Part shown: positions 1 to 64,000 of the stretch, one piece after another
Layout: every line of letters starts with the position of its first letter
Numbering within the stretch: the stretch's first letter is position 1
Source: an uncultured Alphaproteobacteria bacterium
Lineage (GTDB): Bacteria; Pseudomonadota; Alphaproteobacteria; Sphingomonadales; Sphingomonadaceae
DNA length: 64,000 nucleotides
NCBI GenBank assembly: GCA_963703055.1
Contig: OY969784.1
Span: 992,872-1,056,871 of the forward strand
Direction: 5' to 3'
Notes under the pieces: generated by a model
Told to the model about the DNA's origin: nothing
Database searches by the model: none
The model's input: the letters and a program-made list of their open reading frames with translations, nothing else
Program-made: the position numbers and the translations under genes

Positions 1-189
1 GACACACCGTAATTGCTCACGGTCCCCGACAGGGCGATTCGAAGCGCACCCTGCCCGATGAATTGATCGCCTCTGAAACACAGTGACATCGGCAACAAGC
101 GCGCCTCCTTATCGTTGCCTCAAAGGCGGTGCAACGGATTTTGTTCCACATCCGGAAGGCGTGAAACTCTTCTTGACCAAAGGCCTTGG

Positions 190-609
190 TCAAGGATCGG
201 GCCAAAGCCCTTCGAATGAAGCGATTTCGACGCCGACGCCGTGAGCCTCTGGATAGATGTCGGGCTTGGACGAGCGCAGCCGGAGCGCGCGAACGCCGCG
301 GAAAGCCGCCAGTCTTCGAAACGTCTCGTGGACGAAGGTCTCCTGGAGGTTGAACCGTCGAGACGATGCGACTTCCTCGATTTCGCTTCGAAGAAAATCA
401 TAGTCCCACGCGTGAGCCGGATCATCGTCTTTTGGAACTGCCGGGTCCTCGAGCCAGATTTCCGCAGTAACGAGGAGACGCTGCGGGGCTCCAATCTCGA
501 ACTCGTGAAACCCAATGTCGATCGTAACCTCGAGCGATTCGAGAAAAATTCGCTGCGAACGAACCTTCAACGCGTCGGGAACGAGGCCAAGAAGTCCAGA
601 GTCGCTCAT
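190..609 (-). CDS. folB: dihydroneopterin aldolase family protein (FolB-like)
   Basis: 139-aa ORF with a FolB-like core (LEVTIDIGFHEFE...WDYDFL...NLQETFVHE...KPDIYPEA). ATGA overlap with the upstream SDR gene. Confidence 0.6.
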   Translation of the reverse strand: MSDSGLLGLVPDALKVRSQRIFLESLEVTIDIGFHEFEIGAPQRLLVTAEIWLEDPAVPKDDDPAHAWDYDFLRSEIEEVASSRRFNLQETFVHETFRRLAAFRGVRALRLRSSKPDIYPEAHGVGVEIASFEGLWPDP

Positions 610-1343
610 TCATCCTCCAAAAACTGGACGTCGCGGCCAAGCCCCATGAAGCGCTGTCCTGCGTCGATCACGAGCATCTGTCCGGTCACGCAGCGCGCGT
701 TGATGAGGTAGCGGATGGCATCGACGAGATCGGACGGCTCTACACCTCGCCCAAGCGGCGTCTTTCGGTGCATCGATTTGAAATTCTCCTCGCTCTGGCC
801 GCTCGAGCGGAGCATCAGGCCGGGTGCCAGCGAATTCACTCGAATGCCCAATTTGGCAAGCGCTCGTGCGGAAAGATCAGTAAGGCCGGCGAGCGCCTGT
901 TTGGAAAGCGTGTAGCTTAAAAAATCGGCATTGGGTGACTCGAGTTTTGAATCCAGAATGTTGACGACAAGCGAGTCTTCGGTTGCATTCTGATCTCTTG
1001 CAAACCGCTCGATCAGGAGAGCCGGTGCCCGAACATTGACCGCCGAATGAGCGAGAAATTCGCTCGGATCGAGGTCACCAAATCCGTCCCAACAGAAACG
1101 AGCGGCGTTATTGATCAATAGTCGCACTGGAGGAAGACCGTCGGTTGCATTGAAAATGGTCCGCGCGCAATCGGGATCCTCAAGGTCGACAACGGCCTTT
1201 CTCGCTCCTTCAGGAACGGGATCATCCGGCTGCCGCACATGGGCGACGACACGCCAGCCATCAGAAATGAGTTCCTCGGCGATGGCTTTTCCCACGCGCT
1301 TGCCAGCACCGGTGACGATTGCGGTTCTTCCTGGCTCAATCAC
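606..1343 (-). CDS. SDR family oxidoreductase (pteridine-reductase-like context)
   Basis: TGAGKRVG Rossmann motif directly after a GTG at 1343, preceded by AGGAGG. The 302-aa ORF upstream part overlaps the DUF1285 gene and was trimmed. Confidence 0.8.
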   Translation of the reverse strand: MIEPGRTAIVTGAGKRVGKAIAEELISDGWRVVAHVRQPDDPVPEGARKAVVDLEDPDCARTIFNATDGLPPVRLLINNAARFCWDGFGDLDPSEFLAHSAVNVRAPALLIERFARDQNATEDSLVVNILDSKLESPNADFLSYTLSKQALAGLTDLSARALAKLGIRVNSLAPGLMLRSSGQSEENFKSMHRKTPLGRGVEPSDLVDAIRYLINARCVTGQMLVIDAGQRFMGLGRDVQFLEDE

Positions 1344-1394
1344 AAGAGACCTCCTGCCTTGAGCTGCGCTTCGAAGCAATCCAATGGAGATCGA

Positions 1395-1961
1395 ATGGAT
1401 GAGGGCCGCCCATCGATTGATTTTCAGACAATCCGGTTTGAAGAGCTCGAACAATTCGTAAGACAGCAGCGATTTCCGCCAGTTGAACACTGGCACCCTG
1501 AACGGTGCGGACACTCAGGGATGCGGATCGCTCGCGACGGCACCTGGTATCACGAAGGATCGCCTATCCGAAGGCCAGAACTCGTCCGACTGTTTTCAAC
1601 AATATTGAGACGCGAGGCCGGCGGCGATCACGTCCTAGTGACCCCGGTTGAAAAGCTCGACATCGATGTCGAGGCGACCGCCTTTAAGGCCGTTGAGATG
1701 CGAAGCTTGGGAGCCGGGAGCGAACGGCGGATCGCATTTCGGCTCGATAGCGATGATATCGTTATGTTGGGGAGCCGAAACCCACTTAAGATTATCCATT
1801 TGGACCACGGCCCTTCGCCTAGAATTGAAGTGCGAAACGGTCTCGACGCGGAGCTCAGCCGAGCGGTCTATTACGAGCTTGCCGAGCTTGCGATTGCTGA
1901 GGGCGCCGACCCTCCCGGCATTTGGAGCGACGGGATGTTTTTTCCCTTGGGCGACGAATGA
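1395..1961 (+). CDS. DUF1285 domain protein
   Basis: WYHEGSPIRRPELVRLFSTILRRE...LVTPVEKLDIDVE pattern typical of DUF1285. Start taken at ATG 1395. Confidence 0.75.
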   Translation: MDEGRPSIDFQTIRFEELEQFVRQQRFPPVEHWHPERCGHSGMRIARDGTWYHEGSPIRRPELVRLFSTILRREAGGDHVLVTPVEKLDIDVEATAFKAVEMRSLGAGSERRIAFRLDSDDIVMLGSRNPLKIIHLDHGPSPRIEVRNGLDAELSRAVYYELAELAIAEGADPPGIWSDGMFFPLGDE

Positions 1962-2545
1962 TGAGTCTTCTTGGGGAATGCCTGCGCAACCGTCTTGCCG
2001 TAAAGCCCGCAACTGCGCCAATCGAAGGCGACGATCCAATTCGCCTCGAATCCTTGCTGAAGCCAGCTGCTGTCCTGATCGCGGTCACCGACCGGCTGGA
2101 GCCTGGCGTTCTTCTCACCTTAAGACGCGATCATTTGCGGTCCCACGCCGGTCAGGTCGCTTTTCCTGGCGGGCGGATCGAACAGGATGAAGATGCGGTC
2201 GCGGCGGCGCTTCGCGAAGCGCATGAAGAAATCATGCTCGATCCCGCCGATGTTGAAATCTTATCCTTATTGGACTCCTATCGCACCGGAACGGGCTATC
2301 TGATTGCGCCCGTTCTTGGCGTCATCCCTCCCGATCTTACGCTCAAGCCCCATGAGGATGAAGTCGCGGCATTGTTCGAAGCTCCGCTTTCCTATCTTCT
2401 TGATCCTTCGAACCGGACCCGGCGAAGCGCGCTGTTCGAGGGACGCGAGCGCCACTATTATGAAATCATGTGGGAAGATCGAAGGATCTGGGGGGTAACC
2501 GCGGCGATGATCGTCAATCTTTCAAACAGGCTTAACTGGCATTGA
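1958..2545 (+). CDS. CoA pyrophosphatase (NUDIX hydrolase)
   Basis: Nudix box GGRIEQDEDAVAAALREAHEEI. ATGATGA overlap with the DUF1285 stop. Confidence 0.8.
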   Translation: MMSLLGECLRNRLAVKPATAPIEGDDPIRLESLLKPAAVLIAVTDRLEPGVLLTLRRDHLRSHAGQVAFPGGRIEQDEDAVAAALREAHEEIMLDPADVEILSLLDSYRTGTGYLIAPVLGVIPPDLTLKPHEDEVAALFEAPLSYLLDPSNRTRRSALFEGRERHYYEIMWEDRRIWGVTAAMIVNLSNRLNWH

Positions 2546-3744
2546 GGATCGACGCAGAGAAATGGCGCAGCTGGCGTGGAATGGAGCGCCTGCTCGACGC
2601 TCTTGGCGGCGATGTCGGCTTCACGCGTTTTGTCGGGGGCGCAGTACGCGATGATCTTCTTTGCCTCCCTGTCAGCGATGTTGATCTTGCAACCCAACTT
2701 GAGCCTTTGAAGGTCATCGAGCGGTTGAAGCGTTCGAACATCAAAGCCGTGCCGACGGGGATTCAACATGGCACCATCACTGCGGTTAGTGATGGCCTTC
2801 CCTATGAAATCACCACGCTGAGACGCGACGTCACGACCGATGGACGCCGTGCCACCGTTGCCTTCACGAGCGTCTGGGAAGAGGATGCCGGGCGCCGGGA
2901 TTTTACAATCAACGCGCTTTTCGCTGACCCAGAGAGCGGCGAAATCTTCGACTATTTTCAAGGGATTGAAGATTTGCTCGCGAGGCGCGTGCGGTTCATC
3001 GGAGACCCTCTCAAACGGATTGCGGAAGACCACTTGAGGATCCTTCGCTATTTTCGCTTCCACGCGCGGTTTGGGACCGAATCCTTCGATCAAAGCGCTC
3101 TTGATGCATGCACAGCACGCTCAAACGACCTCATGGCCCTCTCGCGCGAACGGATTGCCGACGAACTCTTGAAACTTCTGACGCTCGCCGATCCGACCAA
3201 AACCGTGAAAATCATGATCGAGCGCAAAATTCTTTCACCCGTCCTTCCTGAAATCGGGTTCGACGGGCTTTTCTCTCTCGAACGTCTGATCGCGGCCGAA
3301 AAGGTCGCCAACATCGCTCCCGAGGGTCTTCGTCGACTGGCAGCCCTTTTGCCGCCCGATCCTCGTGTTGGCGAAGCTGTCGCAGTTCGGCTGAAACTCT
3401 CGACCAAGGCGCGCAGAAGATTGAGCTGTGCCGTCAAACGCGAACTGCAATCGAGTTCCCAAGCACTGGCCTACCGTTGTGGAATTGCCTGTGCTCTTGA
3501 CCGGTTGCTGATTGCAGGCAAGGCCAAGGATGCCGCAGAAATCGAAAGCTGGCTTCCCCCTAGGCTTCCAATTGGCGGCGGGATCCTCATCGCTCGAGGC
3601 GTTCCAGAAGGGCCGGCTGTCGCGCGTACTCTTCGTCGGATCGAACAACGCTGGATCGAGGAAGGATTTCCAGCCGATGACGCGCTTGAAGCGATCATCT
3701 GCGATGAGCTTGCGAGCGCTAAAGGTCGAGATGGCGGTTCTTGA
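2542..3744 (+). CDS. cca: CCA tRNA nucleotidyltransferase / poly(A) polymerase family
   Basis: GGAVRD...DVDLAT and RRDFTINAL motifs. TTG start overlaps the previous stop (TTGA). Confidence 0.8.
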   Translation: MRIDAEKWRSWRGMERLLDALGGDVGFTRFVGGAVRDDLLCLPVSDVDLATQLEPLKVIERLKRSNIKAVPTGIQHGTITAVSDGLPYEITTLRRDVTTDGRRATVAFTSVWEEDAGRRDFTINALFADPESGEIFDYFQGIEDLLARRVRFIGDPLKRIAEDHLRILRYFRFHARFGTESFDQSALDACTARSNDLMALSRERIADELLKLLTLADPTKTVKIMIERKILSPVLPEIGFDGLFSLERLIAAEKVANIAPEGLRRLAALLPPDPRVGEAVAVRLKLSTKARRRLSCAVKRELQSSSQALAYRCGIACALDRLLIAGKAKDAAEIESWLPPRLPIGGGILIARGVPEGPAVARTLRRIEQRWIEEGFPADDALEAIICDELASAKGRDGGS

Positions 3745-5515
3745 ACGCCGCGCGGATCTTCCGAGAGCTGCGAGCCGGCCGAATGATTTCTCCGCGTTTC
3801 TGTGTCGTTCGAACCTTCAAGAGGTCCTGGCGCGACAATAGGCCAACGACCGATCGCGTCTGCGGATCGACGATGGGCACTCGCCCCGTTCCTGATTCGA
3901 CCATCATGTCCGCGACAAGTCCGCAGGGGGTCTCGGGGTATGCGACCAGGGTCGACGCGTCGGACAGTGCATCGACCAGTCGGCCGTCGAGTTCCGATCC
4001 TTCCTGGTGCCAACGAAGAGCATCGGTTCGCGAAGCAAGGCCAAGCAACCGGCCGTTCTCGTCGACCACCGGATAGGATCGGTGCTGAGCTTCCTTTCTG
4101 AAAAATTCGACCGCGTCCGAAAGGCTCATGTCTCCCGGCAATGTCGCGGGATTCGACGTCATCACTTGTCTCGCCTGGAGAAACTCGAGGGGGTCGATGG
4201 TATATTCCTGAAGAATGTGCCGTCCCCGCCGCGCAATTTTTTCGGTAAGAATAGAGCGACGCATGACAAGAACGCTGACCGCATAAGCGGTTGCTGCAGC
4301 AGCGATGGTTTCGGGTAGTGCGCCAAGGTGGTTCGTCAGCTCTGCGGCAAAAAGTGCTGCGGTCACGGGCGCTCGCATCGCTCCGCTTAATATGCCGGCC
4401 ATCGCCACCATCGCCCAGAAGCCCGGATCCCAGTGAAGCCAAAAACCAATGAGATAGCCGGCGGAACCTCCAAGGATCAGAAGCGGTGCGAGAATGCCTC
4501 CGCTTGTCCCCGACCCGAGTGCAACCAGCCAGACGATGGCCTTGACGACGAGGAGAGCGACGACGACGCGAATTGCGAGTGAACCGTTGAGCAGTTCCTG
4601 AATGCTGCCATAGCCAGCGCCAAGGACGCGCGGCTCGATCAACGCGCCAAGACCAACGACAATTCCCCCCAGAGCCGGCCACCACATCCAGTGAAGAGGC
4701 GAACGATGAAATGCGTCCTCAATCCGGTAAAGAAGCGCGGAGAGAAGCGCAGCCTCAATCCCAACGATGAGACCAAGCACCACCGCAAACCCAAGCGGAG
4801 CCAATCCTTCTGGCGTCGCTGCGGAAAACGGGAACAAGGGTCCGCTTCCCACCAGTAGCGGACGCCAGGACAGGGACACGAGCGTCGCAGTGACCACCGG
4901 AACGAAGCTTCGCGGCTTCCATTCGAACAGAAGCACTTCAAGCGCGAGCATGATCGCTGCAAGTGGGGTGCCGAAAATCCCTGTCATGCCAGCGGCAGCG
5001 CCCGCAACGAGCAGGGTTTTGCGCTCCGCTGCGCTCAGTCGAAAACGCTGCGCAAACAACGATCCGATCGCGCCGCCGGTCATGATGATCGGCCCCTCCG
5101 CTCCGAACGGGCCGCCGCTTCCGATCGAAATGGCCGAGGAAAGCGGCTTTAAGAGCGCGACCTTCAGTGAAAGCCGGCTTTCGCCGAACAGGATCGTTTC
5201 GATCGCTTCGGGAATGCCATGTCCACGGATCTTCTCGGAGCCATATTTCGCCATCAACCCGACCATCAGACCGCCGAGGACCGGAACGGCGACGGTCACA
5301 ACGCTCGGAGACACCATGGCCATGTCTGCTGCCCGATCCGAAAAACGGTAAAACCAGAAAAGGTTCGTTGCGATGGCAATGAGTTTAAGAAGAAGCCAAG
5401 CGCCAAGTGCGCCGCCGGTTCCTACTGCGACTGCCATTGCGCTGAGCAACAGCATTCGCCAGTCGGCACTATGATCTGCAAGCCGTCTTGGGCGATTGAG
5501 CGAAGTTGAAGACAT
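3719..5515 (-). CDS. ClC-family chloride channel with C-terminal CBS pair
   Basis: GSGGPFGAEGP and GIFGTPL selectivity-filter-like motifs, many TM segments, C-terminal CBS-like repeats. Start set at ATG 5515 (MSSTSLNRP). Confidence 0.85.
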   Translation of the reverse strand: MSSTSLNRPRRLADHSADWRMLLLSAMAVAVGTGGALGAWLLLKLIAIATNLFWFYRFSDRAADMAMVSPSVVTVAVPVLGGLMVGLMAKYGSEKIRGHGIPEAIETILFGESRLSLKVALLKPLSSAISIGSGGPFGAEGPIIMTGGAIGSLFAQRFRLSAAERKTLLVAGAAAGMTGIFGTPLAAIMLALEVLLFEWKPRSFVPVVTATLVSLSWRPLLVGSGPLFPFSAATPEGLAPLGFAVVLGLIVGIEAALLSALLYRIEDAFHRSPLHWMWWPALGGIVVGLGALIEPRVLGAGYGSIQELLNGSLAIRVVVALLVVKAIVWLVALGSGTSGGILAPLLILGGSAGYLIGFWLHWDPGFWAMVAMAGILSGAMRAPVTAALFAAELTNHLGALPETIAAAATAYAVSVLVMRRSILTEKIARRGRHILQEYTIDPLEFLQARQVMTSNPATLPGDMSLSDAVEFFRKEAQHRSYPVVDENGRLLGLASRTDALRWHQEGSELDGRLVDALSDASTLVAYPETPCGLVADMMVESGTGRVPIVDPQTRSVVGLLSRQDLLKVRTTQKRGEIIRPARSSRKIRAAFKNRHLDL

Positions 5516-5719
5516 CGGGGCGCGCATGAAACATACGGCCAAGACAGCGCAACGCCCTGTCGCCCTTACTTGATGTTGGTCAAGGAAGTTTGAGCGACCC
5601 GAAGCCCGAATTTTCGTGAAGGGCACGACCCTTTTGATGCTTAACTATCGGGATTGCGGGGTCTTTTGGGCCCTACCGACTGAAGGACAAACGTCGGCGA
5701 GGAAATGAACCGCCGGAGT

Positions 5720-6967
5720 TCAGGAAAGGCGCGCGAGAGCGACTTCCGAAATTGGCTCGAGCTGCGGCGATGAACCGCCAGCGGCAAGAACCGCGGCAGG
5801 AGCGACAACATGCTGCGGGCCAAGCGATTGGTATCGTGCGAACAGGTCGACGAAATGTTCGTCCATTGTTCGCGGCCGACTGGCGCGAACGGCCGCCGCT
5901 CGCTGGAGTTCGGGTCCGCGATTGATGAACCAGTTGATCGCCTCCTCAAGCGACCGCTCATTTCCGGCGCGAAAGGTTGCTCCAGCTCCTTCGACGAGCT
6001 GATCAACTGCTGCACCGCCGTTGGGCACAATCAGCGGGAGCCCGCTGGCGCGAGCCTCGGCAGCAACGAGACAAAATGTTTCGGATTCGCACCCATGAAC
6101 AAGTGCGTCAGAGCTTGCCAGAAGCGAAGCGAGCTCGGCTCGTTCGGTGATCCGCGGGAGAACCGCGACATTGCGATATTGCTCCGCAACCATTTCCAGC
6201 TTTTGCCGCTTCGAACCATCACCGACAAGCAGAAGACCGACCGGTTTCTTGCGTCCGGTTTCGCCGACCGCCCGAAGAACCGTTTCCCAGCGCTTCTCGG
6301 CAGAAAACCGGCCGACCGAAACCAGAAGAACCGCTTCCGGGCCAAGGCCGAGCCCGGAAAGAGCAGCCCGGCGCAGCTCGGAAGATCGAAAGGACGGCGA
6401 AAATATCCCGGGTTCAACGCCCATTTGGATGGTTTCGCTGTTCGAAACGCCGCCGCCGGCCAGGCGGTTCGCAAGCTGCGAATTTGCACAAACAACCGTA
6501 TCGAACATCGAGGAGAGGCCTCTTAAGTGCCTCCAGAAACGACCAAAGAGCCGATCGATGCTTGATTGCGACGCAATTCCGCCGAGCCAGCGATATGCGT
6601 AGGCCGCGAGTGGATCGGCATGCATGACGAGCGAGCGTGTTGCTGAACCTTGCCAACGGCCCACCATGGTCGCGCTCGACCATGGCGAAGATGCCTCGAC
6701 GTGATCAGGCTGCCATGCGTCGAGCGTCGAATGAAGCAGGCGTTCATCATCGAAATATCGATAGCGTCCGTCGACTGGAAGCTGCGGCGAAGGAATGCTG
6801 ACAAGAGCGACGCCAGGACCCTTTCGGATGACCTGATGGTCTTCGCCCGGGACAATTACGATCATCTCGTGGCCGAAGCGCGCAGCAGCGCGCAGCTTCG
6901 CTTCCACATAGGTGCGAACGCCGCCGCCAAAAGGCGTGTAAAACGCTGAAACGTCGACAATACGCAT
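5720..6967 (-). CDS. glycosyltransferase family 4 (GT-B, group 1)
   Basis: MRIVDVSAFYTPFGGGVRTY N-terminus and the C-terminal E-x7-E region (ESETFCLVAAEA). Start at ATG 6967. Confidence 0.85.
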   Translation of the reverse strand: MRIVDVSAFYTPFGGGVRTYVEAKLRAAARFGHEMIVIVPGEDHQVIRKGPGVALVSIPSPQLPVDGRYRYFDDERLLHSTLDAWQPDHVEASSPWSSATMVGRWQGSATRSLVMHADPLAAYAYRWLGGIASQSSIDRLFGRFWRHLRGLSSMFDTVVCANSQLANRLAGGGVSNSETIQMGVEPGIFSPSFRSSELRRAALSGLGLGPEAVLLVSVGRFSAEKRWETVLRAVGETGRKKPVGLLLVGDGSKRQKLEMVAEQYRNVAVLPRITERAELASLLASSDALVHGCESETFCLVAAEARASGLPLIVPNGGAAVDQLVEGAGATFRAGNERSLEEAINWFINRGPELQRAAAVRASRPRTMDEHFVDLFARYQSLGPQHVVAPAAVLAAGGSSPQLEPISEVALARLS

Positions 6968-7059
6968 TGGTTGAAGGAAGCGGACCGGAGGGAGAAACAT
7001 CAAGTGAAGCTTTGTTAATGGACTGGCGCAACATGTCGCCATGGCCCACATGCGGGCAA

Positions 7060-7824
7060 ATGTCGACTGGCCGGCCACCCCTATTGTTGGCGTCAATTCA
7101 CGATGTGTCGCCCCGTTTCGAAAGCGAGGTCGATGCGTTGCTCGATTTACTTGCCCCCCACGTGGGCGACCGTCTTGGAATGCTTGTCGTTCCAAATCAT
7201 TGGGAGGATGCGCCCATAATCGCGGGTTCGCCCTTTGCCGCGCGACTTCGCAAATGGGCCGAGAGCGGGATCGAGATCTTTCTTCACGGCTTTTATCACC
7301 GCGACCAGAGCCTGCACGAAGGAACATCGGACCGCCTACGCGCACGGCTCATGACCGCCGGCGAAGGCGAATTCCTGGGCTTGAGCCGAACGGAAGCGCG
7401 CGCGCGCATTCTCAAGGGTCGAGCGCTGCTCGAGGACATCACCGGACGGCCCATTGATGGTTTCGTCGCTCCGGCGTGGCTTTATGGCGAGGGCGCACGC
7501 GAAGCGATGGTCGAATGCGCAATCCCGCTTGCCGAAGACCATTTACGCGTCTGGTCACCAGCAAGTGGAGCTCAGCTCGCCTGGGGTCCAGTGATTACTT
7601 GGGCAAGCCGAACTCGAGCGCGACTTGTGTCCTCTCTCGTCGCTTCCGCTTTGCTTCGCCATGTTCCGCTCAACGTGCTTCGGATCGGCGTCCATCCGCC
7701 TGATTCCCGGCACAAGGCTCTTGTTCGAAGCATCGACAAGACCTTCAAGGCCGCATCGCGAGGGCGCCGTCCGGGCCGTTATTCCGATCTCGTCTCGAGC
7801 GACTTTCGGCGCGATCTCCAATAG
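7060..7824 (+). CDS. DUF2334 / polysaccharide-deacetylase-like protein
   Basis: LLLASIHDVSP...VVPNHWE...FLHGFYH pattern of DUF2334. Divergent from the GT4 gene. Confidence 0.7.
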   Translation: MSTGRPPLLLASIHDVSPRFESEVDALLDLLAPHVGDRLGMLVVPNHWEDAPIIAGSPFAARLRKWAESGIEIFLHGFYHRDQSLHEGTSDRLRARLMTAGEGEFLGLSRTEARARILKGRALLEDITGRPIDGFVAPAWLYGEGAREAMVECAIPLAEDHLRVWSPASGAQLAWGPVITWASRTRARLVSSLVASALLRHVPLNVLRIGVHPPDSRHKALVRSIDKTFKAASRGRRPGRYSDLVSSDFRRDLQ

Positions 7825-9542
7825 TCCAAGGCGGCCTCGGGCTCGAGCGGTCGGGCAAAATAGAACCCTTGCCCTGAGGCACAACCCAAGGTTGCAAGGG
7901 TTGTTGCAAGCTCGACCGTTTCGATCCCTTCCGCGGTGGTCGACATCCCGAGCGCTTCTGCAAGACTTAGAACGGCCCTCACGATTGCAACAGCGTCCGG
8001 ATCAACCATCATCCCCGTCACGAAACTCTTGTCGATTTTGAGAACGTCGATTGGAAGTCGCTGCAAATAGGCAAGGCTCGAGTAGCCGGTGCCAAAGTCG
8101 TCCATTGCGACGGTCGCATCGAGCGCCTTCAAGGCGTCGAACACGCGCGTCGCGCGAACGGGGTCCTGGACAATCGAGCTTTCCGTCAACTCAAGGGTCA
8201 GTCGATCACCGGTCAAGCCGCTCGATTTCAACGCGCTTGCAACGACTGCAGCAATGTCATCGCGAGCAACCTGGATCGCAGAAAGGTTTACTCCGACATA
8301 AAGTGGTAGTCGCTCGCCGGCTGACCGATCCCAATCCGCCAAGGTTTGTGCGGCCTTGTCCATCGCCCAGCGCCCAAGCTGCAAAATCAGGCCCGATTCT
8401 TCGGCGACCGGAATGAACTCCGTTGGACTGATTTCTCCCCGGTCAACGTGAGTCCAACGCGCGAGAGCCTCAAAGCCCGCAACTTCCCCGCTCTTCAAAT
8501 TGATAAGTGGCTGATAAAAAAGCCTAAGCTGGTCCTTGTCGAGAGCGCGGCGAAGTTCAGTTTCGATCGAGAAGCGGCGTCGTGCTTCCGTTGCTTGACG
8601 CGGCTCATAAACTTGAGGACTTCCCGCGACCTTCGCCTGCTTTACCGCGAACTGAGCGTTGCGAAACAGCTCTTCGGGATCCTGTCCCGCGTTCATGAGC
8701 GAGACGCCGATTGCGCATTCTACGCGAATTTCCAGCTCGGAGAGCCTGAAAGGGGCGCTCATCACCGCCCGAATGCGCTCGGCGGCTCGCAACGCGTCTT
8801 CAACTCCGCGCCGGAGAGAAACGAGGATTCCGAATTCATTGCCGCCGGTGCGTGCAAGGACATCGCCCGCGCGAAGCGCCAAAATCAATCGTCGAGCAAA
8901 TGTAATGAGAAGTTCGTCACCGACGAGACTGCCCATCGACTCATTGATCCGTGAGAAGCGAAGCATGTCGACGACCAGGACCGCATGCTCGAGGTCGCGT
9001 GCAACCTTCGCGCCTTCAATTTCAATAGCCTCAGTAAAGGCCAGGCGGTTGGGAAGGCCCGTCAGACTGTCGCGCAACATTTCAGCGCGAAGGGTTCGCT
9101 CCGCCTGAAGTTCAACGGTTCGATCGACCACGCTCAAAAGGCATCGTTTGCTTGAATTTGCAGCAGCCGGGAGTGGAGCAAGATTGATTCGATAAAAAAG
9201 CGCGGAAACGCCTTCACCATCTTTGAAATCAAGCTCGCCCGTCTCGTCTGAACCTTCAAAATAGGCGATTAGAAGATCGGCAATGGGCCCGCTTTTGAGG
9301 CATTCGGCGTTATTCCAGTCGAGCGCTGTACAATAGGAATTCTCGACCATGGCGTGAAAGCGCGCGTTGTGGGGCCCAACGGTGAATGCCCCCTTCTCGG
9401 AGCGCTCAACGACTGCAGCAGCAATTGGAAGTGCATCGAGCAAACCCCGCTCGTCCGCACCGGCACGATGCGGTTTCCGAGTTTGATTGTCCGGCCGACG
9501 ATGTCTTTCCCCATTCGCCCGCCGGCTAGCTGCAGCCTGCAT
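7779..9542 (-). CDS. GGDEF-EAL signalling protein (degenerate GGNEF site, intact EAL)
   Basis: LTGLPNR...RTGGNEFGIL (A-site reads GGNEF at 8832-8846). EAL domain has FEALARW, DDFGTGYSS, KIDKSF and EGIET. Confidence 0.9.
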   Translation of the reverse strand: MQAAASRRANGERHRRPDNQTRKPHRAGADERGLLDALPIAAAVVERSEKGAFTVGPHNARFHAMVENSYCTALDWNNAECLKSGPIADLLIAYFEGSDETGELDFKDGEGVSALFYRINLAPLPAAANSSKRCLLSVVDRTVELQAERTLRAEMLRDSLTGLPNRLAFTEAIEIEGAKVARDLEHAVLVVDMLRFSRINESMGSLVGDELLITFARRLILALRAGDVLARTGGNEFGILVSLRRGVEDALRAAERIRAVMSAPFRLSELEIRVECAIGVSLMNAGQDPEELFRNAQFAVKQAKVAGSPQVYEPRQATEARRRFSIETELRRALDKDQLRLFYQPLINLKSGEVAGFEALARWTHVDRGEISPTEFIPVAEESGLILQLGRWAMDKAAQTLADWDRSAGERLPLYVGVNLSAIQVARDDIAAVVASALKSSGLTGDRLTLELTESSIVQDPVRATRVFDALKALDATVAMDDFGTGYSSLAYLQRLPIDVLKIDKSFVTGMMVDPDAVAIVRAVLSLAEALGMSTTAEGIETVELATTLATLGCASGQGFYFARPLEPEAALDYWRSRRKSLETRSE

Positions 9543-9550
9543 GGGCTTCG

Positions 9551-11851
9551 CTATGCGGCAGAGGAGTTAATTCGAGGTATCTTTTTTGAGTGGGCAGCCG
9601 ACCGAAACTGCCAACTTGCACCGTTCAGTTGAAGCGGTTGGTCCTGGGAAAACCGATGGGAGGCATTCTGCCCGGCGGCGCCACGGGCCGCGCGCCACGG
9701 CGACAGATCCGTTTCCGTTCGGACCCGTCCGCTCTCGCCGCCGAGCACCCAACTGAGGCCGTCTTCGAGCTTGAACGCGACTGTGTCGCTCAATCCGCCA
9801 TCGCGGTACCGCTGAAGCACAACCCCCTGCCCGCGCGTGAGCTCGGGAAGCTCCGACAGGGAAAAGATCAGCATCTTTCGATTTTCACCGATCACTGCAA
9901 CGGCATCTGCAGTTTGCGAAATGGTTCGCACAACCCGAACCGCGGCCGACGGACGAAGGTTTACGAGCTGCTTGCCCTTGCGTGTTTCCGCAATGGTCGA
10001 ATCTCCGGTCGCAATAAAACCCCGTCCATCAGTTGAAGCAATGAGGAGGCTTGTCTCAGGTCGAGCGATTAGCAGCGTCACGATTTCGACGTCGGCCTCG
10101 AGATCGATAAAGAGCCGGACCGGTTCGCCGAAACCTCTGGCACTCGGAAGCTTGTCTGCAGCAAGCGTGTAGACCCGGCCGTTTGATGCGAACAGCGCAA
10201 GCCGATCGGTCGTCTGGGCGTGGAAATGGATGAAGGACGCATCGCCCTCGCGCCACTTGAGATCAGCAACCTGCTCGAGTGGGAGATGGCCCTTCATCGC
10301 GCGAATCCACCCACGTTGAGAGAGGATTACGGTAATCGGCTCCTTTTCGATCATCGCTGACCAGTCGATTTCGCGAGGAACCGCAGCGAGCTCGATTTTG
10401 GTTCGCCGCTCGTCGCCGAATTTCTCCTTAAGGATCGAGAGATCCTTTTTGAGCCTCGTCCGCTGCCGGTCGCGGCTGTTGACCAGCTTTTCGAGGTCGT
10501 CGCGCTCTTTTGAAAGATTTGCCCGTTCGCGACCGATCTCCATTTCCTCAAGCCGGCGCAGAGATCTCAGTCGCATGTTCAAAATTGCCTCGGCCTGTCG
10601 GTCGAGGAGTGAAAATTCTTCCATCAGAATGGGTTTGGGCTCGTCTCTTGTGCGGATGATTTCGATCACTCGGTCCAAGTTCAGAAAAGCGATGAGGAAC
10701 CCGTCGAGGATCTCAAGCCGCTCGTCGATTTTGCTAATCCGCACTTGGCTGCGACGCACCAAAACCTCGAACTGGAACGCAAGCCAAGCCGCAAGCGACT
10801 CCTTGAGGCTCATGACGCCCGGAGTCCGGCTTGCATCGAGAACATTGAGGTTGAGCGGAAATCGGATTTCGAGATCGGTCAGCCGATAAAGACTTTCAAG
10901 GAGGAGGTCGGGATCGACTGTCCGGGCACGAGGCTCGAGCACCAGACGGACCCGCTCGTCGCTTTCGTCCTTCACATCGGCAAGGATCGGAAGTTTCTTG
11001 TCGCCAATGAGCTGGGCGATCTGTTCGATCAGCTTGGCCTTTGGAACTCCATAAGGGATTTCGCTGACCAGCAGATGCCAACTACCGCCCTTTTCGCGTT
11101 CGACCGTGACTGTCGCCCTCAAGCGGAATGAGCCGCGTCCGCTGATATAAGCGCGAGCGATCGTGTCTTGATCATCAACCATCACTCCGCCGGTTGGAAA
11201 GTCGGGCCCTTTGACGAAATTCAAAAGAGCACGATCATCAATTTTCGGATCGTCGATGAGGGCCATCGAAGCATCGATCAGCTCGCTCACATTATGCGGC
11301 GGAATCGAGGTCGCCATCCCAACCGCAATACCGCTCGCCCCATTGGCCAGCAGATTTGGAAAAAGACCGGGGAAAACTTCCGGCTCCTCTTCTTCGTTGT
11401 TGTAAGTTGGCCGAAAATCGACCGTTCCCTCGTCGAGGCCGCTCATCAGCTGCATTGCAACGGGGGTGAGCCGCGCTTCGGTGTAGCGATAGGCGGCGGC
11501 ATTATCGCCGTCGATGTTTCCAAAGTTCCCCTGGCCGTCGACGAGCGGATAGCGAAGCGCAAAATCCTGAGCGAGCCGGACCATCGCGTCATAGACCGAC
11601 TGGTCGCCATGGGGATGATATTTGCCGATGACGTCACCGACCACCCGGGCCGATTTCTTGTAGGCCCCCGACGGATCCAATCGTAGAAGCCGCATTGCCC
11701 AGAGAAGCCGGCGGTGGACCGGCTTTAGGCCATCACGCACATCAGGGAGTGAGCGCGCAGTGATCGTCGAAAGCGCATAAACAAGATACCTCTCGGACAA
11801 AGCGGCATCGAACGGGGTTTCAATTACGGAAGAAAGATCAACATCGGCCAT
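9551..11851 (-). CDS. parC: DNA topoisomerase IV subunit A. The last ~25 codons are out of frame; the true stop is probably 9625-9627.
   Basis: [31 protein letters not shown] and YRYTEARL (active-site Tyr). The canonical C-terminus [15 protein letters not shown] is read in the +1 frame after the CCC run at 9671-9673. Confidence 0.95.
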
Positions 11852-11919
11852 TTTTGATGCCTAGCAAGCGCGTGAGCGGCTTGCCACAGCTACCGCGGCA
11901 AACGAGCGACCAACGGTCC

Positions 11920-12861
11920 TCAGGGCCGGGCCTGCGGCCAGCCTCCAGCCCAATCGTCAAGCGCGCGCTGCATTTCGCTCGTGAGCCAATCTCGGAAGCG
12001 TTTCACCTTTGGAACATTGCGCCGTTCCTTTGGATAGACCAGCCAATAAGCCCATCCTCGCGTTGAAATTTTGTCAGGAAACGGAGTGCAGAGACGCCGC
12101 GCGGCGACATCCCCTTTCCAGAGAATGGGTGTCAGAAGTGCCAAACCCTGTCCCGCCATCGCCGCATGACCCTCGTCGGCCTGACTGTCGAGCCGAACTC
12201 CGGGTCGCGAAAAAAGCCCCTCGTCGATGCGAACGCCATTATCGGCAAACCATTGCTGCCACCAATCGTCGCTTGGATTGATCAGATGTTGTCTGGGCAA
12301 GTCCGCAGGATTGAGTTTTCGTCCGAGCTTCATTTCGATTTCGGCAAGACATTCCGGGCTCGCCATCGGGGTAAAGCTCGATTTGAACAGTTCGTGCTGG
12401 TCAAGGCCCTCCCACGCTCCCCGACCGGCCCGAATGGCGACATCCGCTTCTCCGGTCGAAAGATCGACAAGATCGTTGCTCGTCGTCATTCGGACCGCGA
12501 GTTCCGGATGGTCGATCTGAAATGCTCCAAGCCGCCATGCAAGCCAGGTGTTTGCAAACGTATGCGTCGTGGTGATCGTGAGAAGGGCTTCATCGTCTTC
12601 GCGATAGGCTGCAAACGCCGTCTCAAGGGTGTCGAACGCACTCTCCAGCGACGGAAGTAGCCGCAAACCGAGGCTCGTCAGCCGCACCCGACCCTTCTCA
12701 CGCAGGAACAGGGGAGCTCCAAGCCGTTCCTCGAGGCTCTTTACCTGGTATGAAACCGCAGCCTGAGTCATCCCGAGCTCGGCAGCTGCTGCGGTGAAAT
12801 TCTCGGCTCTTGCGGCCGCTTCGAACGCGCGGATTGAAGCCAGTGGAGGAAGTCGCCGCAT
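11920..12861 (-). CDS. LysR-family transcriptional regulator (GcvA-like)
   Basis: N-terminal wHTH (LRAFEAAARAENFTAAAAELGMTQAAVSYQVKSLE) plus a LysR substrate domain. Confidence 0.9.
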   Translation of the reverse strand: MRRLPPLASIRAFEAAARAENFTAAAAELGMTQAAVSYQVKSLEERLGAPLFLREKGRVRLTSLGLRLLPSLESAFDTLETAFAAYREDDEALLTITTTHTFANTWLAWRLGAFQIDHPELAVRMTTSNDLVDLSTGEADVAIRAGRGAWEGLDQHELFKSSFTPMASPECLAEIEMKLGRKLNPADLPRQHLINPSDDWWQQWFADNGVRIDEGLFSRPGVRLDSQADEGHAAMAGQGLALLTPILWKGDVAARRLCTPFPDKISTRGWAYWLVYPKERRNVPKVKRFRDWLTSEMQRALDDWAGGWPQARP

Positions 12862-12872
12862 CCGCCAGAGCT

Positions 12873-12887
12873 ATAAGGACAAGTTAT
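12873..12887. promoter_or_regulatory. candidate LysR (T-N11-A) box ATAAGGACAAGTTAT
   Basis: ATAA-N7-TTAT dyad 12 bp upstream of the LysR start codon, in the divergent intergenic region. Confidence 0.4.
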
Positions 12888-13067
12888 TGCCCCTGTCGAG
12901 GGATTGATTGGCGAAGAACCTCGCTGATTCATAAGTACAGCTGAGGTCGCCGGCGGTCTTCTCCCCTCCCCTCCAAGCCGGATCGCCGGCGACGCGTATC
13001 ACGAGAATTGGGGTATCGCTGGTTCGCGTGATTTTGAACCAATCCATTCGAAGAAAGGATGCTGACG

Positions 13068-13244
13068 ATGGTCGACGAACTTCATGACCGGAATTATCAG
13101 GCGGCTCGCAACCATTTGAACCATGCGATTGCACAACTGCTTGGAAGCGCTGTTCGCAGTGTCCTTAATGCCTTCGTTGTGCTCAACCGGATCGAATATT
13201 CATCGCCCTGGGCTGCACGAGGGCCCAAGGCGAAGTCCTTCTAA
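13068..13244 (+). CDS. hypothetical small protein (58 aa)
   Basis: ORF divergent from the LysR gene. AAGGA lies 8 nt upstream of ATG 13068. No recognisable family. Confidence 0.3.
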   Translation: MVDELHDRNYQAARNHLNHAIAQLLGSAVRSVLNAFVVLNRIEYSSPWAARGPKAKSF

Positions 13245-13413
13245 TCCGAACTGAGTAATCTTCGGTTTGCCGCCGTTCCGATCAGAATATGCGAGGCTCG
13301 GCGGCAAAACAGTTAAGCAAGCAAAATCAACCCTTTGTCGAAACGAGGGCTTGCGCGAGAAACTCTACCCCCTAGGCTTTGAGGTTCATCCAAGCCGGCC
13401 GGGGATATTTTCA

Positions 13414-16281
13414 GTGCTGCTCAAGTCGTTCGTTTTGCGCGCCAACTGCGCAATCATCGCGATTGCTCTTGCGGGCATTGTTTCGCCTCCGGCGCTGGGC
13501 GCTCCTCTTCACGAAGACCAAGCAAATGGATGGGGAATTCACTTAACCGACGTAAGCCCCGACCCTTCGATCAGCTACGGTGTTCTTCCCAACGGAATGA
13601 AATACGCGATCATGCGCAATGCGACGCCAAAGGGGACAGCGTCGGTGCGGCTTCAGATTGCTTTTGGTTCGATCGGCGAAACTGAAAACCAACGCGGACT
13701 TGCGCATTTCATCGAGCACATGGCGTTCAATGGAAGCACCCATGTGCCGGAAGGCGACATGGTCAAAATCCTCGAGCGGCAAGGACTGGCCTTCGGACCG
13801 GACACCAATGCAGTCACTGGGTTCGACACCACGACCTACATGCTCGAACTGCCCAAGGTCGACGACGAGCACATCGACACGGCAATGTTCCTCTTCCGAG
13901 AAGTCGCAAGCGAGCTCAAATTCGATCCGGGGGCGGTCGACCGTCAGCGCTCCGTCATTCTTGGAGAGGAGCGCGCCCGAGACAATTTCCAGTACCATCA
14001 GGTCGTAAATCTGCTCGGCTTCGACGTTCCTCAAACGCCCTATCCCAATCGGCTTCCGATTGGGCTCGACGCGGTTCTCAAAAGCGCGTCGCCGGCGATG
14101 ATCCGCAGCCTTTATGATCGTTACTATCGTCCCGAGAACGCCACGCTCGTCTTTGTAGGCGATGCCGATCCTGCCGCGGTCGAAGCCAAGATCAGAAAGA
14201 CATTTAGTGACTGGGCTGGTGTCGGGCCGGCCGGACCGGCGCTTCCGTGGGGATCCGTCGATCTCACTCGTCCGCAATCCTTTTCAACATTTGTTGATCC
14301 CGCAGTTACAACGAGCGTCAACTACACGATCACCCGCCCCTGGAAGGACCCTTCCGACACTCTTGCTGAGCGTCGCCATCTGCTTGCCCAGGGACTTGCA
14401 ATCGCAATGTTCAACCGGCGGCTTCAAAGGCTCGTCGAGGAACCCAGTTCATCGCTTCTGGGCGGTGGAATGGGTGCTGACGAGGACCGCAACGCGGCTT
14501 TGCTGACGAGCCTCAGCATTTCGGCGAAGGACGGGGATTGGAAGGATGCCTTGAGGACGGCGGAGCAAGAAGTTCGCCGTGCGCTCCAATATGGTTTTAC
14601 TTCAGGGGAGCTGAAGGTTCAGCTCGCCAATTCGAGTGGTGCACTCAAGATTGCAGTGCAACAGGAGGGCACGCGGTCGAATCGAGCCCTTGCGAGCGAG
14701 ATTCTCGGCGTCGTTGGAACCCATGACTTCATCACCACTCCAAAGTTCGATGAAGCCGAGTTCGAACCCATTGCGAAAACCATCACCCCGGCAGAAGTTG
14801 ATCGGGCATTTCGTGAACTGTGGACCGGCAGCGCACCGCTGATCCACGTCAGTTCAAAGACCAATATCTCAACAGACGAGCTCGCCGAGGCCTTCGACGC
14901 GAGCCGCCAAGTCGCACTTGCCGCTCCCAAAGACAATGCAACGGAGGCCTTTGCCTACGCAAACTTTGGGAAGTCAGGAACGATCGCGTTCGATCGACGG
15001 AATGCCGACCTTGGCGTCCGCACGGTTCGGTTCGCCAACAATGTTCGGCTCAATATCAAAAAGACCGATTTCGAAGCCGGAAAGGTCCGCTTCATCGTTC
15101 GCCTAGGCGACGGAATTCTCGATCTTCCAAAGAATGAGCCTGGGCTTGCACCCATGATGACCATGACTTCGGCTGCCGGGGGCCTGAAAAAGCAATCGCT
15201 GCAGCAGCTCCAGGAGCTTCTTGCCGGGAAAATGATCACTGTCGGGACCAGCGTCGAGGAGGATGCGTTCGTCGCGAGCGGAGCGACCACACCGCAGGAT
15301 CTCCCGCTCCAGATGAAGGTGAGCGCAGCCTACCTGCTCGATCCTGGATATCGCGATGAAGCGGCCCACAAGTGGACCGAATCTCTCCCGATCATCGAAA
15401 AGCAGGTCGACGCAGAACCCGAGACCGTTGCCGGAGTTCGCGTTCCAATCTTGCTTGCCGGAGGCGATCAACGGTTCGGAATTCCCGCAACTGCCATTTT
15501 GTCTAAGCGGAACTTCAACGAGGCGAAAGCGGCGCTCGCGCCGATCATCGCGTCGGCCCCGATTGAAATCACAATCGTCGGCGATGTTGACGAAAATGCA
15601 GCGATCGCGGCGGTCGCGTCGAGTTTCGGGGCGCTTCCCACGCGAAAACTCATTCAATCCATCTCGCCTTCAGTTCGGAAAGCGGAATTTCGAACCAGCC
15701 GAAGTCCCATCGTTCTCACCCATGACGGACCTTTGAACAAAGCGGTCGTCGAAGCCGTCTGGCCCACGACCGACGATTCTAACTACCGCGAGGTTCTCGG
15801 GCTGGAACTCCTCAAGGATGTTCTTGACGTCATGCTAACCGACAGCGTTCGCGAGCAACTCGGTGACAGCTATGGCGTCGACCTCCAAAATGCGATGTCG
15901 AGATCATTTCGAGGGTTCGGGTATCTCTCCGCTTCGGCGATCATCGATCCCGGTAAGACGGCCGAAGTCCAACATGCGATCGAAGTGGCTGCGGCAAAGC
16001 TGCGCGACGAGCCGGTCAGTGCCGATATCCTCGAACGCGCTCGCAATCCGGAGCTCGAGAGAGCCGACCATGCGTTGAGGGATAATGGATATTGGCTTTC
16101 GGCACTCGAGCAGGCGCAAAGCGACCCGGCTCGCCTCAGCAGAATTGGGCAGCGACGAGCCATTCTTTTGTCGATTACTCCTGCCGACATCCAGAGGCTC
16201 GCCCGGAAATATTTGGAAGAGAGGCATCTTCAGGAAGTCCGAATTGTGAGCGGCAAGCTCGCAACCACCGCCGCGCGCTAG
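13414..16281 (+). CDS. M16-family zinc peptidase (insulinase/PqqL-like), secreted
   Basis: HFIEHMAFNGS (HxxEH) motif. Two M16 halves. A signal-peptide-like N-terminus follows GTG 13414 (VLLKSFVLRANCAIIAIALAG..ALGA). Confidence 0.9.
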   Translation: MLLKSFVLRANCAIIAIALAGIVSPPALGAPLHEDQANGWGIHLTDVSPDPSISYGVLPNGMKYAIMRNATPKGTASVRLQIAFGSIGETENQRGLAHFIEHMAFNGSTHVPEGDMVKILERQGLAFGPDTNAVTGFDTTTYMLELPKVDDEHIDTAMFLFREVASELKFDPGAVDRQRSVILGEERARDNFQYHQVVNLLGFDVPQTPYPNRLPIGLDAVLKSASPAMIRSLYDRYYRPENATLVFVGDADPAAVEAKIRKTFSDWAGVGPAGPALPWGSVDLTRPQSFSTFVDPAVTTSVNYTITRPWKDPSDTLAERRHLLAQGLAIAMFNRRLQRLVEEPSSSLLGGGMGADEDRNAALLTSLSISAKDGDWKDALRTAEQEVRRALQYGFTSGELKVQLANSSGALKIAVQQEGTRSNRALASEILGVVGTHDFITTPKFDEAEFEPIAKTITPAEVDRAFRELWTGSAPLIHVSSKTNISTDELAEAFDASRQVALAAPKDNATEAFAYANFGKSGTIAFDRRNADLGVRTVRFANNVRLNIKKTDFEAGKVRFIVRLGDGILDLPKNEPGLAPMMTMTSAAGGLKKQSLQQLQELLAGKMITVGTSVEEDAFVASGATTPQDLPLQMKVSAAYLLDPGYRDEAAHKWTESLPIIEKQVDAEPETVAGVRVPILLAGGDQRFGIPATAILSKRNFNEAKAALAPIIASAPIEITIVGDVDENAAIAAVASSFGALPTRKLIQSISPSVRKAEFRTSRSPIVLTHDGPLNKAVVEAVWPTTDDSNYREVLGLELLKDVLDVMLTDSVREQLGDSYGVDLQNAMSRSFRGFGYLSASAIIDPGKTAEVQHAIEVAAAKLRDEPVSADILERARNPELERADHALRDNGYWLSALEQAQSDPARLSRIGQRRAILLSITPADIQRLARKYLEERHLQEVRIVSGKLATTAAR

Positions 16282-16347
16282 CGTCAATTGCGGTCGGCGG
16301 GCTGCTCGCCTATAGCCGCTGCACTTTTTCCATCTTTCGTCGGAGTG

Positions 16348-17136
16348 ATGCGAACTGTGGCTCGCCGCCGCCAGATCTATGAGGGCAAGGCCAAGATCCT
16401 GTACGAGGGTCCGGAGCCAGGTACGCTCATTCAATATTTCAAGGACGACGCGACCGCGTTCAACGCGCAGAAACGCGGTACGATCAGCGGCAAGGGCGTC
16501 ATCAACAACCGAATCTCGGAGCATATTTTTACAGCGCTTCAGACCATTGGAGTTCCAACGCATTTCATTCGCCGCCTCAACATGCGCGAGCAGCTCATTC
16601 GTCAGGTCGAGATCATCCCGATCGAGATCGTTATCAGAAATGTTGCCGCTGGTTCTCTTTCGAAGCGGCTTGGAATCGAAGAAGGCACTCAGCTCCCTCG
16701 AACGATTATCGAATATTATTACAAGGACGATGCTCTTGGCGATCCGATGATCGCGGACGAGCATATCGCCTGCTTTGGCTGGGCTACGCAAGATGAGATG
16801 AACGACATCGCCGATATGGCGATCCGGGTGAACGACTTCCTTTGCGGAATGTTTTCGGCGATCGGAATTCGTCTGGTCGACTTCAAGCTCGAGTTCGGGC
16901 GAGTTTGGGACGGAGACTATGGCCGGGTCATACTCGCCGACGAAATCAGCCCCGACGGATGTCGTTTGTGGGACGTTAAGACGAACCAAAAGCTCGACAA
17001 GGATCGCTTCCGTCAGGACCTTGGTGGAGTCGAGGAAGCCTATCAGGAAGTCGCGCGGCGCCTCGGCCTTCTTCGCGACGACGACGAGTTCGCGGTTCTC
17101 GACTTCGACACTCATCGTAAAAAGCGCGGTCGCTGA
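16348..17136 (+). CDS. purC: phosphoribosylaminoimidazole-succinocarboxamide synthase
   Basis: [19 protein letters not shown]...FKDD..AFN...KG. GGAG SD before ATG 16348. Confidence 0.95.
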
Positions 17137-17337
17137 GCGCCGATTGAAACGTTCCTGACGCCCGCCGCATTTTAAATGAAGGGCCGTCGTCCCCCTTGTC
17201 GAAATTCCCCCATTCGGGCCTGACCGTTATCGTCGGTGAACTTCATGTCCGAAGTTCGGCGTTCATCATCAAGTCTTGCGACGAAGACCGAGAACTCGCT
17301 GTTGCCAAGTGTCGCTTCGCATTCGATTGAGACCATC

Positions 17338-19500
17338 ATGAAGCGGGTCCGCGTCGTCACTTTGAATGCTGCCCTTGGACCGCTCGATTATCGCGTTCCC
17401 GACGAAACGAACGTCGAGCCGGGCTCGATCGTGATTGCGCCAGTTGGCCCGAGGCAGCTTCTTGGAATTGTTTGGGACTTCGACCGGCTGCATTCTAACG
17501 AGGTTCCGGACGAGCGACTAAGGCCGCTGGTCCGCGCCGTCAGTGCACGTCCGATCGGCTCAGCGCTGAGGCGTCTTTGCGAGTGGACGGCCGATTATTA
17601 TCTCGCCTCTCTCGCCTCAGTTCTTCGGATGGTCGTGCCGTCATCAGCAGCGCTCGAAGGCCCGCGACAGCTTACCGAGTATCGCCTCACAGGGACTGTT
17701 CCCGAGCGCCTCACTCCAAAGCGCGAAAAAGCTCTTGCAGGGCTTGAGGGGCGCCAGGGAACGCTGCGTGACCTTGGCCGCTACGCAAACGTCAGCGAAG
17801 CCGTTCTCCGAGGTCTTTTGAATACCGGTGCGCTCGAAGCCGTTCGAGTCGACGCGGACATTGCCCTCGATGTTCCCGATCCCGATTTCGCCGAGCCCCA
17901 GTTCAACGATGACCAATCGAGCGCTGCCGAGAGCCTTACGGCCTCGATCGACCACGGCTTCGACCCGGTTCTACTCGATGGAGTCACCGGTTCTGGAAAG
18001 ACCGAAGTCTATTTCGAGGCGATTGCCCAATGCATTCGCAAGAAACGACAGGCGCTTGTTCTCCTTCCGGAAATCGCTCTGACCGAACCCTTCCTCAAGC
18101 GATTTGAAGCCCGTTTCGGCTGTGCTCCGGTTGCCTGGCATTCGGACCTTCGCTCATCGCAGCGGCGCCGGGCGTGGCGAGCGGTTGCAAGCGGCGAGGC
18201 TCTTGTCACGGTGGGTGCGCGTTCGGCTCTCTTTCTTCCCTATGCTGAGCTTGGGCTCATTATTGTCGACGAAGCTCACGAGCCAAGCTTCAAGCAGGAA
18301 GAGGGAGTCCAGTACCACGCACGCGACACGGCCGTGATGCGTGCGAAATTCGAAGATATTCCGATCATTCTCTCCACTGCAACTCCGCCCATCGAGACGC
18401 GGCAGATGGTTGAGCTCGGGCGTTATCGAGAACTCTCGCTCCCCAAGAGATTTGCAGGCGCTCAGATGCCGCAAATCCGGGCGATCGATCTCACTCGGGA
18501 CAGCCCGCCAAGGGGCCGATGGCTCGCCCCCGAGCTGGTCCGTGAACTTCAGCTCAACCTTGAGCGCAACGAGCAATCTTTGCTGTTTCTCAACCGACGA
18601 GGCTATGCGCCGCTTACGCTCTGCCGGCATTGCGGTCATCGCTTCCAGTGCCCGAACTGCACCGCCTGGATGGTCGAACATCGCCTCGTCCACCGTCTTG
18701 CCTGCCACCATTGCGGCTATCTCATCGAACCCCCCAAGGCGTGTCCTGAGTGCAAGGCGGAGGATAGTCTCGTGCCTTGCGGTCCGGGTGTCGAGAGAAT
18801 TGCCGACGAGGTTGCCGACCTTTTCCCGAACGCACGCGTAGCGATCGTAACGTCAGATACGATCTGGTCGCCTCCACGAGCGGCACAGTTCGTTGCGGCG
18901 ATGGATGCGGGCACGATCGATCTGGTGATCGGGACCCAGCTCGTCACCAAGGGCTATCATTTTCCCAATCTCACACTGGTTGGGGTGGTGGATGCGGACC
19001 TTGGCCTTTCCGGCGGAGATCTCAGGGCCGCTGAAAGAAGCTTCCAGCAGATCCAGCAGGTTGCCGGACGCGCCGGTCGCGGAGACAAGCCGGGAAGAGT
19101 TCTGGTTCAAACTCATGATCCCACGGCACCGGTGATTGCGGCCCTCGTTTCCGGCGACGTCCGGGGCTTTTACGATGCCGAAACGCAGGCGCGCCGGGAT
19201 GCGTCCATGCCACCGTTCGGTCGACTTGCAGCAATTATCATCTCTGCAGAGGATTCAAGCGAAGCCGAAACAGCGGCCAGGCTGATCGGAAGTCGCGCGC
19301 CCGCTGCCGAGGGACTTGCAGTCTTTGGCCCCGCGCCCGCTCCTCTTGCGATGCTTCGCGGTCGCCATCGCCAAAGGGTCTTGGTCCATGCGCGGCGAAG
19401 TCTCGATATTCAGGACTTAATCCGCAATTGGTTGGAGGAGACAGACTGGAGCCCGAAGGTTCGGGTGAGTGTCGATGTCGATCCTTACAGCTTTCTCTAA
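17338..19500 (+). CDS. priA: primosomal replication protein N' (helicase PriA)
   Basis: Walker A GVTGSGKTEVY, DEAH-like VDEAHE, Cys-rich zinc region CRHCGHRFQCPNC...CHHCG...CPECK. Confidence 0.9.
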   Translation: MKRVRVVTLNAALGPLDYRVPDETNVEPGSIVIAPVGPRQLLGIVWDFDRLHSNEVPDERLRPLVRAVSARPIGSALRRLCEWTADYYLASLASVLRMVVPSSAALEGPRQLTEYRLTGTVPERLTPKREKALAGLEGRQGTLRDLGRYANVSEAVLRGLLNTGALEAVRVDADIALDVPDPDFAEPQFNDDQSSAAESLTASIDHGFDPVLLDGVTGSGKTEVYFEAIAQCIRKKRQALVLLPEIALTEPFLKRFEARFGCAPVAWHSDLRSSQRRRAWRAVASGEALVTVGARSALFLPYAELGLIIVDEAHEPSFKQEEGVQYHARDTAVMRAKFEDIPIILSTATPPIETRQMVELGRYRELSLPKRFAGAQMPQIRAIDLTRDSPPRGRWLAPELVRELQLNLERNEQSLLFLNRRGYAPLTLCRHCGHRFQCPNCTAWMVEHRLVHRLACHHCGYLIEPPKACPECKAEDSLVPCGPGVERIADEVADLFPNARVAIVTSDTIWSPPRAAQFVAAMDAGTIDLVIGTQLVTKGYHFPNLTLVGVVDADLGLSGGDLRAAERSFQQIQQVAGRAGRGDKPGRVLVQTHDPTAPVIAALVSGDVRGFYDAETQARRDASMPPFGRLAAIIISAEDSSEAETAARLIGSRAPAAEGLAVFGPAPAPLAMLRGRHRQRVLVHARRSLDIQDLIRNWLEETDWSPKVRVSVDVDPYSFL

Positions 19501-19579
19501 AAAGACCCGAAACGCCGTCACGATTTTTCGCGGCTTTTGGAAAAACAGCTCCGCTTCGATCGTCGATGCGAAGCCTGCC

Positions 19580-20491
19580 CTAAGCCAACACGTTATCGGA
19601 ATTTGGCCTTTTCTGTCGCACCCATCGGGGCGCAATGACTTCGCCTCTTTTGATCGCGATCACCAGAAGAGCGACGCCGAACAGCGTTGCAATTACAATT
19701 GCAATGATCGAGGCCTCGAGACCGAACCCATTTCCAGTGAGCAAGGGCGGTCCATCGAGGCGGGCCACGACAAGTCCGTGAACGCTCGTTCCCGAAACCG
19801 GGATGTCGAAAATTTCCCCTTGAGCGAAATTCCAGGCTGCGTGAATTCCCATTGGAAGCCAGAGGCTCCGTGTCAGCATATAGGCAGCGCCGAGCATGAC
19901 GCCCGCTTCAAGTGCAATTCCGACGGCTGCAACTGCACTCGCGTGAGGATTGGCAAGATGAGCGGCTCCAAAAAACGCCGCAGTCAAAACGAGCGCGGCC
20001 CAACTTCCTCCAAATTCTTCGATCCATCGAAACAGAATCCCCCTGAACAGCATCTCTTCCGAAATCGCCGGGAAGATCGCACTGAGAATGAGCGCCGGGA
20101 CAAAATCGCTCCAATCGCCTTTGCCAACAAGATGGTAGACTCCAAGGAGAGCGGCGATTGCGACAACGACGGCGAACAAGATCAGACCCGCTCCAACACC
20201 CGTGGACAGTCTGGAAAGGGCTCCTGGCAGTCTTAGATCGTCTTTGGGATGCTCTCCCAAATGCCGGATTACGAGCTTGTAGAGGATGATTAACAGGACG
20301 GCGCAAAGAATGTCGAACTTCATTGCCGTTTTGACACCAGCAATCGGGGGCACGAGCTGTATCGCAATGAAGCTCGAGACAACGCCGATCGCCACAACAA
20401 CTGCCACGGCAATGACCAGCGAAACGAGGGGGAAGTCGACGATTTTCCGCCACTTCGGCCGGTCGTCAGAGCCCGTTAGAATTTCTGACAC
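19580..20491 (-). CDS. CPBP-family intramembrane metalloprotease (CAAX protease-like)
   Basis: EEMLFRG, FGAAHLANP and HAAWNF motifs. Polytopic. Confidence 0.85.
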   Translation of the reverse strand: MSEILTGSDDRPKWRKIVDFPLVSLVIAVAVVVAIGVVSSFIAIQLVPPIAGVKTAMKFDILCAVLLIILYKLVIRHLGEHPKDDLRLPGALSRLSTGVGAGLILFAVVVAIAALLGVYHLVGKGDWSDFVPALILSAIFPAISEEMLFRGILFRWIEEFGGSWAALVLTAAFFGAAHLANPHASAVAAVGIALEAGVMLGAAYMLTRSLWLPMGIHAAWNFAQGEIFDIPVSGTSVHGLVVARLDGPPLLTGNGFGLEASIIAIVIATLFGVALLVIAIKRGEVIAPRWVRQKRPNSDNVLA

Positions 20492-20552
20492 CTTTACCTT
20501 CCCGCCGAGTGCGATCCGTTATTGAACACAACAGCGGTAGACCGGCAAGCAT

Positions 20553-21665
20553 TCATTCGGCGAGTGGCAATTGTGGCGAGAAGTCTTGATGGCCTTCCGC
20601 CTCGAGCAGCAATTTCTTGCGCTCGATCCCTCCCCCATATCCGCCCAACGATCCATCGCTCCGGATCACGCGATGGCATGGAATGAGGACGCAGATATGG
20701 TTGTCGCCGTTCGCACTTCCGACTGCTCGCACGGCCTTGGGTTTTCCTATTGCAGCTGCGATGTCGGCATAGCTTCGGGTTTCGCCAGCAGGAATTTTCC
20801 TAAGTTCGCGCCAGACCGACTCCTGAAAGGCCGTTCCCGCGACGTCGATCGGAAGATCGTTCGGTGAGAGCGGGTGATTGATTGCTTCGAGCGCCCGTTC
20901 GACGATTTCGTGAAGACCTCCCTCATCCTCGATGATGGTCGCCCTTGGAAATAGTCTTTGAAGTGAGACTGGATGATCCTCGAACACGAGCCTGCAAATC
21001 CCTTTCGAAGTCACGGCGATCAGCATTGGCCCAAAAGGACTCTCAAAAGTGGTCCAGCGAATTGTCTCTCCGCGACCGCCGTCGCGCCATGCCGATGGAG
21101 TCATTCCAAGCCTTTCCTTTGCATCGCTGTAAAAGACGCTGGGGCTGATGTAGCCGGCGTCATAGATCGCGTCCGTCACCCGTTGGTTGGCTTTCAGCGC
21201 CTGTTCGCTTCGGCGATTGCGAATGGACCGCGCATAGTCCGCCGGGGAAACACCAAGGTCGCGTTTGAACAGCCGCTGGAAATGATGGGGAGCGTATCCA
21301 ACCAGCGCTGAAAGCTCGGCGAGCGTCGGCGGGCTCTCGGTCTGTTCGATAAGCGTTGCAGCTCTAAAAATCGCGTGGCGATCGCGTGCAACCAAGTCCG
21401 GTTTGCAGCGGAGGCATGGCCGGAAGCCGGCGTTTTTTGCCTCTTCTGGCGTCGAATAAAATACCACATTCTCGCGCTTGGGTCTTCGCGCAGGACAGCT
21501 CGGCTTGCAGTAGACGCCGGTTGTTTTGACTGCTGCAATGATCCGTCCGTCCCAGCTCCGGTCGCGACTTTCAAATGCCGTCCAGGCCGCATCGGCTTGA
21601 GGTCGTTTTTCTATCGCCACGGCGTTTGATCTAGAAGAGCCCGGGTTGAGCGCAAGTTTTCCCAT
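20553..21665 (-). CDS. ada: bifunctional Ada: AraC-type regulator / O6-methylguanine-DNA methyltransferase
   Basis: N-Ada zinc cluster (YCKPSCPARRP...CLRCKP), AraC HTH, C-terminal PCHRVI active site. Confidence 0.85.
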   Translation of the reverse strand: MGKLALNPGSSRSNAVAIEKRPQADAAWTAFESRDRSWDGRIIAAVKTTGVYCKPSCPARRPKRENVVFYSTPEEAKNAGFRPCLRCKPDLVARDRHAIFRAATLIEQTESPPTLAELSALVGYAPHHFQRLFKRDLGVSPADYARSIRNRRSEQALKANQRVTDAIYDAGYISPSVFYSDAKERLGMTPSAWRDGGRGETIRWTTFESPFGPMLIAVTSKGICRLVFEDHPVSLQRLFPRATIIEDEGGLHEIVERALEAINHPLSPNDLPIDVAGTAFQESVWRELRKIPAGETRSYADIAAAIGKPKAVRAVGSANGDNHICVLIPCHRVIRSDGSLGGYGGGIERKKLLLEAEGHQDFSPQLPLAE

Positions 21666-21764
21666 CACTTCAATCCTTGTGTCGCAAATGAGGATTGGCG
21701 TTTTACGCCGAGCGAACAATTCACGCTTCCTCGGACTTGCGTTCAAACTAACGTTCAGATTTCG

Positions 21765-22226
21765 ATGACCATTAGCTTTCAGGCCGGCGATCTCGACAGC
21801 CCTGACGTCCAGGCGCTCGTTTCCTTTCATTTCGAGGAAATGCGATCGGTATCGCCCGCCGACGCCTGTCACGTGCTTGAGTTAAAAGCCTTGCGCGAGC
21901 CCTCGCTTCTGTTCTTTTCGATGCGTGACAACGGGTCTCTCGTGGCTGTGGGAGCGCTAAAGCCGCTTGCCCCACATCATGCGGAAATCAAATCGATGCG
22001 GGCGGCTCCTTCATCTCTTCGCCGCGGAAATGGTCGGGCGATGCTTCGTCATCTTATCGCCGAAGCTAAGAAACGAGGATTTCGGCGCGTCAGTCTCGAA
22101 ACCGGCGCCAGCGCCCACTTTGCTGCGGCACTCACGCTCTACGAGAGTGAAGGATTTCATCAAACCGGTCCGTTCGCGCAATACAAAGGCACGCCGTTCA
22201 CACGCTTTTTCACCCGAGAAATTTAG
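21765..22226 (+). CDS. GNAT-family N-acetyltransferase
   Basis: RRGNGRAML (R/Q-x-x-G-x-G/A) acetyl-CoA motif. 153 aa. Confidence 0.8.
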   Translation: MTISFQAGDLDSPDVQALVSFHFEEMRSVSPADACHVLELKALREPSLLFFSMRDNGSLVAVGALKPLAPHHAEIKSMRAAPSSLRRGNGRAMLRHLIAEAKKRGFRRVSLETGASAHFAAALTLYESEGFHQTGPFAQYKGTPFTRFFTREI

Positions 22227-22353
22227 CCGCCTTGCATCCCCGCCAACCCCTTGCTAGTGCCCGCGCCAACCGGTCGGGGGCGTGCGGGTTCACCTGCTTC
22301 ACGCCCCGTTTTTCGCACCGGGGCAACATTTCCGTTTCTGGAGCTTTTCGCGC

Positions 22354-26909
<4,556 letters not shown>

Positions 26910-26912
26910 GCC

Positions 26913-27098
26913 ATGGCCGAGACGCTTCGCCTCCAGGATAGCGTCAATACGCATTGTCCGTGGTCGGGCAAGCTGGTCAGCGCCGATGCGTTGACACGGT
27001 ACAAAGGTCGCGTCGTCGGTTTTTGCACTGAGGGCTGCCGGGACAAGTTCGAAGCAGCCGTCGGAGCGTTCGACGAAAAGATAGAAGGAAAGAGCTGA
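26913..27098 (+). CDS. small YHS/TRASH-like Cys/His protein embedded in the atp operon (61 aa)
   Basis: ATG lies 3 nt after the atpD stop, and its stop overlaps the atpC ATG (TGATG). The H-C-x22-C-x3-C layout with [11 protein letters not shown] resembles the YHS/TRASH YFCSxxCxxKF. Confidence 0.6.
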
Positions 27099-27355
27099 TG
27101 GCCGATCTCCACTTCGAACTCGTGACGCCCGAGAAAATGGTCACTTCTGGTGATGTCTACATGGTCGTGATCCCGGGAACAGAAGGCGAATCCGGGATTA
27201 TGGCCGGTCATGCGCCCTACATGACGACGCTCAAGACCGGCGAAATCGCCATCTATCGGAGTCAAGGAGCGCAACCTGAGCGAATTCCGGTTGCCGGAGG
27301 TTTCGCTGAGGTCGGTGATCGCGGACTGACGGTGCTTGCCGAAACTGCAGGCTGA
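27098..27355 (+). CDS. atpC: F1 ATP synthase epsilon subunit, N-terminal beta-sandwich only (85 aa)
   Basis: [12 protein letters not shown]...[18 protein letters not shown]...L..GEI matches the epsilon N-terminal domain. It stops after LAETAG with no C-terminal helices. Confidence 0.85.
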
Positions 27356-27379
27356 TCCGACCGGCACGAGCTTTTAGGG

Positions 27380-27394
27380 TTAAGAGGCTTTTAA
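27380..27394. promoter_or_regulatory. CtrA-box-like motif TTAA-N7-TTAA
   Basis: TTAAGAGGCTTTTAA lies in the 115-bp gap between atpC and the first membrane-protein gene. Confidence 0.3.
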
Positions 27395-27470
27395 GCGCTT
27401 TTGGTAGCATGCGCGCCCGAGAGGAACGGCGGCTGATGCACTATTTCTTCGAGGATTTGTTTGGCCGGGG

Positions 27471-29412
27471 TTGCAGCGGCGACCCCGTTCTTGCGTGCTT
27501 CTTTTGCTGCTTCCCGGGTTCGGCATTGCGCAGCTCTCGATCCGCCGGGCCTGGATCCTCGAAGTGGTGCCAATCGAACTTGCTGGGGGCTCGTTCTCGC
27601 GTCCGACATTGTTGCCGGCACTCGACGCGTTTGCTGCGTTCGCTGGCTCGGTTTCGGGCGTGCCTCTTCTCCATGCACTTTGCTCGCGGCTCTGGGATTC
27701 GAACCGGCAGTTTCGGCGCTCCGGCGTGTTCCAGTCGCAATGGTGGTGGGCAGTCGCTGGATGTTTTGCCGCAGCGGCATGGGCAAATGTGGATTTCGAT
27801 TGGAATGGCCATCTTTTCCAATCCGGAATATGCATCGACAGCGTTAAACATGCTGCTGTCATCGGGGCTCTCGCGACAAAGGGCATGCCGCTCCATGATC
27901 CTTTTTTCGCGAGACCCGGAATCGCGTGGCTATTATTATTATTTCTACATCGGCCCCGGCGCTCATTCATTGGCTTGTGGCTCCCTTGATCGACAGTCGC
28001 GCGCGCATTTGCCGGCGCGACTTTCACAACCTGCTCGCATTTCCCGGCGACTGCTGATATCTTGTTGCAGAGAATGCGGCACTGATTCCCGGAGGAAACG
28101 CTGTCCCGCTTTATCAAGCCTGATTTGCCTTCTCTGCTGCCTATCGGGGTTCGATTTGCTGCCTGGGCTGTGGATCTGGGCAACGACCGGGACCTCCTTG
28201 CTCAGCTCGACTGGTGGAGCGAGGAAGTTCGTTGGGCTTTACCTCAATCCTTTGGGTACCGCACCACATAACGCGGTGATGGCGGTTTACGTCGGTGCCA
28301 TTCTGGTCAGTCGAGGCGAACGGTCCAACCTGGTGCCCCGTGCGGCATTCGCAAGTTTTGCATTCGCGACGGCTTTTGGTTGTTCGGTTTGGATCGCGGT
28401 TGCGGCCGCTCCGATCCTGACCATTTGGTGGATTAGCGAGAGCGCAAATTGGTTGGCAACGAAGGGGATGTGGGCGCTTCCGCTCGGCGGCGCTGGAGCA
28501 CTTCTTTGGGCCGTTCCGCAAATTTTCGACATCAAGTTCGGTCGGGCAGTCGAAGGATTTCCATTAGCATTGTACATGCGCCCGGTCGGTCCGGTTCGAG
28601 TGCTTCCCCATTCCGTCGGCGAATGGATCGTGCATCTAGCAGTACTTCCCGGCGGATATCTCGTCGAATTCGGCATATTTGCAATCGGCTCGGTTGCATT
28701 CCTGATGAGGGGCAGGTTCAGTGAAACCCGGTCCACACCGCTTGGGCGATTGTTACTTTTGTCAGTTCCGATCGCGCTTGTGCTCGTGACGTTCGTTCGC
28801 TCCGCAATCCTTTTCAATGATTTCGGGTGGCGCGCAATGTGGCTCGCCCAAGTTCCCGCAATTGTGTGGACCGGTTCCGTCATCAGCACGAGACGCGAAG
28901 TTCTGCGATCACCGATCTGGAGGTTTGCAGCAGCGCTTGGGCTCGTCGCTTGCGTCTGGGATGTGGCGGGCTTGAGACTTATGCGACCGAAACCTTTCCT
29001 TCCGTTCATTAATGAGGATCCGAAGGCTGACTTTGACATCCGCGGCGCATATCGCTGGGCCGATCACAACATTCCGGCAACTGTCATCATTCAACACAAT
29101 CCGACCGCAGGTCGAGCGCTGGACTTCGGGCTATACAGCGATCGCCAGGTCGCCTTGGCCGACAGCGAAGCGAGACTGTTCGGTGCGCCAGAAGCAAAGA
29201 TCGAGAGTCGGCTGAATTTGCTCATGCCGATCTTTGAACGCCCGATGCTGCAATCCGAGATTCGCGAACGTGCACGGCGGGTCGGCGTCGGAGGCCTTTT
29301 GTTGACAAGCAACGACCCTCTCTGGCGCGCTAGCGGAGGCCCTCCGTCTGGGTGGACATGCGATTATCGAGCTTCAGAAACCTGCATCATGCTTCTGGGG
29401 AAGCTTCAATGA
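27471..29412 (+). pseudogene. large polytopic membrane protein (GT-C-like), reading frame disrupted in the first third
   Basis: 27471-~27950 and 28086-28268 read as a natural-looking membrane protein in frame 3 (..WWWAVAGCFAAAAWANVDFDWNGHLF..KHAAVIGALATKGMPLHDPFF..). The confident C-terminal 380 aa is in frame 1. The span is 3n+1. The uninterrupted frame-1 ORF (27409..) is Cys/Arg/Ser-rich upstream of ~28270. Confidence 0.5.
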
Positions 29413-30008
29413 TCCACTACGTGCGCCAGGTCTTCCTTCTTTTAGGAATGATGCTTTTTGGATTCGCGGCCTATGTTGTGCTGTTCTGGATCGCTGGAAC
29501 ATCGCTGAATTCGGTCCTTTTCTATCGCGGACTTTATCTCGCACTCATCGCCGGTGTGATCACCGCCGTTGTGGCCTTCGTCATCGGAAAACGGATCGGC
29601 GACCCCTCTTTCCCTGTTGCAGCGACTGCAATCTCGCTGAGTTTCAACATCTGCTTCCTGGTCCTGCTCCCCGTGACAGTGGACCGATCCGTAAGCGTTT
29701 ACCTGCTTGCGAACATCGCATCCGAGCGCGGTACGGGAATTCTCCCGGCAGACCTGGAACGTCAATTCATCGACGGCTACGTTGTGAAGATGGGGGCAAT
29801 CAATCGTCGGATTGACGAGCAGAAAACTTCGGGAAACATCGAGATGGGTGTGGACGGAAAGGTGCACCTGACGGCGCAAGGACGCCATTTCATGGCGTTA
29901 AGTCATCTCATATCTCGAATTTTTCATACGGATCCAAGGTTCGTCGACGCTTCCGATGATAAGGTCGACCAGCACGTGCGGATCATCGCAGGGCAAAACG
30001 AAAAATGA
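29409..30008 (+). CDS. small membrane protein: 3 predicted TM segments plus a winged-helix-like C-terminal domain
   Basis: ATGA overlap with the upstream gene, GGGGAAG SD. Hydrophobic N-terminal half. The C-terminus (VSVYLLANIA..ILPADLERQF..MGAINRRIDEQKTSGNIEMGVDGKVHLTAQG) looks wHTH-like. Confidence 0.6.
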   Translation: MIHYVRQVFLLLGMMLFGFAAYVVLFWIAGTSLNSVLFYRGLYLALIAGVITAVVAFVIGKRIGDPSFPVAATAISLSFNICFLVLLPVTVDRSVSVYLLANIASERGTGILPADLERQFIDGYVVKMGAINRRIDEQKTSGNIEMGVDGKVHLTAQGRHFMALSHLISRIFHTDPRFVDASDDKVDQHVRIIAGQNEK

Positions 30009-30193
30009 ATTCGGCCCCGCGCATTGAATTGATCCCTGTGGCAGTCGTGGCCAGGCTAAGGACGGCATTCTCGTTCACTGGAAGGAATTCATCAAGAGGC
30101 AACGCCGCGACCGTTTCCGATGCGTCTGGTCCGTTGGCTGGCGAATATCGCACGCGGACGAGCCTGCAATGGCTTTCAGACGATCAGGGAATC

Positions 30194-31687
30194 ATGAAGA
30201 GGCCCGAGCTTTTCGCGATTGTGCTCGTCATTTTCGCTGCAGCGCTTCGGGTCCAAGGCACAGTCGACGCTGATGTAAGCTGGCAATTGTGGATTGCCGA
30301 GCGCTTGCATCATGGTGCTCGGCTGTATCGGGACATTATCGAAGTTAATCCTCCGTTATGGTTCTGGCTCGCCGTCCCCGTTGAGCGCATTGCCGACCTC
30401 ACTGGCATTCGTTCCGACGCCGTGATGATCGCAGCGGTCGCGTCCGCAGTAATGATTTCTTTGATCGGAACTTCGTCATTAACTGGCGGAATTGCCCAAC
30501 GAAGGCGATCAGTTTTTCTTTTGTATGCCGCCGCGATGTTGTTCGTCATGCCGTGGATGCATATTGGTCAGCGAGAACAACTCGTTCTGATCGGCGCCCT
30601 GCCCTATTCGGCGCTTATCGCGGGACGCCGAAGCGGCAACAGCATTGATCCCCGACTCGCGCTGGCAATCGGAGCCGGTGCGGCGATCGGCTTCCTCCTG
30701 AAACATTATTTCGTCATCGTTCCCGCTCTTTTCGAACTGTGGTTAGTTTCCACGAACCGCAAATCGTGGCGCATCCTTCGCCCAGAGATTATCGCCGCCG
30801 TAGCGATCGGAGTTAGCTATTGCGCAGCGATTTTCATTTGCACTCCAGACTATTTCACGACCGTCCTACCGTTGATCCGCGAGGCGTACGGCGCGACTGG
30901 GGCTCCGCACTTCATCGAGGTTTTCCAACCGCCGATCTGGATTGCGTTCCTCATCATCCTGTTCATTGCGGTTCAAGTCCGGCGAAGGGTCGTGCAATTT
31001 TCGGCACTAACGACAGCTCTGCTCATCGCCTCTCTTGGCTTTGGCGCGGCATATTTCATCCAGCACAAGGGGTGGCTGTACCATTCAATTCCCTTTGTCG
31101 GTTGCGCCGCTCTTGCGCTTGCAAGTTTGCTCGCCGAGCGACCGCTGTGCCTTCCGTCTTTGCGGATTCTCGGGCCAGTGCTCCTGTCTCTGCCACTTGT
31201 CGTTACGCTTCAGGAATCGCGTTCAAACCCTCTTCCAGGTGCGGAGTTGACTCACTCGGTCTCTGACCTATCCGCCGGTGATGGCGTTGGCTTTATCGCG
31301 ACTGAACCCGCGCTGGCATGGTCAGTGACACTTCAGCACCACCTCCGATATGCGTCTCGCTACTACGGCTTTTGGATGCTTCGAGCGATACTTCAAGGCG
31401 AGCGCAATCCGGTTCCGGATCCAAAGCTCGAGAAGCTTCGAGTGGACGTGATCCATCAAACCGTCGTTGACTTTCGCTGTATTGCGCCGCGGCGGATCAT
31501 CGTGGCGCGACCGCCTCAAAATTCGACGGATTCTACGGAATTCGATATTCTACCATTCTTCCTGAATGACCCCGAATTTGCGGCGATGTTCGCGCATTAT
31601 CGGCCTATTAAGCGGGGCGAGACCCTCGAGACCTACAACCTTGTCATCCCGCTTGGTCGACCGCGCGGATGCCGCAGCGGGGTTTAG
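30194..31687 (+). CDS. GT-C-fold-like polytopic membrane protein (ArnT/PMT-like)
   Basis: MKRPELFAIVLVIFAAALRV..VDADVSWQLWIAERLHHGARLYRDIIEVNPPLWFWL resembles the first-loop motif of ArnT/PMT-type GT-C enzymes. About 10 or more TM segments. AGGGA SD before ATG 30194. An alternative coupled start lies at 30005 (ATGA). Confidence 0.65.
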   Translation: MKRPELFAIVLVIFAAALRVQGTVDADVSWQLWIAERLHHGARLYRDIIEVNPPLWFWLAVPVERIADLTGIRSDAVMIAAVASAVMISLIGTSSLTGGIAQRRRSVFLLYAAAMLFVMPWMHIGQREQLVLIGALPYSALIAGRRSGNSIDPRLALAIGAGAAIGFLLKHYFVIVPALFELWLVSTNRKSWRILRPEIIAAVAIGVSYCAAIFICTPDYFTTVLPLIREAYGATGAPHFIEVFQPPIWIAFLIILFIAVQVRRRVVQFSALTTALLIASLGFGAAYFIQHKGWLYHSIPFVGCAALALASLLAERPLCLPSLRILGPVLLSLPLVVTLQESRSNPLPGAELTHSVSDLSAGDGVGFIATEPALAWSVTLQHHLRYASRYYGFWMLRAILQGERNPVPDPKLEKLRVDVIHQTVVDFRCIAPRRIIVARPPQNSTDSTEFDILPFFLNDPEFAAMFAHYRPIKRGETLETYNLVIPLGRPRGCRSGV

Positions 31688-31726
31688 TTCGTCTCAACTC
31701 ACGAAAGTCTGCCACGCTGCTCAAGG

Positions 31727-31745
31727 TTAGGCATTCCTTAGGCAT
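31727..31745 (+). promoter_or_regulatory. direct repeat TTAGGCAT-tcc-TTAGGCAT (11-bp period)
   Basis: Perfect 8-bp direct repeat about 45 bp upstream of the cpaF-like ATG. The spacing is one helical turn, like response-regulator or CtrA half-site arrangements. Confidence 0.3.
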
Positions 31746-31790
31746 CTTGGGCTACTTGCGAGAAAACCATTGTTCTGGCGGAAAAGCAGC

Positions 31791-33320
31791 ATGAGCGCAT
31801 TCGGAAAACGTGGAGGAATGGGCGGCGGGCGTCCCAATTTCGGCGTCGCAAAGCCAATGAAGGGTGGCGTTGGAGGCGGTCCAGTTCAGCCTTCGACCGA
31901 GCTTTCCGGCGGGGATCAGTTCCCACCGATCGACGAACTTACACCTTCAATGGATTCGCTGGGCGGAGATGCCGGCGCCGGCCAGATGGGGGCAATGGAT
32001 CGTCTTACTGCTCGACAAAATGCGAGCGGTGAAGCAGCGAGCAGTAGATCTGAAGGCTTTGAAGCTTCGGTCCATCGCATCAAAGAACAGGTCCTGCCGC
32101 GTCTGCTCGAGCGCGTTGATCCTGAAGCTGCGGCAACGTTAAGCAAAGATGAGCTCGCCGAGGAATTTCGACCGATCATTTCGGAAGTGCTTGCGGAACT
32201 CAAGATCACACTCAACCGGCGCGAGCAGTTCGCGCTCGAAAAGGTGCTTGTTGACGAACTTCTTGGGCTCGGACCGCTCGAGGAATTGCTTGCGGATCCT
32301 TCAATCAGCGACATCATGGTCAACGGTCCCGACCAAACCTACGTCGAACGCAAGGGCCGTCTCGAAGTCGCTCAAATCCAGTTTCGCGACGAGGAGCATC
32401 TGTTCCAGATCGCTCAGAGAATTGTCAACAAGGTTGGACGACGGATCGACCAGACAACCCCGCTCTGCGACGCTCGCCTTCAGGACGGAAGCCGTGTCAA
32501 CGTCATCGTTCCGCCTCTCTCGCTTCGCGGGACGGCGATCTCAATTCGTAAGTTTTCCGAGAAGCCAATCACGCTCGACATGATGAGAAGCTTCGGATCC
32601 ATGTCGGAGAAAATGGCGACGATTCTCAAGATTGCCGGGGCCACTCGGATGAACGTCGTGATTTCAGGAGGCACGGGCTCGGGCAAAACGACAATGCTCA
32701 ATGCGCTGTCCAAAATGATTGATCCGGGCGAACGCGTCATCACGATCGAAGATGCGGCCGAACTTCGGCTTCAGCAGCCGCATTGGCTTCCTCTCGAGAC
32801 CCGACCGGCGAACCTTGAAGGCCAGGGCGCGATCAGCATTCGCGACCTCGTGATCAACGCCCTTCGTATGAGGCCGGATCGGATCATCCTGGGCGAAATT
32901 CGTGGATCGGAATGTTTCGACCTCCTTGCGGCAATGAACACCGGTCACGACGGTTCGATGGCAACGCTTCACTCCAACTCTCCTCGCGAGTGTCTCGCGA
33001 GAATGGAGAACATGGTGATGATGAGCGACATCAAGATCCCAAAGGAAGCAATCAGTCGACAAATCGCGGACTCGGTCGATCTCATCGTCCAGGTGAAGCG
33101 TCTGAGGGACGGTTCAAGGCGTACAACGAACATCACCGAAGTCATCGGGATGGAAGGCGAAGTGATCGTCACTCAAGAGCTGTTCAAGTTCGAGTATCTC
33201 GACGAAACGCCTGACGGAAAAATCCTCGGCGAATATCGCTGCATGGGACTAAGGCCTTATACGCTCGAAAAGGCGAAGCAATTTGGCTTCGACCAGCCCT
33301 ATCTGGAGGCTTGTCTCTAA
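31791..33320 (+). CDS. cpaF: CpaF/TadA-family secretion ATPase (orphan)
   Basis: Gly-rich disordered N-terminus, VNGPDQTYVERKGRL, Walker A GGTGSGKTT, RPDRIILGEIRG, GHDGSMATLH. Confidence 0.85.
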   Translation: MSAFGKRGGMGGGRPNFGVAKPMKGGVGGGPVQPSTELSGGDQFPPIDELTPSMDSLGGDAGAGQMGAMDRLTARQNASGEAASSRSEGFEASVHRIKEQVLPRLLERVDPEAAATLSKDELAEEFRPIISEVLAELKITLNRREQFALEKVLVDELLGLGPLEELLADPSISDIMVNGPDQTYVERKGRLEVAQIQFRDEEHLFQIAQRIVNKVGRRIDQTTPLCDARLQDGSRVNVIVPPLSLRGTAISIRKFSEKPITLDMMRSFGSMSEKMATILKIAGATRMNVVISGGTGSGKTTMLNALSKMIDPGERVITIEDAAELRLQQPHWLPLETRPANLEGQGAISIRDLVINALRMRPDRIILGEIRGSECFDLLAAMNTGHDGSMATLHSNSPRECLARMENMVMMSDIKIPKEAISRQIADSVDLIVQVKRLRDGSRRTTNITEVIGMEGEVIVTQELFKFEYLDETPDGKILGEYRCMGLRPYTLEKAKQFGFDQPYLEACL

Positions 33321-33511
33321 GCGCTCCTTCGAGCGCGGGGCATCGATGGGCGTTCCGAAGTTCATCTTTCGGATCTCCGAACCAGTTTCTGCGCGCCTAG
33401 CGTTGCAGTTTCTTTCCGTCCGTTTACGAGGACGAGACACGCTCGTTTGCGCGTACTACATTTAAAACATCCTGGATCAGAACCGGCGCCATAACGTGGT
33501 GCCTTCGGAAC

Positions 33512-34802
33512 ATGCCCATGCCGTTGCCGCGCGTCGCGCAAAGTGCCGAACGGATAATCTACCGGATTGCCGGCTTGCCGATTGCGACTGCTGTCCTTTT
33601 CAGCAGCAAGGAGACCGACCGTTTAAGATCGGTATTCGCGAAGCGATATTGGCACCCCGAAAGTCCCAGCGAATGGTCCGAGCTGATCGCTGGGCTGGTC
33701 CTCTGGCCGCTCGTTCTCATAGCCGCTTCGATCTGGTCCACATCGCGCAACGGCGTGGTGATTAAGAGGCGCTCCGGATCAGGCATCGCGTCCCAGCTGA
33801 AAGAACAGATATCATTCTACTTCACCTCAGGGATCCTCGCTCCCTGGTACTATATTTTTTCCCTTCACGATGACGGCGCGAACCGAGCGAAGAGCTTCCT
33901 GCACCGCTTCGAAACGAAAACATGCTACTTCAAGCTTCTCAAACGCAAAAAGGGATCGCCCCTCACCAACAAGCCCCGCTTTGCCGAATACTGTACAGCC
34001 CACGGCATTCGTTGCGTACAAACCCTCGCCAGCTTTTGTGGATCCGATACTGGACAATCGCTTCCCGACTGCGATCTTTTCGTAAAGCCGATTGCTGGAA
34101 GAGGCGGCCGAGGGGCCGAGCGCTGGGATTTCAGCGGTCCTTCGACTTTTGTTGGTCCCGAGGGTGAACGGCTCGAAAAAGACGAACTCGTCGACCGGCT
34201 CACCGAGCGTTCGAAACGAACGCCAGTCCTTGTTCAGCAGCGCATGACTCCTCACCCCGAGCTTGCGGCGGTGACGTCCGGCGCTTTGCCGACATTGCGC
34301 GTCCTCACCTGCCTCAATGAACAGGATAGGCCCGAGGTTGCAGCGGCCATGGTACGCATGTCCTTCGGGGAAAACCGGACCGTCGACAATCTCCATGCAG
34401 GAGGAATTGGCGCGCTGGTGGAGGTCGAATTCGGGCAGACTTTCAAAGGCGAGCAATCTTGGTTCCGATGCTCGGCTCGGATGGTTTTCTTCGCATCCCG
34501 ACACTGGCTCGCCGATCGAAGGGAGGGTGATTCCATTTTGGAAAGAGGTCAAGCAACAGGCGCTCGACGCCCATCTTCACTTTAATGATCGAGTGGTTAT
34601 CGGCTGGGACGTCGCAATCCTCGAAGACGGTCCGATCCTTATCGAGGGCAACGGCAATCCGGATCTTGATATTCTTCAGCGCTTCATGCGCATCGGACTT
34701 CGAAACCAAAGATTTGCAACTCTCCTCGTTCATCAACTCCTTAAGCGCGGCGCCATTCAAGAGGCTTGGGCGGAAAGTCCGACGTCAAGCGGTAGCTGTT
34801 AA
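33512..34802 (+). pseudogene. membrane-anchored sugar-transfer-associated ATP-grasp (ATPgrasp_ST-like), +1 frameshift near 34433-34435
   Basis: ..LFVKPIAGRGGRG..VLVQQR..NLHAGGIGALVEVEFG continues in the next frame as RLSKASNLG..HPDTGSPIEGRVIPFW..IGWDVAILEDGPILIEGNGNPD. The span is 3n+1. Confidence 0.75.
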
Positions 34803-34903
34803 AATACGCTAATTTAATTTTCATTCCCCGCGAACGGTTCGACAAACCGAGGCCAGTGCACTGGTTTCGACGACGTTCGTGCGTAGGCGACCAAACGAGT
34901 AAA

Positions 34904-35320
34904 TTATTGGGACGAATGCCTCCCCTGAACCATTTTCCAACCATTGCCCGAGGGATCCCGGAAACTCGAATCCACGTTCCCATAGCGCTCGGTTGGTTCT
35001 TGAATGAATTCAACGCCGCGGGAACGCATTTCATCATAGCAACGGCGGCAATCGTCGACCACGAGGACCAGTGGCGGCATTGCGCCTTTCGCCACCACTT
35101 CGTTGACGGTTTGCGCGGTTGAATCGTCGACCATCGGCTGCTGAGGTCTGAAAAGACCAAGCTGAAATGTGGGCTGATCGGGATGGCTAACAGTGAGCCA
35201 GCGATAATCCCCGTTGCGAACATCGGTGTGGACCTCAAATCCCAGCTTTTCGACATAGAATTGCAGTGCTTCGTCTTGATCCCGGACGTAAATTCCTGCG
35301 ACTTGCACACCCTGGCTCAT
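34904..35320 (-). CDS. VOC/glyoxalase-bleomycin-resistance family protein
   Basis: VRDQDEALQFYVEKLGFEV...FRDPSGNGW pattern. Confidence 0.85.
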   Translation of the reverse strand: MSQGVQVAGIYVRDQDEALQFYVEKLGFEVHTDVRNGDYRWLTVSHPDQPTFQLGLFRPQQPMVDDSTAQTVNEVVAKGAMPPLVLVVDDCRRCYDEMRSRGVEFIQEPTERYGNVDSSFRDPSGNGWKMVQGRHSSQ

Positions 35321-35334
35321 AAGACCTCCGTTCC

Positions 35335-35799
35335 TCAGGACTCCTTATCGCTCTCCCTTAGCCGCCGCTTCTCCAAAACTGCGATTGTTAAGTCGGGGCG
35401 CTGTGCAGCGCTAACGAAGCAGTGAGGGACGATGTCGAGCGGTTGCCGCCTAGATTGTTCGCGTGCGCGAAGATCGCTTGGGCTTTCGCCGAGGATTTCG
35501 CGGAAGACCCGGCCAAAGGATCCAAGACTGTTCCATCCTGTCTCAAACGCGATCGTCGTAATTGGCAGATCGGTATCTCTGAGCAAGGCTTTCGCCCGCT
35601 CTATTCGCCGCGTGAGGAGATAGCGGTGTGGAGGCACTCCAAAAGCCTCCTTGAACATCCGCGCGAAATGCGCGTCCGAGACGCCGCTCACCTGTGCAAG
35701 CTGGCGGACAGTCAAACCGTCATAGAAGGCAACGTCCATCCGATCCTTGGCTCGCAGCAAACGTCGCAAAAGCTGCGGATCCCTTGAGATCCTAGTCAC
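35335..35799 (-). CDS. AraC-family transcriptional regulator (HTH only, 154 aa)
   Basis: Dual HTH_18 (LTVRQLAQVSGVSDAHFARMFKEAFGVPPHRYL..RIERAKALL). Directly upstream of the VOC gene. Confidence 0.8.
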   Translation of the reverse strand: MTRISRDPQLLRRLLRAKDRMDVAFYDGLTVRQLAQVSGVSDAHFARMFKEAFGVPPHRYLLTRRIERAKALLRDTDLPITTIAFETGWNSLGSFGRVFREILGESPSDLRAREQSRRQPLDIVPHCFVSAAQRPDLTIAVLEKRRLRESDKES

Positions 35800-35922
35800 G
35801 ATCGCGCGATATCACAGCGGTCCATTCGAGGGCCAATGTTTCAACGGTCGCGGACATTCCATCGCAGCGATTAAGCCGCTAGTCTGCCCTTCAGTGAAAC
35901 CCTTATACTGAGGAGATCAAAG

Positions 35923-36147
35923 ATGCGCGCTTCCCGACTTGTCATTCTCGCGGCAATTCCCGCTTCGCTCTTTGCGACTACTCCGCTTTCCGCGAAAGGG
36001 TGCATCCGAGGCGCCGTTGTTGGCGGCATAGCGGGTCATTACGCCCACCATCACGCGGTTGCCGGTGCAATTGCTGGCTGCGCCGCAGGACACCTTTACT
36101 ATAAGCACAAAGCCCATGTGGCGGCGAAGGCGGCTCATCACGGCTAA
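35923..36147 (+). CDS. small secreted His-rich glycine-zipper protein
   Basis: Signal peptide (MRASRLVILAAIPASLFATTPLSA), then GAVVGGIAGHYAHHHAVAGAIAGCAAGH. GAGGAG SD. Confidence 0.6.
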   Translation: MRASRLVILAAIPASLFATTPLSAKGCIRGAVVGGIAGHYAHHHAVAGAIAGCAAGHLYYKHKAHVAAKAAHHG

Positions 36148-36228
36148 GCGGACCTAGAAATGCAAAGCGGTAGGGCCTCTTTGCATAACTGGGCTGAGTT
36201 TGGTCGGTAAAAGTCGAAACACCGCTGC

Positions 36229-36252
36229 GAACGAATATTCCGCTGATGCGTT
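36229..36252 (+). promoter_or_regulatory. EcfG-type (general stress response) promoter candidate GAAC-N16-CGTT
   Basis: cGAAC(36229-36232)-N16-CGTT(36249-36252), about 30 bp upstream of the csbD ATG. Confidence 0.4.
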
Positions 36253-36282
36253 GTGATCTCCAAACCGAATGGGAGAACAACC

Positions 36283-36528
36283 ATGAATGACCACGACAAT
36301 CAAAACGACGACACGAACAGTGGCATCGACAGTGACCGGACCGAAGGCAGCCTTAAACAGGCAAGCGGAAAGATAAAAGAAGGCGCCGGTAGCCTGTTCG
36401 GCGATGAAAAAATGAAAAGCGAAGGCGAAGCGGACCAGGCCAAGGGCAAAATCCAGAATGCCTGGGGCAGTATGAAAGACGAAGTGCGTGAAGCCGTCGG
36501 TCACGACGACGACCGCAGCGACGATTGA
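36283..36528 (+). CDS. csbD: CsbD-family stress protein
   Basis: GSLKQASGKIKEGAGSLFGDEKMKSEGEADQAKGKIQNAWG is a classic CsbD repeat. GGGAGA SD. Confidence 0.85.
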   Translation: MNDHDNQNDDTNSGIDSDRTEGSLKQASGKIKEGAGSLFGDEKMKSEGEADQAKGKIQNAWGSMKDEVREAVGHDDDRSDD

Positions 36529-36553
36529 AACCGGTTCAACTCAAGATCATTTG

Positions 36554-36580
36554 GGCCCAGCCGTTCGGCTGGGCCTTTTT
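36554..36580 (+). terminator. Rho-independent terminator after csbD
   Basis: GGCCCAGCC-gttc-GGCTGGGCC followed by TTTTT. Confidence 0.75.
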
Positions 36581-36653
36581 CTATCCAAATCGCCATTTCC
36601 TGCCGTCTAAGGTCCCTTGGAACCATCAGTCACACATCAGAATTTAAACCGCG

Positions 36654-37514
36654 GTGAGATCGATCAGGAGCGTATGTCGAGCGCTTTTCCCCTGCTGTTT
36701 TTGGAGACCATGGTTCAGCTCCCATCTTTTCACCGGACCTGAAGTCGTGAGTGCGCACAAGCAATCGCGACATCGCAGGCATCGACCAACCGACAAATGG
36801 CAGGGTATTTCCATCGAAGGGCGACGCCTGATTGCGGAATTTTGGGGAACGCTCCTTCTCACTCTTGTCGCAACCGGAGCTTTAGCACTTCACAAATTGA
36901 ACCCAAACGAGGTGTCATCAGCAGCAGCAGCAGTTGCTCCCGGAGCAATGGTCATGACCGTGATCTATTTTATGGGATCGGTCAGCGGGGCTCACGTCAA
37001 CCCTGCGGTGACAATTGCCTTTGCGCTTCGGCGCAATTTCCCGTGGGTTCGGGTTCCAGGTTATATTGTCGCCCAGCTTGCAGGAGCGGTTTGCGGGGCT
37101 TTCTTAATATTCGAGCTTGTGGGCTCACAAGCGGTACTTGGCGCCACGACCCCCGCACATGGCTTTTCCACGATCCGAGCGGTTGGACTTGAGGTGCTTC
37201 TCACAACGGCTTTGGTGAACACGATCCTTGGAACCGCGTCCGAAGAAGGCTTTCTCGGGCCCAACGCGGCCATTCCTGTAGGTGCCTATATCAGTCTCGC
37301 CGGGCTGTGGGCCGGGTCGCTGACCGGAGCATCGATGAACCCCGCTCGTTCAATCGGGCCCGATGTGATCGGCGGCGATGGTTCAAACGTATGGATTTAT
37401 GTCCTCGGGCCGCTGCTTGGCGCCACAGTTGGAGTGGCGATCGAATGGATTTTGAAAGGACCACCGAGTTCCGCAGGTACACGAGCGGCGCAGGGAAAGG
37501 GCACTGCCGGGTGA
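36654..37514 (+). CDS. MIP/aquaporin-family channel
   Basis: Two NPA boxes (HVNPAVTIAF, SMNPARSIGP). The start (GTG 36654) is uncertain. Confidence 0.85.
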   Translation: MRSIRSVCRALFPCCFWRPWFSSHLFTGPEVVSAHKQSRHRRHRPTDKWQGISIEGRRLIAEFWGTLLLTLVATGALALHKLNPNEVSSAAAAVAPGAMVMTVIYFMGSVSGAHVNPAVTIAFALRRNFPWVRVPGYIVAQLAGAVCGAFLIFELVGSQAVLGATTPAHGFSTIRAVGLEVLLTTALVNTILGTASEEGFLGPNAAIPVGAYISLAGLWAGSLTGASMNPARSIGPDVIGGDGSNVWIYVLGPLLGATVGVAIEWILKGPPSSAGTRAAQGKGTAG

Positions 37515-37912
37515 TAAGCCCCAGGGCAGTCAGACTATTTTCTATTCAATGTCTGAACGATTTGCTCCGGTTGCAATAACCTTCGAGCATGCGATGGAAT
37601 TTGGCGGCCGCGCGAAGAGCCACGCTAAGTCGCTGCTTCTTGACAGGCTAGGTAGCCGATTTGCCCAATAAAACCGGGAACATTCAACGATTCAGGTTCA
37701 TATCGAACCAGTCGAATACTGCCGGGGCAAATCGCACCTAAGCACTGCAGTGCGAATGCACGGACTGAAGGTGTTTTCCTTCAATCTTCTGGCTTCCTCG
37801 AGAGCGGAGTTGGCATTCTGAACCGAAAAGTACGCCTTTTCGCGATGCGCATGTGATACATCCGATCGCAGTTTTCTGCTCAAGCATCGAACTTGCAGAA
37901 TCTAGTGTTATC

Positions 37913-37930
37913 CACTAAGTCAGCCTTATG
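37913..37930 (+). repeat. left copy of an imperfect direct repeat flanking vapBC (CACTAAGTcagcCTTATG)
   Basis: Shares CACTAAGT and (C/T)TTATG with 38638-38658. It overlaps the antitoxin start codon. Confidence 0.25.
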
Positions 37931-38158
37931 GAACGAGCAATTACCGCGAGCGAGGCAAACCAGCACTTTTCCGAGCTGCTCCGCGATGTCGCGGACGGAC
38001 AGAGCTTCACTGTGACGTCGCGGGGCCGTCCTGTTGCGCGTGTCCTGCCCATCGATCGCCAAGAGGAAAGCCGGTCAGTTCGAGGATTGCTAAAATTCTT
38101 GGCCGGTTTGCCCGTGCGTCATTTTGCCAATTGGTCACGCGACGATCTTTACGAATGA
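37928..38158 (+). CDS. type II antitoxin, Phd/YefM family
   Basis: ITASEANQHFSELLRDVADGQSFTVTSRGRPVARVLP. ATGA overlap with the downstream PIN gene. Confidence 0.8.
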   Translation: MERAITASEANQHFSELLRDVADGQSFTVTSRGRPVARVLPIDRQEESRSVRGLLKFLAGLPVRHFANWSRDDLYE

Positions 38159-38619
38159 TCCGCGTCGCCCTTGATAGCAACGTCCTGGCGTATCTTGCGG
38201 GGGTCAGCCGATCTAGCGAAGACGAGGCGAAAATCACTGAGGTTCGCTCGTTAATAGAACAGCTCGCAAATCACGTAAGCCTCATTGCACCAGCTCAAGC
38301 CTTGGGCGAGTTGTTCGTTGTCCTCCGCCGCAGTGGCGCTCCCGCAGACGATGCCCGTTCCATTCTGATCGAGTTCACGGACGCCTTTGGGACGTCGGCG
38401 TCCGAATCGAGCTCGATTCTCGCCGCCGCTGATCTGGTGGTCGATCATAAGCTGCAGTTTTGGGATTCGTTGATCCTGACAGCCGCGGCAAACGCAGGCT
38501 GCACCCTGCTCTTGTCGGAAGATATGCAGAGCGGCTTCATCACGCGCGGCGTGACGATTGTTGACCCGTTTTCTAAGCCTCTCCATCCCAAGTTGGGTGC
38601 ACTTCAACCCGTATCGTAA
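38155..38619 (+). CDS. vapC: PIN-domain toxin (VapC-like)
   Basis: MIRVALDSNVL.. N-terminal acidic residue, ..FWDSLIL..LLSEDM.. PIN signature. Confidence 0.85.
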   Translation: MIRVALDSNVLAYLAGVSRSSEDEAKITEVRSLIEQLANHVSLIAPAQALGELFVVLRRSGAPADDARSILIEFTDAFGTSASESSSILAAADLVVDHKLQFWDSLILTAAANAGCTLLLSEDMQSGFITRGVTIVDPFSKPLHPKLGALQPVS

Positions 38620-38637
38620 GGCAGACTATCTTTGCAT

Positions 38638-38658
38638 CACTAAGTAGCTGACTTTATG
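38638..38658 (+). repeat. right copy of the imperfect direct repeat flanking vapBC (CACTAAGTagctgaCTTTATG)
   Basis: See 37913-37930. It lies in the AT-rich spacer between the vapC stop and the tRNA-Val 3' end. Confidence 0.25.
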
Positions 38659-38668
38659 AGAGAAAAAA

Positions 38669-38743
38669 TGGTGGGCGTGGCAAGGATTGAACTTGCGACC
38701 CCTGCGATGTCAACACAGTGCTCTACCACTGAGCTACACGCCC
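38669..38743 (-). tRNA. tRNA-Val (anticodon GAC)
   Basis: The reverse complement GGGCGTGTAGCTCAGTGGTAGAGCACTGTGTTGACATCGCAGGGGTCGCAAGTTCAATCCTTGCCACGCCCACCA folds into a full cloverleaf. The anticodon loop is TTGACAT and CCA is encoded. Confidence 0.95.
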
Positions 38744-38809
38744 ACCCGGGTTGTGCAGGGGCCATTTAGGGTCCCGATTGGGTACGCGCAACAGGCTTTG
38801 ATGATGGCC

Positions 38810-39187
38810 TTAAAGCCGGCCGTGCTGATCCTCGGTTTGAAAGACCCGATCGACTTCCATCACCAGGTCCTTCAAATGGAATGGCTTTGAAAGAAGCTTT
38901 GCCTCCGGTGCCGTTCTCCCGCCCTGAAGCGCAACTGCTGCAAATCCAGTGATGAACATCACGCGAATTGACGGATCGATGGCGCTTGCCTTTTGAGCGA
39001 GTTCGATGCCGTCCATTTCCGGCATGACGATATCGGTCAGAAGGAGGTCGAAATGCTCGCTCTGAAGGAGGGGCATTGCTTCGGTGCCGCAGCCGACCGC
39101 TTCGACTTCATAGCCGACGCGCTGCAGCGCACGCTGCAGATATTCGCGCATCGACGTATCGTCTTCGGCAAGGAGTATTCGTGCCAT
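38810..39187 (-). CDS. cpdR: single-domain response regulator, CpdR-like
   Basis: MARILLAEDD...LLLTDIVMPEMDG...SKPF receiver domain with no output domain. Confidence 0.8.
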   Translation of the reverse strand: MARILLAEDDTSMREYLQRALQRVGYEVEAVGCGTEAMPLLQSEHFDLLLTDIVMPEMDGIELAQKASAIDPSIRVMFITGFAAVALQGGRTAPEAKLLSKPFHLKDLVMEVDRVFQTEDQHGRL

Positions 39188-39309
39188 AACGCCTCTATGC
39201 TCTCACGAAATGCGTTTTGCCAGAAGCGAAAAACGCGCTCATGCGTTGCAGCGCCTCAATACCAGTCCTAAACTGGCACACTAATATAAGATCGGCGTGA
39301 AAGCTCATT

Positions 39310-40149
39310 GTGACGCTGCTTGCTCCACCAATTGTCCAATCATCGCGTGGTTCCCTCCCGTTGCTGCTCTCGGTTCCGCATTCAGGACGAGACTATCCCG
39401 AGTGGCTGCTGGAGAGTGCCTCCGGCGGGAAAACGGCGCTCGCGACGCTCGAAGATCCGCTAGTCGACCGTCTCATATGGCGCGCACTCAACCGGGGATG
39501 TGCAGCAGTGATTGCTCGTGCTCCAAGAGCCGCCGTCGACTGCAATCGAGCCGAGGACGATATCGACCCCTCGGTCATCGATGGGCCGGCACGCGGGAGG
39601 GTCACGGTTCGTGCTCGAGGCGGCCTTGGGATCGTTCCTTCTCGAACGCAGCAGCATGGGTTTCTCTGGCGTCGTCCAATCTCGCCCTTGCAACTCGAAG
39701 AGCGCCTCGATCAGGTTCACCGTCCCTATCATGACGCGATCGACGACCAACTCGCAAAGCTGGTCGATCGCTTCGGCTGCGCTTTGCTCATCGACTGCCA
39801 TTCGATGCCCCCACCGCAGAAGGGGAGTGCGCCCATCGTGTTTGGCGACAGCCATGGTCGGACGTGCGATGCCTGGGTCAGCTGCCAAGCAGTGGATATC
39901 GCGCGAAGATTCAACTTCATGGCGGCACTCAACGACCCATTTGCGGGAGGTCATGTGATCGAGCGGCATGGGCGTCCCGAACGCAATATCCATGCGCTCC
40001 AAATCGAGGTCGACCGCAGGTCCTACCTCGATCAATCACTCAAAAAGCCAGGCGCCGGGTTCGACCACGTCGCAGCCTTGATAGATGGACTTTCCGCCGA
40101 GCTCGCCGAGGAACTACTTGGACGTCAGTTCGCGACCGCCGCGGAATAG
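39310..40149 (+). CDS. N-formylglutamate amidohydrolase family protein
   Basis: LLLSVPHSGRDYP...DCNR...LIDCHSM motifs of the FGase family. Confidence 0.8.
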   Translation: MTLLAPPIVQSSRGSLPLLLSVPHSGRDYPEWLLESASGGKTALATLEDPLVDRLIWRALNRGCAAVIARAPRAAVDCNRAEDDIDPSVIDGPARGRVTVRARGGLGIVPSRTQQHGFLWRRPISPLQLEERLDQVHRPYHDAIDDQLAKLVDRFGCALLIDCHSMPPPQKGSAPIVFGDSHGRTCDAWVSCQAVDIARRFNFMAALNDPFAGGHVIERHGRPERNIHALQIEVDRRSYLDQSLKKPGAGFDHVAALIDGLSAELAEELLGRQFATAAE

Positions 40150-40161
40150 CAAACTCGAAAC

Positions 40162-40953
40162 CTAAGCGTTCGCTGGAGCGGGCTGAGGAACTTGAGCCGG
40201 CGCCTTCCCCTGCTGCATCTGTTTGCCGAAGACCGTGCGCATTTCGGCAAGCGAGAATAAATGCGCGTAGATGAGCGGAAGAATGCCGTTCTGGTTCAAC
40301 TTTCGAAGCTCGTCACCGCGCAGATTTCGGATCTTTTCTTCATCGACCATTCGAAAACCACGATAAATGAACGGCTGCTGGTACCCTTCGGGCTGGATTG
40401 CGACCTCGCCGTCCATCAGGAGGTCTCCCTTGGTCAGCTCTTCGACGAGCGCCGCGGTTCTCTGACCGGAGGCCTCAAACTGTTCGCAGAAGTTGAGGAT
40501 CGCCTTGGTCGCTTCGCTCGGTTGATCGTTTTCAAACAGCGCCTGTCCTTCCTCGAACTCACCGACCGCATTGGCCGTCGGATCAAAGCACAGAGAAAGT
40601 TCATCGCTGTCGGGCCGGAGCCGCGCCAGAAGGAAGGGATAGCGTCGGACGTAGGCAGGAACGTAGACGTTGCTGTCCAGCGGGCGGCCATCCGCATCGA
40701 GGTAGACGTTTACACCTTCATTGAGGCCCATAAGGGCGATCGGAATCGGGTTGTCTCCGATCGAAAAGACAATCGGATAGTGCCGCTGGACAAGTGTGAA
40801 CTCATCAACGGTCACAGGAATGGCGTGAGTGCGCGCAACTTGGGGCATGCGGAGCATGGTCCGCACCTTCATTTTTCCATGAACTGCCGCGCTCAGCGGC
40901 TCCACGGTATTATAGAAAAGCGGCAAGCTTTGGTTCGGGGCGGCAGTCGCCAT
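40162..40953 (-). CDS. SapC-family protein
   Basis: LPLFYNTVEPLS...HYPIVF...YVPAYVRRYPF pattern typical of SapC. Confidence 0.75.
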   Translation of the reverse strand: MATAAPNQSLPLFYNTVEPLSAAVHGKMKVRTMLRMPQVARTHAIPVTVDEFTLVQRHYPIVFSIGDNPIPIALMGLNEGVNVYLDADGRPLDSNVYVPAYVRRYPFLLARLRPDSDELSLCFDPTANAVGEFEEGQALFENDQPSEATKAILNFCEQFEASGQRTAALVEELTKGDLLMDGEVAIQPEGYQQPFIYRGFRMVDEEKIRNLRGDELRKLNQNGILPLIYAHLFSLAEMRTVFGKQMQQGKAPAQVPQPAPANA

Positions 40954-41144
40954 CGAAGATCTTCTCCTGGGGTCCGGACTTATGGCCTCGCTCCCGCCAG
41001 CCCGCCGGCAATGATCGACGCGCTCTATTTGCCTTGTTGTCGTTAAGCAAGTCGGCTCCGCTCGATCGCCCGTTCCCGTTGAGTTCATTGATCATTCAAC
41101 GAGCCGCTGCAAATCGCACAATTAATGGCGGCGGGGTTCAATCG

Positions 41145-41576
41145 ATGTCAGTGACGGCGCTGAGTTTCCTGCCGCTCCTGCTTGGCCTGTTCGCTGGTCA
41201 GCCGGGCATCGTCGAGCAGTCGGTCACTCGTATCGTCATTCAGGACGAAGTGATCCTTCGCGTTCCCGTTCTTCCCCATCCACTTTTCCCCCAGTTTGAA
41301 TGGGAGGAGCGCAAGGGCCCGAAGTGCATTCCGACTGCTCAGATTCAGCGCGCGATGCTGTCAGGCTCCGAGCAGGTCGATTTCATCCTCGCCGGTCGAG
41401 GCCGGGTGCGCGCTCAGCTCGATCAGGATTGTCCGGCGCTGGATTTTTATGCTGGGTTTTACCTTCAGCCGCAGGACGACCGACTGTGCGCCCGCCGTGA
41501 TGCCATTCATTCTCGAATGGGAGGGAGCTGTACGATCGAGCGTTTCAACCAGCTCGTTCCGAAGTTCCGCAAATAA
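41145..41576 (+). CDS. hypothetical secreted protein with 4 Cys
   Basis: Signal-like N-terminus (MSVTALSFLPLLLGLFAG) and a coding-like composition. No family recognised. Confidence 0.5.
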   Translation: MSVTALSFLPLLLGLFAGQPGIVEQSVTRIVIQDEVILRVPVLPHPLFPQFEWEERKGPKCIPTAQIQRAMLSGSEQVDFILAGRGRVRAQLDQDCPALDFYAGFYLQPQDDRLCARRDAIHSRMGGSCTIERFNQLVPKFRK

Positions 41577-41713
41577 CATCGGCTGCGCAGGCCCGCGCCC
41601 CGGCCAGTTGGGCATTCGAGGACCTGGGGACCAGTCCACGCATCCGACGATTTTGGGCTAGTCGTCGCTGCCCACCGGTCGCGTTGGAAGGATTAAAAGA
41701 TCGATAGATCGGT

Positions 41714-43081
41714 TCAGCTGCGGCGGAGCGACATCACGACCAGAAGCCCAGGGTCGTAGTCCTCGAGTTCGATGTCACCGCCATGCATTCGTGCGACCGC
41801 CCGGGCGAGCGCAAGTCCAAGTCCGGTGCCCTCGGTTGTCCTAGATTCTTCGAGGCGGCGGTATTTGTCGAGCGCGTGCTCGCGCAGATTCCTTGGAATT
41901 CCGGGCCCGCGATCGCCAACACGAAGTTCAATCAGCGACCCTTTGTCCACCGCATCGAGCGTGATTTCGCCTCCCCCATATTTCACCGAGTTTTCAACCA
42001 GATTTGCAACCGCCCGGCCAATCGACTGGCGATTGCCGACATATGCGAGGATTTTGGGGCCTTGGACCCTGATCTTCATTCCCTGTTCTTCGGCAATGGG
42101 ATTATAAATCTCGCTGATGTCGCAGAGTAGCTGCGCGAGATCGAACTCTTCGAAATCCTGTTTCCCGGCACCGGCCTCGGTACTGCTGATTTCGAGCGTC
42201 GCCGAAATCAATCGAAGCATTCGATCGATGTCGAGCGAAACCGCTTCCAGTGCCAGCTGCCGCCTTTCGACCTCACTTCCTTCTGCTGCGCGTTCGATAT
42301 TTGCGCGCATTCGGGTGAGGGGCGAGCGCAAATCGTGAGCAAGGGAGTCTGTGATGAGCTTTAGCTGCTCGACCAGCTCCTCGATCCGCTCGAGCATGGC
42401 GTTGATCGCTTCGGCGAGCATCGAAAACTCCTCGCCTCCGGTGGCCTCGTCGAGACGATGGCTGAAATCCCCCGCCGCAATCCGACTTGCGACGTTTGCA
42501 ACTGCGCGTGCTCGCCGCTGCGCGACTTTGAGAACGATCCAGCCTCCAATGAGCCCAAGCGGGATCGAAAGAAGAAGAGCCCCAAGCAAAGCTTCGACAA
42601 GCGAAGCACGCATCCGCTCGCGATCGTCGATCGTTGTTCCCACAAGCAATCGCTGACCCGACGCAAGTGCGGTTGTTCGGATTGCGAATAGCTCCGGTCT
42701 GACCTGGCCTTCGGGATAGAGGCGGATCTCGCTCCACGGCGAAGGGGTCTGCAAAACAGGAGGCCAGCCGGCAAGATTTCCGGCAAGCTTGCGGCCGGTG
42801 GCGTTGACGATCAGCGCAACTCCATTTCTGAGTTCGCCGGTCCGGATTGCCTGGTCGATCTGACCCGAAACCTGGTCTGCTCGATCGTTCGAATAATCAG
42901 TGATGATCGCGCGCTGTTCATCGTCAAGGCGATCGCGAATTCGCTGCTCGAACAAGGCGTCCGTCTGGTTATAGACAAACAAAAGGACCGGCAGGGTCGT
43001 TAGCAAACTGAGCAAAAGCGAAATCAGCGCCACCCGAATTGGGGCCGGGAGACGCACACGAAGCGCCGAAAAGTCGCTCAA
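41714..43081 (-). CDS. sensor histidine kinase (2 TM, HAMP, HisKA, HATPase_c)
   Basis: H-box SLAHDLRSPLT, N/G boxes (NLVENSVKYG, GDRGPGIP, GTGLGLA). Confidence 0.9.
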   Translation of the reverse strand: MSDFSALRVRLPAPIRVALISLLLSLLTTLPVLLFVYNQTDALFEQRIRDRLDDEQRAIITDYSNDRADQVSGQIDQAIRTGELRNGVALIVNATGRKLAGNLAGWPPVLQTPSPWSEIRLYPEGQVRPELFAIRTTALASGQRLLVGTTIDDRERMRASLVEALLGALLLSIPLGLIGGWIVLKVAQRRARAVANVASRIAAGDFSHRLDEATGGEEFSMLAEAINAMLERIEELVEQLKLITDSLAHDLRSPLTRMRANIERAAEGSEVERRQLALEAVSLDIDRMLRLISATLEISSTEAGAGKQDFEEFDLAQLLCDISEIYNPIAEEQGMKIRVQGPKILAYVGNRQSIGRAVANLVENSVKYGGGEITLDAVDKGSLIELRVGDRGPGIPRNLREHALDKYRRLEESRTTEGTGLGLALARAVARMHGGDIELEDYDPGLLVVMSLRRS

Positions 43082-43767
43082 GCCGTCTCGCTCAACATAT
43101 ATCCGACACCCCGGACCGTATGAAGGAGTGGAATTGGAGCGCCTTCGTCAATCTTCTTTCGAAGTCGGCTGATGTGAACGTCGATCACGTTTGTTCCGGG
43201 ATCGAAGTGATAGTCCCAAACTTCTTCGAGCATCATGGTTCGCGTGACGACCTGCCCCCTGTTGCGAAGAAGCAGCTCGAGCAGTCGGAACTCCCTCGGC
43301 TGAAGATCGACGCGTGCACCATCACGCTCGACCCTTCGGGCAAGGAGGTCCATTGTGAGATCTCCGCACCGAAGCTTCGTAACGATTGGCTGGGCTCCGG
43401 AAGCTCCCCTGCGCTGAAGCGCCTCGACCCGTGCGAGAAGCTCCGAAAAGGAAAAGGGCTTGGCGAGATAATCGTCCGACCCGCTCTTCAATCCCTTTAC
43501 GCGCTCATCCGTTGAACCGAGCGCCGACAAGACAATGACCGGGGTGTCGATGCCAGCCGCTCGAACGGCACCAAGTAAGGCAAGGCCGTCGATCCCGGGA
43601 AGCATTCGATCGAGCACTATTGCCGCATAATTGCCGTCAGTCGCGTGGAACAGCCCATCGCGACCATCGCTTGCAACGTCGACGACATAGCCATTCTGTT
43701 CAAACCCCTTGGCAATATAGTCGGCCGTGGTTGGGTCATCTTCAACGACGAGGATCTTCTTCGTCAC
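43078..43767 (-). CDS. OmpR-family response regulator
   Basis: KILVVEDD..VLDRMLPGIDG..KPF receiver plus LQPREFRLLELL..VDVHISRLRKKID wHTH. GTG start at 43767, TTGA overlap with the kinase. Confidence 0.9.
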   Translation of the reverse strand: MTKKILVVEDDPTTADYIAKGFEQNGYVVDVASDGRDGLFHATDGNYAAIVLDRMLPGIDGLALLGAVRAAGIDTPVIVLSALGSTDERVKGLKSGSDDYLAKPFSFSELLARVEALQRRGASGAQPIVTKLRCGDLTMDLLARRVERDGARVDLQPREFRLLELLLRNRGQVVTRTMMLEEVWDYHFDPGTNVIDVHISRLRKKIDEGAPIPLLHTVRGVGYMLSETA

Positions 43768-43792
43768 GGGCGCTCCTTCGCTTGCCACCGGG

Positions 43793-44239
43793 TCACGCGT
43801 GAATATTCGCCCGCGATACCGGAATTTCGAGCGTGAGCCGGCTTCCGTGGCGGTTGATAGCGATCTCGGTCGGATCCGTCGCCACCGCGTCGATTGCGGC
43901 ATCGAGATTTGAAGCATCTTCGCCGTCGACTTTCTCGACAACATCACCGACCCGAAGTCCGGCGACGGAGGCCCGCCCGCCAGCCGCAACGCTGGTGACC
44001 ACCATCTCGTCGGCATGCGTTCCGCCGCCAAGGGTTCGGGCAGATTGAGCATCGAGGGGTTCGACGGTTGCTCCAAGCGTATTGTCGAGCTTCAATAGGC
44101 TCTTGGCATGGGGCGATGCGGGGGTTTCGAAATTCAGTTGCCTCAAAACCAAAATCAGAGCGACGAACAAAAGGGCGCAGACGAAGAAAATGGCGAGGCC
44201 CGAAATCGCGCGTCGGGAATAATGATCGGTCCTGTCCAT
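43793..44239 (-). CDS. membrane-anchored PDZ-domain protein
   Basis: One N-terminal TM, then the PDZ core (VVTSVAAGGRASVAGLRVGDVVEKVDG). It lies 25 bp upstream of the response regulator on the same strand. Confidence 0.7.
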   Translation of the reverse strand: MDRTDHYSRRAISGLAIFFVCALLFVALILVLRQLNFETPASPHAKSLLKLDNTLGATVEPLDAQSARTLGGGTHADEMVVTSVAAGGRASVAGLRVGDVVEKVDGEDASNLDAAIDAVATDPTEIAINRHGSRLTLEIPVSRANIHA

Positions 44240-44451
44240 TTCCCTATCAGGGACCAGTCCGTCTCTCGCGCAAGAATGCGCGAGATGAAAAATGCGTAAT
44301 GTGCTCAGAAATCAAAATTTTGCCCCGCTGCTCGAAAACTTGGATTTTTGCACTCGAGCACCCATTTCTTGACAAGTCCAAGCGTGTCGCACACGCAGCT
44401 TTTGAGCTGGCGATGCGCTTTAGCGACGTCACCCCTAATCCGGAAGATTGA

Positions 44452-45726
44452 ATGACTTTTGCCGATCTCGGCCTTTCCGACGAATTGCTCCGCGTCGTTA
44501 CCGACAGCGGATACAACGAGCCAACTCCGATCCAGTCCGCCGCAATCCCGTCTGTTCTCATGGGTCGCGACCTTGTTGGGATTGCCCAAACCGGAACAGG
44601 CAAGACGGCTGGTTTCGTCCTCCCGATGATCGATATTCTGCACCACGGCAGAAGTCGTGCGCGAATGCCTCGCTCCCTCATTCTCGAGCCCACGCGCGAG
44701 CTTGCAATGCAAGTCGCTGAGAATTTCGAGAAATATGGCAAATATCATCCGCTCTCGATGGCCCTTCTCATCGGGGGCGTTCAAATGGGAGACCAGATCG
44801 CAGCGCTTGAAAAGGGCGTCGACGTCCTCATTGCAACGCCAGGCCGTCTTCTCGATCTGTTCGGCCGAGGCAAAATTCTGCTCACTGGGTGCGGACTTCT
44901 CGTCATCGACGAGGCCGACAGAATGCTCGACATGGGCTTCATTCCCGACATCGAAGAAATTTGTTCAAAACTCCCCAAGACGAGACAAACTCTCCTGTTT
45001 TCGGCAACCATGCCACCGCCGATCGAGAAGTTGGCTTCAAAATTTCTAAGAGAACCCAAGCGCGTTGAGGTTGCGCGCCCTGCGACCGCCAATATCAACA
45101 TCGATCAGCGAGTGATCACGGTTGCCGGACCCAAGAGGACCGACTTGCTCAAAGACCTTCTCAAAGGCGGCGAGATCAAGAACGCGATCGTTTTTTGCAA
45201 CCGCAAAACCAGTGTTCGCGAGCTTGCTGGCAACCTTAAGCGTGCGCATCTCAAAGTCGGCCAAATTCACGGCGACATGGACCAGTCCGAGCGCATTGCA
45301 GAATTCGATCAATTCAAGCGCGACGAAATTAATATTCTTGTCGCGTCGGATGTCGCTGCCCGCGGGCTCGATGTGAAAGGCGTCAGCCACGTTTTCAATT
45401 TCGACGTGCCGTGGCAACCCGACGATTATGTCCATCGTATCGGACGCACCGGCCGGGCTGGCGCAAAGGGCATTGCGATCACCTTCGCCTCCAAAGACGA
45501 TGCCGAACTGATCGAGCGCATCGAAAAGCTGACCGGACAGAAGATTTCGCCCATGTCGGGACCTTCAAAATCCAATGTTCCCGAAGTCAAGGACGTCGAA
45601 CCTCGAGCCGAAGCTCCGACCCCCAAAAAGACCCGAGCGAAAGTCGAACAGTCGTCTGTCGTTGAAGATTTGAAAGCGGAATGGAACGGGCCGCTCCCAA
45701 ATTTCCTTTCGGTAAGCGCGGGCTAG
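44452..45726 (+). CDS. rhlE: DEAD-box ATP-dependent RNA helicase (RhlE-like)
   Basis: Q-motif region, AQTGTGKT, DEAD, SAT, HRIGRTGRAG. Confidence 0.9.
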   Translation: MTFADLGLSDELLRVVTDSGYNEPTPIQSAAIPSVLMGRDLVGIAQTGTGKTAGFVLPMIDILHHGRSRARMPRSLILEPTRELAMQVAENFEKYGKYHPLSMALLIGGVQMGDQIAALEKGVDVLIATPGRLLDLFGRGKILLTGCGLLVIDEADRMLDMGFIPDIEEICSKLPKTRQTLLFSATMPPPIEKLASKFLREPKRVEVARPATANINIDQRVITVAGPKRTDLLKDLLKGGEIKNAIVFCNRKTSVRELAGNLKRAHLKVGQIHGDMDQSERIAEFDQFKRDEINILVASDVAARGLDVKGVSHVFNFDVPWQPDDYVHRIGRTGRAGAKGIAITFASKDDAELIERIEKLTGQKISPMSGPSKSNVPEVKDVEPRAEAPTPKKTRAKVEQSSVVEDLKAEWNGPLPNFLSVSAG

Positions 45727-45836
45727 TTCGAGCGGCACCGGCGCTCGCGAGCCCGGCCACATTTTTGACACTGGAAACCTCAACCCGTCGTTCCTAGCTC
45801 CGGGCTCCTCCAGGCTCGAACGAAGGACCAAGGACA

Positions 45837-46720
45837 ATGACCGATTACGTGCCCCCCAAGGTGTGGACTTGGGAGCAGCCCAGCGGAGGTCAGTTCGCAA
45901 GTATCAATCGACCCGTCGCAGGCGCAACGCACGAGAAGACCCTTCCCATTGGTGGTCATCCCTTCCAGCTCTATTCGCTTGCGACTCCCAACGGGCAGAA
46001 GGTCTCGATCATGTTCGAGGAGCTGCTCGAAAAGGGGCACACGAAGGCACAATATGATGCCTGGCCAATCAGGATCGGCGAAGGCGAACAATTTTCGAGC
46101 GGCTTTGTCGACGCCAATCCGAACAGCAAGATTCCAGCGCTTGTCGACCGCAGCGGGAACGAGCCCATCCGAGTCTTTGAGTCTGGAGCGATCCTTGTTC
46201 ATTTGGCCGAAAAATTCGGAGAATTTCTGCCGCGATCGGGAAGCGGACGGGCGGAAACCTTGTCCTGGCTCTTTTGGCAAATGGGAAGCGCGCCATTTCT
46301 AGGTGGCGGATTTGGTCATTTCTTCGCCTACGCGCCGGAGAAGTTCGAATATGCGATCAATCGCTATGCGATGGAAGCAAAGCGGCAATTCGACGTCCTC
46401 AACCGTCGACTTTCGAATAACCGCTTTATTGCAGGCGACGACTATACGATTGCCGATATCGCGATCTGGCCGTGGTACGGTGGCGTTGCTCTTGGTCGAA
46501 CCTATGAAGGTGCGAACGTCTTTCTTTCGACGGACGAATTTGAGCATGTCATGCGCTGGGCAAAAGCGATCGATGATCGCCCGGCAGTCAAACGCGGCCG
46601 TATCGTCAACAAACTGAGCGGGCCAGCGTCCGAGCAGCTCCATGAGAGGCACGACGCCAGCGATTTTCAATTGAGAACGCAGGACAAGCTTGATCGCCAA
46701 GCGATCGAAGACGACGCGAT

Positions 46721-46724
<4 letters not shown>
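45837..46724 (+). CDS. yghU: Nu-class glutathione S-transferase homologue (YghU-like)
   Basis: PPKVWTWEQPSGGQFASINRPVAG...QLYSLATPNGQKV is a typical YghU N-terminus. Confidence 0.85.
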
Positions 46725-47939
<1,215 letters not shown>

Positions 47940-48055
47940 TCACTCGAAGTCCATCCGCTTCGATTTTTCGATAAAAGCTTGGCGTTGAACGGGCGTTCCA
48001 GATTTTGACGCCTGCGGGATCTTTCCAACAGCAAATGGCCTGTTAGACCGCCGCT

Positions 48056-49054
48056 ATGCCCCGCGTCGATGATTTCGAAAAATTCCTTTTCATTGTTGGA
48101 GCGCCTCGCTCCGGAACGACCACCATGGCGCGAATGCTTCAGGCACATCCTCAAGTCACCTTTCCGTTCGTCAAGGAACCGCACTTCTTCTCCCAGCACG
48201 ATCTTCGTGGGCTTGGTGAACCGGAACTCAAAAGCCGTGTCGAAGATGATTATCTCGACCATTTCTTTTCCAACGCCGATCCCGCTCGCGCTACCGGAGC
48301 CGATGGTTCGGTTTCCTACCTCTACGCACCCGAACAGTTGGAACCGGTTTTAAAGCTCTGGCCGAATTCACGGTTCGTCGTTGGCGTTCGCGATCCAATG
48401 TCGCTCCTCCCGTCGCTTCACAAGCGGCTCTTGTTCACGGGTGATGAAAGTCTGTCGCGTTTCGAAGACGCCTGGGCGGCTGTTCCGGATCGGGCGGCCG
48501 GTCGCCGAATTCCATGGAGCACCATCGATCCGCGCTGGCTGCGCTATGACGAGGCGGCCCGATTTGCGACCTACGTCGAGCGATTGTTCAAAACCGTCGG
48601 GAAGGAACGCTGCCTTGTGATGGTCTTTGACGATCTCGTTCGAAACCCGGCAGAGCAGCACCGGCGATTGATCGCATTTTCGGGACTTAAGGAGGTCCCT
48701 TCGCCCGAAATCAAGGCCGAGCGTGCAGGAAAAGCGATCCGCTATCCCTGGCTTCAACAAATGCTGAGGAGGCCCCCACGGGCACTACTCCCGTATTTTT
48801 CGAGCTCGAGATACCGCGGCCGGTTCAAGAAGGGTTTGTGGAATTCCGAAGACGAAAAGTCCAATCCAAGAAGGCCGCTGTCAATCCGCAAGCGATTGCT
48901 CCTCTGGAACAAGATTCCCGACGAGAAACAGCCAGTTCCCGTCAACGTTCAGCGCGCCATTCAGGCGCATTATCAGGAAGAGGTCGATCGGCTCGGAGGT
49001 TTGATCGGTCGCGATCTCAGTCATTGGCTCAAGGTCGCAGACTTGTCCGTTTGA
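48056..49054 (+). CDS. sulfotransferase-family protein
   Basis: 5'-PSB-like loop GAPRSGTTT near the N-terminus, and RDP in VGVRDPMS (3'-PB-like). Confidence 0.75.
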   Translation: MPRVDDFEKFLFIVGAPRSGTTTMARMLQAHPQVTFPFVKEPHFFSQHDLRGLGEPELKSRVEDDYLDHFFSNADPARATGADGSVSYLYAPEQLEPVLKLWPNSRFVVGVRDPMSLLPSLHKRLLFTGDESLSRFEDAWAAVPDRAAGRRIPWSTIDPRWLRYDEAARFATYVERLFKTVGKERCLVMVFDDLVRNPAEQHRRLIAFSGLKEVPSPEIKAERAGKAIRYPWLQQMLRRPPRALLPYFSSSRYRGRFKKGLWNSEDEKSNPRRPLSIRKRLLLWNKIPDEKQPVPVNVQRAIQAHYQEEVDRLGGLIGRDLSHWLKVADLSV

Positions 49055-50082
49055 GGGAGGGAATGAGCAGGCTTAAATCGCCATAGGAATAGAAACGATA
49101 CCCCGCCTCGATCGCGTGCCTGTAGGCGTGTTGCATGACTTCCAGGCCCATGAAGGCGCTGACAAGCATGAAAAGCGTCGAGCGGGGAAGATGGAAGTTG
49201 GTGATCAGCCCATCGATCGCCCTGAACTGGTAGCCCGGAGTGATGAAGATCGAAGTATCGCCTTCGAACGCACGAATTGTTCCGCCCTCCCCTGTTGCGC
49301 TTTCCAGCAGGCGAAGAGTGGTGGTTCCAACCGCGATCAGCCGGCCTCCCGAGCGGCGAACGGCGTTTAGTCGATCAGCTGTCGGCTGATCGATCCGACC
49401 CCATTCGGAATGCATGACATGATCTTCGGTGCGTTCGCTTTTCACTGGAAGGAACGTCCCGGCGCCGACGTGGAGAGTTAGTGTTTCGCGGGCAATCTTT
49501 CGACGATCTAAGTCATTAAGAAGGTGCGGCGTGAAGTGGAGTGCGGCCGTTGGCGCAGCAACGGCTCCTTCCTCCTTTGCAAAGATTGTTTGATAATCCT
49601 CGACATCGGCTTCATCGATCTCGCGCCGGGCAGCGATATAGGGCGGAAGGGGCATTCTCCCGGCGCGCTCGAGCAAAAGTTCGACCGGGTCCTCGCCATC
49701 GAATTTGAGCAGCACTGACCCATCGCAATCCTTCGCTTCGACACGTGCAGAGACGCCATTTCCAAACTGGATCGCGTCGTCGGGCCGAACGCGTTTTGCG
49801 TTTCTCAGAAACGCCTTCCAGGAACGCGCACCGACGCGCTTGTGCAAGGTTGCGCCGATTTTCTGCGTCCCCTCGCCGGCCTTCGAGCTGTGCAGGAATA
49901 ACCTTGGTGTCGTTGAAAACGAGAACGTCTCCAGGAGAGAGCAATTCGGGGAGCTCAGTCATGCGACGATCCGAAAGGCTCATATTCTCGACAAGGAGTA
50001 AGCGAGCGCTGTCGCGAGGCCGGGCGGGTCTCAACGCAATCCGTTCGGATGGAAGATCGAAATCAAAATCGGCTACGCGCAT
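49029..50082 (-). pseudogene. queA: S-adenosylmethionine:tRNA ribosyltransferase-isomerase, +1 frameshift near 49859-49862
   Basis: [37 protein letters not shown], then [40 protein letters not shown] in the next frame. The span is 1054 nt (3n+1). Confidence 0.9.
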
Positions 50083-50191
50083 TGCGCGCTCGTCCTTGGA
50101 TCGAGCCGCCTGCCGATACAAGCCGGCCTTGACCCTCTCATCCAATGCGCATTCGCTGAACCACGATCGCACGCCCTCAAAGCAAAAGCGT

Positions 50192-50764
50192 TCAGCCTCC
50201 GAGATAGGCTTTGACAATTTTCGTCGGATTTTCCGGTGGCTCTCCAGGAGCAATCGTGTCGATCACGTTCATCCCTTTCACCACCCGTCCAATGACCGTG
50301 TAGTTGCCATCGAGGCTGTCGTTTGTTGCGAACATGATGAAGAACTGACTGTTGGCACTGTCAGGATCTTCAGCCCTCGCCGCTCCAACCGTCCCTCGAA
50401 GGAACGGAACCGAGGTAAATTCTGCCTTGAGATCGGGAAGATTTGAGCCGCCCTTCCCGGTTCCGGTCGGATCACCGCTCTGTGCCATGAAACCGGGTAC
50501 CACGCGGTGAAAAATCAGCCCATTATAGAAGCCCCTTCGCACCAAGGTCTGGATCTGTGCGATATGGTGCGGAGCAAGGTCGGGCCGAAGGACGATTTCG
50601 ACAGTTCCACCGTTCGAAAGATCGAGAAACAGATGGTTCGCGGGATTGGCAGCAACCGCATCAGGAGCGACAATGCTTGGCGCTTCAGGAGCAACCACGG
50701 GCGGTCGAGCAGCTGCAACGAGAAGTGCCGCAATCGGCAGCGAAAATAGAAGTCTATTCAGCAT
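50192..50764 (-). CDS. periplasmic cyclophilin-type peptidyl-prolyl isomerase
   Basis: Signal peptide plus [22 protein letters not shown] motifs. Confidence 0.9.
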
Positions 50765-50821
50765 GTGCGCTCCCCCGTGGCTCGTTCCTGATGCCGTTAG
50801 TGACAGCTCGTGAGCTCGTTA

Positions 50822-51307
50822 TCAGCCACCGTTGAGGTGGCGCCGGACATCGTCCGCAACGGTCGAGGTTACGAATTTGTCGATCGAACCTCCGAACCGC
50901 GCGATTTCTTTGACGAGCTTCGAGGCAATCGGCTGAAGCGAAACGTCGGCCATCAGGAATATGGTTTCGATCCGGTCATTCAACTGCTGGTTCATTCCCG
51001 CCATCTGGAACTCATATTCGAAGTCCGCGACGGCCCTCAGACCGCGAAGAATCATTGATGCTCCCTGTTGCTCGGCAAAATTCATCAGCAGCGAATCAAA
51101 TTCGACGACTTCGATATTGCCACTCACTTCGGCAATCTCGCGACGAACCATTTCAAGCCGCTGTGCAACCGTGAACATCGGCTCTTTGGAAGGGTTGGTC
51201 GTCACTCCGATGACGAGCTTGTCGACAAGGTGTGCACCGCGCCGAATGATGTCGAGATGCCCGAGCGTAATCGGATCGAACGTGCCGGGATAAACTGCGA
51301 TCTTCAT
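50822..51307 (-). CDS. coaD: phosphopantetheine adenylyltransferase
   Basis: KIAVYPGTFDPITLGHLDII. TGATG overlap with the ispA stop. Confidence 0.93.
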   Translation of the reverse strand: MKIAVYPGTFDPITLGHLDIIRRGAHLVDKLVIGVTTNPSKEPMFTVAQRLEMVRREIAEVSGNIEVVEFDSLLMNFAEQQGASMILRGLRAVADFEYEFQMAGMNQQLNDRIETIFLMADVSLQPIASKLVKEIARFGGSIDKFVTSTVADDVRRHLNGG

Positions 51308-52260
51308 CAATGATCTCTTTCAACGGCAAAGCGCGCAATCGCGCGCAGAAGATCGGCTTCTCGTCCATGCGAGGAAAGGTGTTCGATCGCCTGATTGACA
51401 AGGACATCGGCCTGCTGGCGCGCGCGTTCCTCGCCGAGCAGCGAGACAAAGGTGGCCTTGCCGGCATTCGCATCGCGACCGATCGGCTTGCCGGCGGCCG
51501 TCTCATCGCCGCTGTGGTCGATGAGATCGTCGGCGATCTGGAAGGCAAGTCCGATATTGCGCGCATAGCCTCGGTACGGAGTGCGTGCTTCCGCTGCCAT
51601 CTTGTTCATGATGCAGGCCGCTTCGACAGCATATTCGATCAATGCGCCGGTCTTGAGCTGCTGGAGCCTCGTGATCGAGGGAAGATCGAGCGACTGGCCT
51701 TCGGCCGCAAGGTCCATCATTTGGCCGCCAGCCATCCCGTTCGGCCCTGCCGCACGGCTGAGTTCGAGGACCAGATCGGATCGGACCCAGGGATCCTCAT
51801 GAGTTGCGGGATTTGCAAGGATTTCGAATGCGAGCGCATGAAGGCTGTCTCCCGCAAGAACCGCGGCGGCCTCGCCGAAGGCTTTGTGAACCGTCGCCTT
51901 TCCGCGTCTCAGTTCCGCATTGTCCATGCAGGGCAAATCATCGTGAATGAGCGAATAGACGTGGATCGCTTCGATCCCACAACCGACCCTCAGCGCCCGG
52001 TCGCGATCGATTGCGAACAGTCTTGATGCAGCAATGGTCAACAAAGGTCGGAGACGCTTGCCGCCGCCGATGGCAGCGTGTCGCATTGCAGCGTAAAATT
52101 GTTCGCGGCTGTCACCAGTTGGCGCCAGCAGGTCGGCAAAGAAGCCATCGACCTCGGCCGAAACCCGCTTCGCTTCGGCTTCGAGCTCCTGGGCGAGCCG
52201 GTCGATCGTCTCAATCGGCATCGAAGGGTTTGATACCAGCGGGCTTGCCATCGCTTCCAA
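51307..52260 (-). CDS. ispA: polyprenyl (farnesyl) diphosphate synthase
   Basis: FARM LIHDDLPCMDN and SARM FQIADDLID. The exact start is uncertain (52221-52260). Confidence 0.85.
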   Translation of the reverse strand: MEAMASPLVSNPSMPIETIDRLAQELEAEAKRVSAEVDGFFADLLAPTGDSREQFYAAMRHAAIGGGKRLRPLLTIAASRLFAIDRDRALRVGCGIEAIHVYSLIHDDLPCMDNAELRRGKATVHKAFGEAAAVLAGDSLHALAFEILANPATHEDPWVRSDLVLELSRAAGPNGMAGGQMMDLAAEGQSLDLPSITRLQQLKTGALIEYAVEAACIMNKMAAEARTPYRGYARNIGLAFQIADDLIDHSGDETAAGKPIGRDANAGKATFVSLLGEERARQQADVLVNQAIEHLSSHGREADLLRAIARFAVERDH

Positions 52261-52462
52261 AGGCGATCTGCTCGATCCGAGCCTGCGCGTCCTTGAGACG
52301 GGCCTCGCAGTGTCGCCTCAACCGATCGCCCTCGCGATAGAGCCCGATTGACTCGTCGAGCGGCGCCTCACCCTTCTCAAGCGTGCGAACGATCTCTTCG
52401 AGGCGCTTTAAAGCCTCCTCGAAGCTGAGCTGCTCAACATTGTTGGTCTCGACGGTGGCCAT
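52211..52462 (-). CDS. xseB: exodeoxyribonuclease VII small subunit
   Basis: LSFEEALKRLEEIVRTLEKGEAPLDESIGLYREG is a typical XseB. Confidence 0.85.
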   Translation of the reverse strand: MATVETNNVEQLSFEEALKRLEEIVRTLEKGEAPLDESIGLYREGDRLRRHCEARLKDAQARIEQIAFGSDGKPAGIKPFDAD

Positions 52463-52505
52463 GGTCTGAGTTTGAGCCGCCCTTGTGTCCAAATCAAGCG
52501 AACAG

Positions 52506-53210
52506 CTATTCCATCGGACGGTTCGTGAACGGGTCGCGGATCCCAGGGACGATCTCGTCGCGAAGGGCCTCATCGCTTGCCCCAGCGAGCGCGGCTTCGG
52601 CTTCGCGCAGATGTTGCTCGCGCTCGCGGCGAAGCTCCTCGATCAAAGCCTCTCGATCGCTGTCGAGACGGGTGTCGGTGGGGGCCTCAGTCCCCGCAAC
52701 CTTGGCCGCTCGGGCAACCGAAGCATCGAGTTCCCGCTGGCTCGTCAAGCCCAGCGTCACCGGGTCCTTGGGCGTGATGTTCGCCATGTTCCAGTGAGTC
52801 CGGTCGCGGATTGCAGCGATGGTTGTTCGCGTCGTTCCAATGAGCTTGCTGATCTGGCCGTCGCTGACATTGGGATGATTTTTGATGATCCAGGCAATTC
52901 CATCAGGCTTGTCCTGCCGTTTGCTGACCGGAGTGTAGCGTGGGCCGCGGGTGCGTCGGACTGCCTCGGGTGCCTTGTGCATCTGAAGCCGATGATCAGG
53001 GTCGCTCTGGCCCTTTTCGATTTCCTCGTGCGTGAGTTCATTCGCCCGAATGGGATCGCGACCCGTCAATTTGGTCGCCGCGGTATCGTCCGCAATCGCC
53101 TGGATCTCGAGAATGTGAAGTTCGCAAAATTGCGCGATCTGCTCGAAGGTGAGCGAGGTATTATCGACCAGCCAGGCGGCGGTCGCATGGGGCATCAGGG
53201 GCTGGGCCAC
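52506..53210 (-). CDS. DUF1013 protein (TrcR-type cell-cycle regulator family)
   Basis: PLMPHATAAWLVDNTSLTFEQIAQFCELH..IAWIIKNHPNVSDGQISKLIGTT duplicated-HTH pattern of DUF1013. Confidence 0.8.
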   Translation of the reverse strand: MAQPLMPHATAAWLVDNTSLTFEQIAQFCELHILEIQAIADDTAATKLTGRDPIRANELTHEEIEKGQSDPDHRLQMHKAPEAVRRTRGPRYTPVSKRQDKPDGIAWIIKNHPNVSDGQISKLIGTTRTTIAAIRDRTHWNMANITPKDPVTLGLTSQRELDASVARAAKVAGTEAPTDTRLDSDREALIEELRREREQHLREAEAALAGASDEALRDEIVPGIRDPFTNRPME

Positions 53211-53442
53211 TGGGATGTCTCCGTTCTTACAAATGAATAGGGCCGCCCCTCACGGAGCGGCCGCCTTGCCGGGCGATGTAAACCCGCGCCGCGGTTGCGG
53301 CAAGGCAGAACTGACGAATGCCGCGTGGCTCTTCAGCAACCATTGCGGCCGGCCAGCCGGCTTGGTGAAACATTAGGGGTTCACTCTTCGCCTAGAATGG
53401 GAAGATCTTCGCGTTCGTCGCCCGACTCTGGTTAGCGATCGA

Positions 53443-54063
53443 TCAGGAACTGCTTGGAATGAAGCGCGGCTCGCCTTTCACTCGTTCCATCCATTCGACA
53501 ATTCGCGGATAGAGGAAAAGATTGAAATCGGCATCGCCGGCAACATGCGTATAGGCGAAAAGACAGATATCGGCGAGACTGACCGAATTTCCGACAAACC
53601 ATGAGCGGCCGCTGAGGTGATCGTTCATGAGCTTGAGAGCGGCGTTCCCGGCCTGCATTTTGCCCGCAATCTGAAGACGCTGAGCTTCTGATAGATTTTG
53701 ATTTCCGAGATAATGAATCCAGAACCGAAGCGTCGCGATATTGGGCTCATGGCTATATTGCTCGAAGAACAGCCAGTGCAGCATGTCGGCGTGGTCGAAC
53801 CGCTCGCGCGGAATGAGCGCGCTGTCTTCGGCCAGATAATAACAGGCGGCGTTGCTCTCCGGAATGAAGCGACCGTCGACCTCCAGAACCGGGATTCGCC
53901 CATTGGGATTGATCCGATCGAGAAAGTCTGGAGTCCTCGTCTCCTGGCGGAAAATATCATATTCCCGACGTTCGATATGAATACCGAGCAGAGCTGCGGT
54001 GAGGCGCACCTTGTAGCAATTGCCAGACGCTGCATATTCGTGAAGCACGATTTTGTCGCTCAT
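53443..54063 (-). CDS. glutathione S-transferase
   Basis: N-terminal thioredoxin-like GST fold (..SGNCYKVRL..NPNGRIPVL) plus a helical C-domain. ATGA overlap with the upstream gene. Confidence 0.85.
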   Translation of the reverse strand: MSDKIVLHEYAASGNCYKVRLTAALLGIHIERREYDIFRQETRTPDFLDRINPNGRIPVLEVDGRFIPESNAACYYLAEDSALIPRERFDHADMLHWLFFEQYSHEPNIATLRFWIHYLGNQNLSEAQRLQIAGKMQAGNAALKLMNDHLSGRSWFVGNSVSLADICLFAYTHVAGDADFNLFLYPRIVEWMERVKGEPRFIPSSS

Positions 54064-55052
54064 CGGGCGACCTCAAGAACGATTTTCCCGATATGCTCAC
54101 CCGATTCCATTCGCGCGTGGGCCAATTCTGCCTGTTCCAGAGGAAAGGTGCTGTCGATTACGGGCCGAAGGCGACCGCCTTCGACATAGGGCCAGACTGT
54201 CTTCGCAATTTCGTCCGCGACCATGGTCTTGAACTCGACTGGCCGCCCGCGAAGGGTTGAACCGGTCAGTGTCAAGCGCCGCCGCATGATATCGAAGATC
54301 GGAACTTCGGCACTCGGCCCACGCTGGACTGCAATCGAGATATGCCGCCCGTCGCTTGAAAGGCAGGCAAGATTTCGCGGCACATAGTCACCACCAACCA
54401 TGTCGACGACGACATTCACGCCCGAACGGTTAGTGATGCGATGAACTTCTTCGACGAAGTCCTGCTCGCGGTAGTCGATTGCATGCATCGCTCCGAGTTT
54501 GACAGCCTGCTCGCATTTGTAACGGCTTCCGCACGTTACAATCACCTTCAAACCAAAGAGTTTGCCAAGCGCGATTGCCATTGTCCCGATCCCGCTCGTG
54601 CCGCCATGAACGAGGACCCAGTCACCGTCGGCGGCAAAACCCCGCTCGAACAAATTCACCCACACTGTAAAGAGAGTTTCAGGCATCGCCGCGGCCTCGG
54701 CTAGCGAAATGCACTCGGGGACGAACAAACATGTTCCGATGGGCGCAGTGCAAAATTCCGCATAACCACCGCCTGCGACCAACGCGCACACCTGCCGCCC
54801 GATCCACTCGTCCGCGGCGCCTTCAGCCGCGACGACTTCTCCGGAAATTTCGAGCCCAAGGACGTCAGATGCTCCAGGAGGGGGCGGATACATGCCCTTT
54901 CGCTGGAGGATGTCGGGACGATTCACGCCCGCCGCTGCGACCTTCACAAGCACTTCGCCCGCTTTTGGTGCCGGGACGGGACGCTCGACATGGTCAATTG
55001 CTCCCGCGCCGTTTGCGACGACAGCGTGCATTGAGGAAGGGAGCTTTGTCAC
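54060..55052 (-). CDS. NAD(P)H:quinone oxidoreductase (MDR superfamily, PIG3-like)
   Basis: GVNRPD..G.YP.PPGAS, HGGTSGIGT nucleotide-binding motif. Confidence 0.85.
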   Translation of the reverse strand: MTKLPSSMHAVVANGAGAIDHVERPVPAPKAGEVLVKVAAAGVNRPDILQRKGMYPPPPGASDVLGLEISGEVVAAEGAADEWIGRQVCALVAGGGYAEFCTAPIGTCLFVPECISLAEAAAMPETLFTVWVNLFERGFAADGDWVLVHGGTSGIGTMAIALGKLFGLKVIVTCGSRYKCEQAVKLGAMHAIDYREQDFVEEVHRITNRSGVNVVVDMVGGDYVPRNLACLSSDGRHISIAVQRGPSAEVPIFDIMRRRLTLTGSTLRGRPVEFKTMVADEIAKTVWPYVEGGRLRPVIDSTFPLEQAELAHARMESGEHIGKIVLEVAR

Positions 55053-55100
55053 CGCGATGGCTTATTGACAGGCCCGAGTTACGGGTCAACGGTTCCGGTC

Positions 55101-55301
55101 GTGGATTTGGACGATCTTTTTCCAAGCAAGCCCGACGATCCCCTTATTGCGCTCGCTCGGCAGGACCTCGATCCAATGTCGATCGAGGAGCTCAATGCCA
55201 GGATCGCTGCGCTCAAGGTTGAAATCGCACGGGTCGAAAGCCACATGAAGCGGGCACAGGACCACCGTTCCGCCGCGGAAGAGCTATTCAAGAAATCGTG
55301 A
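55101..55301 (+). CDS. DUF1192 protein
   Basis: DLDDLFPSKPDDPL..LDPMSIEELNARIAALKVEIARV is a typical DUF1192. Start set at GTG 55101. Confidence 0.6.
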   Translation: MDLDDLFPSKPDDPLIALARQDLDPMSIEELNARIAALKVEIARVESHMKRAQDHRSAAEELFKKS

Positions 55302-55473
55302 GTGCAAACGTCGGGCGAGGCCTCGCGCGACGATTGCTCCTGGCCCTGGAACGCTCGAGAAGCGATAATCTGTTGAAAAGCCCGAACAAGGCTCTTGATT
55401 GACGCGGTCGAGCATATGACATTCGTTCAAAGGCCCCGGTGGCTTTTGCCACGGGCGCGGGAGACTATGATTA

Positions 55474-57819
55474 ATGCCCAGTTTTGCTCGCGAACTCGAA
55501 CAAACCCTTCACAATGCTCTTGGTGAAGCCAGCAAGCGCAGGCACGAGTATGCGACTCTTGAACACCTTCTGATTGCGCTCATCGATGACGAGCACGCGT
55601 CGAAGGTGATGACCGCCTGCGGCGTCAGCCGGGACGAGCTGCGCGCGTCGGTCAAGCAATATCTCGACAGCGAGCTTGGAGCACTGGTCGCCGACAGCGC
55701 AACCGATCCGACTCCCACAAGCGGGTTTCAGCGGGTGATTCAGCGCGCTATTCTCCACGTTCAATCCTCCGGGCGGGATGAAGTAACGGGGGCGAACGTT
55801 CTCGTGGCGCTCTTTTCCGAGCGCGAATCCTATGCCGTCTACTTCCTTCAGCAGCAGGATATGAGCCGACTGGATGCCGTCACCTACATCAGTCACGGTG
55901 TCGGTAAGGGCGATTCCCCGCAGGAATCGCGGGCTCCCGAAGGGACCGAAGAAAAAACCGAGAAGGAGAGCAGCAAGAAAGAGTCTGCTCTTAAGCAATT
56001 TACCGTCGATTTGAACGAGAAGGCGCGCGCCGGAAAGGTCGATCCCTTAATCGGCCGGATGCCGGAGGTGGATCGCACCGTTCAGATTCTCTGCCGCCGG
56101 TCGAAGAACAATCCGCTCTATGTCGGCGATCCCGGTGTCGGGAAAACCGCGATTGCAGAAGGTCTCGCTCGCAAGATCATCGAAGGCGACGTTCCTGAAG
56201 TGCTCAAGGGCGCGGTCATTTACGCGCTCGACATGGGATCGCTCCTCGCCGGGACGCGGTACCGTGGCGACTTCGAGGAACGTCTGAAGTCCGTGGTATC
56301 GGAGCTTGAGAAGCTTCCCAGTGCAATCCTCTTCATCGACGAAATTCATACGGTAATCGGCGCGGGCGCAACTTCGGGAGGCGCGATGGACGCCTCGAAC
56401 CTACTGAAGCCAGCGCTTTCCTCCGGTGCGATCCGCTGCATCGGATCAACGACCTACAAGGAATTTCGCAACCATTTCGAGAAGGACCGGGCTCTCCTTC
56501 GACGTTTTCAGAAGATCGACGTCAACGAGCCCTCGATTGAAGATACGATCAAGATCATTGCCGGCCTTCGATCGTCATTCGAGGGCCATCATAATGTCCG
56601 CTATACCCCGGATGCGATCAAATCTGCCGTCGAACTCAGCGCCAGATATATCCACGACCGCAAGCTCCCGGACAAAGCGATCGACGTGATCGACGAGGTC
56701 GGGGCAATGCAGATGCTTGTCCCGCCGAGCCGGCGCAAGAAGGTGATCACGACCAAGGAAATCGAAGCCGTCGTTGCGACGATTGCAAGGATCCCGCCCA
56801 AATCGGTGAGTGCGGATGACAAGCAAGTGCTTGAGCATCTCGAAGCCGATCTCAAGCGCGTCGTCTTTGGCCAGGAGCTTGCGATCGAAAAACTGGCCTC
56901 TGCCATCAAACTCAGCCGCGCCGGTCTTCGTGATCCCGACAAGCCGATCGGCAATTATCTTTTCTCCGGGCCGACCGGTGTTGGAAAGACTGAGGTCGCT
57001 CGGCAACTCGCGTCAATCCTCGGCATTCCGCTGCAGCGGTTCGACATGTCCGAATATATGGAGCGGCACTCCGTCAGCAGGTTGATCGGAGCGCCTCCAG
57101 GCTATGTCGGTTACGATCAGGGCGGATTGCTCACCGATGCGGTCGATCAGCATCCCCACAGCGTTTTGCTGCTTGATGAAATCGAAAAGGCGCATCCTGA
57201 CCTTTTCAATATTCTTCTTCAGGTCATGGATAATGGGAAACTGACCGACCATCATGGAAAAACGGTCGATTTCAGAAACACCATTCTCATCATGACGACG
57301 AACGCGGGTGCGGCCGACATGACGCGCGAAAGCATCGGATTTGGTGCCGCGACCCGCGAAGATGCGCAGGAAGATGCCGTCAAAAGGATGTTTACGCCCG
57401 AGTTTCGCAATCGGCTCGATGCGATCGTGCCCTTTGCCTATCTTCCGCCGGCAGTGGTCGCGCGGGTCGTCGACAAATTCATTCTTCAGCTCGAACTTCA
57501 GCTTGCCGATCGCAACGTTCACATCGAGCTCGACGAGGAAGCTCGCAAATGGCTCGTCGACCGCGGCTATGACAAACTGTACGGCGCCCGGCCGATGGGA
57601 AGGCTCGTTCAGGAGAAGATTAAGCAGCCGCTCGCGGAGGAGTTGCTGTTCGGAAAGCTTGTCAACGGCGGCGAGGTCAAGGTCCGGATCAAGGACAATG
57701 CGCCCTCGTTCGAGATCGTTCCTGCACCGCCAAAGCCGCCAAAGGCGAAGCGAAACGGAAAATCACAGCCCGTTGAAGCGAAAAAGAAAGCTGGCGGCGA
57801 GGCTCCAGCGACCGAATAG
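55474..57819 (+). CDS. clpA: ATP-dependent Clp protease ATP-binding subunit ClpA
   Basis: Clp_N repeats and two AAA+ modules (GDPGVGKT, GPTGVGKT). 781 aa. Confidence 0.97.
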   Translation: MPSFARELEQTLHNALGEASKRRHEYATLEHLLIALIDDEHASKVMTACGVSRDELRASVKQYLDSELGALVADSATDPTPTSGFQRVIQRAILHVQSSGRDEVTGANVLVALFSERESYAVYFLQQQDMSRLDAVTYISHGVGKGDSPQESRAPEGTEEKTEKESSKKESALKQFTVDLNEKARAGKVDPLIGRMPEVDRTVQILCRRSKNNPLYVGDPGVGKTAIAEGLARKIIEGDVPEVLKGAVIYALDMGSLLAGTRYRGDFEERLKSVVSELEKLPSAILFIDEIHTVIGAGATSGGAMDASNLLKPALSSGAIRCIGSTTYKEFRNHFEKDRALLRRFQKIDVNEPSIEDTIKIIAGLRSSFEGHHNVRYTPDAIKSAVELSARYIHDRKLPDKAIDVIDEVGAMQMLVPPSRRKKVITTKEIEAVVATIARIPPKSVSADDKQVLEHLEADLKRVVFGQELAIEKLASAIKLSRAGLRDPDKPIGNYLFSGPTGVGKTEVARQLASILGIPLQRFDMSEYMERHSVSRLIGAPPGYVGYDQGGLLTDAVDQHPHSVLLLDEIEKAHPDLFNILLQVMDNGKLTDHHGKTVDFRNTILIMTTNAGAADMTRESIGFGAATREDAQEDAVKRMFTPEFRNRLDAIVPFAYLPPAVVARVVDKFILQLELQLADRNVHIELDEEARKWLVDRGYDKLYGARPMGRLVQEKIKQPLAEELLFGKLVNGGEVKVRIKDNAPSFEIVPAPPKPPKAKRNGKSQPVEAKKKAGGEAPATE

Positions 57820-57896
57820 GGTCTCGCGTGGAGCGCCAAGATTGCGCGCTAGTCGATCCTTCATGCTCGTCATAAGCCGTCGGGTAGTCCTCCGGC

Positions 57897-58367
57897 TCAA
57901 TGCTTGGAATGGATGACAACCGTTCCTTTCGATCCATTGGGTGCCGGTTGGACGTCGATCGTAAAGGGACTGCCGTCTTTCGACGTTCCCGAAACTGAGT
58001 TGCCCGCTATCGATGCCTTCACATCTTTGGCCTTGAACTGATCGATGAAATAGGAACGCGTTGCATCTGGAGATCCAGGAGCGTTGAAGCCGAGATTAAC
58101 CGTCGCGCCCTCGTCGGCGGCGTCCACCGAAAAACCGGTGATGGTCGCGCCCGGCATCAAACGCACTCCATCGATGTCGAAGCTACCGTTGTGCATGACC
58201 GAGGTCGGAACCTTCACCTGTCCTTGGACGAACGGCAAATTGAAGGCGATATGACCGCTCTCGTCGGCATTGATGGTCACATTTTCATCGCCGTTGGCTA
58301 CGTCTTTGCTTTGCACATTGCATCCTGAAAGCAGCGGCAAAAGCAGAACAAGCGCCTTGTGGTTCAT
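57897..58367 (-). CDS. hypothetical lipoprotein
   Basis: Lipobox LLSGC after MNHKALVLLLP. No family recognised. Confidence 0.6.
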   Translation of the reverse strand: MNHKALVLLLPLLSGCNVQSKDVANGDENVTINADESGHIAFNLPFVQGQVKVPTSVMHNGSFDIDGVRLMPGATITGFSVDAADEGATVNLGFNAPGSPDATRSYFIDQFKAKDVKASIAGNSVSGTSKDGSPFTIDVQPAPNGSKGTVVIHSKH

Positions 58368-58437
58368 TTTCCGCACTCCTGTCTTACATGAGCAATACAG
58401 TGGTGTGGTTCGGTCGGTCAAGTCAGTGAGCAATCAG

Positions 58438-59346
58438 CTAAGCGTCGAGCTTCATGCCGATGCGGTCCAGTCTCGCAAGGATCTCGGGTCGAAGCTCAAG
58501 TGCGGCCGCGGAAAGGTTATCGCGAAGGTGCTTGAGCGACGAAGTGCCGGGGATGAGGAGGATATTGGGCGATTTGTGGAGGAGCCATGCAAGTGCCACC
58601 TGCATCGGCGTTGCTTCGATTTCCGCAGCGATGCGGTCGAGTTCGAGCGACTGAAGCGGTGTAAACCCGCCCAGGGGAAAGAACGGAACATAAGCAATAT
58701 TTTCGCCTGAGAGGCTTTCAATGAGATCGTCGTCCTCGCGCATCACCAAATTATATTGATTTTGAACGCACACAATCGGAGCGATCGCCTGCGCCTCGCG
58801 AACCTGCGCAACGGTCACGTTGCTGAGGCCGAGGTGCCGGACGAGCCCTTCCTTCTGAAGTTGGACCATGATTTCGAACTCGCGCGCGATTGATCCCTCG
58901 GCGGGCCCGTGGACTCTTCCCATAAGACGCAGGTTGACCACATCCATTTGCGCGAGCCCGAGGCGCTCAAGATTGTCTTCGAGACCTGAACGCAATTCGC
59001 CAGCCGAGAGAGCCGGAAGCCAAGCCTTGTCGCTGGTCCGCCGGGCGCCGAGCTTCGTCACGATCACGAGATCGGACGGATAGGGATAAAGCGCCTCGCG
59101 AATGATCTCATTCGTGACGAACGGTCCGTAATAGTCGCTGGTATCGATGTGGTTGATCCCGCAAGCCACGGCTTCACGAAGCAATGCGACGGCTTCCTCG
59201 CGATTTGGCGGCGGACCGTAGACCCCAGGTCCTGCCAGCTGCATCGCGCCATAACCCATCCGGTTCACGGTCCGGTCGCCGAGCTGGAAGGTTCCTGCTT
59301 TTGAGATATCGATCAATGATCCAGTTCCTTTAGTTGCAAGGACCAT
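58438..59346 (-). CDS. aldo/keto reductase
   Basis: GYGAMQL..INHIDTSDYYG..LGLSN..IPGTSS motifs. Confidence 0.9.
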   Translation of the reverse strand: MVLATKGTGSLIDISKAGTFQLGDRTVNRMGYGAMQLAGPGVYGPPPNREEAVALLREAVACGINHIDTSDYYGPFVTNEIIREALYPYPSDLVIVTKLGARRTSDKAWLPALSAGELRSGLEDNLERLGLAQMDVVNLRLMGRVHGPAEGSIAREFEIMVQLQKEGLVRHLGLSNVTVAQVREAQAIAPIVCVQNQYNLVMREDDDLIESLSGENIAYVPFFPLGGFTPLQSLELDRIAAEIEATPMQVALAWLLHKSPNILLIPGTSSLKHLRDNLSAAALELRPEILARLDRIGMKLDA

Positions 59347-59484
59347 GGACCCTTTCGAAAGGACTGAAAGGCTTCCTGGGATCGATTGGGCGTCAGTTGC
59401 GACCGGACGGGTTCGCTTAATCGAGAAAATTCTTCCGGAAGCGATCGTTCAAATCAGGAATATTCCAAAGCTCCAATTCGATGC

Positions 59485-60027
59485 TCACGAAAGAGCTTTT
59501 GAAACGGCATCGCGCGAGCGTGCATGAAGTTCCCAGAAATTCTTGATGGTGCGACCCTCGAGCCTCTCCTCAAGGACAGTCAGGTGAGAATTCCAGCCAG
59601 CGCCGAAGTCGCCAAAGCCGCTTCCGCTTCGAATTCCGCGATGAGTGAGGACTAGCCGCGTTCGGTTTCCGTCTGGATGAAGTTCGTAGGTGACGTTGCC
59701 TTCCTTTCCGCCCTGAAAGCTCGTCTCGAGGAGATGCGGAGGCTCGAAGCGGATCACCTTTTCCTTGAACGCCTTCCCCTTCGCGCCCGCGTAACTTTCG
59801 GGATAGGGGACCTCATCATCGGAAAGATTGTCATGATCGACGATGAGCTCGAATTCTCCGCCTGCGTACGCGTCAGTGCCGCCCATGAACCATTGCCGAC
59901 GAAGGTCCGCTTTCGTGAGATAGGACCAAACATCCTCGATGGGCGCATTGAGAAGCCTCTCGAGCCGGATCGCATCGGAACCAATCCGCTCGACGGGCGC
60001 GCTTGTTTTCACTGCTGAATCAGCCAT
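59485..60027 (-). CDS. SRPBCC/AHSA1-domain protein
   Basis: RLLNAPIEDVWSYLT..WF.. pattern. Last gene of the arsR operon. Confidence 0.8.
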   Translation of the reverse strand: MADSAVKTSAPVERIGSDAIRLERLLNAPIEDVWSYLTKADLRRQWFMGGTDAYAGGEFELIVDHDNLSDDEVPYPESYAGAKGKAFKEKVIRFEPPHLLETSFQGGKEGNVTYELHPDGNRTRLVLTHRGIRSGSGFGDFGAGWNSHLTVLEERLEGRTIKNFWELHARSRDAVSKALS

Positions 60028-60466
60028 TTTTTGTCTCCATCTGTCGAGCGAAACTGTCGATGATCATCGTCCATCCCTTGCGAACGGGCTCTGCATAGGA
60101 CGCCCATTTTTGCGGGATTTCGTGAGCGAGCGTCAGTCGGCAGCCAGTTGGGATTTCGACAAGATCGATGGTCACGGTGGACCACTCCCCTTCTTCAGTA
60201 TCCGGCCCGCGAAATAGAAACGCGATCCTTCGGGGACGGTCGAGCTCAAGAAACTTGCCGTGGTGATCCGCATCACCGTCAGCGCGCCGATCCGTGATCA
60301 GGAAGCGACCTCCGACGCGCGCGTCGATTTCGCAGCGGACGATTGTACCGCCTTCGGTCGCGAACAGGAATTTGGACGCTTCATCCGGTGTGATCCATGC
60401 CTCGTAGACCAACTCGCAGCTCGCCTTGATGTCACGCCGGACCGTCACTTCGACCGAGCCCGTCAT
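60020..60466 (-). CDS. SRPBCC/AHSA1-domain protein
   Basis: VRRDIKASCELVYEAWITPD..WF-type START-like fold. ATGA overlap with arsR. Confidence 0.75.
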   Translation of the reverse strand: MTGSVEVTVRRDIKASCELVYEAWITPDEASKFLFATEGGTIVRCEIDARVGGRFLITDRRADGDADHHGKFLELDRPRRIAFLFRGPDTEEGEWSTVTIDLVEIPTGCRLTLAHEIPQKWASYAEPVRKGWTMIIDSFARQMETKNG

Positions 60467-60795
60467 CACAAATCCCTTCCCTGAGCTTCGAGAATTGTCT
60501 GAAGCCGATCGAGCCTGTCGGTCCAGAGTTTTTCCCATTGCCCAAGCCAGAGATCCGCCTGCTCGAGAGGTTCAGTTTTCAGCGTGCAGATCTGTTTCCG
60601 ACCAGACCTGCGCCGTTCGATCAGCCCCGCTCCCTCGAGGACCTTCACATGTTTCGAGGCGCCCGCGAAACTCATTTGGAACGGCCGTCCCAATTCGCCG
60701 ATCGACTTTTCTCCTAGCGCCAGGTTTGCGAGCATTCCGCGTCGTGTCGGATCGGCAAGTGCGCGAAAGGTCGTATCGAGCTGATTTTCAACCAT
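60466..60795 (-). CDS. ArsR/SmtB-family transcriptional regulator
   Basis: FRALADPTRRGMLANL..KSIGELGRPFQMSFAGASKHVKVLEGAGLI. Confidence 0.85.
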   Translation of the reverse strand: MVENQLDTTFRALADPTRRGMLANLALGEKSIGELGRPFQMSFAGASKHVKVLEGAGLIERRRSGRKQICTLKTEPLEQADLWLGQWEKLWTDRLDRLQTILEAQGRDL

Positions 60796-60827
60796 GGAGT
60801 TTAATATAAGAGCTCGAAATCGATTCA

Positions 60828-60843
60828 TCAACCATCTGGTTGA
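60828..60843. promoter_or_regulatory. candidate ArsR operator: palindrome TCAACCA-tc-TGGTTGA
   Basis: Perfect 7-2-7 inverted repeat 33 bp upstream of the arsR start. Confidence 0.45.
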
Positions 60844-60936
60844 ACAATTAGATCGTGTCGTTTGTCGACGCACTCCTTGAAGTGATCAGATGAAAAGTAA
60901 ATCGTTCCCGATCAAATCGAACAGGGGGACTTGTAA

Positions 60937-63024
60937 GTGACTCAATTCCGCACGCTTTCGAAACTCGCGATCATCCTTGCAGCAACGGGCATTGGCACCG
61001 TCGCCTCTGCCGTTCCGGCTAACGGCCCCGAACGATATTTCACGGGATCGGACCTCTTCAGCCTCGAATGGGCAAGCGATCCTGAAATCAGTCCCGATGG
61101 CCGGACAATTGCCTATGTTCGCGAGTCGAACGACATCATGACCGACAGGTCGCGTCCGACCATCTGGCTGATCGACGTTGCAACCGGTGCGGAGCGGCCG
61201 CTTCTCGCGGGCTCCGGCGCGTATTTCTCGCCGCGCTGGTCGCCGGACGGCTCGAGGCTCGCCTATGTCGCAAGCGAAGCGGGAAGTCCTCAGCTTTTCG
61301 TCCGGTGGATGGCAAACGGCGAAAGCGCGAAGATTACCGATCTTCCAAACAGTCCGAGCGCTCTTTCCTGGTCGCCCGACGGGAGGCGGATCGCCTATTC
61401 GATGTTCGTCCCCGACGACGCACCCAAGCTCGGAGCCGGCCCCTCGCGGCCCGATGGCGCAAAATGGGCAGATCCACTCGAGATGATCGATCAGGTGACC
61501 TACCGCTTCGATGGGGCCGGATATCTCAAGCCCGGATACCGGCAGATTTTCGTTGTGCCAGCCGACGGGGGTACCCCGAGACAATTGACGTTCGGTGCAA
61601 CAAATGCGGGCGGAGAAGTCTCCTGGACTCCCGACGGTCAGTCGGTCCTGTTCAGTGCGAACCTCTCGCCCAATTGGCAGCGCGAACCGCTCCAAAGCGA
61701 CGTCTTTCGAATGAGCGTCGACGGTGGTGCTCCCGTGGCGCTTACGAAGCATACCGGTCCCAATGGTTCGCCAGTCGTTTCGCCCGATGGCCGATCGATT
61801 GCCTGGGTCGGCTTTAACGACCGCCAGCTTGGCTATCAGAACCGACGCTTGTCGGTGATGAACCTCGATGGGTCCAATCAACGGGTCATAACGAGCGCCC
61901 TCGACCGGTCCGTTTCCGACCCGATCTGGGCGTCCGACAGCCGGTCTCTCTATGTCAAAGTCGAAGATCGCGGAGTGAACAAGGTCGAGCGCGTCGACCT
62001 TGACGGATCGGTCCACGAGATCGCAAGCGGCATGGGAACCAGCGAAATCGACCGTCCTTATGCCGGCGGCCAATATTCTGCTTCTAAAACGGGCGTCATC
62101 GCATTCACGTCCGGAGATCCGTTACATCCCAATCAAGTTGCGGTTGCTTCAGCTGGTCATGTTCGCACGCTCACTGAGCTGAGCTCGAGCCTTCTTCAAT
62201 CGAAAGCCCTTGCGCAGGTCCAAAAGCTGCCGGTGCGCTCGGAATATGACCAGCGCCCGATCGATGCATGGATGGTTACCCCGCCGGATTTCGATCCGGC
62301 CAAAAAATATCCGATGATCCTCGAGATCCACGGCGGTCCATTCTCGGCTTACGGACCACAATTCTCGACCGACGATCAGCTCTATGCAGCTCATGGATAT
62401 GTCGTCGTCTATTCCAATCCTCGGGGCTCGACATCGTACGGCGAAGACTTCGCAAACCTCATCGACAAGGCCTACCCTGGACATGATTATGACGACCTCA
62501 TGAGCGTCGTCGATGCGGCAATCGCATCGGGCCACGTCGATCCCGACAATCTATTCGTGACCGGCGGATCGGGAGGCGGGGTTCTTACCTCGTGGATTGT
62601 CGGGAAGACGGATCGTTTCCGGGCAGCAGCGGCGCAGAAGCCGGTCATTGACTGGGCAAGCTGGGGACTGACCGCCGACATTGCAGGCTTCAGCTCGCCC
62701 TATTGGTTTGCAAAACGGCCGTGGGAGGATCCGATGGGTTACTGGCAGCGTTCGCCACTTAGCCTCGTCGGCAACGTCAAAACGCCGACCATCGTCGTGG
62801 TGGGGAGTGAGGATTATCGAACACCTGACAGCGAGGCAGAGCAATTTTACGAGGCGCTTCAACTTCGAAATGTTCCAACGATGCTCGTCAAGGTGCCGGG
62901 CGCCGGTCATGAATCGCTGGCCGACCGACCGAGCCAATCCGCTGCGAAAGCAAGCGCGATCCTTGCGTGGTTCGATCGTTATCGAACACACAAAAGTTCC
63001 GCTTCGATCGCAGAAGCGAAGTGA
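60937..63024 (+). CDS. S9-family serine peptidase (prolyl oligopeptidase / acylaminoacyl-peptidase-like), secreted
   Basis: Signal peptide, beta-propeller with repeated SPDG motifs, catalytic GGSGGG (GxSxGG) and C-terminal GSEDYR/GAGHE. Confidence 0.9.
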   Translation: MTQFRTLSKLAIILAATGIGTVASAVPANGPERYFTGSDLFSLEWASDPEISPDGRTIAYVRESNDIMTDRSRPTIWLIDVATGAERPLLAGSGAYFSPRWSPDGSRLAYVASEAGSPQLFVRWMANGESAKITDLPNSPSALSWSPDGRRIAYSMFVPDDAPKLGAGPSRPDGAKWADPLEMIDQVTYRFDGAGYLKPGYRQIFVVPADGGTPRQLTFGATNAGGEVSWTPDGQSVLFSANLSPNWQREPLQSDVFRMSVDGGAPVALTKHTGPNGSPVVSPDGRSIAWVGFNDRQLGYQNRRLSVMNLDGSNQRVITSALDRSVSDPIWASDSRSLYVKVEDRGVNKVERVDLDGSVHEIASGMGTSEIDRPYAGGQYSASKTGVIAFTSGDPLHPNQVAVASAGHVRTLTELSSSLLQSKALAQVQKLPVRSEYDQRPIDAWMVTPPDFDPAKKYPMILEIHGGPFSAYGPQFSTDDQLYAAHGYVVVYSNPRGSTSYGEDFANLIDKAYPGHDYDDLMSVVDAAIASGHVDPDNLFVTGGSGGGVLTSWIVGKTDRFRAAAAQKPVIDWASWGLTADIAGFSSPYWFAKRPWEDPMGYWQRSPLSLVGNVKTPTIVVVGSEDYRTPDSEAEQFYEALQLRNVPTMLVKVPGAGHESLADRPSQSAAKASAILAWFDRYRTHKSSASIAEAK

Positions 63025-63112
63025 CCCGGAGTTTTCGACCTTCACGAACGATTGAACATTCGGAGCTTTGTCGGACAAATTGCTGGGCGTTTTGAAATTG
63101 GGGAGCAGAAAA

Positions 63113-64000
63113 GTGAAACTCGAACCTAAATGTCTTCTTCTGGGCGCAGGCGCGCTTTTCGGGGTTTCCGTTTCGGCCCAGCCGGCCGGCGGATTCAGCA
63201 CCCAACGCCTGTCTCAGGTCGACAGGACCGTCTCATCCGACGCCTTTCAGGGCCGCGGAACCGCAAGTGCAATCGAACCCACGGTGATCAGCTATATCGC
63301 GGACCAGCTGAGAGCAGCCGGGGTCGAGCCTGGAGGAGATCTCGTCAATGGTCGCCGAAGCTGGTTCGAAAAAGTCCCGCTCCTTGAATCTCAGATCGCC
63401 GGCGTTCCGCAAGTCGAACTCAACGAAAACGGAACGATCGTTCCACTCCGCCAAGGGCCGGATATCGCAGTCCTTGCGCCTTTAAACGGTGCAAGCCGGA
63501 TTGATATCGAAAATGCGCCCCTCGTGTTCGTTGGCTACGGAGTGAATGCGCCCGAGCGCGGCTGGGACGACTTCAAGGGCAAGGACATGCATGGAAAGGT
63601 CCTCGTCGAACTGGTCAATGATCCCGATTTCGAAGCATTGCCTGGCGAACCCGTCTTTGGAAAGTTCGGAGGAAAGGCGATGACCTATTACGGTCGCTGG
63701 ACGTACAAATATGAGGAAGCTGCGCGGGTCGGTGCAGCGGGCGTCATTCTCATTCATGAAACCCTGCCGGCCTCCTACGGCTGGGACGTCGTTCAAAACT
63801 CCAATACGGTTTCCCAGTTCGACATTGTCCGGAAGGATCCGGCGGCCGTTCACACGCAATTCGAAAGTTGGATCCAGCGCCCGCTTGCAGTCGATCTGTT
63901 TCATCGCTCCGGTCTCGAGCTCGATCAGGCCAAAATCGCCGCCCGAAATCCGAATTTTCGACCGATCGCGCTCAAGGCGACGCTCACAGCGCATTATTCC
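63113..64000 (+). CDS. M28-family peptidase with PA domain (5' partial, runs off the window)
   Basis: An open frame runs from GTG 63113 (GGGGAG SD) to the window end. It is absent from the ORF track because it has no stop. Signal peptide, then ..VFVGYGVNAPERGWDDFKGKDMHGKVLV..AARVGAAGVILIHE. Confidence 0.75.
   Translation, partial: MKLEPKCLLLGAGALFGVSVSAQPAGGFSTQRLSQVDRTVSSDAFQGRGTASAIEPTVISYIADQLRAAGVEPGGDLVNGRRSWFEKVPLLESQIAGVPQVELNENGTIVPLRQGPDIAVLAPLNGASRIDIENAPLVFVGYGVNAPERGWDDFKGKDMHGKVLVELVNDPDFEALPGEPVFGKFGGKAMTYYGRWTYKYEEAARVGAAGVILIHETLPASYGWDVVQNSNTVSQFDIVRKDPAAVHTQFESWIQRPLAVDLFHRSGLELDQAKIAARNPNFRPIALKATLTAHYS

Follow-up and report, generated by a model that had tools for sequence, protein, structure and literature searches.

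A small YHS/TRASH-like gene kept between atpD and atpC in alphaproteobacterial F1 operons, a possible accessory factor of ATP synthase

The DNA analyzed here (the window, 64,000 nucleotides of contig OY969784.1, assembly GCA_963703055.1, from an uncultured member of the Sphingomonadaceae) carries an F1 operon with the gene order atpH, atpA, atpG, atpD, X, atpC, in which X denotes a small gene wedged between those for the beta and epsilon subunits. The genes and the sequence elements at the two junctions of X are as follows:

22282..22909, + strand: atpH (delta/OSCP), which opens the F1 operon, identified by the OSCP profile; spans two reading frames in this assembly
22918..24447, + strand: atpA (F1 alpha), with Pfam ATP-synt_ab_N, ATP-synt_ab and ATP-synt_ab_C
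24448..25350, + strand: atpG (F1 gamma), Pfam ATP-synt, 318 bits
25377..26909, + strand: atpD (F1 beta), Pfam ATP-synt_ab family
26907..26915, + strand: TGA of atpD, 3-nt spacer and ATG of X, the proposed termination-reinitiation junction, from the sequence
26913..27098, + strand: gene X, a 61-aa YHS/TRASH-like mini-protein, from its ORF, Pfam YHS (E 1.1e-5), homologues, dN/dS and an AF2 model
26955..26966, + strand: codons C15-P16-W17-S18, putative first metal knuckle, from alignments A1 and A2, with ligand positions after PMC4626032
27024..27038, + strand: codons C38-T39-E40-G41-C42, second knuckle (C-x3-C) and start of the helix, from alignments A1 and A2
27084..27095, + strand: GAAGGAAAGAGC, Shine-Dalgarno region of atpC within the last X codons (E-G-K-S); 'attgaaggcaaggaataATG' is recurrent in atp-linked loci
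27096..27100, + strand: TGATG, overlap of the X stop and the atpC start, from the sequence
27098..27355, + strand: atpC (F1 epsilon), in a short form limited to the beta-sandwich, from Pfam ATP-synt_DE_N and NCBIfam NF009983

Re-reading the window reproduced exactly the coordinates and the peptide given in the initial annotation, the atpD TGA occupying 26907-26909 and X opening with the ATG at 26913; the overlap of the X TGA (27096-27098) with the atpC ATG (27098-27100) and the placing of the atpC ribosome-binding site inside the last codons of X (GAAGGAAAGAGC, 27084-27095) were verified as well. The same is true of the claim that epsilon lacks its C-terminal helices, as the window atpC encodes 85 aa consisting of the beta-sandwich domain alone, with Pfam ATP-synt_DE_N covering residues 4-84 and a score of 127 bits against the NCBIfam short-epsilon model NF009983 (88 aa, cut-off 106). 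The window atpD is 75-95% identical to atpD of at least 60 related loci, and atpH is split such that positions 1-47 of the OSCP profile fall in the ORF at 22282-22584 and positions 35-172 in that at 22448-22909, with the frame junction around 22490-22505. No second copy of X was found within the window, and an Rfam search of positions 20000-30000 returned no element.

X is virtually certain to be a real gene, because it has thousands of homologues, a low dN/dS and a native base composition. A search with the single sequence retrieved 165 homologous protein clusters, the best 120 of which (E 5e-33 to 2e-16) encode proteins of 48-105 aa, mostly 60-75, and a family profile extended this number to 5270 clusters, while the profile against an exhaustive library gave 1527 representative clusters. 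A genome scan placed a homologue in at least 593 species genomes. When the window X is compared with at least 30 relatives, pN is ∼0.22 and pS is saturated at 0.55-0.78; the resulting dN/dS of ∼0.1-0.3, a measure that the initial annotation had pointed to as a check, places the amino-acid sequence under strong purifying selection. GC3 amounts to 0.68 in X and 0.69 in atpD. With homologues and dN/dS values of this kind a chance ORF is excluded.

The genomic surroundings of X were compared across 86 loci (85 fetched, plus the window); of the at least 593 genome-scan matches, the best 80 were inspected. The order atpD-X-atpC is present in 61 of the 86, which include, within Sphingomonadales, Sphingomonas, Sphingomicrobium, Allosphingosinicella, Sphingosinicella, Erythrobacter, and Porphyrobacter, and, outside this order, Aquisalinus (Parvularculales), Alkalicaulis and Glycocaulis (Maricaulales), and Aureimonas (Hyphomicrobiales). 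Three divergent unclassified lineages that were picked blind to context (L093-L095) have the same arrangement, and they represent further lineages, since along most of their length their epsilons show just 38-55% identity to whichever other epsilon they are compared with. The ORF and its frame are thus kept at the atpD-atpC junction of relatives, and the lack of conservation that the initial annotation had named as speaking against its reading is not what was found. The deep positional conservation of X is established. The second context is found in 21 Hyphomicrobiales loci, including Microvirga, Methylobacterium, Enterovirga, Rhodoligotrophos, Tepidamorphus, Saliniramus, Beijerinckiaceae, and Xanthobacteraceae, where X lies immediately upstream of ffh-rpsP-rimM-trmD-rplS (2 nt from ffh in Microvirga); this is the position of the orthologue in the majority of Hyphomicrobiales. 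The other contexts are single cases: X directly follows atpC in Brevundimonas aveniformis (gap of at most 77 nt), overlaps the end of an OsmC-like gene in Brevundimonas abyssalis (L076), and elsewhere lies after a GST gene (L078), after an HNH gene, or before a SprT-like gene. The neighbour-joining tree of X follows taxonomy, with the atp-linked copy of Aureimonas nesting among the ffh-linked copies of Hyphomicrobiales, and on this basis the atp- and ffh-linked genes are orthologues, one family with a relocated gene and not two paralogues. Within Sphingomonadales the identity of X (74%) is close to that of the epsilon N-terminal domain (76%), and between orders it is higher (57-72% versus 49-56%), a constraint comparable to that on a core F1 subunit.

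The initial annotation had further proposed that X is co-transcribed with its neighbours and probably translationally coupled to them, and this fits the data. A scan of positions 22000-27800 found no promoter-like site anywhere and terminator-like sites not above those of shuffled sequences, none of them at the X junctions; the absence of both kinds of site from the two junctions supports co-transcription. Among 51 well-resolved atp-linked loci, the X start lies between -1 and +8 nt from the atpD stop in 43, the stop codon of X shares one base with the ATG of atpC (-1) in 30, and the start codons of X are ATG (28), TTG (13), GTG (7), and CTG (3). The 'attgaaggcaaggaataATG' stretch recurs in atp-linked loci, the I-E-G-K codons providing the atpC Shine-Dalgarno, so that stop/start overlap and embedded ribosome-binding site are kept in dozens of relatives. 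This architecture is established, and judging from sequence both flanks of X have the signature of termination-reinitiation coupling. We propose that ribosomes ending beta re-initiate on X, because its start lies so close to the atpD stop (-1 to +8 nt) and is often a TTG, GTG, or CTG, and that ribosomes ending X would re-initiate on epsilon via the TGATG overlap, aided by the ribosome-binding site within the X codons. Under this scheme, synthesis of X would go along with that of the F1 subunits.

The likeness to YHS/TRASH modules noted in the initial annotation is supported, and X is assigned to this domain class, although its Pfam score lies below the gathering threshold. Against Pfam YHS (PF04945), its sole consistent Pfam match, the window X scores 25.8 bits (E 1.1e-5; threshold 30.3); of 32 aligned family members, 29 give a match with E <= 0.01 (best 2.1e-6), all of them sub-threshold, such that the HMM check yields a consistent match but not a score above the cut-off. 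There is also a faint match to a TRASH model. Close relatives that the X profile picks up within multi-domain proteins score above the YHS cut-off (P0323 with 44.9 bits, P0217 with 93 bits over five copies), and since X itself does not, we file it as a divergent sister group or variant of the YHS/TRASH class rather than as a scored member. X matches no NCBIfam model, and no meaningful match was obtained in PADLOC or PHROGs. An AF2 model made with the family alignment (pLDDT 85.5) predicts an N-terminal knuckle, a beta-hairpin at residues 23-37 (strands 23-30 and 33-37), and an amphipathic C-terminal helix of 18 residues (40-57), with C38 and C42 at the hairpin-helix junction. The best PDB matches of this model in Foldseek are, at non-significant E of 0.4-1.6, ribosomal L24e (8br8_LX, 7f5s_LW, 7qiw_Y), hydroxylase subunits of phenol/toluene monooxygenases, and the TRASH domain of ZMYM5 (2das), which would be the relatives expected of such a fold; a PDB sequence search with the family profile returned noise alone (E 1.8 and 9.3). 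X probably has a YHS-type fold.

Domains of the X type are also found in fusion with GNAT (four cases), DinB-family (two; P0332, P0357), isochorismatase, lumazine-binding, and GST_C (P0335) domains. Large planctomycete-type proteins contain as many as seven copies of it, beside PSCyt1 and LRR domains, and in these multi-domain relatives the first motif reads C-P-V-S-G. Tandem two-domain relatives (P0121-P0127) lie in unrelated contexts, next to GFO_IDH_MocA and dockerin/LRR genes, and give no functional clue.

Two alignments define the conserved residues, a cross-order one of 32 sequences (A1) and one of paired Sphingomonadales sequences (A2). Seventeen positions are invariant in A1 (N12, C15, P16, W17, S18, G19, L27, Y30, G36, F37, C38, G41, C42, D44, K45, F46, and A49); the three cysteines and the C-P-W-S-G knuckle (C15, P16, W17, S18, G19) are invariant in A2 as well, where G41 is conserved to at least 90%. 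This core is identical in atp-linked, ffh-linked, and other contexts. Four ligands are known for the related modules, all Cys in TRASH and Asp-x2-Cys...Cys-x3-Cys in YHS (PMC4626032). The candidate ligand pattern of X is C15-x2-S18...C38-x3-C42, with three invariant Cys and one invariant Ser. The layout suggested at first, in which H14 was paired with C15, does not hold, as position 14 is variable (T/V/H/R/L) in A1 and A2. Residue 39 is Thr in the window X and Asn in every other atp-linked relative compared; the window copy is somewhat aberrant in general, with near-invariant residues changed at C10S, P21L, S26A, and N39T. We consider it somewhat more likely than not that X binds metal.

The reading that we tentatively favor is that X is an accessory factor of the ATP synthase, its function being tied to the enzyme by a contact with F1 that we infer. 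X would belong to the YHS/TRASH zinc-knuckle class as a small cytoplasmic protein with one knuckle, a beta-hairpin, and a C-terminal helix, encoded as a fixed cistron of the F1 operon; it most likely coordinates a soft metal, Cu+ or Zn2+, or works through its thiols, and would aid the assembly or regulation of the alphaproteobacterial ATP synthase as a supernumerary factor with a status like that of zeta or AtpI. A fuller version of this proposal, in which X is a supernumerary F1 component or an assembly/regulatory factor acting as a metal- or redox-sensing mini-subunit, stoichiometric with beta and epsilon and ancestral to much of the class, is in our view less likely than not. An accessory role is supported by the atp-operon position, which is kept across at least four orders, and by the fact that X is more conserved between orders than the epsilon N-terminal domain, as one would anticipate if it has a conserved partner. 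There are also precedents in atpI and atpZ, non-subunit genes of atp operons that proved to serve the enzyme.

Several points weigh on the other side. Positional inertia alone could keep X in the atp operon, because the epsilon ribosome-binding site inside X makes the arrangement hard to undo. X is encoded in atp operons across taxa, yet this linkage is not universal: in a large clade it has moved to ffh, and in other genomes to unrelated neighbours, with the conserved residues unchanged, and the domain is promiscuous in fusions and repeats. We know of no metal requirement of the alphaproteobacterial F1. No Pfam or NCBIfam match links X to the epsilon C-terminal domain, zeta/DUF1476, IF1, mitochondrial epsilon, or AtpI, even at E <= 10. 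No natural fusion of X and epsilon was seen among the best 120 of 3850 matches to a concatenated X+epsilon query. A lone in-frame X-epsilon fusion, in a metagenome-assembled genome (L066), has one extra T in 'aagaagtTAATG' relative to its relatives and is best explained as an assembly indel.

The main rival explanation, which we rate as nearly as likely, is that X is a general housekeeping mini-protein of metal or thiol handling (for instance one that buffers or chaperones Cu(I)/Zn, or a carrier linked to thiol redox or glutathione) with a target other than the ATP synthase. X might ride strong constitutive operons (atp, ffh) because it is without a promoter of its own, and orthologues with an identical core do lie in the atp operon, in the ffh-rpsP-rimM-trmD-rplS operon, or elsewhere, even two species of Brevundimonas differing in this respect (after atpC versus after the OsmC-like gene). 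The main hint in this direction is the recurrence of partners from thiol and detoxification functions, GST (L078, P0335), OsmC (L076), and the DinB family (P0332, P0357), with GNAT also counted among the recurrent neighbours or fusion partners. YHS modules are elsewhere portable metal sensors, such as the C-terminal YHS domain of a Mycobacterium phlei adenylyl cyclase that acts as a copper sensor (PMC4626032). What a housekeeping role accounts for less readily is that the atp-operon position is kept in at least four orders and three further lineages, that X is as slow-evolving as a core F1 subunit, and that the ffh linkage resembles a single move within one subclade of Hyphomicrobiales more than frequent mobility.

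The two dominant contexts of X, the F1 operon and the position directly upstream of ffh, could also be seen as one function in the assembly of membrane complexes, X joining SRP-dependent targeting of membrane proteins to ATP synthase biogenesis. In Firmicutes the gene upstream of ffh codes for YlxM, a small modulator of SRP, and F-ATPase function is impaired in SRP mutants of Streptococcus mutans. We nevertheless find this idea improbable: X resembles no SRP or insertase component in sequence or structure, it is soluble, its operon partner is F1 and not Fo, and the scheme draws on just two neighbourhoods.

The initial annotation had drawn attention to the truncated epsilon next to X when it put forward an accessory or regulatory F1 factor; taken further, this link would mean that X replaces the missing regulatory helices. 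In favor of this, X in Sphingomonadales always stands alongside an epsilon of 85-90 aa, and it is predicted to end in an amphipathic helix of its own. This link fails, however, in seven independent lineages (Aquisalinus, Alkalicaulis, Glycocaulis, Aureimonas, and L093-L095) in which X sits between atpD and an atpC encoding an epsilon of canonical length (127-136 aa), and since these X-bearing lineages have a full-length epsilon, X is no stand-in for missing epsilon helices. Moreover, X and the epsilon C-terminal domain are not homologous, and epsilon in Alphaproteobacteria reportedly does not as a rule inhibit the enzyme and is often truncated, the inhibitor being zeta (PMC9317440). This reading is thus largely refuted, and we give it very little weight. 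Homology of X to the mitochondrial epsilon (ATP5E/Atp15), considered because of its size and position, was rejected, as neither Pfam nor Foldseek gave any signal.

Another possibility concerns the ORF rather than its product: X might matter for translation only, as a spacer or attenuator through which the beta:epsilon ratio is set, with a functionless peptide. Weak starts (TTG, GTG, CTG), present in 23 of the 51 loci, together with the stop-start overlaps that flank X would cut the flow of ribosomes to atpC, but the strong purifying selection on the peptide, its 17 invariant residues in A1, and the conservation of the protein outside the atp operon leave this highly unlikely.

That X is a glutathione S-transferase, the name attached to NCBI and UniRef records of its family (WP_342643711.1, WP_091130277.1, HEU5481691.1, and others), can practically be dismissed along with the chance ORF that homology and dN/dS exclude, as it has 61 residues and matches neither GST_N nor GST_C in a Pfam scan, nor any NCBIfam model. 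The links of the X family with GST are a neighbouring gene in L078 and a fusion partner in P0335, and the name has probably spread from such GST-adjacent or GST-fused relatives.

As to X as a candidate accessory factor of the ATP synthase, few gene arrangements in bacteria are as invariant as that of the F1 operon (delta-alpha-gamma-beta-epsilon), and the alphaproteobacterial enzyme is the closest bacterial relative of the mitochondrial one. A widespread and distinct YHS subfamily with a conserved place in this operon has apparently gone unreported: our literature search for a gene between atpD and atpC, or for a link between a YHS protein and the ATP synthase, did not find any. Tybulewicz, Falk and Walker reportedly noted in 1984 an unidentified ORF in the atp operon of Rhodobacter (Rhodopseudomonas) blasticus, although between gamma and beta. 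To our knowledge, the enzyme of Paracoccus is the sole alphaproteobacterial ATP synthase studied structurally, and its atpHAGDC operon has been described without X; if X does serve the enzyme, it could have been overlooked so far for this reason. X may then couple the assembly or activity of the ATP synthase to copper, zinc, or thiol status, and would be a candidate for a second unexpected lineage-specific regulator in Alphaproteobacteria, which already gave one in zeta. Even if X is a general metal or thiol protein, a large uncharacterized YHS subfamily is defined (C-x2-S...C-x3-C, more than 5000 clusters), a widespread misannotation as "glutathione S-transferase" is corrected, and the notion of a compensation for the truncated epsilon is removed.

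Among known protein modules, X compares best to the YHS domain (PF04945), which has ∼45-50 residues, the same order of elements, and a second half (...G-x-x-Y/V-x-F-C-x-x-x-C-x-x-K-F...) common to both. Both also have three Cys and one oxygen donor at the four ligand positions, which in X are candidate ones; yet YHS has Asp at position 1 and Cys at position 2, whereas X has Cys at 1 and the invariant Ser at 2 (C-P-W-S-G). X is distinguished in addition by the extra invariant residues N12, W17, Y30, D44, and K45, and it stands alone instead of being one domain of an ATPase, a cyclase, or a monooxygenase. The zinc fingers of the TRASH/L24e/MYM (FCS) type share with X the predicted succession of knuckle, beta-hairpin, and helix as well as the F-C before the second knuckle, but TRASH has four Cys (C-x2-C...C-x3-C) where X has three, and X, with 9 basic and 9 acidic residues counted from its sequence, is charge-neutral, unlike the rRNA-binding proteins of the L24e type.

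Among factors of the ATP synthase, AtpI and AtpZ resemble X in being extra cistrons in an otherwise invariant atp operon. They serve in assembly of the enzyme or in metal (Mg2+) supply and are membrane proteins encoded at the 5' end of the Fo genes, whereas X is a soluble, Cys-rich protein whose gene separates those of beta and epsilon, and it is homologous to neither AtpI nor AtpZ. Zeta (DUF1476) shows that Alphaproteobacteria possess lineage-specific partners of their ATP synthase (PMC9317440). Like X, it is small and mainly alphaproteobacterial, and X would likewise act on F1 as a supernumerary factor; the two have no sequence relation, however, and the zeta gene lies outside atp operons. 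Binding and inhibition of the enzyme have been demonstrated for zeta, while the link of X to it is the position in the operon.

Nearly half of the genes for the 61-aa YHS/TRASH-like Cys-rich protein (here X; window 26913-27098) that lie within the F1 operon, in the order atpD-X-atpC, start with TTG, GTG or CTG, and a few of these loci have no standard start codon at the conserved N-terminus of X (example loci for atp-linked starts: L008, L010, L012, L031, L033, L037, L053 and L069). In L033, the X reading runs on in frame directly behind the TGA-TAA of atpD. Such non-ATG or missing starts suggest, from the sequences compared, that reinitiation on X may be tolerant of the start codon. The window copy itself differs from the family at four sites that are otherwise near-invariant (C10S, P21L, S26A and N39T), the last being Asn in all other atp-linked X sequences compared. 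A metagenomic relative that is 97% identical to it (P0001) has three of these four changes in common, and keeps P21.

An apparent fusion was encountered in one metagenome-assembled genome (L066, 4001-4447), where X and atpC share one frame and together give a 148-aa protein joining X to epsilon, the atpC product. The junction (aagaagtTAATG) carries one T more than in the relative L069, which makes an indel in the assembly a likelier explanation than a true fusion, and no fusion of this kind was found among the best 120 of 3850 matches to a concatenated X+epsilon query.

The atpH gene (delta/OSCP, 22282-22909) is divided between two reading frames in the window:

22282-22584, ORF matching OSCP profile positions 1-47
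22448-22909, ORF matching OSCP profile positions 35-172

The shift is placed near 22490-22505 (ACCGAATTCGAAAGAACTCGACGAG): either the assembly has an indel of 1 nt in a homopolymer here, or an essential gene truly carries a frameshift. On the 3' side of atpC, three consecutive ORFs spanning 27409-31687 have no Pfam match:

27409-29412, plus strand, ORF without Pfam match
29352-30008, plus strand, ORF without Pfam match
30005-31687, plus strand, ORF without Pfam match

A PAP2_3 gene takes their place in the related loci L001-L003, and the gene of a T2SSE ATPase comes next both there and in the window (31770-33320).

The position before ffh is a second conserved neighbourhood of X, and an equally tight one. 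In most Hyphomicrobiales an X orthologue opens the ffh-rpsP-rimM-trmD-rplS operon (L004, L026, L042, L062, L067, L071, L079-L083 and L092, among others), often with a gap to ffh of only 2 nt.

The C-P-x-S-G...F-C-[CN]-x-x-C module of X is also found in tandem pairs, and large PSCyt1 + LRR proteins bear 4-7 repeats of it at their C-terminus (carriers of both kinds: proteins P0217, P0323, P0339 and P0121-P0127; loci L086-L089), in gene contexts of non-alphaproteobacterial appearance. These modules have Cys at position 39 (FCC), which restores a four-Cys set. Several 61-71 aa relatives (P0147, P0094, P0083 and their cluster members, including WP_342643711.1 and WP_091130277.1 / A0A1G5DR48) are named "glutathione S-transferase" by NCBI and UniRef and "YHS domain-containing" or "hypothetical" by JGI; a GST domain is absent from them. 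In the 324-aa protein P0335, which has a Lys-rich N-terminal region, the X module (C-P-W-S-S-K) closely precedes a weak match to GST_C. The GST name may have come from this protein, which also gives a hint of a link to glutathione.
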